Shown in pieces: positions 1 through 64,000 of a DNA stretch of 64,000 nucleotides. This DNA is from Octopus vulgaris (lineage: Eukaryota), in NCBI GenBank assembly GCA_951406725.2, contig OX597816.1, positions 165,292,001 to 165,356,000 of the forward strand, read 5' to 3'. Made by a program: the position numbers and the translations under genes. Positions within the stretch are counted from its first letter, which is position 1. Every line of letters begins with the position of its first letter. The notes under the pieces were generated by a model that ran no database searches, had not been told where the DNA came from, and worked only from the letters and a program-made list of their open reading frames with translations.

Positions 1-97
1 CATACTGTGCAACACCTTGGTTTTTGGGATTGTACAAGGGAGATGGAAAATGTGTAGAAGCCCATCACACACCATATATATATATATATATATATAT

Positions 98-480
98 TAT
101 ATAAAATCCGTTCTGTCTGTCTGTGTGTGTGTCTTCTAGGATCTAGGGCATCCTCCATCCGATTGCACTCAAATTTGATATGTAGATACTGACGGTATTA
201 GGGCGTGTATAAGTCTTGAAAAAATTACAAAAATCGATTCCAGGTGAGAATGCAATCGATAAAGCCGTGGGAATATGCATTTGTACATGCAAGTACACTA
301 GCTGTTGTGATCAATACTACGAGTACATGAGAAAAATGCATGTGCAGTTTGTGCAAAAAAAGCTGGCTGGCTTGAAATAATGCCACAACATGGGACGGTC
401 GTACAAGTTGTTTTGAGAAAATTTGGTTTAAATGTTTGACAACTCAGCACCGTCCATCATTGGACGGGAGGGCGTTTCGG
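98..480 (+). mobile_element. Probable non-autonomous Helitron 5' fragment
   Basis: Begins TATATAAAA followed by a (GTCT)n/(GT)n tract and sits between (TA)n runs, the same 5' layout as the Helitron at 17621. No 3' CTAG end was found. Confidence 0.4.
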
Positions 481-529
481 TTGTATGTATATATATATAT
501 ATATATATATGCTTTATTAATTTTGGAAA

Positions 530-565
530 CTGTCTGATGAATGGGAATGTGAAACTGAGTAACAG
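530..565 (+). ncRNA. Minimal type I hammerhead ribozyme motif in a Penelope-like fragment (511-670)
   Basis: CTGT-CTGATGA-AT(GGGAAT)GT-GAAA-C(TGA)G-TA-ACAG: stem I CUGU/ACAG, intact CUGAUGA and GAAA core, GUA cleavage triplet. Flanked by (TA)n. Confidence 0.75.
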
Positions 566-697
566 CTTTTGTGATATTTTTGCTTTTTAATAAAGCATAT
601 TACTCTACCTTTGATATTCAAGTACAATTTTTTTCCACCTCGTTTCACATTTATGAGCTTACTCTGGTGTGTGTATATATATATACATATATATATA

Positions 698-1497
698 TAT
701 AATTTCAACAATTGAGGGTAAAATTAATTAATTAATCAATTCCACCAAGTGTTCAGTATGCAAAGGGACCATTTAAGGCGAATTCAAATTATTACATTAT
801 ATAAAAGGGCTTAGTAAAATAAATTACTTTGCCGCATACTGAACTCATTAGAAATAGCAGCCAAAAAAAACTTTTTAAAAACTATTTCCAATACTTAAAG
901 AAAATCTCTCTCAAATAGTGCTTGTTCAATTCAACTCACGAAAGTATGAGGGTAGAAACATTAAAAAATCAAATGCAAAGGTTATTTGAGAACGTACGTT
1001 TCAAGATTAGTCAAACTCGACACTTCTATCATCAGCTCAGAACTCCCTGGTTTGGATTTGAAAACACTGAAAGCAGGAGCATACCTATTCGGTTTCCCAT
1101 CGTCTCCGAAGATCTACTCGCAACTAACAGTGCCAACGAATTCAAATATGCAAGCGAAGAATTTCTGCTCTTCCCCTTCCACCAGCGTGGGTTAAAATCA
1201 GCAAACAACATGCTTTTTTTCGGTAAAATCCGAGGCATTAAATAGAGAAAGATGAATTATAATTTCAACAATTGAGGGTAAAATTAATTAATTAATCAAT
1301 TTCACCACGTTCTCAAATAACCTTTGCATTTGATTTTTTAATGTTTCTACCCTCATACTTTCGTGAGTTGAATTGAACAAGCACTATTTGAGAGAGATTT
1401 TCTTTAAGTATTGGAAATAGTTTTTAAAAAGTTTTTTTGGCTGCTATTTCTAATGAGTTCAGTATGCGGCAAAGTAATTTATTTTACTAAGCCCTTT

Positions 1498-1505
<8 letters not shown>
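698..1505 (-). mobile_element. Penelope-like (pLTR) or retrozyme-like insert with a partial tandem repeat and an inverted arm
   Basis: Direct repeat 698-747 = 1258-1307 (period 560); inverted repeat 796-995 vs 1307-1505 (about 200 bp, near perfect); (TA)n on both sides; contains a hammerhead motif. Confidence 0.75.
987..1039 (-). ncRNA. Type I hammerhead ribozyme motif (slightly degenerate)
   Basis: Minus strand: TGAG-CTGATGA-TAGAAGTGTCGAGTTTGACTAATCTT-GAAA-C(GTAC)G-TT-CTCA; stem I UGAG/CUCA, palindromic stem III ACGUACGU, GUU triplet, U-U mismatch at the base of stem II. Confidence 0.65.
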
Positions 1506-1556
<51 letters not shown>

Positions 1557-1915
1557 GGGGGGGGTCTTTGCATTTGTCTTTAACCATCACTTGGCAGCTG
1601 GTGTTGGTTTGTTTACATCACTGATCACTGTAACTTAGTGATTCAGCAAAAGAGACCAACACTGAATAAGCTCAAGGCTTAAAAAAAATAAGCACTGGGG
1701 CGGATTTGTTTGACTAAACTATTCAAAGTAGTGACCCAGCATGGCTGCAGTCCAATGACTGAAGTAAGTAAAAGATAAAAGGCAGAGTGTGTGTGTGGTA
1801 TACATGAGAGAGAAAGAGAGAAAAAAAAAAAGGAACAATACAAAATAGTTGTCATGACACAAGGTGAGTGAGAATAAATTTTATTTATGGGGTCAGGAGT
1901 AAAAGTGAAAACTTA

Positions 1916-2053
<138 letters not shown>

Positions 2054-2317
2054 TTATAACAGGCTTTCTGACATTTACCAAAAGAGCAAATCAATATAAA
2101 TGTATGTGTGTTTATGTCCCAGTAACTTAGCGGTTTGGTAACAGAGACCAACAGAATAAGTACTAAGCTTACAAAGAATAAGTCCTGGGGTCGATTTTTT
2201 TGGCTAAAGGTGGTGCTCTAGGTGGGCGCAGTCAAATGAATGAAACCAGTAAAAGAAATCCTTAACAAACTGAAGTTTGGAACATTTCTATGGAAGGTTT
2301 TAATTTGAATCACTTTA

Positions 2318-2527
2318 CCCCTTTCGTTACCAACTTGGCTGAAACCACCTCTGGCTCTGTAGTACAAATGTCTTGGTTTCATAAGTTTTGAATTAAAATC
2401 TTCCACCAAACCTTAGTCACAATTTATGTTCCTAACACTAGCTTAATGATAACTAAGTTATTTTACTAAGTTCTTTGGTATATTTAAAATTAAATGAAAG
2501 AAATACAGAGCATCTCAAAATAAGGGT
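2318..2527 (-). mobile_element. piggyBac-type MITE, family P1, single copy
   Basis: CCCTTTCG...AAGGG-TTAA ends; internal sequence shared with the copies at 12828, 13080, 25560, 39350, 48851 and 57665. Confidence 0.7.
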
Positions 2528-3387
2528 TAAAATGGGGAATTTATATTACTGAACCAGGAGCAGTTTCATGACCAGTTGGGCTATCTAAATATTGGTTTCA
2601 AATTTTGGCACAAGACCAGGAACTTGGGGGGGGGGCACTAGCCAATTACATCAACCCCAGTGTTTAACTAGTCCTTACATAAAGCCAGAAGAAATGATGC
2701 TAAACATTTTGTCCCGCATGTTAACGATTCTGCCAACTCATGACCGTAATAACAACAGAGTCAAATTTTGGCAGAAAGACAGCAATTTCAAGAGGAGGAG
2801 ACATATTTAAATATTAAATGCTTTCTATCATCAAAACATGCCTGTCTACCTTCAAAGTATCTTTGTTGTTTTCAGCTAAAAGAATCATGTCGGGCCAAAG
2901 CAGGTTTTCATTCATTTAGTATTCTAGTAATTGATTTCTGACATGGACCCAAGGCCTCGAGAAAGGGCATAGTTGATTATGTCTCTCCACCATTTGGCTG
3001 GTATTTAATTTTATTGATTGTGTACTGATGAATAGCAGACTTGACCTTAGTAACAGCTGAACTCAGAACATCAAACGATGAAATAACAGAAAAGCTATTT
3101 TGTTTACTGCTCTACATATTCTGCCAATTACCATTAATACAGCATTTTAATATTAATCACCTTCATAGGGCAACAAAGCTGGCAAAATCATTAGTATGCC
3201 AAGCAAAATGCTTTAGTGGCATCTCACATGTCTTCACATTCTGAGAGCAAATTCCACCAAGGTCGACTTTGCCGTTCAGCCTTTCAAAGCACTGGGATCA
3301 ATGTACTCAACTTAACCAACTCCCTTGGAATTGCTGGCTTTCAACCAAAATTTTAAACCATTATCATTATTATTATTATCATTACTA

Positions 3388-3958
3388 AGTTGGTGAGCTG
3401 GCAGAAATGTTAGCATGCCGGGCGAAATGCTTCGCAGTATTTCGTCTGTCTTTACATTCTGAGTTCAACTTTGCCTTTCATCCATTCGGTGTCAATCTAA
3501 TCGAGTGGCCCAGGACTTGTGCCTAGAGTAGAAAAGATTATTATTATTATTATTACTAAGGTTGTGAGCTGGCAGAATCGTTAGCACATGAGGCAAAATG
3601 CTTAGTGGTATTTCATCTGCCATTATGTTCTGAGTTCAAATTCCACCAAGGTCGACTTTGCCTTTCATCCTTTCGGGGTCGATTAAATAAGTACTAGTTA
3701 CGCACTGGGGTTGATGTAATCGACTTAATGCGTTTTTCTGTCCTTGTTTGTCCTCTCTGTGTTTATCCCCTTGTGGGTAGTAAAGAAATAGGTATTTCAT
3801 CTGTTTTTACATTCTGAGTTCAAATTCCGCAGAGGTTGACTGTGCCTCTTATTCTTTCAGCAGTGACAAAATAAGTACCAGTTGAATACTGGGGTCAATG
3901 TAATCAACTTACCCACTCCCCTGAAGTTGCTGGCCTTGTGCCAAAATTTGAAACCAAT
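3388..3958 (+). mobile_element. Tandem cluster of tRNA-headed SINE family B
   Basis: Heads GGTGAGCTGGCAGAA (A-box-like) and GAGTTCAAATTCC (B-box-like), body GTCGACTTTGCCTTTCATCCTTTCGGGGTCGAT..AAGTACCAG (resembles the Nin/Deu SINE central domain), (ATT)n spacers. Confidence 0.75.
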
Positions 3959-4331
3959 ACTAATTACATTCATAATCTTGACAGTCTTGTTTACTTTTTT
4001 GCAGTCTGGGCTCCTGAAATAGAGCTGACTGCATGTCTGATGTATCATCTTTCTTTGTTAAATCATTAAGTTTAATGAAGTGACCCCAAGTTTGCCCTTG
4101 GCTGTCTCTACAGACAATATCTCCCACAAAGTCATAGCATTTTTCAAATACAGTTAGGGTGTGTGTGTGGTTAAGAAGGTAGCTTCTCAATCATGTGGTT
4201 TGGGGTTCAGTCCCTTGTGCAACACATTGGGCAGGTATCTCTTATCAGCCAAACAAAGTTTTATGAGAGGATTTGGTAGAGGGAAACTGAAAAAAGACTG
4301 TCATCATATATATATATATATGGATATAAGT

Positions 4332-4665
4332 GAAGGTGCATGGCTCAGTGGTTACAGCGTTGAGCTTACAATCGTAAGGTTGTGAGTTTGAATCCCAGAC
4401 CGGGCTGCATGTTGTGTTCTTGAGCAAGACACTTTATTTCACGTCACTCCAGTTCACTCAGCTGTAGAAATGAGTTACCACGTCACAGGTGCCAGGCTGT
4501 ATAGGTGTTTACCTTTCCCTTGGATAACACTGGTGGCATGGAGAGGGAAGGCTGGTATGCATGGGCGACTGCTGGTCTTCCATAAACAACCTTGCCCGGA
4601 CTTGTGCCTGGGAGGGTAACTTTCTAGGTGCAATCCCACGGTCAGTCATGACCAAAGGGGGTCTC
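4332..4665 (+). mobile_element. tRNA-derived SINE family D
   Basis: TGGCTCAGTGG A-box, GAGTTTGAATCCC B-box, TTGTGTTCTTGAGCAAGACACTTTATTTCAC body; inverted near-identical copy at 43492-43823. Confidence 0.75.
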
Positions 4666-6642
4666 AATATCAATATATATAGTTGAGATTTACAGAAAAA
4701 CAAAAGACAAAGACATGTGTATAAACAAGAAACAGGTGTATTAGTTTAATTGCTCAGGAATGTGAGAAAGTCTTTTATGCTTTGAGCCTACGCTCTTGAG
4801 AAGAAAGGAACACAAGGAAATAAACAAAGAGAGAATAAAAAGAATATAAGTGTGTGTGGCCAATGCCAGCATTCGCCTGGTGTGCTAACATTTCTTATTT
4901 CTTTATTGCCCACAAGGGGCTAAACATAGAGGGGACAAACAAGGACAGACAAAGGGATTAAGTCGATTACATCGACCCCAATGCGTGACTGGTACTTAAT
5001 TTACCGACCCTGAAAGGATGAAAAGCAAAATTGACCTTGGCGGAATTTGAACTCAGAACATAAAGACAGATGAAATACCACTAAGCATTTCACCCAGCAT
5101 GCTAATGTTTCTGCCAGCTCGCTGCATGTCCAGGATTGATATGTTGCTTGATAGGTTAGTCCACATTACTCTGTGAGGAGTATATGGCTGGTTTCCTGGC
5201 TTGTCTGGCATATACATTCCTCCCTGGATGGGGTGCTGGTCCACTGCAGGGTTTACCAGCTGAGCAGACTGGAGCAATGTGAAATGGAGTGTTTTGCCCA
5301 AGGACATAATGCACCGCCTCATCCTGGAATCAGAAACCCAATCTTATGATCACTAGTCCAACATGCTAACCACTAAGCCATGTGCCTGCAACTGTTGCGC
5401 AACAGACTAGGAGGCTATTACACTGCAGAGAAGCAAGAAGGAGTTGCTAACAAGAAGGACACCCAGTCATAGAAAACTGTCCGCAAATGTATTCTTGTGA
5501 AACTTATGCAAGTATGAGAAAGTAAACAAAGAGATGATGATATGTTAGTCATAACAGTGCCCACCACCTGTACAAGCCCTCTCACACTGTAGACACCATC
5601 TACATAGCATAATTGAGACTAACAAAATCATGTCTTTTGCCTAATCTACCAAAACCCTTGATGGACAACTATAATTTCTTCATGGTCAGACATTTCATAT
5701 AAATTTACTTAACTTATCTAAAAGACAAAATTCACCCTGTTCTTTCCTAACCATTAAAGACTCTCTCTCTGATTATTATCTATTCTCACTGCCAGATGGT
5801 AGACAGCTTATTTATTTCTCATTTTTCAAGCCATTTCTAAGACAGGACTATCAATTAACTAAGAATATTTCATTTTCATTTTGAATAAATGAGCATTCCT
5901 CCATGTCAGTCAAATTCTAATATAAATTAAAACAGAAACAAATTTATTAGGCTTCACTGTAACATTATTTTTAACGTGATGTACATAAAAAGTGCCCAGT
6001 ACACATTGTAAAACAGTTGGCATGAGGAAGGGAATCCAGCTGTAGAAACCATGCCAAGACTGATAATTGAAGCCTGGTGCAACGTTCCAGCCTGTCAGCT
6101 CCAGTCAAACTGTCCAACCCTTACCAGCATGGAAAACAGATGTTAAATAATGATGATTGATAAGCCTCTCAGAACTCATCTCTTATTAAGAAATATATAT
6201 TTTCAGCTACACACACAGCCAGCCAAAAATATTGCTATACAGCAAGAAGCAATTATTTAAGTTATATAATACCATAACAACTGACAGATTTTATGTAGTG
6301 AAGAGAGCAGAGGCATTTTTTTTTTCCTTTTTAGATTGGAACCTTACAAACATTACAGTAAGATCAAACATGTATTGAAATAATTTAAAAGATAATTGGT
6401 GATTCATCATCATCATCATCATCAACATTTAACCCCATAACATTGGTTGATGTAAAGTTATGTGCTTTGTGCAATTGCTCTGAATCAGATGATGAAAATA
6501 TATACGCAGAGACCTATCTGTCATGGCTTTGTACCTATTTATGTACTGGTTGATATTAACATCCGCTATCACTCACAGAATCGATAATAGAGGCCACCAT
6601 GCAAATTTCAAGGATAGGTTTGTTAGACTCTTCATGTAATAG

Positions 6643-6824
6643 ACGTAGGAATGGCTGTGTGGTAAGTAACTTGCTTACGAACCACATAAGTTCGGGTTTA
6701 GTCCCACTGCGTGGCACCTTGGGCAAGTGTCTTCTACTATAGCCTCAGGCCGACCAAAGCCTTGTGAATGGATTTGGTAGCCGGAAACTGAAAGAAGCCC
6801 ATCGTATATATGTGTGTGTGAGTG

Positions 6825-6857
<33 letters not shown>

Positions 6858-6897
6858 TTGTGTGTCTGTGTTTGTCCATCCTCAACATCGCTTGACA
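6643..6897 (+). mobile_element. SINE family A, 3' truncated
   Basis: TGGCTGTGTGG A-box, GGTTTAGTCCC B-box, CTTGGGCAAGTGTCTTC (CORE-like) and an internal TA/TG tract; same family as 48214-48620. Confidence 0.8.
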
Positions 6898-7256
6898 TAG
6901 ATATGCAAGTTCTTTTTGCACCTGGATTTATAGCACTGTTATAAAACGGAGTTTAATGACCTGTTTCGAACTGGAAACACTTTTGATATTTATAAAATCA
7001 GTTCTTTCTCATTCACTCTTTCGACACACACATCTCAAAAGTTAATAGACACCCCTCATTACACCGTTGTGTCTGTGTAGAGACAATATTCACCACGATA
7101 CTCAAACAAGTTAAACCATTAGAAAGTGTTCAAGGCATGTCTGACAAATACTAGATTAAGTATTTAAGTGCATCGAATGACATTTTGCTTCTAGAAATTA
7201 ACCTTTACAAAAAACATGTGCCTGTTTTACTTTGGAGGTGTCTGTGTATATATTCA

Positions 7257-7358
<102 letters not shown>

Positions 7359-8159
7359 TTAATACACAAGAACATTCAGTAAAGCAAAACAAAATGAAAG
7401 CAGGATATTTCATATATATAAAAAAAAAGACAGAATTGTCTCTTATCACAAGAGACAATCATTGCCAGGACATTTGTGCTATCAAATCATTGTAACTTCT
7501 CTATAACCTACACAAATCACATACGTATGATCACCCTAACAGCGGAGGTTTAATCAAATCTACCTGTTGGGTTTACATTTTAAGAATGTACTTGTTCAAG
7601 GTGGTGCACAATGGGACTTTTGGGTTCAGTTTCTCTGCAGCTCACCTTGGCAACTGTCTTCTATTATAACTTCAGGCAGGCTCATCAAAGCCTTGTAAAT
7701 GGATATGGTAGATGGAAACTAAAAGAAGCCCACCAAATATAATATACATGTGTCTGCGCATCATGGTTTTGTTTTGGGATGGTTTCTATGCTCTTCCTAA
7801 TGGAAGTGTACTGGACACTTTTTTCATGAAACTAATGATGTCACATAGCAATTTGCAAGACTATATACACACACACACACTTGTTAATAAAAATAGTCAA
7901 ATATTAACTACAGAATCATGCAACACATTTAAGAGTAACAAATTTATATTTACAGGCAAAAAGTAACATCAAAATCACTTCATCATAATATAGACATATG
8001 TGTGTATGTGTAGGAACTTAACAAATGGTTCTTAGAGACTGAAGGTTCTAATTTAAACATAAACAGTTTAACAAGCAACTGTTGTAGTCCAAGTGGCTTA
8101 GGTTTCAAAACAGTTAAATGTTTTTACTTGAAAGGACAGAAAGTGATGGTTTTACTTAC

Positions 8160-8206
8160 GCGTCCAAAATAGATTCTCGACAGCTGTATAGGTTATCAAA
8201 TTTGGT
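8160..8206 (-). CDS. AHCYL1: AHCY-like coding exon F
   Basis: tttcag|ACCAAA...GACGC|gtaagt; 47 nt; TKFDNLYSCRESILD(A). Confidence 0.95.
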
Positions 8207-8539
8207 CTGAAATTCAGAAAAGAAGGTTAAAAAAATGATGTCCTTATAGATTTACTTCAATCTTTGGAATAATTGCAGAAGACTGCAAGCCAAAAATTCA
8301 TCAACATAAAAATCAAATTATAAATTCTTCAGTGCAAATTACACACATACATTTTCTTCTTTTCTCTCTCTTTCTCTTTCTCAAAGACTCACTCACAAAC
8401 TCATAATTATAGAGCTCTAATTGGTTCAGTTAATAGATGGCGAGTGAACTAAACAAAATTCTGAATAGTTATTTTTCTTGTCACTATCACTGAGTATGTA
8501 GCAAGACATCTGCCCAGATTTTTATATATATATATGTGT

Positions 8540-8985
8540 TGGTGGCACATTAAAGAAAAGCACCACCTGAATGAGGTTGATGCCTCCTGACTGGCTCCTG
8601 TGCCAGTGGAATGTAAAAAGCACCACCCAAATGTGGTCGATGCTAGTGACCCCTGACTGGCTCAAGTGCCGGTGGCATGTAAAAAAGCACCATGCAAATG
8701 TGGTCAATGCCAGAGCCTCCTGACTGGCTCCCATGCCGTTGGCACATAAAAAACACCATCCGAATGTGGTCAATGCCAGGGACTCCTGGCTGACTCCTGT
8801 GCCACTGGCACATAAAAAGCACCTGCTACACTCTCAGAGTGGTTAATGTTAGGAAGGGCATCCAGCTGTAGAAACTCTGCCAGATCAGATTGGAGCCTGG
8901 TGCAGCCTACTGGCTTTCCAGACATCAGTCAAACCATCCAACCCATGCCAGCATGGAAAATGGACATGAAACGATGATGATGATG
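8540..8985 (+). mobile_element. RTE LINE 3'UTR fragment (family E) with about 60-bp tandem units and a (GAT)n tail
   Basis: Repeated TGGCAC(A/G)TAAAAAGCACC units, then GTTAGGAAGGGCATCCAGCTGTAGAAA...CAACCCATGCCAGCATGGAAAA..(GAT)n. Copies at 19197 and 39740 join this tail to an RTE C-terminal ORF remnant. Confidence 0.75.
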
Positions 8986-9827
8986 TTGACTGACCTGTCT
9001 GCTTGGTGTTGAAACCACATTGGATTTCAACAGGACAGCCGATGATGGGACATTGTTGATTTAGAGAAATTTTATTGTGGCGTTTATGTAATTGTCTGTG
9101 AATTTCTCTTTTGGGTTGTTCTTTTGTATGGTTTCAAATTCTTCAGCGTATTGATAGAATCTCTGTGTTTAGGTCTTGTTTCTTTCTACTTTATTAAAAT
9201 GTTATGGTTAAGAGACTATAAAGGTCATACATCTGATTGGATCTAGATTAAAGTTTTAGATTATTATTAACATCATTCACCATAAATTTAATGATTTACA
9301 AGGTGAGGCATTAGCTAGTAATTATATTACAGAGGATTTGTAACACACCACATAGTTCATTGGTTCACATGTAATAAAGTATGAACTACTGCCTTACCTA
9401 CACAAACTGTAATAAGTATGTACTGTTGTCTGGCCAATATAAAATTCTTAACATTATTGTTATATTTGTGAATACATGTGATCTGAAGGATTTCTGGAGT
9501 AACTTTACTCAACAAAATGGGCAGTTTGGGGATCAGAGTGTCTCTCCAAGTCAAGCTGCTGCTTCACCATTTTGGGAGGTCCCAGCACAAGTACGACAGA
9601 TGTGATTAGTATGTCACAAGAAAGAATTGCAAGGGAGATTCTTCAAGCTGAACAAACAAGCAGGAGACCTCAGGACAGAACAAAATCAAGATGTTTGGAT
9701 AATATCCAGTTTCAATAGCTCATGCTTAGGAATCCATCCGAAAAGTGTGATGGCAGTTGCTTCTGATAGGACCCTATGAAGGAAGTGCTAGAGAAAATGG
9801 ATGGATGGATAGATAGATAAAGCATCA

Positions 9828-10028
<201 letters not shown>

Positions 10029-10224
10029 TTAGCAATGAACAATTTTAGCATTTATCGATCTGGTTGAGACAACACTTTTCCATATGAGTCATTCATATCT
10101 TAGAAAATTAGTGCAGAGATAATAATAATAATAATGATGATGGCACAAAGCCAGAAATTTTTAGGAGGGATGTGTATGTCGAATACCTTAACAGAGTGCT
10201 CTTTTATTTTTTCTTTCTTAGCAG

Positions 10225-10495
10225 CATACACCCGGGGTGGGTTGAGCTGGCTTCAATTCATCCTCAATGCTGCATCTCTCACAAACGCCGACCAGACCTG
10301 GCGATTTGAGGCTAACGACTGCGTGATCTCCAACCACTCCTTATTTCAGCGGCGAACACCGTAGATATGGGAGCCTAGGTTGGGTTTCAGATCAGCCTTG
10401 ACTGTCATCAGCCAGGTTTTTCGTTGTCCACCAACCCTGAAGGGGAGCTGAGGCAATTGCTTCGTAGATGAAGATCCTTCAAGCATTCCTCATGT
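10225..10495 (-). mobile_element. RTE-clade LINE 3' ORF remnant
   Basis: Minus-strand translation GGQRKTWLMTVKADLKPNLGSHIYGVRR*NKEWLEITQSLASNRQVWSAFVRDAALRMN*, an RTE-like C-terminus with an internal stop. Confidence 0.65.
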
Positions 10496-11094
10496 ACAGA
10501 GTGCTCTGCTGCTACTTTATTTTAATCAACCCCTAAGGGATGAAAGGAAAAGTTGCCCTTGGCAGGATTTCAACTCAGAATGTAAAGAGCTAGAACAATG
10601 AGTGCAAAGCATTGTTTGACCTGCTGAAGTGTAACTAATTAAGAGATGACGTTGAGGATATTCTCACTGATAACCACACACACACACATATGTATGTGTG
10701 TATATATCTGTGCATGAAAATATTGCTGGGTATGGGGAAATATTACTTCACTTAAAAACAGGTGAGAGCTGGTACCAGGAAAGGCTGTAGAAAATCTGTC
10801 TCAACAAATGCAAGTATGGAAAGGTGGATGTTAAAATAAAGAGGAGTTCAACATAAAGCTGCCTCCCTCTCTACTGTTGTGCCACTCAGTCAAAGAGAGT
10901 TGGTTTTAGGAGGTATATGGCCACCTCACAAGTGCTGGTGCAAAGAAAAAAAATATGGAGCATCCAGTACATGACGTAAAGTGGTTGGCAGGAAGGACAT
11001 CCATCTTTAGAAACCATGAAGTAAAAAAACACTGGAACACAACATAGTCCTTGGATCATCTGATCCTGTCAAACTGTTCAACCCATGACAGTCA

Positions 11095-11300
11095 TCATCA
11101 TCATCATCATCATCATCGTTTAGCGTCCGCTTTCCATGCTGGCATGGGTTGGACGGTGCAACTGGGGTCTGGGAAGCCAGAAGGCTGCACCAGGCCCAGT
11201 CTGATCTGGCAATATTTCTACGGCTGGATGCCCTTCCTAACGCCAACCACTCCATGAGTGTAGTGGGTGCTTTTACGTGCCACCGGCACGGAGGCCAGGC
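11095..11300 (-). mobile_element. RTE 3'UTR fragment (family E), CpG-intact and probably young
   Basis: Reverse complement of the family E tail; (CAT)n at 11091-11117. Confidence 0.75.
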
Positions 11301-11935
11301 GAAAATAAATAATGATGAATGATGATATTGATGGTATCAAACTTTTTATTCTCTGCCTCCAAAGGACAAAATTATGGCAAAATTAACATCATATTTTATA
11401 TTTGCTATAAACTTTTACTCTGAACAATAACAGGTCTGTAACAAACAATTATTATTTATATCTAGAGTCTAGCTTAAAAATATAGAATGACTCAGGGTAG
11501 AGCAAAATGTTTTCTCATGAAGTGCTCACCCCGTTCTTAGAGTACATTTTACCAACAAGTCTGATTAGAAATTATTCAAAATGGTAGCTAAACAAATACA
11601 AAGGCCTACGGTAACTAATCTAAATAGCATTAAGAAATTCAACTCTCTTACTGCTTCTAGCCATTCGTATAGCAGCTAAAAACAGTTTAAAATTCCTGTG
11701 AGATAAGTCTGCAAAGAATGAATGTATTTTCTCAAACAAATAAAATAAAGGTATAAAAAGCTACTGAATGAAATTATTTGTAGAATATAAACTAAGAGGA
11801 ATTAAATTTTGGCAATAAAGCTGTGCATTTAAATGGAAAAAAAAAAGTGGGGGGGGGGGGGGAAGTGGAGTGGTAGAACTTCATTTTTGTATTTGGTTTG
11901 CAAGATTCTTGATGTGAATTTGTGTGATGAAACAA

Positions 11936-12218
11936 ATCTTGTGTCTTGGGAAGGTCATTACACCAATAATGATAATACATGTACTGGTTCAATATCACTT
12001 CTCCACTGTTACTCAGTTGGTTAGATATCTAACCAGCTAATGAATCAATCGTTTGTTTAATGTGCTGAGTAAGAACTTTGACTAACAAACAACTAATTAG
12101 CACATTAAATGAATGATTGAGTACTTAGATATTTAACCAATTGACTAACAATAAAGAAGTGATACAAAACCAATGCATGTGTTATTATTGGGGTAGTGGC
12201 CCTCCCAAGACACAAGAT
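11936..12218. repeat. Fold-back element with imperfect inverted arms, copy 1
   Basis: ATCTTGTGTCTTGGGAAGGTCATTACACCAATAAT... pairs with ...ATTATTGGGGTAGTGGCCCTCCCAAGACACAAGAT; related copy at 16918-17098. Confidence 0.7.
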
Positions 12219-12420
12219 AAGTGGTAGTATGTAGCGACTACGAAAAAAAAAAAAAGCTTGTAATAAAATTTGTGTGTTGCTGAAAAGGGAATCTTTGATG
12301 TTAGGACAAGGAGCTTGTTTGAAGAAATGAGAGGTTTATCTGGAAAGCTATAAACTTTTCAACACAACTCAGATTTCTTTCTCCATCTCATCACTCACAC
12401 AAACTTATTTTATGCAATTA

Positions 12421-12708
<288 letters not shown>

Positions 12709-12812
12709 TTATAATTAACGAGAGAAAATGAAATATAAAGTTTTTTGAGGATTTGTAAATTCTATGTTGAATGAAAAAATGTAATTGAAATAATATTTTC
12801 AGGATTTTTTTA

Positions 12813-13510
12813 CCCTTTAGTATTTAACCCTTTCGTTACTGTATTTATTTTGAGATGTTCTGTGTTTCTTTCAATTACTTTAAATATAACAAAGAATTTA
12901 GTAAAATAACTTAGTTATCATTCAGCTAGTGTTAGGAACATAAATTGTGACTAAGGTTTGATGGAAGATTTTAATTCAAAACTTATGAAAACAAGACATT
13001 TGTACTACAGAGCCAGAGGTAGTTTCTGCCAGGTTGGTATCAAAAGGGTTAAGAATTGTTTTGCTATTATATATTTTAACCCTTTCGTTACTGTATTTAT
13101 TTTGAGATGTTCTGTGTTTCTTTCAATTACTTTAAATATAACAAAGAATTTAGTAAAATAACTTTGTTATCATTCAGCTAGTGTTAGGAACATAAATTGT
13201 GACTAAGGTTTGGTGGAAGATTTTAATTCAAAACTTATGAAAACAAGACATTTGTACTACAGAGCCAGAACCAGTTTCAGCCGGGTTGGTAACAAAAGGG
13301 TTAAACTGGTTATACCCGGCCAAAATATTGTTCCTGTTTCATGTTTGAACTGGCCAGATCCAGCCTCTCACACCTACCTGACAATGTTAGTCTAAAAGCT
13401 ATACAGTCACATCACTGAAATCTCAAGGTTACAAGATAATGCAGGATAAATTCAGAGCAATGTGAATAAATAAGCATTGCATTTGACAGAATCATCTGAA
13501 TGCCAGAGGG
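12813..13510 (+). mobile_element. piggyBac-type MITE family P2 interrupted by a P1 dimer
   Basis: CCCTTTAGTAT-TTAA|insert|TTAA-ACTGGTTATACCCGGCC...GAGGG; the uninterrupted copy at 51439-51657 has a single TTAA at this site. Confidence 0.75.
12828..13300 (+). mobile_element. Head-to-tail dimer of piggyBac-type MITE P1
   Basis: Two copies of about 221 bp (12828-13048, 13080-13300), each TTAA-CCCTTT...AAAGGG-TTAA, joined by the spacer GAATTGTTTTGCTATTATATATT. Confidence 0.85.
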
Positions 13511-14009
13511 TTATATATCAAAGTATTCAAAAAATTTAAAGTAATTTTTAAGAATTTAAAGTGCTAAGTTGTAAAACAAAACAAATATATATCCTTCAGA
13601 TAAAGTGTCGTGAAGTGGGAGTGAACCTGGAACCATGTGGTTGGGAAGCAAACTTCTTACCATACAGCCACACATGCGCTTATATAAATAAATAAATATT
13701 ATCAATATCACATACTTAATTTTTTTGTTAAATGCTAAAGAGCAGTAGTATTTTGTTTAAAGGAGTTCCTTTTTGAAGTTGTATGGAGTTGAAAACTACA
13801 GCATACAGGACAACTACATTTCAGAACGTTGCAATTTTTTAAACACCATGCATCGTTAGAGGGAACTCCCTTAGACAAAATACTACAGCTTTGTATATGA
13901 CATTGATAATGTCATATACATTGGTAATGTCTACATTATTGAGCACTACAAACACAACATCTGAGTATATATATATATATATGTATGTGCGCATGTGTAT
14001 GTTTTCAAG

Positions 14010-14210
14010 TCTCCTCTGGCCCTGTGCCGGTGGCACATAAAAAAACCCCACTACACTCACAGAGTGGTTGGCATTAGGAAGGGCATCCAGCTGTAGAAAC
14101 ACTGCCAAACCAGACTGGAGCCTGGTGCAGCCTCCATGGCTTACCAGACCTCGGTTGAATCGTCCAGCCCATGCTAGCATGGAAAACGAACGTATGATGA
14201 TGATGATGAT
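14010..14210 (+). mobile_element. RTE 3'UTR fragment (family E)
   Basis: Family E tail with (GAT)n; the terminal segment is locally duplicated at 14232-14278. Confidence 0.75.
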
Positions 14211-14278
14211 ATATATATATATATATATATGTAGCATGGAGAACGGACGTTAAACGATGATGATGATGATGGTGATGA

Positions 14279-14314
<36 letters not shown>

Positions 14315-14315
14315 C

Positions 14316-14909
14316 CAGTAATCCTTTGACTATCGCAGGTGTTATGTTCCTAAAACCCTTGGTGATTAGTGAAAATCCGGGAAGTAGAAACAGTACTGTA
14401 GATTATTTTAAAATCATTTTCAAAATTTACTCTTTTACTTGTTTCAGTCATTTGACTGCGGCCATGCTGGAGCACTGCCTTTGGTCGAGCAAATTGACCC
14501 CGGGACTTATTCTTTGTAAGCCCAGTACTTATTCTATCGGTCTCTTTTTTGCCGAACCGCTAAGTGACGGGGACGTAAACACACCAGCATCGGTTGTCAA
14601 GCAATGCTAGGGGAACAAACACACACATATATATACATATATACAACGGGCTTCTTTCAGTTTCCGTCTACCAAATCCACTCACAAGGCATTGGTTGGCC
14701 CGGGGCTATAGCAGAAGACATTTGCCCAAGGTGCCACGCAGTGGGACTGAACCCGGAACCATGTGGTTGGTTAGCAAGCTACTTACCACACAGCCACTGT
14801 ATATATTTATTTTATTATAAATGCAAAACAACACCATGGACAAATTGACGTAAGCTTAAATAATAAACTGCGATAGGTGAACCGTGATTGATATGGTGAG
14901 GGATTACTG
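14316..14909. mobile_element. Tc1/mariner (pogo/Tigger-like) MITE interrupted by a SINE A (14428-14798, minus)
   Basis: Terminal inverted repeats CAGTAATCC / GGATTACTG followed by TA, in a TA-rich context. Confidence 0.6.
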
Positions 14910-15636
14910 TATATATATACATATGTACATACACACATACATATAAATGTAATATTTTACAAAAAAAAATATCTCTAACTATATGCAATTAGTAATAAAT
15001 TAGGTAGATGGTGATCATACAGAGTCCATGGTTTGCTTTGTGCCCAACAAACAATACTGTGTGTATGTGTCTAATACACACACACACCACAAATAAAAAC
15101 ACAAAAACACACCAGATTTTGTATTATTCTTTTCCCATCCATTATACACTAAATTACTATTTTCAAAGCTTTTCAAAGAGGTAATGCTAATAACAGAATT
15201 TGCAGTTTTAATGCATAAATCCGCGGCAGAGCTCAATAATGCATTACAAACGATACCTAATTTATAACGACAAACATCATGCAACGTAGAAGAAAGTGAT
15301 TGATTATAGATGGTCCTGTAATTCAATAGCAAAATTAATACTTGATACTGTTTATTTCTTACATCTGTTCTCTCATTTAACTAAAGGCTCTTTTGCATCT
15401 CGGTGCATTATCAGAGAATACAATATGACATGTGTAGTATTACATCTGAACAATGATAATGGACAGCATATTTGATTTTCATACAGAAATCTTTATCTCT
15501 CTTTCCAGCACCACACAAATTGTTCTCACGCACTCTTGTGTCATTTGAGCAGTCAATCTCCACCTACAGCAAGAAACCTGTTCCTGTCCCTTCTGCTCGC
15601 TACACTTTAATCTTTCATCTCCTATAATTTATTTTT

Positions 15637-16378
15637 AACTACCCACAAAGGGCTAAACACAGAAGAGACAAACAAGGACAGACAAACAGATTAAGTCGAT
15701 TACATCGAGCCCATAGTATAACTGGTACTTAATTTAGCGACCCCGAAAGGATGAAAGGCAAAGTCGACCTCGGCGTAATTTGAACTCAGAACGTAACGGT
15801 AGACAAAATACCTATTTCTTTACTACCCACAAGGGGCTAAACACAGAGAGGACAAACGGATTAAGTCGATTACATCGAGCCCAGTGTGTAACTGGTACTT
15901 AATTTAGCGACCCCGAAAGAATGAAAGGCAAAGTTGACCTCGGCGTAATTTGAACTCAGAATGTAACGGTAGACGAAATACCTATTTCTTTACTACCCAT
16001 AAGGGGCTAAACACAGAGAGGACAAATGGATTAAGTTGATTACATCGAGCCCAGTGTGTAACTGGTACTTATTTTAGCGACCCCGAAAGGATGAAAGGCA
16101 AAGTCGACCTTGGCGTAATTTGAACTCAGAACGTAACGGTAGACGAAATACCTATTTCTTTACTACCCACAAGGGGCTAAATACAGAGAGGACAAACAAG
16201 GACAGACAAACGGATTAAGTCGATTACATTGAAGCCAGTGCGTAACTGGTACTTAATTTAGCGACCCCGAAAGGATGAAAGGCAAAGTCGACCTCAGCGT
16301 AATTTGAACTCCGAACATAATGGTAGATGAAATACAGCTAGGCATTTCGTCCGGTATGCTAATGTTTCTGCCAGCTCG
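15637..16378 (-). repeat. SINE B concatemer: one head plus four tandem bodies of 170-184 bp
   Basis: Units start at 15639, 15823, 15993 and 16163; junction GAAATACCTATTTCTTTACTACCCA; the single head (CTGCCAGCTC) lies at about 16370. Confidence 0.9.
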
Positions 16379-16917
16379 AAAACTACCTCCAATTTTATCA
16401 TAGCCAAAAAACTTCAACTCCGACTCCTCTTTGTTGTGGTCTACATATCTCATAAAGCATATGCATGTACTTTGAATAGGCCTATATGTTATAACTGGTT
16501 CACATTAAAGAATAAAGACATTGTGAGTCGGAGTCGGTATAGTTTTACTGACTCCGACTCCATCTACCCCTTAATTGTTTCCAACTCTAAGACTCTGACT
16601 CCACAACCCCAGACAGCAGTGCCACTCAGGTGATGGGGATCTTAGCCTTGCCAGGTACATGGTGACTTCACTGGTGCTGATGTCATGAAAAGAGCACCCA
16701 GTATATTCTTTATAATGCTAGGTGTTAAGAAGGGCACCCAGTCCAAGAAACTATGAACTATGCCAAAGCAGACATTGGACCCATCAGATTCTGTCATGCT
16801 ATTCAACCTTTACCAAGATGGAAGATAAGATGTTAAAATGTGACAACAATGATAGCATATTTAGTTTTTGTATTTCGATTCCCAGATTCTTGATGTGAAT
16901 TTGTGTGTTGAAACACA

Positions 16918-17098
16918 TCTTGTTGTTTTGGGAGGGTCATTACACCAATAAAGATAACACATGTACTGGTTAAATATCACTTTGTTATTGTTAGTGAATC
17001 GGTTAAATACTTAACCAGTAGACTAATAATACAAGAGTTATATTGAACCAGTGCACATGTCATTATTATTGAAGTAATGAGCCTCCGGAGACATAAGA
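16918..17098. repeat. Fold-back element with imperfect inverted arms, copy 2
   Basis: Same family as 11936-12218, including the upstream leader AGATTCTTGATGTGAATTTGTGTG; arms meet at GGTTAA-ATAC-TTAACC. Confidence 0.7.
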
Positions 17099-17620
17099 AA
17101 ATTCGTACCATGGTAAATGGTGGCAGGTAACATGCTTTTGCTAATTGTTTCAGGTATCCATCTAGTTATGAGCAGACATAAGCAACCTTTTGGATAAAGA
17201 ATGAGAATGCAACAGATAGGAGAGAAAGTAGAGTGTGTGAGTTTGTTTGCATTTGTGCTTCTCCAAAAACAGATGTGCTGCTAATAAAAGGCTTAAGGTG
17301 ATCTAAATTTAAACCATCTTTGAAAATTTCTTGTCAATTTATACTCAAGACACCAGGTGAATGATGACAAAGTTGTTTCGTTATAATTTTTTATTTGCTT
17401 TTATAAAAATTAACTGAAACAAAACCAGTGTATTTCGAGAGAAATATGGTAACAAAAAGTTGAAGAACAACTCCAGGACTTATTCTTTGTAAGCATAGTA
17501 CTTATCCTATGGGTCTCTTTTGCCGAACCTCTTGTTATGGGGATGTAAACACACCAGCATTGGTGGTCAAGCAATGTTAAGAGACAAACACAGACACAAA
17601 CATACACATACAAACACATA

Positions 17621-18122
17621 TCTATATATATAAAACTCAACTTGTGTGTTTGTGTGTGTATGTTTGTGTGCTTAACTTCCCGGTACATCTCCTCCTAGCC
17701 AACAAATCATAGAACCACCAAAAATGGGTCACTTAAAGTTTAGGCGAATGAAAATTAAACTGCACTATTTCTGTTCCAAAATTCATCTCGCAAGTGCAAA
17801 AATCGATAATGTGTTTGTTTAGGCTTTAGCCCATGCATTGAATAGTGAACTTTACTCAGTCAGCTGTTTGACGTGAACTGTGTTCACCACGCGTGCAATC
17901 ATGCGTAAATAGCATGAAAAGTAAAAAATCAAGATATAAAAACGAATCACCGTAACCATTGTAGAAATTTGGCAAAGAAATGAATTTTCAGGATGTAGCC
18001 TGGAGGGTTTTTTCGTATTAATCGTCGTTTGGACTTTGTGAAGACATACCAATTGTTTTCATAACATTTTTAATGCTTTGAATTAAATGTGACCATTTTG
18101 CAAAGCCGGGCAATACTGCTAG
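17621..18122 (+). mobile_element. Non-autonomous Helitron inserted into a SINE A
   Basis: A|TCTATATATATAAAA ... GCAAAGCCGGGCAATACTGCTAG|T: 5' TC, 3' CTAG, A/T insertion site, no TSD. The host SINE A (minus) resumes after 18123. Confidence 0.75.
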
Positions 18123-18259
18123 TACATATATATATGACAGGCTTCTTCCAATTTCCATCTACCAAATCCATATTGATTCCTATGGACCTCAGCAGTTCCA
18201 TGCAGACCATGAGAACTGTCCATTTCTAACACAACCATCCATTAAGGTAACAGAAAAAA

Positions 18260-18388
18260 AGAGAGAGAGAGAGAGAGAGACAGACAGAGAAAGAAGATAG
18301 AGAGAAAAGACAGATAGATAAGTAGAGGGAGAGAGAAAGGGGGAGAGAGAGAGAGAGAGAAAGGGAGGGAGAGAGAGAGAGAGAGAGG
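18260..18388. repeat. (GA)n / polypurine tract
   Basis: Directly visible AG-rich microsatellite. Confidence 0.9.
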
Positions 18389-18689
18389 ACAGATGATTTC
18401 ATTAACTTTCAGTCAGTGCCAAGCCAAAGTGATAGCAGGGATCACTCATAGACAAGGAGACGATCTTGCTAGGTTAACTACCTGCAGCAATTCCATATGA
18501 TGTCAACCACTTAAGTAGGGCATTCAACTACTCGATGGCCTGCAGGGCAATTGGCATCATTACGTCTGGCTTTCTTTGCAAAATGATATCCGTTCAATGG
18601 TTAATGAGCAGTAACGAATTGTAACAGGGTGTAGAAAGAAGTCAATGACAAAGTGATTAGTTTTGTGAGAAAATACTTCATCATCACCA

Positions 18690-19190
18690 CTATTATTGAG
18701 TGAGAGAGCAGTGCATGCCATCAAAGTGACACTGGGGTAAAATATACAAAGCCCAATATACCCATCATGACTACCCGTCTTATAAGGGTACACCAGGCAT
18801 ATGCATCACAACCATATGTATGCAACATGGTGATCTCATATCAAGATAAAAAGCACATGACCTTGCAGGTGGGGCCCAGTTAGAATTTTCTTCTGGTGAA
18901 TTATCCAAACCTCTAAAAATTCCTTTCAACACACGGCTATGATGCTCCCCCACTACTTCTGCTCATGATCAGAGATGCACATATCGCCAGCCACTAAGGG
19001 ACATGGTCAACTGGTTAAGGTCAAACAACTGACTAGCAATTCTGTGGTATTAAGCAGAATATTTGCTGTAGCCCAACTTTTATAGCAAGACAAAACAATG
19101 TACATGATAACACTTCCAATCAATTAAGATGAGAAGCCATGAGAGCCACTGCCTGGTACTGCATCAAGGCATTTATTATCATTATTATTA
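18690..19190 (-). mobile_element. About 500-bp non-coding retroposon bounded by (TAA)n, possibly R4/Dong-mobilised
   Basis: Near-identical inverted copy at 54727-55275 ending CTCTCACTCAATAATAATAAT; TAA repeats on both flanks of this copy. Confidence 0.6.
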
Positions 19191-19196
19191 TTATCC

Positions 19197-19810
19197 AAAC
19201 ATTGGGACTCACCAAGACAATGATTAGCGACAGAGACCATTGGAGATATGCTGTGCTTGAGAAGACCTGGCAAGCCAAGTGAGACTATAACCCGTGGCCT
19301 ATGACAATGGTGTATAACCAGCCCACTTATGAGTATCCTTCATTCATTGGATAATAAATTGTGTTTGCGAAGACCTGTTGAGGGAAGTGAAATCAAAATC
19401 GCTGACGTGGCTGATGACTGTACTGATGACTGTACCTGTGCCAGAGAAACGTTAAAAGCACCATTTGAGTGTGACCATTGCCAGTGCCGCCTCACTGGCA
19501 CCTGCACCGGTGGCATGGGAAAAACAACATTCGAGCATAGTTGTTGCCAGTGCCTGTGCAGGTGGTATGTAAAAAACACCATCTGAGCGTGGTCCTTGCC
19601 AGTACCACCTGACTGGCCCTCATGCTGGTGGTACGTAAAATCACCCACTACACTCTCGGAGAGGCTGGCATTAGAAAGGGCATCCAGCTGTAGAAACATT
19701 GCCAGATCAGATTGGAGCCTGGTGCAGCCTTCTGGCTCGCCAGTCCTCAGTCAAACCGTCCAACTCATACCAGCATGGAAAGTGGACATTAAACGACGAT
19801 GATGATGATT
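19197..19810 (+). mobile_element. RTE LINE 3' end (ORF tail plus family E 3'UTR)
   Basis: Starts with an LGLTKTMISDRDHWRYAVLEKT-coding segment, then tandem units and a (GAT)n tail. Confidence 0.7.
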
Positions 19811-20280
19811 CAATCATAGGGAGTACAGCAGAATTTGTCACTGATTAAAGTGCGTTGGATCCGAGATATCTTCTCTTTTCATTGGTCGATGAATTAACGA
19901 ACTGTAATTGTATTCATTCCAAAATATCTCATTTGATGCCGTCAGCTGAATCTCAGACACGTTTACACAAACATGCACGCATACAACACACACATGTATA
20001 TGTTTACGTATACACTATTCTGACTATTCTGAAATTGCAATCAAGACAAATGTAATTGACGGACAGTCAGGCATGACTAATCCATAAATGTTAGTAAATG
20101 AATCTATAATTGCAGACTCCTGATTGTTTGTATCAAAACAATTTGAATTTGCAGGTTCTGAAGGTGTGTGTGTGTGTGTGTGACTATGTGTGTGTGTGTG
20201 TGTGACTGTGTGTGTGTGTGTGTGTGTGTGTGTATGACAAAGAAGATGAAAATCTCAATGCAGCACAAGTTTAATATTCT

Positions 20281-20459
20281 TTTATTTGTTTCAGTCATTT
20301 GAGTGCGGCCATGCTGGAGCACCACCTTTTAAATCAAACAAATCAACCCCAGGACTTGTTGTTTGTAAGCCTAGTACTTATTCAATCGGTCTCTTTTGCC
20401 ATACCACTAAGTTACGGGGATGTAAACACATGGGATGTCAAGCGATGGTTGGGAGACAA

Positions 20460-20513
<54 letters not shown>

Positions 20514-20965
20514 CAAATGAAAGACAGTAGGTGGAATATACAAGAATTTATTATTAATCACAACAATTGTTTCGACACATCTAGCATCGATTCCTCATGG
20601 GTGGGACACTCAACAACTAGTTCAGGGGCATCCAGTGGTGCAGATGAATCTTGTCAGGTGATAAATAAATACAACTCATTAAAATGAGTGCTCCGCAATG
20701 TAACTTTCCATTTTGTAGAGAGAAAAGTAGCCAGATGCAGGAAAAATCTTCATTTATATAGAAGATCAAAAATAAAATCACAGATGACAAAAAGAGAAAC
20801 GACAGGCTTCTTTCAGTTTCTGTCTACCAAATCCCCTCACAAGGTTTTGGTTGGCCTGAGGTTATAGTAGAAGATACTTGCCCAAGGTGGTATGCAGTGG
20901 GACTGAACCCGGAACCATGATGGTTGGGAAGCAAGCTTCTTGCTACACAGCCACGCCTGCGCCTA
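20281..20965 (-). mobile_element. SINE A split by a Penelope-like fragment (20513-20797) inside its TA tract
   Basis: SINE A 3' half at 20281-20470 and 5' half at 20798-20965; the intervening sequence matches 63925-64000. Confidence 0.75.
20557..20662 (-). ncRNA. Degenerate type I hammerhead with an extended stem II
   Basis: Minus strand: ATCAC-CTGACAA-GATTCATCTGCA...TGCTAGATGTGTC-GAAA-C(AATT)G-TT-GTGAT. G8>A and GUC>GUU are both explicable as CpG decay. Confidence 0.6.
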
Positions 20966-21010
20966 TGATGAGGACAGTGATATATATACATATATATATA
21001 TATGTGTGTG

Positions 21011-21310
21011 GAGGTGCAATGGCCCAGTGGTTAGGGCAGCGGACTCGCGGTTGTAGGATCGCGGTTTCAATTCCCAGACCGGGCGTTGTGAGTGTTTATT
21101 GAGCGAAAATACTTAAAGCTCCATGAGGCTCCAGCAGGGTGTGGTGGCGATCCCTGCTGTACTCTTTCGCCACAACTTTCTCCCACTCTTTCTTCTGTTG
21201 GCCTGCTCGCTTAGCCTGCGGGGTGGCGTCATTTGAAGGCTAAAACAATGAGAAGTGCATTGTGACCAGCGATATGTAGCAACATCTGATAGCCTGGTCG
21301 ATCACGGTGA
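21011..21310 (+). mobile_element. tRNA-derived SINE family C
   Basis: TGGCCCAGTGG A-box, GGTTTCAATTCCC B-box, inserted in (TA)n; related copy at 43097-43445. Confidence 0.75.
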
Positions 21311-21609
21311 TATATATATATATATATAGTGGATTATTAGCTACTTAAGGATGAATATAGACCCTACACAATCTGCTAAATGGCCATTTCTTTCATATGC
21401 ATATATGTGCACGAACACAGTTCTGGGATAACCAGTTCATAGGAATGTGTTTTGGCCAGCTGGAGTAAAAGAGCTCAAAACACAGAGTCTAAACATGAAT
21501 GTCGTTTACGAAATACGAGTTCAACAAAATACATTTTGTTCTCGAAATTTTGCTGGCTGTTGTGAGACTCTACTTGAATGGAATGAGTGATCTTTTAATT
21601 AGTGTTTGA

Positions 21610-21715
21610 CTTATGTATGTACGTATGTGTGTGTGTATATATATATACACATGCCTAATTTATCTATATACATATATCTAAAATTCATACACAAGCATAT
21701 ACACACACATCTACA

Positions 21716-21766
<51 letters not shown>

Positions 21767-21980
21767 ATATCTACGTTTCGCAATCATCATGCATATATCT
21801 ATATATACACATATATAAAAATTCATACATAAGTATATACACACGCATACATATCTACATGCATATATATATATATATACACACACACACATATATATCT
21901 ACATGTATATATATATATTTATATATACATGCATACAAGATAGACAGATGGATACATATACATACATACATACATACATG
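21610..21980. repeat. Compound (TA)n/(CA)n/(TG)n microsatellite
   Basis: Directly visible. Confidence 0.9.
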
Positions 21981-22759
21981 ACATTACATTGCAGATATAT
22001 ACTCAAGAGGCAGAGAGAGTGGTTGAAAATTTTATGAACCAATTAACTGAGTAGAGGAAGATGAGTAGTCATCTTCAGCAGCTGTTAATAAACATGAAAC
22101 TAATTAATGAGAAAACAACTTGAAACTATTCAAAGGAGAAGAAGACGGAAGAGGAGATATCTAATTCGTAGTTGTGTCATCTGGAGAAATATTAGTAAAT
22201 GAATGATATACAAATATAAATAAAACAGAAATTGAACAATTATTTTGGTTGAAAGCTGGTAATAAAATAACGAGGGTGTTATACACATGATCGCTAGATC
22301 GTGGGTTCAATTCCCGGACTGGGTGGTGTGTTTTGTTCTTGAGCAAAATGCTTCATTTCATGTTGCCCCAGTCCACTCAGCTGTTAACAGGTCATGCTGC
22401 AATGAACTAGCCTTCTGATCAGTGGGAATATTGGCCTGCCTACCTAGCCAGTGGGGTGGGCAACATTTGAAAGCTAAAACAATGCAAAGCGCATGGTGGC
22501 CAGCGATGTATAACGACATCTGATTGTCTGGTCGATCATGTGGTGTAACATACACCTGATGGAATGAGAAATGACATCACTGATTGAGTGGAGTCGTCAG
22601 ATTCACATGAGACACTAATACAGCAACTACTGTTTATTAATAACAACATGCAGTCCATCATCGAATTACAATGCATGAAATCATCTGAGGGGGGAAACCA
22701 GAGAAAAAGAGAGAGAGAGAGAAAGAGAAGTTATGTACAAGATGTAACAGAAGACTTAC

Positions 22760-22831
22760 TTGTGTGGAATATATGTTGCAGGCAGCCCATCTTACAGATG
22801 CTCCAAGGGCAGCTAATGTTTCAATAAGTAC
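22760..22831 (-). CDS. AHCYL1: AHCY-like coding exon C
   Basis: ttttttag|GTACTT...ACACAA|gtaagt; 72 nt; VLIETLAALGASVRWAACNIYSTQ. Confidence 0.96.
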
Positions 22832-22880
22832 CTAAAAAAAGGTGGGAAAAAAAGAGAATAATAATAATAATAATAATAAT

Positions 22881-23276
22881 GAGCAAATATAAAGATCTTG
22901 AAATAGAAATTAGCAAAATGTGGAACCCAAAAACTAAAACAATACCTGTTGTCATAGGTGGGAATAATAGCAAAAGGGGGTGATTGCTACCTAGCTCAGA
23001 TACCGGGAAACCCCAAAATGGCAGAAATTCAAAAGATAGTGCTCATGGGAACTGCTCATATCCTACGCAAAATACTTTCTATGTAATCTCAAGTTTTAAA
23101 ACAAACATAATATTCTTATGGTTTCTTAAACATTCTCTAGACAACACTATGTACAAAACCAAATATATGGCACCCTAGGCATAAAACCAACATGAACTTC
23201 CAACTTTTTGTCTCTTGAGGTCTCTGGGGGAGACTTGGAGCCAACTTGTACAAATGTAAAGCAAAAGTCAAACATA
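22881..23276 (+). mobile_element. R4/Dong-clade (RLE) non-LTR retrotransposon 3' fragment in (TAA)n
   Basis: Translates SKYKDLEIEISKMWNPKTKTIPVVIG / IAKGGDCYLAQIPGNPKMAEIQKIVLMGTAHILRKILSM* (frameshifted), a C-terminus typical of RLE-type elements; (AAT)n at 22857-22880 and 23277-23320. Confidence 0.75.
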
Positions 23277-23724
23277 TAATAACAATAATAATAATAATAA
23301 TAATAACAATAATAATAATAGCAGAGGAAAAAATGCAAGCATGACTATTTTGCTGAAAGAATACACTTAGCCAAGTCTGTAGATCTAAAATGACAGTTAA
23401 ATAGTAGGAACACAAACCATGGGTTGTAATCATCATCATCATAAGGATTTTAAAGGATAAAAAATAAACTCTAAAGGCATAGATTCTGCAATGTCATATG
23501 ATAACAGAGTGGCTGCCAAAGAAATTGGAAAAAAGGAGACAGGACCTAGCCAGAGAGATGAAGAGATTCTGAAAGACTAAGACAATTATCCCTGTGTTAA
23601 TTAGCACTTGGTACAATGCCTTCTATAATTCCTTCTAATTTTGGTATCGAGTTAGCAATTTCATGGGAGGGAACCAGTCATTGATATTGAACTCAGAGCT
23701 TGATTGATTTGATTCTTATTTTAT

Positions 23725-24020
23725 CAACCGTGGCCGATGCCAGCACCGCCCCGACTGGCTTCTGTGCAGGTGGCACATAAAAAGCACCAACTGACCGTGG
23801 CCGATGCCAGACCCCTCTGGCACCTGTGCAGGTGGCACGTAAAAAGCACCCACTACACTCGGGGAGTGGTTGGCGTTAGGAAGGGCATCCAGCTGTAGAA
23901 ACACTGCCAGACCAGACTGAAGCCTGGTGCAGCCCCTGGCTTCCCAGACCCCGGTTGAACCGTCCAACCCGTGCTAGCGCGGAAAACGGACGTTAAACGA
24001 CGATGATGATGATGATGATG
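23725..24020 (+). mobile_element. RTE 3'UTR fragment (family E) inserted into a degraded SINE B
   Basis: Family E tail with (GAT)n; SINE B sequence resumes at AAAGGATGAAAGGC (24021). Confidence 0.75.
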
Positions 24021-24466
24021 AAAGGATGAAAGGCAAAAATGACTTCAGTGGCATTTGAACTCAAAACACAAATAACTGAAAGAAATACCACAAAGCAGTA
24101 ACAATCCAGCGGAGCTGAATTGCTTTAATAATCCTTTCTTATTTTAGCACAAAATAAGTAATTTTGAGGGGAGGGGAAGTCAATTACATTGACACCAGTG
24201 CTCAACTGTTATTTATTTTATCAACTCTGAAAAAGATGAAAGGTAAAGTCGATAATATTTTTTCCTAATATAGTCAAATGAGAAAGCAACCCTCTAAAAT
24301 ATGTGGATAGGCATTAGGTATTCAAAGGTTGAACAATGTATGGAGAATGAATGAATGAATGAATGAATGAAGTTTTTCCTGCACAGAATTCAAGCCAATG
24401 AATACCTAACCAGAAAAAGATTCATCTGTGTAAGTCTTCACCATTCCTCTATCAAATACTCTCTCT

Positions 24467-24672
24467 TTTACTCTTTTGCTTGTTTCAGTCATTTTGACTG
24501 CGGCCTTGCAGGAGCACTGCCTTTAGTCAAGCAAATCGATTCCAGGATTTATTCTTTGTAAGCCTGATACTTATTCTATCGGTCTCTCTTGCCGAACCGC
24601 TAAGTGACGGGGGACGTAAACCACACCAGCATCGGTTGTCAAGCGATGTTGGGGGGACAAACACAGACACAC

Positions 24673-24703
<31 letters not shown>

Positions 24704-24835
24704 CATATACATGTATACAACGGGCTTCTTTCAGTTTCTGCCTACCAAATCCACTCACAAGGCTTTGGTCGACCTGAGGCTATAGTAGAAGACACTTGCC
24801 CAAGGTGCCATGCAGTGGGACTGAACCCAGAACCA
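24467..24835 (-). mobile_element. SINE family A
   Basis: Reverse complement of the 48214-48620 family, 5' truncated. Confidence 0.8.
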
Positions 24836-25312
24836 TTTATTTATTCATTGTTTTGAACTGTTAATTGTTCATACATTATCTTGTAGCTTGGAGATTTCGA
24901 TAATCTGATCGCTTACTTTCTAGAATGACATTGTAGGGTTGGTGTAAAAGGTCTTATCTGGTCAGCTTGAACATAAAATATACAAGCCAGATACGGCTAG
25001 TTTACATGGTAAATTGTCAAGTTAAGACCCCCTCCACCTTGTGGAGTGTGGGTAGATATCAGTGACAGTTGCACTCCTATAACAGGTGTACATGTGTATA
25101 TGCAATGATGTGCATGTCTTTTTCTAGGGATCCTGACACAGAGGATCTCTGGAATCATCATCATCATTTAACATCAGTCTTCTATGCTGGCAAGGGTTGG
25201 GTGGTGTGAGAGGAGCTGGCAAGCCAGAGGACTGCACCAAGTTTGACCGTCTGTTTTAGGATGGTTTTCACAGATGGTTTTCACAAGGCACCAGCACTGG
25301 TGAGGTTTATAT

Positions 25313-25780
25313 CACTTTCATTGCTGTATTTAGAGATGCTCTGTGTTTCTTTCAATTAATTCTAAATATAACAAAGAATTTAGTAAAATAACTTAGTTAT
25401 CATTAAGCTAGTGTTAGGAACATAAATTGTGACTAAGGTTTGGTGGAAGATTTATTTCAAAACTTATGAAAACAAGACATTTGTACTACAGAGCCAGAGG
25501 CAATTCCAGCCAGGTTGGTGTCAAAAGGTTAAGAATTGTTTCTCTATTATATATTTTAACCCTTTCATTACTATATTTCTGTTGAGATGCTCTGTGTTTG
25601 TTTCAATTAATTTTAAATATAACAAAGAATTTAGTAAAATAATTTAGTTATCATTAAGCTAGTGTTAGGAACATAGGTTGTGATTAAGGTTTGGTGGAAG
25701 ATTTTAATTCAAAACTTATGAAAACAAAACATTTGTAGTCAGAGGCAGAGCCGGTTTCAGCTGGGTTGGTAACAAAAAGG
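25313..25780 (+). mobile_element. Second P1 MITE dimer (more diverged)
   Basis: Two P1 copies joined by TTAA-GAATTGTTTCTCTATTATATATT-TTAA. Confidence 0.8.
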
Positions 25781-26876
25781 TTAAGTCATTATTAGAATAC
25801 TGAAATGTTTCAAAGCTACAAACATCTTAACATCTAAAACTTGATTTCTCTTGCAGGAAACCAACATTGTTCTGTCGCACAATGTACGTGACTACGACAA
25901 TGTCTACAGACCAAAGTAATGTTCTTTTGTTACCCGATCAAAACATTCTTTATTTTCCATGTATGCATTTACAACAGTTTTATGGGGTGGGGAGTTGTTG
26001 GGTGGGGCTGGGGTGTCATTAGAGAAAAAAAAATTAACATTTACCTATGACTTCTTTCTTATAAAATATTTGAAGGAAAACATCCTTTATTTCAAAGTTT
26101 CCAGCTACATGGTATGTGTGTGAGAGAGAGAGAGGGAGGGAGGGGGGAGAGAGAGAGAGAGAGAGAGAAGTGAGTGTGTATACTATATAACTACCAGACT
26201 ATTCATTTCAGTTTTGAATTACAAAAGCTGCTTTGAATTCAGTAGATAAAATTAAATAAGAATATTTCACCAATTATTATTATTATTATCAGAAAGAAAT
26301 ATAAAAAACATTGAAAGAAACTCTTTGTAGTACATAACAAAGATAACTTGTCACAAAACAATCAAAATTATAATGCTTCTCACTGTAAACAGCTAAACAA
26401 TAAGACTAACGGCCTCCCCACCCATCAGGCTTCAAGAGGGTCATTGAACCATACCACCACCACCATTTAATGTCTATCTTCTATGCTGGCATGGGTTGGA
26501 CAGTTTGACAGGATCCAATAAGCACCAGTGTTTGCTTTGGGATGGTTTCTTCAGTTGGATGACCTTCCTAACAGCAACCTCTTTAGTGTGTACTGGGTAC
26601 TTTCTTCACGGCACTAGCACTTGCGGAGATTGCCAAAAATCTCGCAAGAAAAAAAAAAGACTCCTCAACAGTAGTAAAGAAGAGATGGCTTTATGGAACC
26701 TAGGACTAATTTAAGTTTGACACCTGTTTTATCAGTATCTTTTTATCAAACTGCTCAGTTATTGGGACATAAACAAACCCACATAGGCTGTCAAGCAGTT
26801 GTGGAGGACAAACAACTAAACACATACATACACTGGACTTCCACATAGTTTCCATCTACCAAATTCATTCACAAGA

Positions 26877-27843
26877 CAATAGTCATCCTGGGACTATAGT
26901 AGCAGACATTTGATCAGGGCGCTGCTCATTGAGATTGAACCCAAAACCACATATCACAAAGTGAGCTTAACCACACAGCTATGCCTGCACCTATATCTGA
27001 GATTATATTATGAAATGTGTTCTCTCTTTTTTTTTCTTTAAGTTGGTGGAGTTTAATTTGAACGAGATCTTGTTATTTCTAGCAAGCTGAATGGCCATGT
27101 ATAGTCTCTCAGTATAGCTGAAGACCAACAAATTCTTCACTTTCTCTAAATCTACTCTTACAAATGCCAATGGCAACAAAGACATAGTTTATATGTTGGA
27201 ACATAGGGCAGCAACAGATTGCCAGCAGCAACTAAAGAATCGGGTTTCTTGTTCAAGAGCAACCACCACTAACTTCAATGGTTTCCTAATCGCCAGGAAT
27301 AACAGCTTTACTGCATGGCATATGTTTTTTCAAAGGAAAAAAAATACCTGAGAAGAAATAATAATAATAATAATAATATTTGCAAGAACAGAAAGAAACC
27401 TAGTTCCAAATGGCAGAAAAATAAACAGACAGCATAGTATTATATTATCACTTTAAAACTGGCATCAGTCAATATCTATTCCTGTAGAAGCCAATGATGG
27501 AACTTTTATGCAATAATGGTAGTTCAGCCTGTTACAAGTAGAAAAATTTTCTCTTAAATTACACTTTTTGATCTTAACCCTTAATAATAGTCATCCTGGG
27601 ACTATAGTAGCAGACATTTGCTCAGGGCACTGCACATTGAGATTGAACCCAAAATCACATATTACAAAGTGAGCTTAACCACACAGCCATGCCTGCACCT
27701 ATATCTGAGATTATATTATGATATGTGTTCTCTCTTTTTTTTTTTATTTTCTTTAAGTTGGTGAAGTTTGATTTGAACAAGATCTTGTTATTTCTAGCAA
27801 ACTGAATGGCCATGTATAGTCTCTCAGTATAGCTGAAGACCAA
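26877..27843 (+). repeat. Local direct duplication of about 255 bp (26877-27128 and 27586-27844)
   Basis: AATAGTCATCCTGGGACTATAGTAGCAGACATTTG...GTATAGCTGAAGACCAAC occurs twice and spans a SINE A head plus flanking sequence. Confidence 0.85.
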
Positions 27844-28131
27844 CTCACCTGAGACCCTCCGGGTTCTATGATACAAATCCTGTGTTTAAAGTGACATGAA
27901 TTAAAACTGTCCATTAAAATTACCTCTTAATTTAGGTTCCAAACACCAGCTTAGCAATAATGAAGTTATTCTGATAAAATTGTCATTAGTTGCAAAATTA
28001 AAGGAACCAAGTAACTGCAGCATTATTGTGACAGACTAACAAAAAAGGTTAAAGTGATCTAGTAGCCTTCCTTCAAAATTTCATAAAATGGGATCACAAC
28101 AGCTGGAAAGCTTTTGATCATAGGTTTAAAG

Positions 28132-28312
28132 CAGGGGTTTCTAACTAGTGGCTCCCAGCCCCCACCCTGGGCAGGACACACACAAAGTCTTGCTAGAAAT
28201 GGCTCGGGATATTAATTAAAATCTAAATCAAGCTGCTGCTAGTAAGGGTTTGTGTGGGTTCCAAGCTTTTGGATAAGGGGTCACAAGTATGCAAAAACGT
28301 TGAGCACAGCTG
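28132..28312. mobile_element. hAT (Charlie-like) MITE
   Basis: CAGGGGTTTCTAAC ... GTTGAGCACAGCTG ends with an 8-bp TSD GTTTAAAG / GTTTAAAA. Confidence 0.65.
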
Positions 28313-29791
28313 GTTTAAAAGAACAGGGATGACCTAAGGTTAAGAACCACCATTAGGCAACATTTCAAGCTGAACACTGACCATTCAAACTTCAAATTAA
28401 ATTATCTTTGTTAAGAAAGGCCTTAAAAATAAAGACCCTTTTTGGCCTTTCTGCTACCTTATGATTAAGAGTTTTAAATTCCTAATGTTTCTAGAAGAAT
28501 TTCAAAGATTCTTTATTGCCACCATCTTTAAAAACATGGTTTCAAAGTTTAGCACAAGGCCAGCAATTTTGGGGGAAGGGGTAAATCGATTACATTGACC
28601 TCAGTGCTCAACTGGTACTTGTTTTATCAACCCAGAGAGGATGAAAGGCAAAGGTGGCCTCAGTAGAATTTGAACTCAGAACGTAAAGGTAGATGAAATG
28701 CTGTTAAGCATTTTGCCCAGCGTGCTAATGATTCTGCCAGCTCACTGTCTTAAACAAAGAACTTATCAAGTGGAAGTTTGGTGAAGGAGGTAGTGGGGGG
28801 GCACCTAAATATGGCTGTCAATGGTTAATGGAATTTTTAGCCAGGCCTGGATGATATCAATCAAGCTGAAATGTCCTCAGACAGGGTGAGTGTTTATTCA
28901 TTTGGAGTTCTACTTCAATGTCATCCACTTTACGAATGGTGGTGATGGAAATGGTTGAGGGAGGAAGGAGGAATTTCTGTTGGAAGTAATGAAGTGTTTC
29001 CAACCAAACATAGCATGAAGAATGTGAAGGGATTAAAAACTGTGATCCAATCAGTTATTAGTTGCCAAATATAGAGTCTAAAATTTGTAAAATTACAAAA
29101 AACCGAATGCTTAAGAACTGAGAATGACAGAATAATAAAATAATGTCACAGAATTCTGTGTATGAGAGAGAGAGAGATAAAGATATGATAATAGAGTGTG
29201 CATTGCAGAATAAAAACATAACAGCAGTGAAGAGTAAACATCAGACATCAGAGTTTTCTTGTGTTAGTCTTAAATCATTGCTAATTACACAGGAATTTTT
29301 ATGACTTCCGAAAAAGAAAATACCAAACTCAAGCTGATGCTATTTAAGAGAGCTTTTAAATTTAATGTAACGATATTTAGATTTCAATCAAAAAAAAAAA
29401 AAATTTGACCTTGAACTAATTCATATTCTTTTTATTTTGTTTTCTTTTTCTATAACTATTGAAATATTTTAGTTTTTGATTTGTTAAACAAAATAGTATC
29501 CTTCATTCATATTTGAATGTTTGCTTTTCAGTACTGGATGAATGATAAAAATAGATTTTTAAAAGATAAATCTTGCCCCAGGTAGGAAATATGTCAACAA
29601 AGGGGAGAGAATTTCTTCTCAAATAAATATGAAGATCCTGTATATTTAATTCTTAATTTAACCCTTTAGCATTCACATTGTGCTGTCAAATGTAATGCTT
29701 ATTTATTCACATTTGTTTGAATTAAGTCACGCAGTTAATTTTTAGAATGACACGTCAATGCTGAATCTTCCTGAGAACTACGTTAGGGGCA

Positions 29792-30027
29792 TACCTATTT
29801 CTTTACTACCCACAAGGAGCTAAATACGGAGGGGACAAACAAGGACAGACAAATGGATTAAGTAGATTATATTGACCCCAGTGCGTAACTGGTACTTATT
29901 TAATCGACCCCGAAAGGATGAAAGGCTAAGTCGACCTTGGCGGAATTGAACTCACAACATAACAGCAGACGAAATACCACTAAGCATTTCGCCCGGCGCG
30001 CTAACGTTTCTGCCAGCTCACCGCCTT
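29792..30027 (-). mobile_element. SINE family B, inserted in another SINE
   Basis: Full head and body; TTAGGGGCATACCT appears on both sides (29783-29796 and about 30026-30039), consistent with a TSD. Confidence 0.75.
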
Positions 30028-31908
30028 AGGGGCATACCTGTCAGTGGAGTGCTCAGCCACTTGCATGTTAATTTCACGAGCAGGCTATTCAGATGATCAG
30101 ATCAACAGGAACTCACATTGGACTCCCAGTTATCAAGAAACTCCAGTCATTATCTTACAGTTGTACTGTTAACATCTTTCTACAAATAATCTCTGCTTCC
30201 TGAAGTAACAACTAGTTCCATACCATCTTCATCCTGGCTAACCTTTCATCTCTCTACGTTTAATTATGCCTGATGGTCTCATCTCCCAGGTCCCATACTA
30301 AACACTCCATCCAGGTCTTTCTGCACAAAGCAGAAATCCTATAGAAGTCCTTCTCAACCCACATTTTTTTTCCTGCATACATAGTTTTTTGGACCAGCAA
30401 ACTGTGGTCCTCTATGATTAGGATAGGTGGGGGGAGAAGCACAGACACACACAATGGGCTTCTTTCAGTTTCCATCAACCAAATCCACTCACAAGGCTCT
30501 GGTCGACTGGAGGCTATAGTAGAAGACACTTACCCAAAGTGCCACGCAGTGGGACTGAACCCAGAACCATGTGGTTGATAAGCAAACTACTTACTACACA
30601 GCCATGAATTTTATATATGCAAATATATTTGTATGTAAGAGTGTCCTTGGCTTGACACTGGTGATAGCTGTAAATGATTGTCAGTCATACAAGCATTGGC
30701 TACAGTGAAGGAATATCATTATGAGAGTATTTTTCAAAAGGAGATAATCTGAGAATAGAGTGGAGTGAACAATGTAATTGCAGAGTACTGAAAGCACAAG
30801 TGCTGCTGGGCAGGATGTGTTGCAAAGTTCACAGACAGCAGGTGGACCCATGCAGTTGTTGAGAGTGGCATCCAAGAGATTAGAAAAGGCCACTCGGAAG
30901 GCCCCCATAATGATGGGAAGACGATCAAGTTAAGCAATTTGGATGAAGATCGAAGCGAATGGCACAAACAAAACAGAAAAGGAAGTGCACTGTGATCAGC
31001 AGTGTATAACATCCGATGGTCTGGTTGATACTGTGACATAGATAAAGCAGGGGGGGGTGTGTGTGATTAAAAAGCTTGCTACCCAAGCACATGGTTTTAG
31101 ATTCAGTTCCACTGTGTGGTACCTTGGGCAAGTGTCTTCTACTATAGCCCCAGGTTAATCAAAGTCTTATTCACTTATTTGTTTCAGTCATTTGACTGTG
31201 GCCATGCTGGAACACTGCCTTTAGTCGAACAAATCGACTCCAGGACTTATTCTTTGTCAGCCTAGTACTTACTCTATCTGTCTCCCTTTGCTGAAGACAC
31301 TTGCCCAAGGTGCCATGCAGTGAGACCGAACCCAGGACCACATGGTTGGGAAGCAAGCTTCTTACCAACAGCACCTCATGTAAAATCATGTAAAATAAAT
31401 CTATACACAAATATGGATGTTGGAATGTACAACCTTTTATACCAAGAAGATGAATATTACAGAAGAATTACGTTCCTAAAACTAATTAATGATAAAAATG
31501 TAATGAAAGTATTAATTGAATAATGAAAAATGAGATTGCTTTTTTTTTTTTTATTCAATATATGCAAATATGAATTTCTTAATTACCTGCATGAATAACA
31601 TTTATTTTCAAATGCAACAAATAAGCAAAAAGAATACATTGAGTCGAAAACAACCTAAAGAGATACCTAATTAAAATTTGATGAAGATTTGACATATTTA
31701 TAGCATTATTTTGACTAAGAAGTAATTACTTTAGTTCATAACAACCTGACGGATGTGTTTACACACACACAATATCACATGCATATACACTGTATTACAC
31801 ACATATATTCATATGTTATAACTTAGTTATACAATTCTTCAGTTCCGTCTATACATTTCCCTCTCTTTTGCTCATTCGGTCACTAAACAATACTGTTTGT
31901 CTACTTAC

Positions 31909-32009
31909 TGCAGTTTGAGCTGTGATGTGTGTACAACCAATAATTTTAGCCCCTTGGAGAGGTTTATCAGCAGCAGCTCTCTTTTTAAGGGCCATTAATC
32001 CGGGCATTT
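31909..32009 (-). CDS. AHCYL1: AHCY-like coding exon B
   Basis: tttcag|AAATGCCC...ACTGCA|gtaagt; 101 nt, phase 1 start completes Glu with exon A; (E)MPGLMALKKRAAADKPLQGAKIIGCTHITAQTA. The CTHITAQTA motif is AHCYL-type. Confidence 0.96.
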
Positions 32010-34586
32010 CTGAAATAGCAAATGATAAAGAAAAAAATGCGATCAATTAAGTGAAACCAGAACAGTAATTAGAGATAAGGAGAAACAAAACAAAACTAAG
32101 ATATAATGGAATACAAGCAAAAAAAAAAATAAAATGAAAATTTAATCCTTCAAGCATTTAAACAGGCTATGTTCAGCCAAAATATACTGCTACTGTTAAT
32201 GTGGAATCCATTACAACAAGTTGGATGGTCAGGTTGTAGGCAATTAAACCGGCACCCCCACTGAGGCGGCCCGGTGAGGAAGGTTGCTAGAGACTTAGTA
32301 GGACTAAATTTAAGACCTGTGAAAATTAGGGATGAACTTAGTGTAGGCTCAACTATCATGGGCCCTCAGAAATTCTGGGTTGTTGTGTGGCATACTGGAA
32401 GACTACTGGAAATGAAGCACCTCCTAACTTATGTTAACTTTTACATTACTGTATTTATTTTGAGATGTTCTGAGTTTCTTTCAATTACTTTAAATATAAA
32501 AAAGAGTTTAGTAAAATAACTTAGTTATCATTCAACCAAATCAGACAATGGAACCTGGTGCAGCTCCAGGTTTTGCCAGTGGCTGTCAGACTGTCCAACT
32601 CATACCAGCATGTAGAGCAGAACGAACAAATGAAATGCCTGAAATACCATTGAAAATCAATTGTTTTCTATTCTTCCCATTTTGTAATTCTCTAAAATCC
32701 TATCAAGCTGTAACTTGCAATTTAATCTCAAGCATAGATGCACTCTCATACTAAATAGATAGGATGTGACAACTAGAGAGAGGGAGAGAGAGAGACATTA
32801 TATAGGGACTCCTTTTTAGGCAAGTAGACCAGAGCAACATGAAACAACGTACCTTGTACATAAGGACAAACGTCCTACATGGTTCAGGAATTGAACTTGT
32901 GAATATATGACATTGAGCCCAACGTATATACATATGTGTATGTGTGTGTATATATATATAGTTCTCCAAATTTAGTGCCAAATATACATTATTTGAGCCA
33001 CAAGTGTCAATGTCAGCCACTTGTTTAAAGAGGGCCCCATCAACCATGTAGTTTGAGTGGCAGTTATTTACAAAGCCATTAACTTAAGCAAATGAAAATT
33101 CATTTATTGCCTTCCCCAGTGGCTGTGGTTTTGTCAGAATTCACAAGTTTCAGCTCAACAGTCAAACACTTTAAATATACAGCGATTAGAGATATATGAA
33201 TAGATATGAAATGAAATGAAGTGTTGAAACAATGTCAGCAAGCTAAGGATCAAACAGACACGCTGCAACCCTTTTAAAACTAACAATATTCAGGTGTGGC
33301 TGCCTATTAACCCAGCCTATTAAAGACCTGCGAGTGGATTTGGTAGATAGTAACTAAAAAGGGTAGCTGGTCCTACACAGGCCTTCACCACTGAAAATAA
33401 TTATCTGGCTGTCAGATACTCAGATGCTGCAGCTAATGGTTAAATGAATGAATGTACTTATAAACTAGTGGCACCATCATAAAAGTGGTCTCTAATCTTC
33501 CACGATAAAATGTCCAGCTTATTGATTTTATCACAAAACCTGTAGTTTTGAGGGAATGATGGAAAGGGTGTTAGTATATAGCATCGACCCCAATATTTGA
33601 TTGGTACTTTATTTTAGCAACTCCAAGCAGGATTTGAACTCAAAATGCAATGTGAAGTGTCAGAGCAAACAATGCAAAGTAATTTTTCTGACACACAAAA
33701 GATTCTGATACCCTGTTGCTGCCAAAAGAACAAATAATTCCAAGAGAGGATTGAACTCAAAACTTCTAAGTTGATAGTCCAATACTTCAGCCATCATCAT
33801 CATCATTTAACATCTGCTTTCCATGCATTGGATGGTGTAACTGAAAACTGGTAACCTGCACCAAGTTCCAATCTGATTTTGCAAGGTTTCTATAGTTAGA
33901 TGCCCTTCCTGATGCCAACCGCTCAGAGTACAGTGCGTGCTTTAGCATGCCACTGGCACGAGTGCCATTGACTTGACACCAGCATTGGCCATAACTACGG
34001 TTTTACTTGGCTTGACAGGTCTACACAAGCATGGCATATTGCCAAACGCCTTGGTCACCTGTCACTGCCTCCGTAAGGCCCAACACTCAAACGGCGCTTT
34101 TTACGTGCCACCAGAACAGGTGCCAGTCAGATGGCACTGGCATCGGCCACGACTACGATTTCACTTGGTTCAACAGTTCTAATGGACATTTAAATAAAAC
34201 CAAATAGCTGATTTGATTACTGATGTGAGGAAGATATTGAAAGCCAGATAAAATGTCTCCTCCGTAAACAAGCACAAATAGAAAAAAAGAAAAATTCGAC
34301 AGCAATCAATCAATTTAAGGAAAAATACAATATTTCCTCAAAGCATTCTGTAAATCGGATTGTACAAAGGAAGCATTAAAATTGATTTTTTTTTTTTCGT
34401 TTTTAATAGATGCATTAAGTTAATGGGGGAAACTTCACAATGTAAAATGTGTCAATGTTTACACTGCTAGCAATAAGAGCAGGGTACACTGAAACAGTTA
34501 CAAGGCAAACAGGTTGTATTCATCTAAAAAGCTTTATAGTAAAGTGACACCAGGACACAAAATGAATGTTAATAATAGTAATAATA

Positions 34587-35072
34587 ATGATTTCAAATTT
34601 TAGCACAAGACCAGCAATTTTGGATGGTAGGGGGGGGGGGGGGGAGTCAAGTCAATTATATTGACCCCAGTGCTAAACTGGTACTGATTTTATTGACCAT
34701 GAAAGGGTGAAAGGTAAAGTCAACCTCGGCAGAATTTGAACTCATAATGTAGCGACAGGAGAAATATTGCTAAGCATTTCACCCGGCGTGCTATCAATTC
34801 TGCCAGCTTGCTACCATAATAATAATGGTAATAATAATAAATAATCCTTTCTTCCAAAGGCACAAGGCCTGAAATTTGGGAGTGGAGGAGGAGGTGGGGA
34901 GAGACTAGCCGATTACATTGACCCCAGTGTTTCACTGGTACTTAATTTATCAACCCTGAAAGAATGAAAGGCAAAGTCGACTTCAATGGAATTTGAACTC
35001 AGAACACGAAGATGGACGAAATGCCGCTAAGCATTTTGCTCAGCATGCTAACAATTCTACCAGCTTGCCGCC

Positions 35073-35104
<32 letters not shown>

Positions 35105-35480
35105 GGACAAGGCCTCAAATTTGGGGGAAGGGATTAGGTTGATTACATCAACTCCAGTGCTCAACTGGTACTTATTTTATTGACCATGAAAGGATGAAAG
35201 GTAAAGTCAACCTTGGCAGAATTTGAACTCAGAATGTAGTGACAGGTGGAATGTAGCTAAGCATTTTGTCCAGCATGCTAATGACTCAGCCAGCTTGCCA
35301 CCTTAACAATAATAATAATAGTCCTCTCTGAAATTTTGGGGGGCAGTTGATTACACTGATCGCACTACTTGACTGAGACTTAAGACAAAGTTGACCTCAG
35401 TGGAATTTGAGCTCAGAGTCTAAAGAGCAAAAAGATCTGCTGCTAAGCAATTTGTCTGATGTGCTAACAATTTTGCCAGC
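34587..35480 (-). mobile_element. Four tandem SINE B copies separated by (AAT)n
   Basis: Repeated ACAAGGCC..AATTT...GACCCCAGTG...GAAAGGCAAAGTC...ATTCTGCCAGC units. Confidence 0.8.
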
Positions 35481-36464
35481 AGGAATTGCTTTCTGTAACT
35501 TCTCAGTTGTAAAATAAATATTTCATTATTAGTGAAGAGAACAAAATAGAACTGACAAAAAAAAATTAATATAAAGAAAGAAAAAAAAAACAAAGCAAAG
35601 TCTGACAGAAGATTACCTTCTTGTGAAGAATCGCCAAGATATTTGGATGAGACAGAAATGGATATGAGGAATTAATCCTCTCCTTCCACAAAGAGTAATT
35701 TTATACTAATTTAAAGGCTTCTTACAAAAGCAGAGAGGTAATTAGATAAAATTTATCCTAAGGTATTTCAAATGTAGAATTTCTATGCATCAATTTGCTA
35801 TAAAGTTCCAGTTAGAAAGAGGGGAAAAAAATAAATGTAAAAATAATAACCATTAACCACATTAGAAGATAATATATTTCTCAATTTGTAACAAGTTCAC
35901 CCTTCGACGACCTCTATTACTTACAAATGGTCATAAATTTTCCATTTATTTGTAACTAATTTTGCTATCTGAGATTTCAACTGATGAGATGTGTGATATT
36001 AAATAAAGATCAAATTTTTGCGATCAGTGCATCAGGTAAGACATGAAAATGAAGAACCCTCACCACCACCACTGTTCAACATCAGTTTTCCATGCTGGTA
36101 TGGGTCAGATGGTCTGACAGGACCTGGTAAGTCACAGGGTCACATCAAATTCCAGCATCAATTTTGGCATGGTTTCGGTGGCTGGATGCTCTTCCTAATC
36201 TCACCTCTTTACAGTGAGCACTGGGTGCATTTTCTCCATGCCACTGGCGCTAGTGAGGTCACCAAGTTATTAGTAAGATGAGAAAATAAAAACAAGAAAA
36301 AGGAAAACAGGAAAAACAGACGATACCGAATGAAAAAAATACCAAATAAATTTCATTAGTTTTCAACATCAAAAACTCCTTTTAGTTATCATCATGATAT
36401 TAAATAGCATTAGTTTTGAAATACATTTTACTATACCAACATAGAACAGTATACATGCCCCAAC

Positions 36465-37255
36465 ACATATTTCATACTAGTATGAAAAATGTGTTGGGAC
36501 ACATATAGTAAAGCTATAGTTGAAACAGTAACTGTCATTATAACACTACTGAAAGTGTCAATGAATATTTCATGACTACTATTGTACATAACACATTTCA
36601 TGGATTTATATTCCACATACAGTAACTATAGCACTTCAGCAAATATTTCATAGAACAATAACTGTAGTACTATCATACATAACATATTCTATACTTCATA
36701 TTCAGTAAATGTAGCACTCGGGCACATTTTGCAACACATATTTCATAGTTAGAACAATAACTGTAGTACTATCATACATAACATATTCCATATTGTATAT
36801 TCAGTAACAATAGCACTCCATACATAACATATTTCATGAATACTATCGTACATAATACATTTCATGGTTTTGTATTCCACTTACAGTAACTATAGCACTT
36901 TGCATATTTTTCAACAAATATTTCATAGAACAATAACTGTAATGCTATCATACATAACATATTCCTTACTTTATATTCGGTAACTATAGCACATTTTGCA
37001 ACACATATTTCATAGAACAATAACATGTATTTCATAGTTTAACATTTCATAGTCAGCAACTACAGCACTATTGTCCGTGTCTGCACACATTTCATGGATG
37101 GAACAACTATAGCTCTATAGAACATACCAACATATATTTAATGATTGGAATACTGAGTACATCACTATAGTAGATTCTCTATACATATTTCATAGCTGAA
37201 ATAGTAACTATAGTACTCTTATACATGTTTCAACACATATTTCATGGTTGGAACA
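36465..37255. repeat. Degenerate AT-rich minisatellite
   Basis: Recurrent motifs ACATATTTCATAG, AACAATAACTGTAGTACTATCATACATAACATATTC and CAGTAACTATAGCACT. Confidence 0.8.
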
Positions 37256-38375
37256 GCCAGGGAATGGTATTATCTTTTATCTTTTACTTGTTACAATCAT
37301 TAGACTGTGGCAATGCTGGGGCACCTCCTTGAAGAATTTTATTTGAATGAATTGATTCCAGTACTTATTTTTTAAAGTCCGGTAGTACTTCTATTGGTTT
37401 CTCCCTCTGAATTGCTACATTATGGGGATGTAAACAAACCAAAACTGGTTCTCAAGCAGTGGCGGGGGACAAACACATACACACACATGATGGGCTTCTT
37501 TCAATTTTCATCTACCCAAATCAACTCACAAGTCTCTGGTTGGCTAAAGGCTATAGAAAACACTTGTCTAAGGTGCCATGCAATGGGACTGAACCCAGAA
37601 CTGTGTGGCTGGGAAGCAAACATTTTATCACACAGCCGCTCTACAGTTCTCAACACACATTTCACATGGCATGGTTAGAACCTTCAGTAAATACAGCATA
37701 ATTCTATGTGTCTTAATGCATCCTTTTCATATTTGTTCAGTACATTTCATATGACTGTTGGTTGGTTTCCTATGGCTGAAAGCTATTTTATGTTCCAATG
37801 CCATAATGTGATGTGACTGGCACTGTTTACCATTACATCAACAGGAAAAAAAATGTGTCTGTCTTCTTAGAGGTTTTTCTAATCTATGTCAGTTTACTTT
37901 GCCAAGAACAAAAATGATAACAGTTTCTCTGTATCTACCTTAGCATTAAACTTGACCTGAGAGGGGAGTTCTTTTCCTGTCAGAGTACAGGCAGGTGGGG
38001 GACAGAGTAAGGGAAAACAGAATACCTCTAAGATTATCACAAATTCATTTCCACTTTATCTCCATAAAATTCCTTATTTTGAACCCCCAAGCAAGTTGGT
38101 GATATACAAGGAACTTGGCTACTGTAAACATATTTCAGACTAACAGTCAAATTATTGTACAGTAAGATGTAAGGCCATAAAAATGCCAAAATAAGACTTT
38201 AATTCTGATTGGAGCCCAAATTGAAAGCAAACAGGGAAAAAAAAAGTTTAACACTTTTGTAACCATATTACCTTTCTTTCAATCAATTTTCAAAATAATG
38301 AAGAATTTTTAAAAAAACAGCGATAATCAAGCTAGCATTTAAAGCATAAAATGGCATGAAATTTTGAGGGAATAC

Positions 38376-38768
38376 TCTTTACTCTTTTACTTGTTTCAGT
38401 CATTTGACTGTGGTCATGCTGGAGCACTGCCTTTAGTTGAGCAAATCGACCCCAGGACTTATTCTTTGTAAGCCTAGTATTTATATTATCGGTCTCTTTT
38501 GCCAAACCGCTAAGTTACGGGGATGTAAACATATCAGCATCGGTTGTCAAGTGATGTTGGGGGGACGAATACAGACACAGAAACATACACACATATATAT
38601 ACATATATACGATGAGTTTCTTTCAGTTTCTGTTTACCAAATCCACTCACAAGGCTTTGGTCGGCCCGAGGCTATAGTAGAACACAGTTGCCCAAGATGC
38701 CATGCAGTGGAACTGAACCTGGAACCATTTGGTTGGTAAGCAAGCTACTTCCCACACAGCCATTCCTA
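38376..38768 (-). mobile_element. SINE family A, near full length
   Basis: Reverse complement of the 48214-48620 family. Confidence 0.8.
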
Positions 38769-39349
38769 TGTTTTAACTTAGATTATTTTAACCCTTTAGT
38801 TACCATATTTCTGTTGAAACCCCCAGCCTCTGTTTCAATTAATTTTGAAAATAACGAGGAATTTAGTAAAATAATTATCATTATTAAATTAGTGTTTGAA
38901 ATATAAATTTACATGAAATTTTAATAGATTCCAATTTAGATCGCTTTAAAACAGGAAGTATGATTCATAGAACCAACCAGACAGTCCCCAGTTGGTTAGT
39001 ATCAAGAGAATTAATGTAGTTCAGATGAAGAAATGTATATGGTCTGTTGGATGAGATGGATAATGAAATGCGTTGTTTGATCTGTTGGATGGTAGAGATG
39101 ATACATGTAAGAAATAGATATCATATACTGAATGGTATGAATGTTGAAGAAATAAAGTCTGTTGAATGGTGTGATAATGAAGAAATGTATATCATGTATT
39201 GAACAGTATGAATATTTAAGAAAAATGCAAAACCTGTTGGATGGTAAGAATGATGAAAAAATGTGAGTGGCCTGTGGGATGGTTTGGCAATTTGTCATCT
39301 GGTAAGAATCAGAAACACTAATTCTCTAAGTTGAGGAAAATATATTAAA

Positions 39350-39570
39350 CCCTTTCATTACCATCCCGGCTGAAACTGGCTCTGGCTCTTTAGTATAAAT
39401 GTCTTGTTTTTATAAGTTTTGAATTAAAATCTTCCACCAAACCTTAGTGACAATTTATATTCCTAACACTAGCTTAATGATAACTAAGTTATTTTATTAA
39501 ATTCTTTGTTATATTTAAAGTAATTGAAAGAAATACAGAGCATCTCAAAATAAATACAGTAACAAAAGGG
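39350..39570 (-). mobile_element. piggyBac-type MITE P1, single copy
   Basis: CCCTTTCATTAC...GTAACAAAAGGG-TTAA. Confidence 0.75.
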
Positions 39571-39739
39571 TTAAGGATGATGGTTGAAAAGTGAGAAAAA
39601 AATTCAATTAAGGATGCATGAAGTATGACCATGTGGCTAAGATGTTCACTTTCATCCCATGTGGCTGTTGGTTCAATTCCAGTTTGCAACAACACAAGCA
39701 AATGTCTTCTACCATACTGGGTTGATTAATTTTAAGTAA

Positions 39740-40262
39740 GTAGAATAGAGCCTGGTTCAGCCTCCTTGCTTGCCAGTCCTTAGCAAGCCATCCAACACAT
39801 GCCAGCATGGAAAGCAGACATTTAAACGGTGATGATGACGATGGAAACTGTGCTTGAATGGTGCTTACTGCATGCCACCAGCATGGGTGCCAATCAGGCG
39901 GTACTGTCATCGACCACAACAATTACTTCACTTGACTCAACAGGTCTTCACAAGTGCAGTTTATTGCCCAATGACTGAAGGGTACTCTTAAATGGGCCAG
40001 GTATGCTGCACTGGTGTAGGCCACGGTAACAGTCTCACTTGACTTGCTCGGTCTTCTCAAGCACAGCATTTCTCCAAAGGTCTCGGTCACTTTTCACCTC
40101 GGTGAGGCCCAACAGCCAAAGGTGGTGCTTCACCTCATCCTAGGTCTTCTTGGATCTACTGCTTCCACAAGTTCCCTCTACTGCTAGGGTGTGACACTTT
40201 CACACAACTGTCCACATCCATACACAACACATGATCATACCAGCACAGTCGTCTGTCTCACA
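39740..40262. mobile_element. RTE LINE remnants (plus-strand tail 39740-39843; minus-strand degraded ORF end about 39930-40262)
   Basis: The minus strand encodes a degraded RRLxWYxHV..MD..TLAVEGT...DRDLWRNAVLEKT-like RTE C-terminus. Confidence 0.6.
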
Positions 40263-40424
40263 CACCATATATATATATATATATATATACAGATAGATAG
40301 ATAGATAGATAGATACTTATTATTTGTGAACAAGGATATCACTGACAGTGACTTTCAGCCAGCTAACCCAGTAGTCTGATGATGGCTTCTGGCTTAAACT
40401 TCAAAAATCCCTGTCCATGATTTT

Positions 40425-40700
40425 CATCATCATCATCGTTTAACATCCGTTTTCCATGCTAGCATGGGTTGGACCGTTCGACTGGGGTCTGGTAAGCCAG
40501 GAGGCTGCACCAGGATCCAGTCTGATCTGGCAGTGTTTCTACAGCTGGATGCTCTTCCTAATGCCAACCACTCCGTGAGTGTAGTGGGTGCTTTTTACGT
40601 GCCACTGGCACAGGGGCCAGAGGAGGCTGGCAATGGCCACGATCAGTTGGTGCTTTTTATGTGTCACCTGCATAGACGCCAGTTCAGATGGTGCTTTTTA
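40425..40700 (-). mobile_element. RTE 3'UTR fragment (family E)
   Basis: Reverse complement of the family E tail. Confidence 0.75.
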
Positions 40701-43491
40701 AATTTGTAAGTTACAAAAGTATAAAGCAACCCATCAGATTAATGTAAAATTATTTTTACTATAACTGAATATAAAGACAAACATTAACATACATATATAA
40801 ACGTGCGTGTGTGTGTGTGTGTGTGTATATTTTACATATGTTCATTTTGCAAATATGTGTGAGTGTACAGGGTACATGGTTTTTGTAGCATTCGGTAATG
40901 AGTCTACTTTTTTCTTTAACTTTTTTTGTTTTAGCCCCAAGAAAAAGGCTTTGACTTCAAACATAAGGAAGTCAGATGATTTGGAATTTAGATGCTGTGA
41001 TAAGAAAACTGCAATGATTTGGCTACATGATAAGAATTGATGATGTATTCAGGGTGAAAAATGCGGTACCATTGAGTGGGTAGGAAGGAGTGCTGAACAG
41101 TAAATACAGTGAAATAGATAGACAGTGTTAGGTCAGGAAATAGATAAGAAGAACTAACAAAGGACAGGTCAGCTTGGAAGTTGCGGTACCACAGCAGCCC
41201 CACCTAAATTAGGGGTGGCAGGAAAACTGATGATGATTATGATAGTAATATAACGATAATGATGATGATGATAATTATGATGAAGATGATGTTAATGATG
41301 AAAATGATGATGATTGTGATGACGAAAGTGATGATTGTAGCAGTGTTGGTAATATGACAATATCTTAAACATTAAGAAGGCAGAGTATAGAAAAAAAGGA
41401 GGATGGAGGGGGAGCAGAGACAGAGAGAAAAAGGTTCAATCTTGATAGTGGGTTGGTACTATATTTATTGACCCTGAGAGGATGAAAGCTGAAGTTGAAC
41501 CACAGCAGAATTTAAAACACGAAATACTGACTGCAGAGTGCTGTAAAAATTCTGCTAGTCTACTGCTCAAGTCAGTTGTAGTAGCAGAATAACAGGGTGT
41601 TTTATATATGATATCATGATACAAATAGGTAAGCAATAATAAGCAAAATTTAAAAATGAAAGCATAATTCCCCAAGCAGCAATACACACACACACACACA
41701 CACACACACACTCGCGTGTATGTGCTCATCTTTGCTGTTCTTTCACCAAATTGCATACAATTCCATCAATAAATACAAGGAACTACATCAAAATATCACT
41801 GTTTTTTTTTTATGTCTGCTTTCGATATTGATATAAAGTAGATAGATCTATAAAATAGGACAAAGTAATAAAATGATATTAAGATATATCTATAAAAATA
41901 ATCGCAGGAGTGGCTACAGGCACAAGAATGGGTGTGGGGTAAGAAGCTTGCTTCCCAACAATATAGTTTTGGGTTCAGTACCACTGCATGGCACATCTAT
42001 AGCCTTGAACTGACCAAAGCCTTGTGAGTGGATTTGGTAGATGGAAACTGAAAGAAACCCATCATATATGTGTGTGTGTGTGTGTGTGTTATTTGTGTCT
42101 GTTTGTCTCTCCATCATCGCTTGACAACTGATGTTGGTGTGTTTATGTCCCAGTCACTAAGCGGATTGACAAAAGAGACTGATAGAATAAGTGGTATTCT
42201 AATATTGGGGTTGATAAAATAGGTACCAGAACTTCGCTTTCTTTTCAAAACTGCTGGCCTTGTGCCAAACTTAGCAAGCTTTTCAACTAGGCCTGTGTGC
42301 TATTTCTTGCATAAGATAGGTCTATAACTCAGACAAATGAACAAAGCCATCAAGGAGATAGGTACAGCAGCTGAGACTAACTCAAGCTGGCTGTGGTTGA
42401 TAAGACACCACAAGTGGAACCCTTTCATAGGTGAACACAAGCTCAGTTCTCACTGGCCCACTTAGGTAAAGCAACAGGCTAAGGGGCAAAATGCTTGTGA
42501 CTCTGAGACACCTGCTGATAATACAGAAGGGTTTCTAGCATTGCAATGAATTTAGAAGAGCTTGGAAACCTATGAGTAGCTTCTACAGGTTCTGCATGGG
42601 GCATATTATTATTATTGATTTCTGCGATTCAGATATATAGTAAATGGAATGTAATTATAGTCAAACCATTCACATTCTTCAAGGAATCAATACTAATTTG
42701 TAGATTCAGCTCACTGAAGGCTTACAGCTTACGTTATAGTATTACTTTAGTTTTAATAACAGCAAATTAATAGAAAGTTCTTAGAATGGTACAAACAGCA
42801 ATATCTTACAGCATGGTGTTATTAGAATTTCGTTAAATAGCTTATATTATTGTCATAGAATAGCAGAAACATTTAACTAAATATATTACTCTACGATATT
42901 ATCAAAATTTCAAAGCTATGTGGTTAAGAAGTTTGTCTAGCAACCACATGGTTTCAGGTTCAGTTCCATTGTGCAGCTGCTTGGGTGTCTTTGGGTGAGT
43001 CTCTACCTGGGTACAACAACAACAAGTGTACTCAGAGCGCAAACCTCCACCAAGGCAACACCAATGTCCTCTCAACGATTAGCCAAAGATGATTTTGTGG
43101 ACTCGTGGTCGTAGGATCGCGGTTTTGATTCCCAGACCAGGTGTTGTGAGTGTTTATTGAGCAAAAACACCTAAAGCTCCACGAGGATTTGACAGGGGGT
43201 AGTGGCGAACCCTGCTGTACTCTTTCACCATAACTTTCTCTCACTCTTTCTTCCTGCTTCTGTTGTACCTGTATTTCAAAGGGCCAGCCTTGTCACACTG
43301 TGTCACACAGAATCTCCCCAAGAACTACGTTAAGGGTACATGTGTCTGTGGAGTGCTCAGCCACTTGCATGTTATTTTCACAAGCAGGCTCTTCCGTTGA
43401 TCGAATCAACTGGAACCCTTGTCGTCGCAACCGATAGAGTGCAACGATGGGCCAACCAATTAGCATTTGGCTTATCATCTATATTCTGAGA

Positions 43492-43823
43492 CCCCCTTCG
43501 GTCACGACACAGACCATGGGATTGCACCTAGAAAGTTACCCTCCCAGACACAAGTCCGGGCAAGGTTGTTTATGGAAGACCAGCAGTCACTCATGCATAC
43601 CGGCCTCCCCTCTCCATGCCACCAGTGTTATCAAGTGAAAGGCAAAGGCCGATACAGCTTGGCACCAATGACGTCGCAACTCATTTCTACAGCTGAGTGA
43701 ACTGGAGCAACGTGAGATAAAGTGCCTTGCACAAGAACACAACATGCAGCCTGGTCCAGGATTCGAGCTCACAACCTCACTATCGTAAGCTCGACGCTCT
43801 AACCACTGAGCCATGTGCCTTCA
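43492..43823 (-). mobile_element. SINE family D
   Basis: Inverted copy of 4332-4665. Confidence 0.75.
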
Positions 43824-44974
43824 CATCTATATATAAATACACTAACACCAAATGCATGATGCTATCACTTTATTAGTTGAAGGGAGAGGTGCAAAGAAGG
43901 AGAGAGAAACGGAATATGTTACATGCGGAGGTGTGTGATATATAATGGAAAGAAGAGGCAAACGAAGAGAGCGGGGAGAAGGTGAGGGCATTACTGAAGG
44001 AAATGTGAGAATGGGAAAAACACTATAACAGCCAATGTAAATTGGATGCTACAGAAAATATACAATTGCATCTTGCAATTTTCAAAATAACTGTGGAATT
44101 TCCATAGGTGCTGCTAGTTAAATACTAATCATTTATTCAGAGTATGATTTATTGATTAGAGAAAATAGTAATTGCCCAAAATCACCATCTCTACTGTTGT
44201 GTGTAAGAAAAGGTACTAAATGAGTTCACACCCAATACTGTGTACTACTTTTAACACCTTTTCACATTTATTGATACCTGAATGGAGAGTGATTGGAAAT
44301 TAGCCACATTTTATTAACCTAAGTTGCTAACTTTCACTAGTTCAGCAGAATACATCCAGAATTAATAAACCCATTAGTGCTGATCTCTTTTTTTTTCTTT
44401 CATTTTTTACTTGTTTTAGGGCAATGTCTTGAATATTTTTTAGTTGAATGAATTAACTGCAGTATTTTTTTCTAAACCTGGTACTTATTCTATCAGTCTC
44501 CTTTGCCAAACTGCTAAGTTATGGAGACATAAACACACCGATACTGGTTGTCAAGCAGTGGTGGGTGAACAAATACAGAGGCACACACACACACACACAT
44601 GTATGTGTGTGTGCAATAGGCTTCTTTCAGTTTCCATCTACTAAACCCACTCACAAAGCTTTGGTCAGCCCAAAGCTATAGTGGAAGACACTTGCCCAAG
44701 GTGTCACGCAGTGGGACTGAACCCAAAACCATGTGATTGGGAAGCAGACTTCTTACCACACAGCCACATCTGCACCTATAAAAAGAAAACAAAAAAAAAA
44801 AATGCATTGTAAAGTGGTTGATGTTAGGAATGACAACCATTTATAGGAACCATGCCAAAACAGATATGGTCCTGCAACTCCTAAGGCCCTGATAAACTGT
44901 CTGACCCACACCAGCATGGAAAGCTAACATTAAATGATGATGTCAATGGTAGTATATATATATATCAATATCAG

Positions 44975-45730
44975 TGGTTCTCATGCTGGTGGCACGCAAT
45001 AAGTAGCATTCATGCGTGTGTCATTGCCAATGTTGTGTGACTGGCTCCCCATGCCAGTGGTATGTAATAAGCACTATCCGAATGTGGTCAATGCCAGCAC
45101 CCCCCACCCCAACTGACTCCTGTGCCAGTAGCATGTAAAAGGCACCATTTGAACATGGCCAATGCCTGTGCCGTTGGCATGTAAAAAGCACCCACTACAT
45201 TCTCGGAGTGGTTGGCATTAAGAAGGGCATCCAGATGTAGAAACATTACCAGTTCAGATTGGAGCCTGGTGAGGCCTCCTGGCTCGCCAGTTCCCAGTCA
45301 AACCATCCAACCCATACTAGCATGGAAAATGGACGTTAAGCGATGATGATGGTCTGCCAGTAGTACATAAAAAGCATTATCTGATTGTGATCAATGTCAG
45401 GCCCACTTGACTGGCTTCTGTGCCAGTGACATGTAAAAAGCACCATCCAAATGTGGTAGATACCAATACCCTGTGACTAGCTCCTGTGCAGGTGGCACGT
45501 AAAAAGCACTATCTGAATGTCATCAATGCCAGGCCCGCCTGACTGACTCCTGTGCCGGTGGCACTTAAAAGGCAACCACTACACTCTCGTTGGCGCTAGA
45601 AAGGGCATCTAGCTGTAGAAACCTTGCCAGATCAGATCGGAACCTAATGCAGCCGCTGGCTTTCCAGACCTCAGTCAAACCGTCCAATCCATGCCAGCAT
45701 GGAAAACGGATGTTAAACGATGATGATAAA
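44975..45730 (+). mobile_element. Two tandem family E (RTE 3'UTR) fragments
   Basis: Two sets of about 60-bp units, each ending in the GGAAAA.GGA.GTTAA.CGATGATGAT tail (45350 and 45727). Confidence 0.75.
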
Positions 45731-48213
45731 CATTATTAGAAATTGTATAAAAGTTTCTTTAAATATTTTGTGTATTGTAAGAATATAACCAATATATGAC
45801 ATATAAATTTTAACATAGGGACCCCAGTTGAGAACGACACACACAAACACACACACATATCAAATGTAAAGCACGTAATTTGATAAACTGACAACCATCT
45901 CTGTTTGTAATTTAAGCTGCTGTCTATACAAACAAGAGCTGAAAGTGTTTACCAACCATTCAGACAACAATAACATACTGAATCAATAAAAGGAGCAACA
46001 CAAAGCAAAGACTCAAGTGATTTCATTAGAATTGTGACAGATTGACCAACTTGAAACCTCTAAGAAGTTCCAAATATGACCATCCTGTCTATTTAGCCTA
46101 AATGATTAAAATACAACAGTTCGTGACAATTAGATAGCTTTATATCATCCAAAATAACTTGAGGTCAGCAGAGGTGAGATAATCACCATAAAAAAATCTA
46201 AACAGTTGACCCTTTCATAGTAACCTATGACATCAAAGGTCATTCGAAGGGATTTGCGGTTTAACTGTCTGTAGGACAGATAAAAAGAAATATAGAAAGA
46301 GAAAAGGAAATCACCAGTTGTTCAGTAAAACAGTTTATTTTTTAGGAGCTTATTTAATGATATCACAATCTCTTCATTAAGAAGCAAAGTAATGGCTCAA
46401 TTGTTGAGTAAACTCATACTAAAATACGACCCTTCATGACAAACAGACTCCGTACCTCACTTCTTTGCCCCCTCATGTAGAAAGCAGAGAAGTCTTAATT
46501 ATATTAAATGCTTTGTAATGAGAATAACTTTCTTAAATAACCTAACTCTGGTAAAAAAAAAAGTGAGTGGAGACAATCCCCAAAATGTTGAATATTTGCC
46601 TTGAATAATAAATAACTATCCCACAATTGTGAGTAGGACTATCAACCATCTCCTTATCACACAGCTCTATCATTTAATCACAATCACTCATGTCTCATAA
46701 AGAAGTTGGAGAGTGAGCAGAGACCAAGAGTTGCGAGGTCCATAAATCAAAGACGTAGCTACTATGAGCAAATATTACAGGGGCAGGGGATGGGCAAAAA
46801 TCACATATTAGGTGTCAATGTAATCCCTTAGAAATTGTTGGTCTTGTGCCTAAATTAGAAACAATAAGAGCAATAATGTGGCAGGGTCATTAGAACATCA
46901 GGGAAAAAATATCTTACAAAATTCTTTTTGATTTTCTATGCTCTGAGTTCAAATCCTGACAAGGATCTTTTGCCTTTCATAACTTGAGGGTCAATAAAAT
47001 AAAAAGTACCAATTAACTACTAGTTTTGATGGTACTGACTCAACCCTCTTCTCAAAATTGCTAGCCTAGTGTAAAAACTAGAAATTATTATTATTATTAT
47101 GGCAGAATTGTTAGCACGCCAGGCGATATGCTTAGCAGTATCTCATTTGTCTATGTTCTCAGTTCAAATTCCACCGAGGTCGACTTTGCCTTTCATCCTT
47201 TTGGGGTTGATAAATTAAGTACCAATTGAACACTGGGATTAATGAAAGCAACTTGTCCCCTCTTCCAAAATGGTTGCCCTTGTGGCAAAATTTAAAACTA
47301 TTATTATCATTATTATTGTTATTTTTAAGGTGGTGAGCTAGCAGAGTTGTTAGCACGCTATGCAAAATGCTTAGTGACATTTTGTCCATCTTACCATTCT
47401 GAGTTCAAATTCTGCTGAGGTCAACTTTGCCTTTCATCTTTTTTGGGGTTGATAAAATAAGTACCAGTTGAACACTGGAGTCGATGTAATTGACTTACCC
47501 ATCTCCTCAAAAAACTGCTGGCCCTGTGCTAAAATTTGAAACCATTATTAAGTAGCAAGATGGTATTTGTTCCGATTTGTTACAGTCTAACTCTTTGCGG
47601 AGGTCAACTTCACCTTTTATCCTTTTGGGAGATGCAAAGGGGGTGGGGGTGGATAAAATAAGCTTCAATCAGGTACAAGGCTAAATGTAATTGGCTAATC
47701 TCTGTTCTTAAAATTCCTGGGCTTGTGCCAAAGTTAGAAGTAACAATTATCATTATAATTTTCATTATAATTAGTTTTTTTCATTTTTAAATGAAGTACA
47801 TCAAATGCTAAGTATAGAATTAATTCTGTCTTCAGGAGTTGATAAATCTTAAGTAAGGAAAAAGTAAGTCAAGGAAAGCAAAAAAAAAAAAAAAAATTAT
47901 GATTAACCCACAGGGACATTTTCATTATTATTAGAATGTTTCCTTAAAACTGTTTTTAAAAAATTCTTATTGCAATTCAGAGATTTGTCTTCTTTTTTTC
48001 TTTTTTTGGTAAATTTCAGATTTTACAGTTAAAAGTAAATGTTTTAATCACCTTAAAAAAAATTTTTTTTTTTAAATGCTTGACATGTCTGAATGGATTA
48101 AAACATCATAATCTTTCTTTTTTTTTGCATGAATTAAATGATTATGCAGCACATTTCCACACAACCCCACAACCAATTCACCATTTCAAGACTATACATC
48201 ATTTTTAGAAACA

Positions 48214-48620
48214 GGCGCAGGAGTGGCTGTGTGGTAAGTAGCTTGCTAACCAGCCACATGGTTCCGGGTTCAGTCCCACTGCGTGGCACCTTGGGCAAGT
48301 GTCTTCTGCTATAGCCCCAGGCCGACCAATGCCTTGTGAGTGGATTTGGTAGACGGAAACTGAGAGAAGCCTGTCGTATATAAGTATATATATATGTGTG
48401 TGTGTGTATATGCTTGTGTGTCTGTGTTTGTCCCCCTAGCATTGCTTGACAACCGATGCTGGTGTGTTTACGTCCCCGTCACTTAGCAGTTCGGCAAAAG
48501 AGACCGATAGAATAAGTACTGGGCTTACAAAGAATAAGTACCGGGGTCGATTTGCTCGACTAAAGGCGGTGCTCCAGCATGGCCGCAGTCAAATGACAAA
48601 CAAGTAAAAGAGTAAAAGAG
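48214..48620 (+). mobile_element. SINE family A, full length (tRNA-derived, CORE-like, internal microsatellite)
   Basis: GGCGCAGGAGTGGCTGTGTGGTAAG (A-box)...GGTTCAGTCCC (B-box)...CTTGGGCAAGTGTCTTC...(TA/TG)n...CAAGTAAAAGAG tail; more than ten copies in the window. Confidence 0.85.
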
Positions 48621-48850
48621 AGAGAGTACCATTTCCAGACAACATATCCTGTATTGGCATCAGATAAACAGCACCTGTACTGGTGCCACATAAAAAGCAC
48701 CCAGTACATTCTACAGTGGTTGTCATTAGGAATGGCATCCAGCTGTAAAAACCCATACCAAAACAAACAACTGGAGCCTGGTGCAACTCTCCGGCTTGCC
48801 AGCTCTTGTCAAACTGTGCAACCCATGCCAGCATGGAAAACTGATGTTAA

Positions 48851-49302
48851 CCCTTTCATTACCAACCTGGCTGAAAGCGGCTCTGGTTCTGAGTACAAAA
48901 GTCTTGTTTTCATAAGATTTGAATTAAAATCTTCCACCAAACTTTAGTCACAATTTATGTTCCTAACACTAGCTGAATGATAACTAAGTTATTTTACTAA
49001 ATTCTGTGTTATATTTAAAGTAATTGAAAGAAACACAAAGCATCTCAAAATAAATACAGTAACAAAAGGGTTAAAATTTATTATAGAGAAACAATTCTTA
49101 ACCCTTTCAATACCAACCTGGGTCTGGCTCTGTAGTATGTTTTTCATAAGTTTTGAATCAAAATCTTCCACCAAACCTTAGTCACAATTTATGTTCCTAA
49201 CACTAGCTGAATGATAACTAAGTTATTTTACTAAATTCTGTGTTATATTTAAAGTAATTGAAAGAAACAGAGCATCTCAAAATAAATACAGTAACGAAAG
49301 GG
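48851..49302 (-). mobile_element. Third P1 MITE dimer, inserted at the TTAA of a family E tail
   Basis: GGAAAACTGATG-TTAA|dimer|TTAA-ATGATGATGAT; the spacer is the reverse complement of the 13053 and 25533 spacers. Confidence 0.85.
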
Positions 49303-50034
49303 TTAAATGATGATGATATCCCCTCCAGGTAATACATATTTTCCAGACAACATGGCAATGAAGCATTTTCAGATATCTCAAGCATACATTTTAAGAACAG
49401 AGATTAGCCAATTACATTTAGCCTTGTACCTGATTGAAGCTTATTTTATCCACCCCCAATCCATCTCCCAAAAGGATAAAAGGTGAAGTTGACCTCCGCA
49501 AAGAGTTAGACTGTAACAAATCGGAACAAATACCATCTTGCTACTTAATAATGGTTTCAAATTTTAGCACAGGGCCAGCAGTTTTTGAGGAGATGGGTAA
49601 GTCAATTACATCGACTCCAGTGTTCAACTGGTACTTATTTTATCAACCCCAAAAAAGATGAAAGGCAAAGGAAACCCCAACTTTAAGTGCATCAAAACTA
49701 CATTATGGTAGGCCGGTCTTCCAATCTTTTTTTTAATATTTTAGATAATCTACAGATGCACTTCTGGCAGCTAATTATCACAAAACAGTTGCACTAATTA
49801 CCATATATTCATATATTGGAATGAAGGATGACACCGATTGATTTCAGGGCAGCACAATATACTGTAGTGGAATTAATATGCATATTCTGTACTATAGGAA
49901 CACGAGTGGCTGTGTGGTAAGTAGCTTGCTTACCAACCACATGGCACCTTGGGCAAGTGTCTTTCTACTATGGCCTTGGGCCAACCAAAGCTTTGTAAGT
50001 GAATTTGGAACACAGAAACTGAAAGAAGCCTGTC

Positions 50035-50080
<46 letters not shown>

Positions 50081-50253
50081 AATATTAGGGAATAAATCCA
50101 AATTTACAGGAAAAAAAATCAGATTTAGGATTAAATCCAATTTTATAGTAAAATATTATAAAATATTATTAGAGACAAAACCACTATTTTGCAAAACAAA
50201 CAAGGAAAGACTTAATCAATACATAAAATTTTAATAAATAGTCAAAAAAACCG

Positions 50254-50296
50254 CCACTACAATCGTTTCTTGTCTTGATCGACAATCTTCAGGTGG
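50254..50296 (-). ncRNA. Type I hammerhead ribozyme, left arm (sense to the AHCYL pre-mRNA)
   Basis: Exact reverse complement of 50344-50386. Confidence 0.85.
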
Positions 50297-50343
50297 ACTT
50301 CCAATAAGTCAGTTACAAATTATGTAACTGACTTATTGGAAGT

Positions 50344-50386
50344 CCACCTGAAGATTGTCGATCAAGACAAGAAACGATTGTAGTGG
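50344..50386 (+). ncRNA. Type I hammerhead ribozyme, right arm
   Basis: CCAC-CTGAAGA-TTGTC(GATCAA)GACAA-GAAA-C(GATT)G-TA-GTGG: stem I CCAC/GUGG, intact core, 5-bp stem II, minimal stem III, GUA triplet. Confidence 0.85.
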
Positions 50387-50473
50387 CGTTTTTTTGACTA
50401 TTTATTAAAATTTTATGTATTGATTAAGTCTTTCCTTGTTTGTTTTGCAAAATAGTGGTTTTGTCTCTAATAA

Positions 50474-50515
<42 letters not shown>

Positions 50516-50517
<2 letters not shown>

Positions 50518-50885
50518 CGCAGGAGTGGCTGTGTGGTAAATAGCTTGCTAACCAACCACATGTTTCTGGGTTCAGTCCCACTGCGTGGCATCTTGGGCAA
50601 GTGTCTTCTGCTATAGCCCCGGGCCGACCAATGCCTTGTGAGTGGATTTGGTAGACGAAAACTGAAAGAAGCCTGTCGTATATATGTATATATATGTGTT
50701 TGTCCCCCTAGCATTGCTTGACAACTGATGCTGGTGTGTTTACGTCCCCGTCACTTAGCGGTTCGGCAAAAGAGACTGATAGAATAAGTACTGGGCTTAC
50801 AAAGAATAAGTCCTGGGGTCGATTTGCTCGACTAAAGGCGGTGCTCCAGCATGGCCGCAGTCAAAAGACTGAAACAAGTAAAAGA

Positions 50886-50887
<2 letters not shown>
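50516..50887 (+). mobile_element. SINE family A, full length
   Basis: Nearly identical to 48214-48620; embedded in (TA)n. Confidence 0.85.
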
Positions 50888-50928
<41 letters not shown>

Positions 50929-51438
50929 CACACATACATATATACATATACTCAATTTATTGACCCCGAAAGGATGTAGGGCAAAGTCAACCTTAGAGGA
51001 ATTTGAACTCAGAACGTAACAGCAGACGAAATACCGCTAAGTATTTTGCCTGGCTTGCTAACGTTTCTGCCAGCTCACCACCTTTAATGATGGACCATCG
51101 TATAGCTTTAAGATTTCAAAGATGTGACTGTTTAATTTTACAATGACACCTAACAGGTGTAGAATATTTGGGATGAATATGACTGGTTTGAATGGTGAAG
51201 GGTTTAGGCATTTATTCTGATGCTTTAATGATTTTACTTGTCCAGAGTACTTTAATAGAGTGCACATTGAACAGATTTCTAGGAAGCCGAGTACAACGAA
51301 AACATAAAAGAGTACAGTCTGAGCTGAATAGAGTAAAATTTGAGCTAAGTAGAGTACAGTTTGATCTGAATAAAATACAATATATATTCAAGTGTTGTTT
51401 AGCACAAGGTAGTTCTAAATCATCAGACCTGTAATTAA

Positions 51439-51657
51439 CCCTTTAGTATTTAAACCGGCCATATCCGGCCAAAATAGCTAATCTGTTTTATGTTCAAACT
51501 GACCAGATCCAGGCCCTCACACCTACCCTACAATGTTATTCTACATTAGGTAATTACACCATCAAGATCTTGAAGATATGAGATAATGCATGATTAATTC
51601 AAATCAATGGGAATCAATAGGCATTATGTTTGATAGAATAATCAGAACACTAAAGGG
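51439..51657 (+). mobile_element. piggyBac-type MITE family P2, uninterrupted
   Basis: TTAA-CCCTTTAGT...ACTAAAGGG-TTAA. Confidence 0.8.
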
Positions 51658-53034
51658 TTAAAGGCTTTCCAACTGTGACCACCCTATCTGTTTTAAAGCA
51701 TAATGTATTTCATGATTTCTATGTCTGGTATATCATGTGAATTCACACAAGTTCCTTTAATGATTCATTCTGTGGCACAATTTGATCTAAGAGCCAGCAA
51801 TAAAAATGTTGTTTTTTTTCCATGAGAACGAAACACCACAAACACACACATACACACACACACCAGGAAACCTAATATGTTGGCCAACACCTCATAAACA
51901 TCTGAACAGCCAGAGTCTGAGAATGTCCTGTCCGTTAGGTTAGGTACGTGTGTCAATAGAAACACTCACAAATCAATCGACCAGCGACGATCATAAAAGT
52001 TATGTCTGGGATTAGATGGAAAACAAAACAATGAAAATATTTAGAGTGGCTTTTTAAATGACACACTGTCTACATTCTAAAGTAAGTGTTCTATGAAGCA
52101 TCTGCAATGACGATGATGCTAACTTCAGACAATCCTGTAACTCTAATATTCACAAGATTAACTTCAGAAGTATAAACAGGAGTGGAAGATTTATTTTTAT
52201 ACCACAATTTACTGGACAATAACAACAACATTGATTACACATTTCAAATAGGCCACTCACTCTTCTTTACATTTCTGACTGCTAGTGACAAGGGGTCAAG
52301 GGAGTGAGTGTAACTTAGTGCATAACAATTATCACAAGGGGGCTTTGAAAAAGCACTGGCACCTTATATAAATCTGCAAAAAAGTGTGTGTGTGTGTGCA
52401 TGTATATATATATATATATAGGTACACACACAATGATGGTGACAAGGTGTTGAAAAAAAAAATGATTTCAACCTAAAATATATTTATTAGCCACACAGGG
52501 CTGCACACAGATGGGACAAATTACAAGGTAGAGCTTTTCTTTTGGGGGAGAAAAAAAAAAGTTGGGTAGGTTTTTGATCAAAAGGGATCGTAAAAAGGAA
52601 AGATAAAAGAAAGGAAAAAAAGAGAAAAAAATCCCGGATCAATAGGGATCATGTATCACAAAAATGTCATGATATAAAGTGTAAAGGGGGAAACAGATGA
52701 GGTTTATCTGTGGAAAGAAAAGCCTACAGAAAAGACTAAGGTAACCTCAATCAATAATGTCAAACTAAAAGAAACAAATGGAAAAGTTTGATGATTTTAT
52801 AACAGAAACACTGAAGAAAACTGAAAATGTAAGATGCAAGAGAAAATAATTTTTGGTTTCTGCTTTTGTTCTTTCTCAGTTGACTGATTGTTCATCTCTA
52901 TGATAAGAGATATAGAAATGCTTCGGAAGGAATCCATATTTAATTAGTTTTTACGTAAGTGTAAAGGAACAAAATATATAATCTTTAGGCATATATTTGA
53001 TTAAATTATTTTTCTTTTACTCATAATTTCTAAC

Positions 53035-53641
53035 TTTTATGGACACTAAACTCTGCTTGCAAAGATCTGTTGAGGCAAGTGAAATCAAAATCAAATTCGA
53101 TGACTGGCATCTGTGCTAGCGGGGTGCAAAGAGCACCATATAAGTGTGATCATTGACAGAGCGGCTAACCGGCTTCCGTGCCAGTGGCACATAAAAGGCA
53201 CCATTCGTGTGTGATCGTTACCAGCATCGCCTTACTGGCACCTGTGCCCGTGCTAGTAGGGTGCTAAGAGCACCATCCGAGCGTGATCATTGCCAGAGTG
53301 GCTAACTGGCTTCCGTGCTGGTGGCACGTAAAAGGTACCACTCGAGCGTGATCGTTACCAGCGTCACCTTATTGGCACCTGTGCCGGTGGCATGTGTAAA
53401 AAGATTCGAGCGAGGTCGTTGCCAGTGCTGCCTGACTGGCCCCCGTGCCAGTGGCACGTAAAATGCACCTACTATACTCTCAGAGTGGTTGGCGTTAGGA
53501 AGGGCATCCGGCTGTAGAAACTCTGCCAGATCAAGATTGGAGCCTGGTGCAGCCATCTGGTTCGCCAGCCCTCAGTCAAAATCGTCCAACCCATGCTAGC
53601 ATGTAAAGCGGACGTTAAACGATGATGATGATGATGATGAT
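53035..53641 (+). mobile_element. RTE 3'UTR fragment (family E) with several tandem units
   Basis: Repeated GCACCAT.CGAGCGTGATC.TT.CCAG units, family E tail and (GAT)n. Confidence 0.75.
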
Positions 53642-54726
53642 AGCTGCTATATTGATCTAGTTGGATCTCATCAGTACAGCATGGTCGAGAATCTAGGGTC
53701 TATTAAACAATGCATTAAATTAAATTAACTTTACAGCACAAAAGGGGAAGCAGGTTAAGGAAGGTATACATTGAAGTCAACATTGTTCATTAGTAGAGCA
53801 GAAGAGAAAGAAATGGAGAAGTGGAGGTTTCTTTCTATAATAATAGAATTCTACCATTGTTTACAGTGGTTTCAGCTCCTCAAGAAAAGTAGCACATTTA
53901 AGTTCACACCCAATCTTTTAAACATGAAACTGACCAGAAGTACTTTCACAGGATATAATGGAGTGGTCTACATAAAAAAAAAAACAACAACACCCACACA
54001 GCTTTAGAGCCCTCTTCACCTGTTCACCTTGCAACTTCAGACATCTGTGAGAACTGAAGTTCAGCTAACCTCAATTGTTTCTTGAAGCTTCAAGCAGTTT
54101 AAGATTTAATGATGTAAAACAAGTACTCTCACACAACTTCAAAAACACCATTTTTAATTTACTTTTGTGTCTCAAATAATGATGATGATGATAATAATAA
54201 TTCAAATTTTTAGCACAAGGCCAGCAATTCTAAAAAGAGGAGGCAGTCATTTACATTCACCTGGGACTTTATTATTTCAGAGACCTTGACAGGATGAAAG
54301 TCAACTTTGGCAGCATTTGAACTCAGAATGTAAACCCACAAATAATGTTGCTAAGCATTTTGTCCAACACGCTAATGGTTCAGCCAGTCTGCCAGCTGAA
54401 CAATAACAGTTCTTTCCAATTTCGGTACAAGGCAAGCATATTGGCAACATATTTTGAAGATAGGGGTAAGTTGGTTACATGACTGGTATTATATTCTATC
54501 ATCCCAGAAAGGATGAAAGATAATAAAAATAATCATCCTTTCTACGACAGGCACAAGACCAGAAACTTGTGGGGAGAGAGCTGGTCAATTGTGTCAACCC
54601 CGGTACTCAACCAGTGCTCATTTCATTGACCCTGAAAGGATAAAAGGTACGGTTGACCTCAACAGCATTTGAATGTAGAGTCAGAAGAAATGCTGTTATA
54701 CATTTTATCTGGCACTGTAGCGATTC

Positions 54727-55275
54727 TGCCTGGTAAGGCAGTGGTTCTCATCTTAACTGATTGGAAGTGTTATCATGTACATTGTTTTGTCTTGCTATAA
54801 AAGATGGCCTACAGCAAATATTCTGCTCAATACCACAGATTTGCTTGTCAGTTGTTTGACCTCAACCAGTTGAGCATGTCCTTTAGTGGCTGATGATATG
54901 TGCATCTCCGATCACGAGCAGAAGTAGTGGGGGAGCATCATAGCCATGTGTTGAGAGGGATTCTTTGGGGTTTGAATAATTCACCTCTGGAAACATGGCT
55001 GTTTCATTCAACATCCTTAAACAACCCTTATTCAGAGACCTTTTGAGCGAGATGGGTTACTCAACCAGAAGAAAATTCTAACTGGGCCCCACCTGCAAGG
55101 TCATGTGCTGTTTATCTTGATATGAGATCACCATGTCATGCACATATGGTTGTGATGCATGTGTCTATCTTACCCGTATCAGACATGTAGTCATGATGGT
55201 TATACTGGGCTTCATATATTTTACCCCAGTGTCACTTTGATGGCATGCCCTGTTCTCTCACTCAATAATAATAAT
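54727..55275 (+). mobile_element. (TAA)n-tailed retroposon, inverted copy of 18690-19190
   Basis: High identity over about 500 bp, with an extra internal segment at about 54990-55065. Confidence 0.65.
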
Positions 55276-55768
55276 TATCAAGTTCAACAAAAAGAAAATT
55301 TAACTCTTGTTTTCCTTGTTTCAGTCAGTGGAATAAGGTCCAGTACTTTTCCTTGAAGTTTGGCATTTATTTTAACAATCTCAATTGCAGAACCATAGAC
55401 AAACCAATACCAGTTATCAAATGGTGGTGGTGGTGGTGGTGGTGGTGAGAAACACACCCACATACCTATATACAATCAACTCATAAAGGATTAGTTGGCT
55501 TCAAGCTATAGCAGAAGACATTTGCCCAAGGTGCCATGCAGTGGGACTGAACCCAGAACCATGAGTCTGGGAGGCAATCTTACCACACAGCCAATCCTGT
55601 ACCCATATATATATAAATGTATAGAGTGAATCTCCTGGTGGCTTTAATATTAGGGTCCACCAGCCAGATTACCCATGCAGATGATTAGTTTTCAATGGTG
55701 AAGGGAACGGATATGTAGGACCAGCTGTACTTTGGGAAAACAATGACAGAAAGATACATACATACAGG

Positions 55769-55817
<49 letters not shown>

Positions 55818-56939
55818 TGTGGCAAATATCTGTACCATGTATGTATGTACACCTACACACCCATACCCACATATCATTACAATCTTTTATGCATGCATGC
55901 TTTACATGTCCACATGAATGCACACACATTGAAAGCTTATGAAATTTTCCCTAAGATGCTACAATCAGGCAGTTACCCATGGAAATTACATCCCAAACTC
56001 CTACTGTAATTACCTATAATGATAATAAATGGATAATTCATGGAAGCACCAATTTTTACCATTATGCTTATCGAGAAAATTCTATCAGGTAAGCCTTCAA
56101 CCATTAATTACTATTATCTAGTTCAAACGACCAAGATTCCTCTCTAATCTCCACCCAACCTCGTGAAAAATCTATCATAAGAAATGGTTACTTAAAGAAG
56201 TACAGAGTTTGCCAAAGTTTGAATCAACACGATCCTTTGTATGATAATTCAAGAGAATCTCTAAAAATAGCATCTGAAACTCCCTAAAAAAATCATCACC
56301 GTTGTCATCTAGTATCTGTTTTTCATGCTAGTATGGGTTAGACCGTTTCACTGGAACTGGTAAACCAAAGAGCAGCACCAGACTCCAATCTGTTTTGGCT
56401 TGGTTTCTATGGCTGGATGCCCTTCCTAATGCCAACCACTCCATAGAGTGTCTTTTATGTGTCACCAGTATGGGTGTTGAACATCTTTTTATCGTTTACA
56501 TTTTTAATTGTTTCAGTCATTAGACTGTGGCCATGCTGGGGCACCGCCTTGAACTTTTAGTCAAATGAATTGACCCCACTGCTTTTTTATATTTAAAGCC
56601 TGGTATTTATTTTATTGGTTTCTTTTGCTGAACAACTAAGTTACAGTTGTTGAGTGGGGGACAAACAGATCCACACACACACACACACACACGATGGGCT
56701 TCTTTCAGTTTCTGTCAAACCAAATCCACTCACGAGGCTTTGGTTGGACCAAGGCTATAGTGGAATACACTTGCCCAAGGTGCCACACACTGGGACTGAA
56801 CCTGGAATCATGTGGTTGGGAAGCAAGCTTCTTATCACACAGCTATGCCTGAGCCTGCATAGAATACATTTTTCAAAGTGAAAATATTTGGTAAAGTAAG
56901 GAAACAGAGAATGGTTTAACTTTCAGAGGTGAAATTTCA

Positions 56940-57119
<180 letters not shown>

Positions 57120-57664
57120 TTAGTGAGTAGTTTACAAGCATAAAATAATGACTTAAGGAGTAAAGCAGTAGAATGTGTAATGCTAGTTTAATGATATGCT
57201 ATGTGGAATGTGCCGAACAACTGTGAGCCATATTCAGGGCTCACCTTTCCTCCATTACAATCATGATGATGAGGATGATACTGGCTACACTAAAGTCCTT
57301 GATGTAATACTAAAGGAAAGACTCCAAGATGCTCATGGCCTAAACGGTATGTTGAATAATGGTTGCAGCACACAAAGAAACAATGTGTTCCAATTCCACA
57401 TGTGTACAGACATGTGATAATAATGACTTTAACCCAACGGTTGGCAAAGGGGCCAATACTAACCCACGGGGATGGGGTAGGGAGGGTCTATGTGGCTATC
57501 CAAGGGGTCGATAAACACCTGAAATGATTTTGAGCATTAACAGCGATGAATTGTAAGTGAGCCAAATCTGCAAGGGTGCTGTAATTTAAGGCTAAAAAAC
57601 ACTAATTTTCATGCAAATATTGAGGCAATATAAACTCGTATTCACCAAACATATTTCATATTAA

Positions 57665-57870
57665 CCTTTTCGTTACCAACCCAGCTGAAACCCGCTGTCT
57701 CTGTACTACAAATGTCTTGTTTCCTTAAGTTTTGAATTAAAATCTTTCACCAAACCTTACTCACAATTAATGTTCCTAACACTAGCTTAATGATAAAGTT
57801 ATTTTACCAAATTATTTGTTATATTTAAAGAAACACAGAGCATCTCAAAATAAATACAGTAATGAAAGGG
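57665..57870 (-). mobile_element. piggyBac-type MITE P1, single copy
   Basis: TTAA-CCTTTTCGTTAC...GTAATGAAAGGG-TTAA. Confidence 0.75.
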
Positions 57871-57979
57871 TTAAATATTCCAACTATATCATTACATCAC
57901 AGAATTTTTATTGTTCCTCAGTTTTACTAAGTAAATCCTTTAAATTTCCTTATTTTTTAAGAAGTAGCCATGACACTAA

Positions 57980-58205
57980 AGAACAAGGAATTATTTACAT
58001 TCGACATATATTTGACCTCATCTTGTTTGGTGTTAACACAACGTTTTGGCTGATATCCTCTCCAGCCTTAATCAGGTGTCTTGGGAAAATTTCAAACCTG
58101 GGTTCTCATTCCTAAGGTATTTTCTGATATATTATTATTATTATTCAGGTCACTACTTAGAATCTTGGGGTTAGTAGCCCGCACTCTTAACCACTACACC
58201 ATATT
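57980..58205 (-). mobile_element. tRNA-headed SINE-like element ending in a degenerate hammerhead
   Basis: Minus strand: ATGGTGTAGTGGTTAAGAGTGCGGGCTACTAACCC (A-box plus anticodon-like arm), then (AAT)n, then ACAC-CTGATTA-AGGCTG(GAGAGGATAT)CAGCC-AAAA-CG-TT-GTGT at 58036-58079. Confidence 0.6.
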
Positions 58206-60341
58206 TGACAAATATCTGTTAAATTTTAATAATGTACATAATTCCTCATCTCTTAAATATAGAACTGAAAGGAATTAGTGTTTTAAAATCTATAAATATT
58301 TTTTTATTAATTATACTTTTTAATTCTATTTTAGAAATTTACATGAAGAGGATTCCATAAAGAAGTTTACTAAATCCTGTAATCTTTAAAAAGATAATTG
58401 CGTAAGTGAACAGCAAACAGTAACTACCATGCTGTGACTCAGTCAATATTGTCTATCCTTGCTTTGGCCAACACCAGAAACAACAGGCCTACCATAGAAT
58501 CTCAGGAAGAGGAAAAGGTGGAACAGTCCAGGCTGATATGTCTTTGATTCTAAAACTATTTGATTAAAGTTGATCTGTGATTAAACGACATTACAGACAT
58601 CACAAACCAAAGAAGGAGACTATGTGTCACTTGACCAGTTACAAATTAGCAGCCTAACCTCCAGCAGGGCACGCTAGATAATGTGGTCCTTGATACACCC
58701 AACACAATGAGAAAATACAGCTGCCCTATGTCAATAAACAACAGAATCATCTTCTAAACCAAAGAGATTGCAAGACATATCATCCCCATTGCTTTAATGT
58801 CCATTTTTCCTTGCTTTTATGGGTCAGATAAAATTTATTGAGGCAGGTTTTTCTGTGGTTGGATGCCTTCCCTGTCTCCAACCTTTACCTATTTCCAAGT
58901 AAGGTAATATTTCCTCTTGACCAGATGTTTTTACAGGGTTGGAAATGAATGACACTGCTCATATGTCAGTGGCATTCATTCACAACTATCACATGATGTC
59001 AAGACGAGGACACACACACACATGGGCTTCCTTCAGCTTCCATCAACCAAATTCACTCAAAATTAACAACAATCACTACTTTCTCTTACACTCGCACCAT
59101 CATCATTTATTATTCCTGTTCTATGCCGGCATGAGTCAGACAGGTTGACTCATGAGTCTAGCAGGTCACTGGGCTGCATCAAACTCCATTGTCAGCTTTG
59201 GAACAATCTCATTGGCCACATACCCTTCCTAATGCTAACAATTTCACAGTGTGTGTCCTGGGCACTTTTCTTACATTCCACCTGCATAGCAAGGTCACCA
59301 AGAAATTTGCAAGACAAAAACAGGAAACAGGAAAAGAAGAAAAGCCACCTCGAATCAGTGTGGCATAAGGGGTGGATGGGTGGGTTAATATTTGAGAGGC
59401 GGGTAAGGAGGTTATTATGCCAGGTATTGAAAAACTGACACAACACGAGGAAGGAATCAATACCTCACAACAATATATATAACAGAATTACAGTGTAAGC
59501 CATGACAACTGAAAAATCATTCAAAATGATTAGAAAATATACAAAACAAAACAAGAAAAAAAGCAAATTAAAAAATTTCTATTAGAGACAAAAGAAAGAA
59601 AAGAACGATGTGCATATTTCTAAACATGGCACACAATGTTCTTGCAGACACGCGTTTATATTCTAAAACTGTCTACATGCAAGAGAATAATAAAATGCCA
59701 TATTCTATTGTCGTACATTCTTTGAAACTGAAATACTTCAGTAAATTGCTGTATTACATTTTATTAAATGATTTACCTCCCCCAAGGCTGCAATTTTCAA
59801 ACATTGATTTCTTTTTGTGTATATATCTATATATACATACATGTATGTGTGTGTACGTATGCATCTATGTTTGTGTGTATGTGTGTTTTGTATCTCCAAG
59901 AGAAAGTCATTGCATACATGTGTGTAAAAGTCTATTTCTGTGGGTGTATGCATGCACACACACACACAGACAGAAGTATGGTTGTGTGGCTGGAAAGATT
60001 ACTTTCTAATCACATAATCTCAGGTTCAGTTTCACTGTGTGGCACCCCAGGGATGAATGCCTTCTACTATAGCCCCACTGGCCAACACTTTTGGAAGTTA
60101 GTCATGTGTGTGTGAAATATATATATATATATATATATATAAATATATATACATAGAAGTAAATATATGGCACAACGAAGTACCGATATTTACTGGAAAA
60201 GTAATAAATACGATGCTAATGTATAACTTCACCGCGTATGTACTAGCAAAAAATTTTCCCTCATGGGCTATTCTTTCCTGGAAAGCAATACTCTTGTATT
60301 GCATTACTATTTTTATATATACACACACACACACACACACA

Positions 60342-60453
60342 CAGTGTGTCCAAAGACATTCGCCAGATTCTTATGTTTCAATTAATAATAATACAATAAC
60401 GCAATACAATGTACAATAAAATAAAAATTGGGTGAAACTTTCTGGACACCCTG
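60342..60453. mobile_element. Short Tc1/mariner-type MITE in a (CA)n/(TG)n context
   Basis: TIR-like ends CAGTGTGTCCAAAGACATTCGCCC / GGGTGAAACTTTCTGGACACCCTG. Confidence 0.5.
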
Positions 60454-60474
60454 TGTGTGTGTGTGTATATATAT

Positions 60475-60972
60475 GCTTGACAAGACCTGTTGAATCAAGT
60501 AAAACCAATATTGTAGCTGTGACCAGTGGTCCCTGACAGGCTCCCATGCCAGTGGCACATAAAAAGCACCATCCAAATATGGTCAATACCAGGTCTGCCC
60601 GACAGGTTCCTATGGCAGTGGTATGTAAAAACCACCACTTAAATGTGGCCGATGCCAGTACCCTCTGACTGGCTTCTGAGCTGGTGGCACGTAAAAAGCA
60701 CCATTTGAATGTGGCCGATGCCAGTACTCCTTGACTGGCCCCTGTGCCAGTGGCACATAAAAAGTACTATCCAAGCATGGTCGATGCTAGGCCTGCCTGA
60801 CAGGCTCCTATGCCAGTGACACATAAAAAGCACCTACTACACTCTCAGAGTGGTTGGCGTTAAGAAGGGCGCTAGCTGTAGAAACATTGCCAGATCAGAT
60901 TGGAGCCAGGAGACCTCAGTCACACCATCAACCAATGCCAGCATGGAAAACAGATGTTAGATGATGATGATA
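60475..60972 (+). mobile_element. RTE 3'UTR fragment (family E)
   Basis: About five 60-bp units plus the tail. Confidence 0.75.
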
Positions 60973-62636
60973 TATGGCCAAGTACTCCATTGCATATAAT
61001 AACGAGTGTTTCAGATGATTCAATCAATAGAAGAGCCTGCTTGTGAAATGAACATGGAAGAGACTGATCACTCCACAGACACGTGCCCTTAATGTAGTTC
61101 TTAGAGAGAGTCAGTGTGACACATAATATGATAAGGCTGGTCCTTTGAATTACAGGTACTACTCATTTTTGCCAGCTGAGTGGACTGGGGCAACATGAAG
61201 TAAAGTGTCTTGTTTAAGGACACAATGTACCACTGGGAATCTAACTCATGGCCTTATGATTGTGAGACAAATAAACAAACCAGTAAGCTATGTGCCTTCA
61301 CACACACACACATATACACCCCTGCACGCCGTCATAAACGGCCATGGATGAAAGTGCCAGTTGCCTAGTTGTTTGCCCCAGAGGAAAAGCATTGTCTGTG
61401 GTTGAGAAGCCCAATGCACAAATGGTGATCTCTGCTACAAAACCGCACTTGTAGGCTGTCCCATTGTTGTTTGAGTCATATGTTTTACTGTGGATTTACC
61501 ATTTTTTAGCATTCACCAATTGACCTCTTCATTCGATAGCACCCTCCACATCTGGGCAGATTACGGAAGACAGGTTGTTGCCCATGCAGCAACCCCCCCC
61601 CACCTCCCCATGTCATGGATAGATCAAAAGGAATAGCATGACCATTACAATTTGGAACCAGTGCTGTCACAGTTGATAGAATGAGGTCGTAATGTGTAAA
61701 TGTAATATATCAAAGCAGCAAGCTGGCAGGACCGTTAGCAGTATTTCATCCTTTTGAGGGTCAATAAATTAAGTAACAGTTGTGTACTGGGGTCGATCTA
61801 ATCAGCTGGCCCCCTCCTCCAGAATTTCAGGCCTTGTGCCTAGAGTAGAAAAGAATATTTAGTAGCTCCAATGGCAACGAGCTGGCAGAAACATTAGCAC
61901 GCTAGGCGAAATGCTTAACATTCTGAGTTCAAATTCCACCAAGGTCAACTTTGCCTTTCTTCTTTTGGGGTTGATAAATTAAGTACCAGTTGCATACTGG
62001 AGTTGATCTAATCGACTGGCCCCCACTCAGCCCAAAATTTGAGGCCTTGTGCCTAGAGTAGAAAAGTATATATAAATATATATACATTGTCTTTTAACAT
62101 CCATGTTCCATATAATAAATACATATATGAGCTAGGTATGTGTACGCATGCTAACACTACTTGACAACCAGTGTTGGTTTGTTTATGTCCCTGTAAATTT
62201 AAAGTTCAGCAAAACAAACCAATAGAATAAGTAATGGATTTGCAAAAATAAAAACTCCAGCGAATTCGTTCCACTAAACCCTTCAACCCAGTATGACTGA
62301 AAGAAAGGGAGGGAGGGAGGGAGGGAGAGAGAGAGAGAGGGAGAGAGAGAGAGACTTTACATTGTTGCTGTTTGAGTCAAAGCAGTGATGTTTGTCTATA
62401 TTCCCAATGAACTCAGAACATAAGCTATATCTATAGAATTATCATCATCATTTCACCTCTATTTTCCATACCATACTGGCTTGGAAAACACTACCATAAA
62501 ACACTGCTTATATAGATTTTGTCTAACCAATGCAACCAAGCAAGATCAGATATAAAAAGCATGATAGTGATGGTGTATGATGTTGCATAAAGGAGAGGCA
62601 GTTTGGCTTTGTGCCAAGAAGATGCACTGCATATAC

Positions 62637-62943
62637 TAGTTAGTTAATTTGGCTCAAAAGCAAATAGCAAGGCCATGTAGGGGGACATGGAGTTAAGTAC
62701 AGGGTGGTGTTCATGTAAAGAGTTCAGGCCACTTGAGGTCAAGGGAGGCTTTGAACAAGGCAGTCGTCGGCATCTTCACCATCTCGTCTGGCAGCTTGTT
62801 CCACGGATCCGCAACCCGGACGGAGAAAGCTCCTCTCCTTCGATGAAATCGGCGCAGGTAGAGCTTTTCGGAATGACCCCGCAGCCGACGCTCTGGAGCA
62901 GGAGTGAAGAACAGCTCTTTCGAGAGGTTACACTTTCCGCTTA
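62637..62943 (-). mobile_element. CR1-clade LINE, 5' truncated, CpG-rich and probably young
   Basis: Open minus-strand frame SGKCNLSKELFFTPAPERRLRGHSEKLYLRRFHRRRGAFSVRVADPWNKLPDEMVKMPTTALFKASLDLKWPELFT* (RGH..KL / WN.LP / FK..LD CR1 C-terminal motifs), a short 3'UTR and a (TAAC)n tail. Confidence 0.8.
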
Positions 62944-63157
62944 CTAAATGATCATTGAGACAAAACTGCAGGAGGATTATAGTTAAAAATTAAGCTCCTA
63001 ACTATAGGACACATTTTTGACTCAGCATTTTCCCTATATATAAATATCAGGTTTCTTTCAGTTTATGTCTACTATATCCACTCACAAGGTTTGCGTTGGC
63101 ACATGATATAGTAGAAGATATTTAACTGTCTATCTTCTTTTTGTAAAATTTTGAATA

Positions 63158-63189
<32 letters not shown>

Positions 63190-63197
<8 letters not shown>

Positions 63198-63440
63198 CAG
63201 TGTACATCTAAACACATGAGGAATCCACTAGTGGGATTCAACACGCTAGAAAGAACAGCTAGGTTCCATAACCACAAAATTAGGGATAAAATTGTTTTTC
63301 TAGCGTGTTGAATCTCACAAGTGGATTCCTCATGTGTTTAAATGTACACTGTATTTTATGACTAATACATAGTCTTTGGACTAAATTTTTACATGTTAGG
63401 CCACTAGAATTGGAATTTATTTCCATTTCCCTTTAATATG
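63190..63440. mobile_element. Penelope-like fragment with an inverted arm in (TA)n
   Basis: Inverted arms 63190-63252 and 63297-63359 (63 bp, 3 mismatches); same layout as 698-1505 and 50075-50481; no hammerhead core visible. Confidence 0.55.
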
Positions 63441-63454
63441 ATATATATATATAT

Positions 63455-63920
63455 GGCCGTTTGCCAGCTCTGTCTGGCAACCGTGTCGGTGGCACGTAAA
63501 AGCACCATCTGTTCGCGTCCGTTGCCAGCCTCGGCTGGCCCCCGTGCCGGTGACACGTAAAAGCACCATCCGTTCGTGGCCATTTGCCAGCTCTGTCTGG
63601 CCCCGTGTCGGTGGCACGTAAAAGCACCATCCGTCCGTGTCCGTTGCCAGCCTCGGCTGGCCCCCGTGCCGGTGACACGTAAAAGCACCGTCCGTTCGTG
63701 GCCGTTCGCCAGCTCTGTCTGGCACCTGTGCAGGTGGCACGTAAAAAAACACCCACTACACTCGCGGAGTGGTTGGCGTTAGGAAGGGCATCCAGCCGTA
63801 GAAACACTGCCAGATCTGACTGGGCCTGACGAAGCCTTCCAGCTTCACAGACCCCAGTTGACCCGTCCAACCCATGCTAGCATGGAAAACGGACGCTAAA
63901 CGATGATGATGATGATGATG
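63455..63920 (+). mobile_element. Young family E element with GC-rich alternating tandem units of about 59 bp
   Basis: Alternating CCAGCTCTGTCTGG and CCAGCCTCGGCTGG units with CpGs intact, then the family E tail and (GAT)n. Confidence 0.8.
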
Positions 63921-64000
63921 ATATATAACAAATGAAAGACAGAAGATGGAATATACGAGAATTTATTATTAATCCCAATGGTTGTGGGACACTCAACAAC

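Follow-up and report, generated by a model that had tools for sequence, protein, structure and literature searches.

A young, protein-free hammerhead repeat with back-to-back tandem arms in the genome of Octopus vulgaris

Background

Animal non-LTR retrozymes, as described in PMC7229834 and 10.64898/2026.07.22.740005, are tandem units without an ORF, low in GC, each of which has a single type I hammerhead. They are dispersed as monomers to multimers, have no LTRs and no adjacent reverse transcriptase (RT) of their own, and co-occur with Penelope-like elements. RNA circles have been shown for the coral, mussel and axolotl retrozymes (PMC7229834; 10.64898/2026.07.22.740005), and a circular RNA has been hypothesised as the retrozyme template (PMC7229834). 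Penelope-like elements of the Neptune type and Poseidon PAc are described with partial-tandem and inverted arms, an AT-rich or (TA)n target, a hammerhead upstream of the tail, and a tail at one end that results from two RT starts (PMC11167929; PMC8557442; PMC3846280; PMC4209133). That the tail is often found at one end only is reported in PMC8557442 and PMC3846280; the two internal RT starts behind it were shown in vitro, and a dimeric enzyme is predicted (PMC11167929). The origin of tandem, inverted, tailed Penelope insertions, the role of the hammerhead and the movement of animal retrozymes through RNA circles are treated as open questions in these accounts (PMC8557442, PMC11167929, PMC7229834, 10.64898/2026.07.22.740005).

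Here we describe a 560-nt repeat of Octopus vulgaris, read from DNA only, which shares the features of sequence and arrangement listed above for both groups. By sequence criteria it is a new non-LTR animal retrozyme, and it appears to work like a Penelope-mobilised element. The suggestion in the initial annotation of this DNA that the unit is larger than typical finds no support, since published animal retrozyme consensus lengths run from 51 to 972 bp (10.64898/2026.07.22.740005). The family departs from the accounts of PMC7229834 and 10.64898/2026.07.22.740005 in its two-armed insertions with paired fixed ends, its (TA)n target and the genomic footprints at its predicted cut. It also differs in having a Penelope-type hammerhead, with a short stem I, an extended stem II and GUU. 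From Penelope-like elements, as far as these are described in the four papers above, it differs in having no ORF, a tail of 95 nt instead of 30-40, up to 14 whole units and a near-obligate pairing of start sites; no RT plus GIY-YIG ORF lies between pLTRs in the sampled loci. Our searches of openly accessible papers found no account of the family, of end pairing put into numbers or of chimeras formed at a cut site. Because the family is young and has hundreds of insertions, the open questions can be addressed by counting: two start sites are paired almost obligately, each insertion carries one haplotype, and there are footprints where the cut is predicted. The family also offers a 170-nt cis region and a 560-nt RNA as defined material for direct assays.

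Structure of the insertion

The window analysed here is a stretch of 64,000 nt from contig OX597816.1, and its positions 698-1508 hold a two-armed insertion within a (TA)n microsatellite (Table 1). Unit positions are window positions minus 697. The hammerhead (RNA) sense corresponds to the minus strand, both for the unit and for arm 1.

Table 1. Features of the window and of one further locus
Feature	Position	Strand	Basis or remark
Left (GT)n(TA)n microsatellite, target site	663..697	.	sequence
Arm 1: full 560-nt unit (698-1257) and 50 nt of the next (1258-1307)	698..1307	-	outer end = fixed site 1
Penelope-type "tail" of 95 nt between the fixed outer-end sites (unit 1 and 96)	698..792	-	
Conserved structured RNA region, long stem enclosing site 96	698..867	-	fold, alignment
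Type I hammerhead ribozyme, predicted	987..1039	-	core, stems, covariation
Head-to-head arm junction, unit position 50 meets 298, 1-nt overlap	1303..1311	.	
Arm 2: inverted copy, unit 298 to 96 (window 995-793)	1307..1508	+	outer end = fixed site 96
Right (TA)n microsatellite, other half of the target	1504..1543	.	
AdoHcyase-family exons	31894-32028, 22760-22831, 12526-12687, 9831-9977	-	
28S rRNA fragment joined at the cut of both arms	L301:1522-2040 (G000:C4:165626670-165627188)	sense	

The initial annotation described 698-747 as recurring exactly 560 bp later. The spacing is correct, and the two stretches are identical at 49 of 50 positions, with an exact match over the first 44 nt and one mismatch (C742 vs T1302). 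An LTR or a target duplication was rejected as the source of this repeat, which is the start of the next unit. The inverted arm begins where it had been placed, at the centre of the palindrome ACGT/ACGT and 5 nt from the predicted cut (991/990), and ends slightly beyond the proposed 1505, at 1508. It is complementary to 793-995, over 132 nt at 100% and 88 nt at 95%, with an indel in an A-run between the two blocks. As had also been proposed, the element has no credible ORF: its longest stop-to-stop frame has 108 aa, and none of the three element frames scanned matches Pfam. Because the copy has one complete hammerhead only, it would not excise a monomer itself. We read it as a dead-end daughter of a young non-autonomous retrozyme, as part of the mechanism set out below and with the same narrowly favourable weight.

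The hammerhead motif

The single minus-strand hammerhead named in the initial annotation was confirmed by an intact CUGAUGA/GAAA core and covarying stems. It has a GUU triplet, a 4-bp stem I and a palindromic stem III, and in stem II the first position is unpaired and is accompanied by a 3x3 internal loop; the predicted cut falls between unit 294 and 293. In an alignment of 15 distinct sequences from the family and its sister families, 97.9% of the stem cells are paired, compared with 30-39% in slid controls. Six of the 13 pairs have changed on both sides, in a covariation score inflated by the relatedness of the 15 sequences, two rows of which are misaligned at the 3' end. No Rfam match, hammerhead included, was found over the window at gathering thresholds, and the isolated hammerhead is not the minimum-energy fold (z 0.4-0.8). 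The circular 560-nt monomer folds better than shuffles (z -3.5), which is suggestive only. A type I hammerhead is present in each unit of the family, and one further sister family combines stem I CAUG/CAUG and stem III CGCGCG with a GUC triplet. The flanks of loci L031-L139 contain many other hammerhead-like motifs from unrelated families.

The family and its arrays

A 21-mer of the unit has 1,464 exact matches in the genome. Two sets of loci were compiled: set A, with 39 loci from the best-scoring matches of a search in which 40 of 1,457 candidates were scored, which is biased to full units, and set B, with 46 clusters formed by the first 100 of the 1,464 matches in position order, which is ascertained on unit 273-293. 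They have one locus in common and give 84 loci, of which 23 are single-armed. Inverted, 5'-truncated, head-to-head arms are present in the other 54 simple two-armed and seven complex loci, and (TA)n lies on both sides of 46 of the 54. Tandem multimers of the same 560-nt period, expected genome-wide from the initial annotation, were found, with arrays of up to 14 units per arm. Two or more consecutive hammerhead units, by which 10.64898/2026.07.22.740005 defines an active retrozyme, are absent from the window copy and occur for instance in L051 and L323. Divergence within arrays is 0.43% in the same arm and 0.55% between opposite arms. The family is a young, protein-free 560-nt hammerhead repeat organised as back-to-back tandem arms in (TA)n. 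Contigs of presumed-RNA runs cover the whole unit, mostly with variant letters; such contigs cannot show strand, ends, level or circles, and they were given no weight in either direction.

Sister families and the search for a mobilising partner

The tail and the hammerhead recur in sister families of 62-90% identity, which have no ORF; several are tandem, with measured periods of 546 and 608 nt. Loci L190-L299 belong to this superfamily of ORF-less hammerhead units, surveyed through 6,635 15-mer matches, some of which fall in unrelated repeats. These families bear on the possibility that the repeats are truncated pLTR tandems of an autonomous Penelope element. The tail, the inversion and the (TA)n target are all typical of Penelope, and the genome is rich in intact RT/GIY-YIG elements; against this, units of the family join 560 to 1 without an ORF, just as the sister families are ORF-less and in several cases tandem. 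In addition, 344 overlapping loci (approximately 2 Mb) yielded no autonomous element with the family pLTR, and every same-strand ORF-then-tail pair within 3 kb had (TA)n between its two members. The absence of an adjacent RT/GIY-YIG ORF, foreseen at the start, thus holds in the approximately 2 Mb sampled, where a pLTR of an adjacent autonomous element is largely refuted. We give the pLTR explanation hardly any weight.

A GIY-YIG scan, in which 150 of 6,136 candidates were scored, led to an intact family that encodes a 781-aa RT/GIY-YIG protein with a CxxC linker, is inserted in (TA)n and has two ends approximately 39 nt apart. By the description in PMC8557442 it is Neptune-type. It has no significant similarity to the 560-nt unit, and the unit matches near it (L147, L166, L188 and L220) proved to be separate nested insertions. 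This 781-aa family (L170-L185) is young, with many near-identical copies, a long upstream frame and a degenerate hammerhead-like motif, and in the two two-armed copies examined the tail is at one end. Another Penelope-like family, apart from the array, has a 1,015-aa open frame with RT and GIY-YIG-like motifs (L059:6042-9086).

Outer ends and the conserved region

The outer ends of the arms lie at unit position ~1 or ~96 in 63 of 68 arms in set A and in 79 of 87 in set B. Among the 54 simple two-armed loci, 49 use both sites once each (p=5e-14); of the other five, one has site 1 at both ends, four are unclassified, and there is no locus with site 96 at both. In this first set of loci, 49 of 50 classifiable insertions are therefore paired. 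Twenty further loci, picked for their long or two-armed shape and counted by hand, gave 16 paired insertions among 16 classifiable and none with the same site twice, in addition to three unclassified and two single-armed.

Each start site (1 and 96) is preceded by a hairpin and CCCU. The surrounding region, 698-867, has a local fold z of -3.4, and three of its 27 pairs show two-sided change among 13 family and sister-family sequences. In the tail, four of 83 sites carry a common polymorphism, compared with 59 of 210 at unit 343-552. This region is likely to be where the mobilising enzyme binds.

Inner junctions

The inner ends of the arms are distributed uniformly over the unit (KS p=0.43, 108 ends). 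When single arms are counted as well, four of 131 ends are no more than 5 nt from the cut (p=0.31). The initial annotation had expected inversion breakpoints clustered at the hammerhead and an inversion primed at the end that the ribozyme makes in the RNA; the junctions follow neither expectation. As the inner ends are uniform, the position of the window junction near the ribozyme is due to chance. Priming at the ribozyme-made end could be read from the window copy, whose inner end is 5 nt from the cut, and from the ~1% of arms that end there. Nevertheless, arm 2 of the window copy passes the cut and holds bases upstream of it, and the fixed, primed ends (unit 1 and 96) are the outer ones. The uniform inner ends refute priming of this kind as a general rule, and we consider it extremely improbable.

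The inner junctions bear the marks of end joining. Of 36 junctions, 15 overlap by at least 3 nt, whereas 8% did so among 400 that were simulated, and letters are inserted in 18 of 54. Alternatively, a single cDNA could fold back and copy itself, with an endonuclease resolving the far end at the other fixed site. Near-perfect fold-backs, in which both arms end within 6 nt of each other on the unit, account for six of 54 junctions vs 1.25 expected, several of them at palindromes; a haplotype shared by both arms and the doubled rRNA junction of L301 (below) would follow naturally, and self-priming has been proposed for the rotifer Penelope (PMC3846280). However, 14 of the 49 paired loci have arms that each extend beyond the other, which speaks for two separate cDNAs, and the 35 loci with a contained arm are no more than shuffles give (33.9), so simple fold-back is not the general route. 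We consider it improbable for the family as a whole, and it may apply to the palindromic minority of junctions.

Footprints at the predicted cut

The U that precedes the cut is missing from 22 of the 1,464 21-mer matches. These 22 come from 10 loci, and each of the 10 was inspected. Eight arm ends in seven loci stop exactly at C293, where uniform ends predict ~1.6 (Poisson p=2.5e-4 for ends and 1.3e-3 for loci). At a control position 2 nt inside (291), six matches in five loci were obtained from the matches alone, with one pair resembling a shared point variant; with seven loci against at most five control loci, the excess at the cut is not significant by itself. Two of the seven cut-site junctions (L315 and L316) are complex or on microhomology. 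Deletions of 2 nt in L321 and of 16 nt in L322 stop at the cut, and a GUA variant is present in L320 and L322. The excess of arm ends at the cut is likely to be real and is modest, approximately 1% of arms genome-wide. These arms are best read as cDNAs that ran off the cut 5' end and not as products of priming there.

In L301 both arms end at C293 and continue, without microhomology, into the same base of a GC-rich sequence. This sequence lies within 28S rRNA, in sense with the hammerhead strand, and is part of an 18.4-kb tandem repeat. The simplest reading of this single case is one chimeric RNA, in which a 28S fragment would have been ligated to the 5'-OH end left by the ribozyme before both arms were copied from it; a similar product could arise if the RT jumped between templates and the cDNA then folded back. 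Read as a ligated chimera, the case points to cleavage and ligation in vivo. It resembles the U6/LINE-1 chimeras formed by RtcB ligation, as described in PMC6789731, in which a fragment of cellular RNA becomes attached to retroelement RNA with a 5'-OH end before retrotransposition, and differs from them in that the 5'-OH end would here come from the element's own ribozyme. The presence of rRNA in sense with the hammerhead strand sets the polarity of the template, against the antisense-template idea put forward in PMC3846280. In L319 (1522 onward) an arm ends at the cut and continues into CAC-rich sequence, possibly a second chimera or the flank.

The template

Opposite arms of an insertion differ at 21 of 1,991 common polymorphic cells (1.1%; 43 loci) vs 30.6% between loci, and in 40 of the 43 loci no other locus fits better than the arm's own opposite. 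The 115 locus-private alleles at multiply covered sites were present in all units (21), in some (5) or in one (89), and of 88 private alleles open to this test, 19 occur in both arms. In set B, 69 of 79 arms read at least 10 nt beyond the cut, and 40 of 79 position-ordered arms cross the 560/1 unit junction; arm length does not follow age (rho 0.19, p=0.24). The reading past both points, combined with the lack of an age trend, indicates that tandemness is largely written during reverse transcription. The template is continuous at both the cut and the unit junction, and we think it likely, by a small balance of probability, that it was a circular RNA.

A linear template would involve paired Penelope-type priming on an uncut multimeric array transcript, with arrays regrown by unequal exchange and cutting as a rare side event. 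Several findings favour it. With L103, L322 and L330 left out, variants at 12 sites in seven arms reappear in units scattered along the arm, and of 78 singleton variants, 20 match alleles present in at least three other loci; both count against a pure monomer circle, which predicts uniform arms. A-to-I editing is not supported as the source of the variants at the 12 sites, of which four are A/G changes. In L322 both arms have an identical internal junction of (TA)n plus flank at equal rank and differ at five sites, which gives them an ordered internal structure, and L051 has a block of three adjacent variant units. Furthermore, the Anolis Penelope enzyme (PAc) is reported to use mostly uncut RNA in vitro (PMC11167929), and eight of nine Xenopus dimers tested gave no cleavage in an account that proposes local amplification (10.64898/2026.07.22.740005). 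Gene conversion at a later time, template switching, multimeric circles or linear multimers could each explain the scattered variants and L322.

Other observations stand against a linear template. Arrays are ~99.5% uniform while subfamilies are several percent apart, and some private alleles occupy an insertion throughout; this points to a bottleneck of one monomer. Among the 84 loci, none has an ordered pattern of polymorphisms in common with another, a comparison of low power; long arms occur at near-zero divergence between opposite arms, and the footprints at the cut are of a ligation type. On this evidence we regard the linear template as a serious competitor that is rather less than probable. 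Divergence from the nearest locus was discarded as a discriminator, since the family is too young to separate the templates. The L322 array (G000:C5:54195400-54201700) has 12 hammerhead units, two of which carry the 16-nt deletion, as well as the GUA variant and the five differences between its arms, which are fixed; it may have been rearranged locally or mixed in assembly.

Proposed mechanism

Our favoured reading, held with limited confidence but above even, is that of a non-autonomous retrozyme that is likely copied by a Penelope-like RT/GIY-YIG enzyme from a ribozyme-cut, re-ligated and probably circular RNA. The data show how the arms are built, how their ends are paired and that they have one haplotype in common; they also show junctions at random points, with microhomology or inserts, and rare arms that end at the cut. 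From there we infer cleavage activity, ligation, circularity and the identity of the enzyme. An array with at least two hammerheads would be transcribed in hammerhead sense, cut at GUU, and its ends ligated. A Penelope-type enzyme, likely a dimer, would break both strands of a (TA)n tract. Reverse transcription would then be primed by one DNA end at site 1 and by its partner at site 96, and the RNA copied would have a single haplotype. Both cDNAs would pass the unit junction, and usually the ligated cut site too, and would stop at random points, after which their ends would be joined head to head by microhomology-mediated end joining. Against this reading, the Anolis Penelope enzyme is reported to show no preference of strand between the start sites in vitro (PMC11167929). 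The proposal of the initial annotation, a non-autonomous tandem hammerhead element of the retrozyme type, is retained here: the element has Penelope insertion signatures and was copied from RNA beyond the unit junction.

More tentatively, a fuller version can be put forward, which we hold to be plausible and somewhat short of probable. The hammerhead would cut in vivo, and a host ligase would close the circle or occasionally add foreign RNA such as 28S rRNA. A dimeric Penelope enzyme would roll around one RNA from the two duplicated hairpin-CCCU sites, one subunit per DNA end, which would make insertion obligately two-ended. A long-lived ORF-less lineage, with sister families down to about 62% identity, would persist in this way and have no close autonomous parent.

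The host gene

The nearest mapped upstream exon of the AdoHcyase-family host gene is that at 9831..9977 (-), and the last exon of this gene lies approximately 20 kb to the left of the window. With minus-strand exons on both sides, the insert is intronic and the hammerhead of its main arm is sense to the host pre-mRNA, in agreement with the orientation first proposed. This orientation means little, because two-armed insertions carry both. The window copy is an ordinary intronic insertion with no sign of host function. The host gene has long introns, and a second, compact paralogue was located at G000:C1:83.80-83.81 Mb. Several common short interspersed repeats, in both orientations, lie at window 1625-3960.
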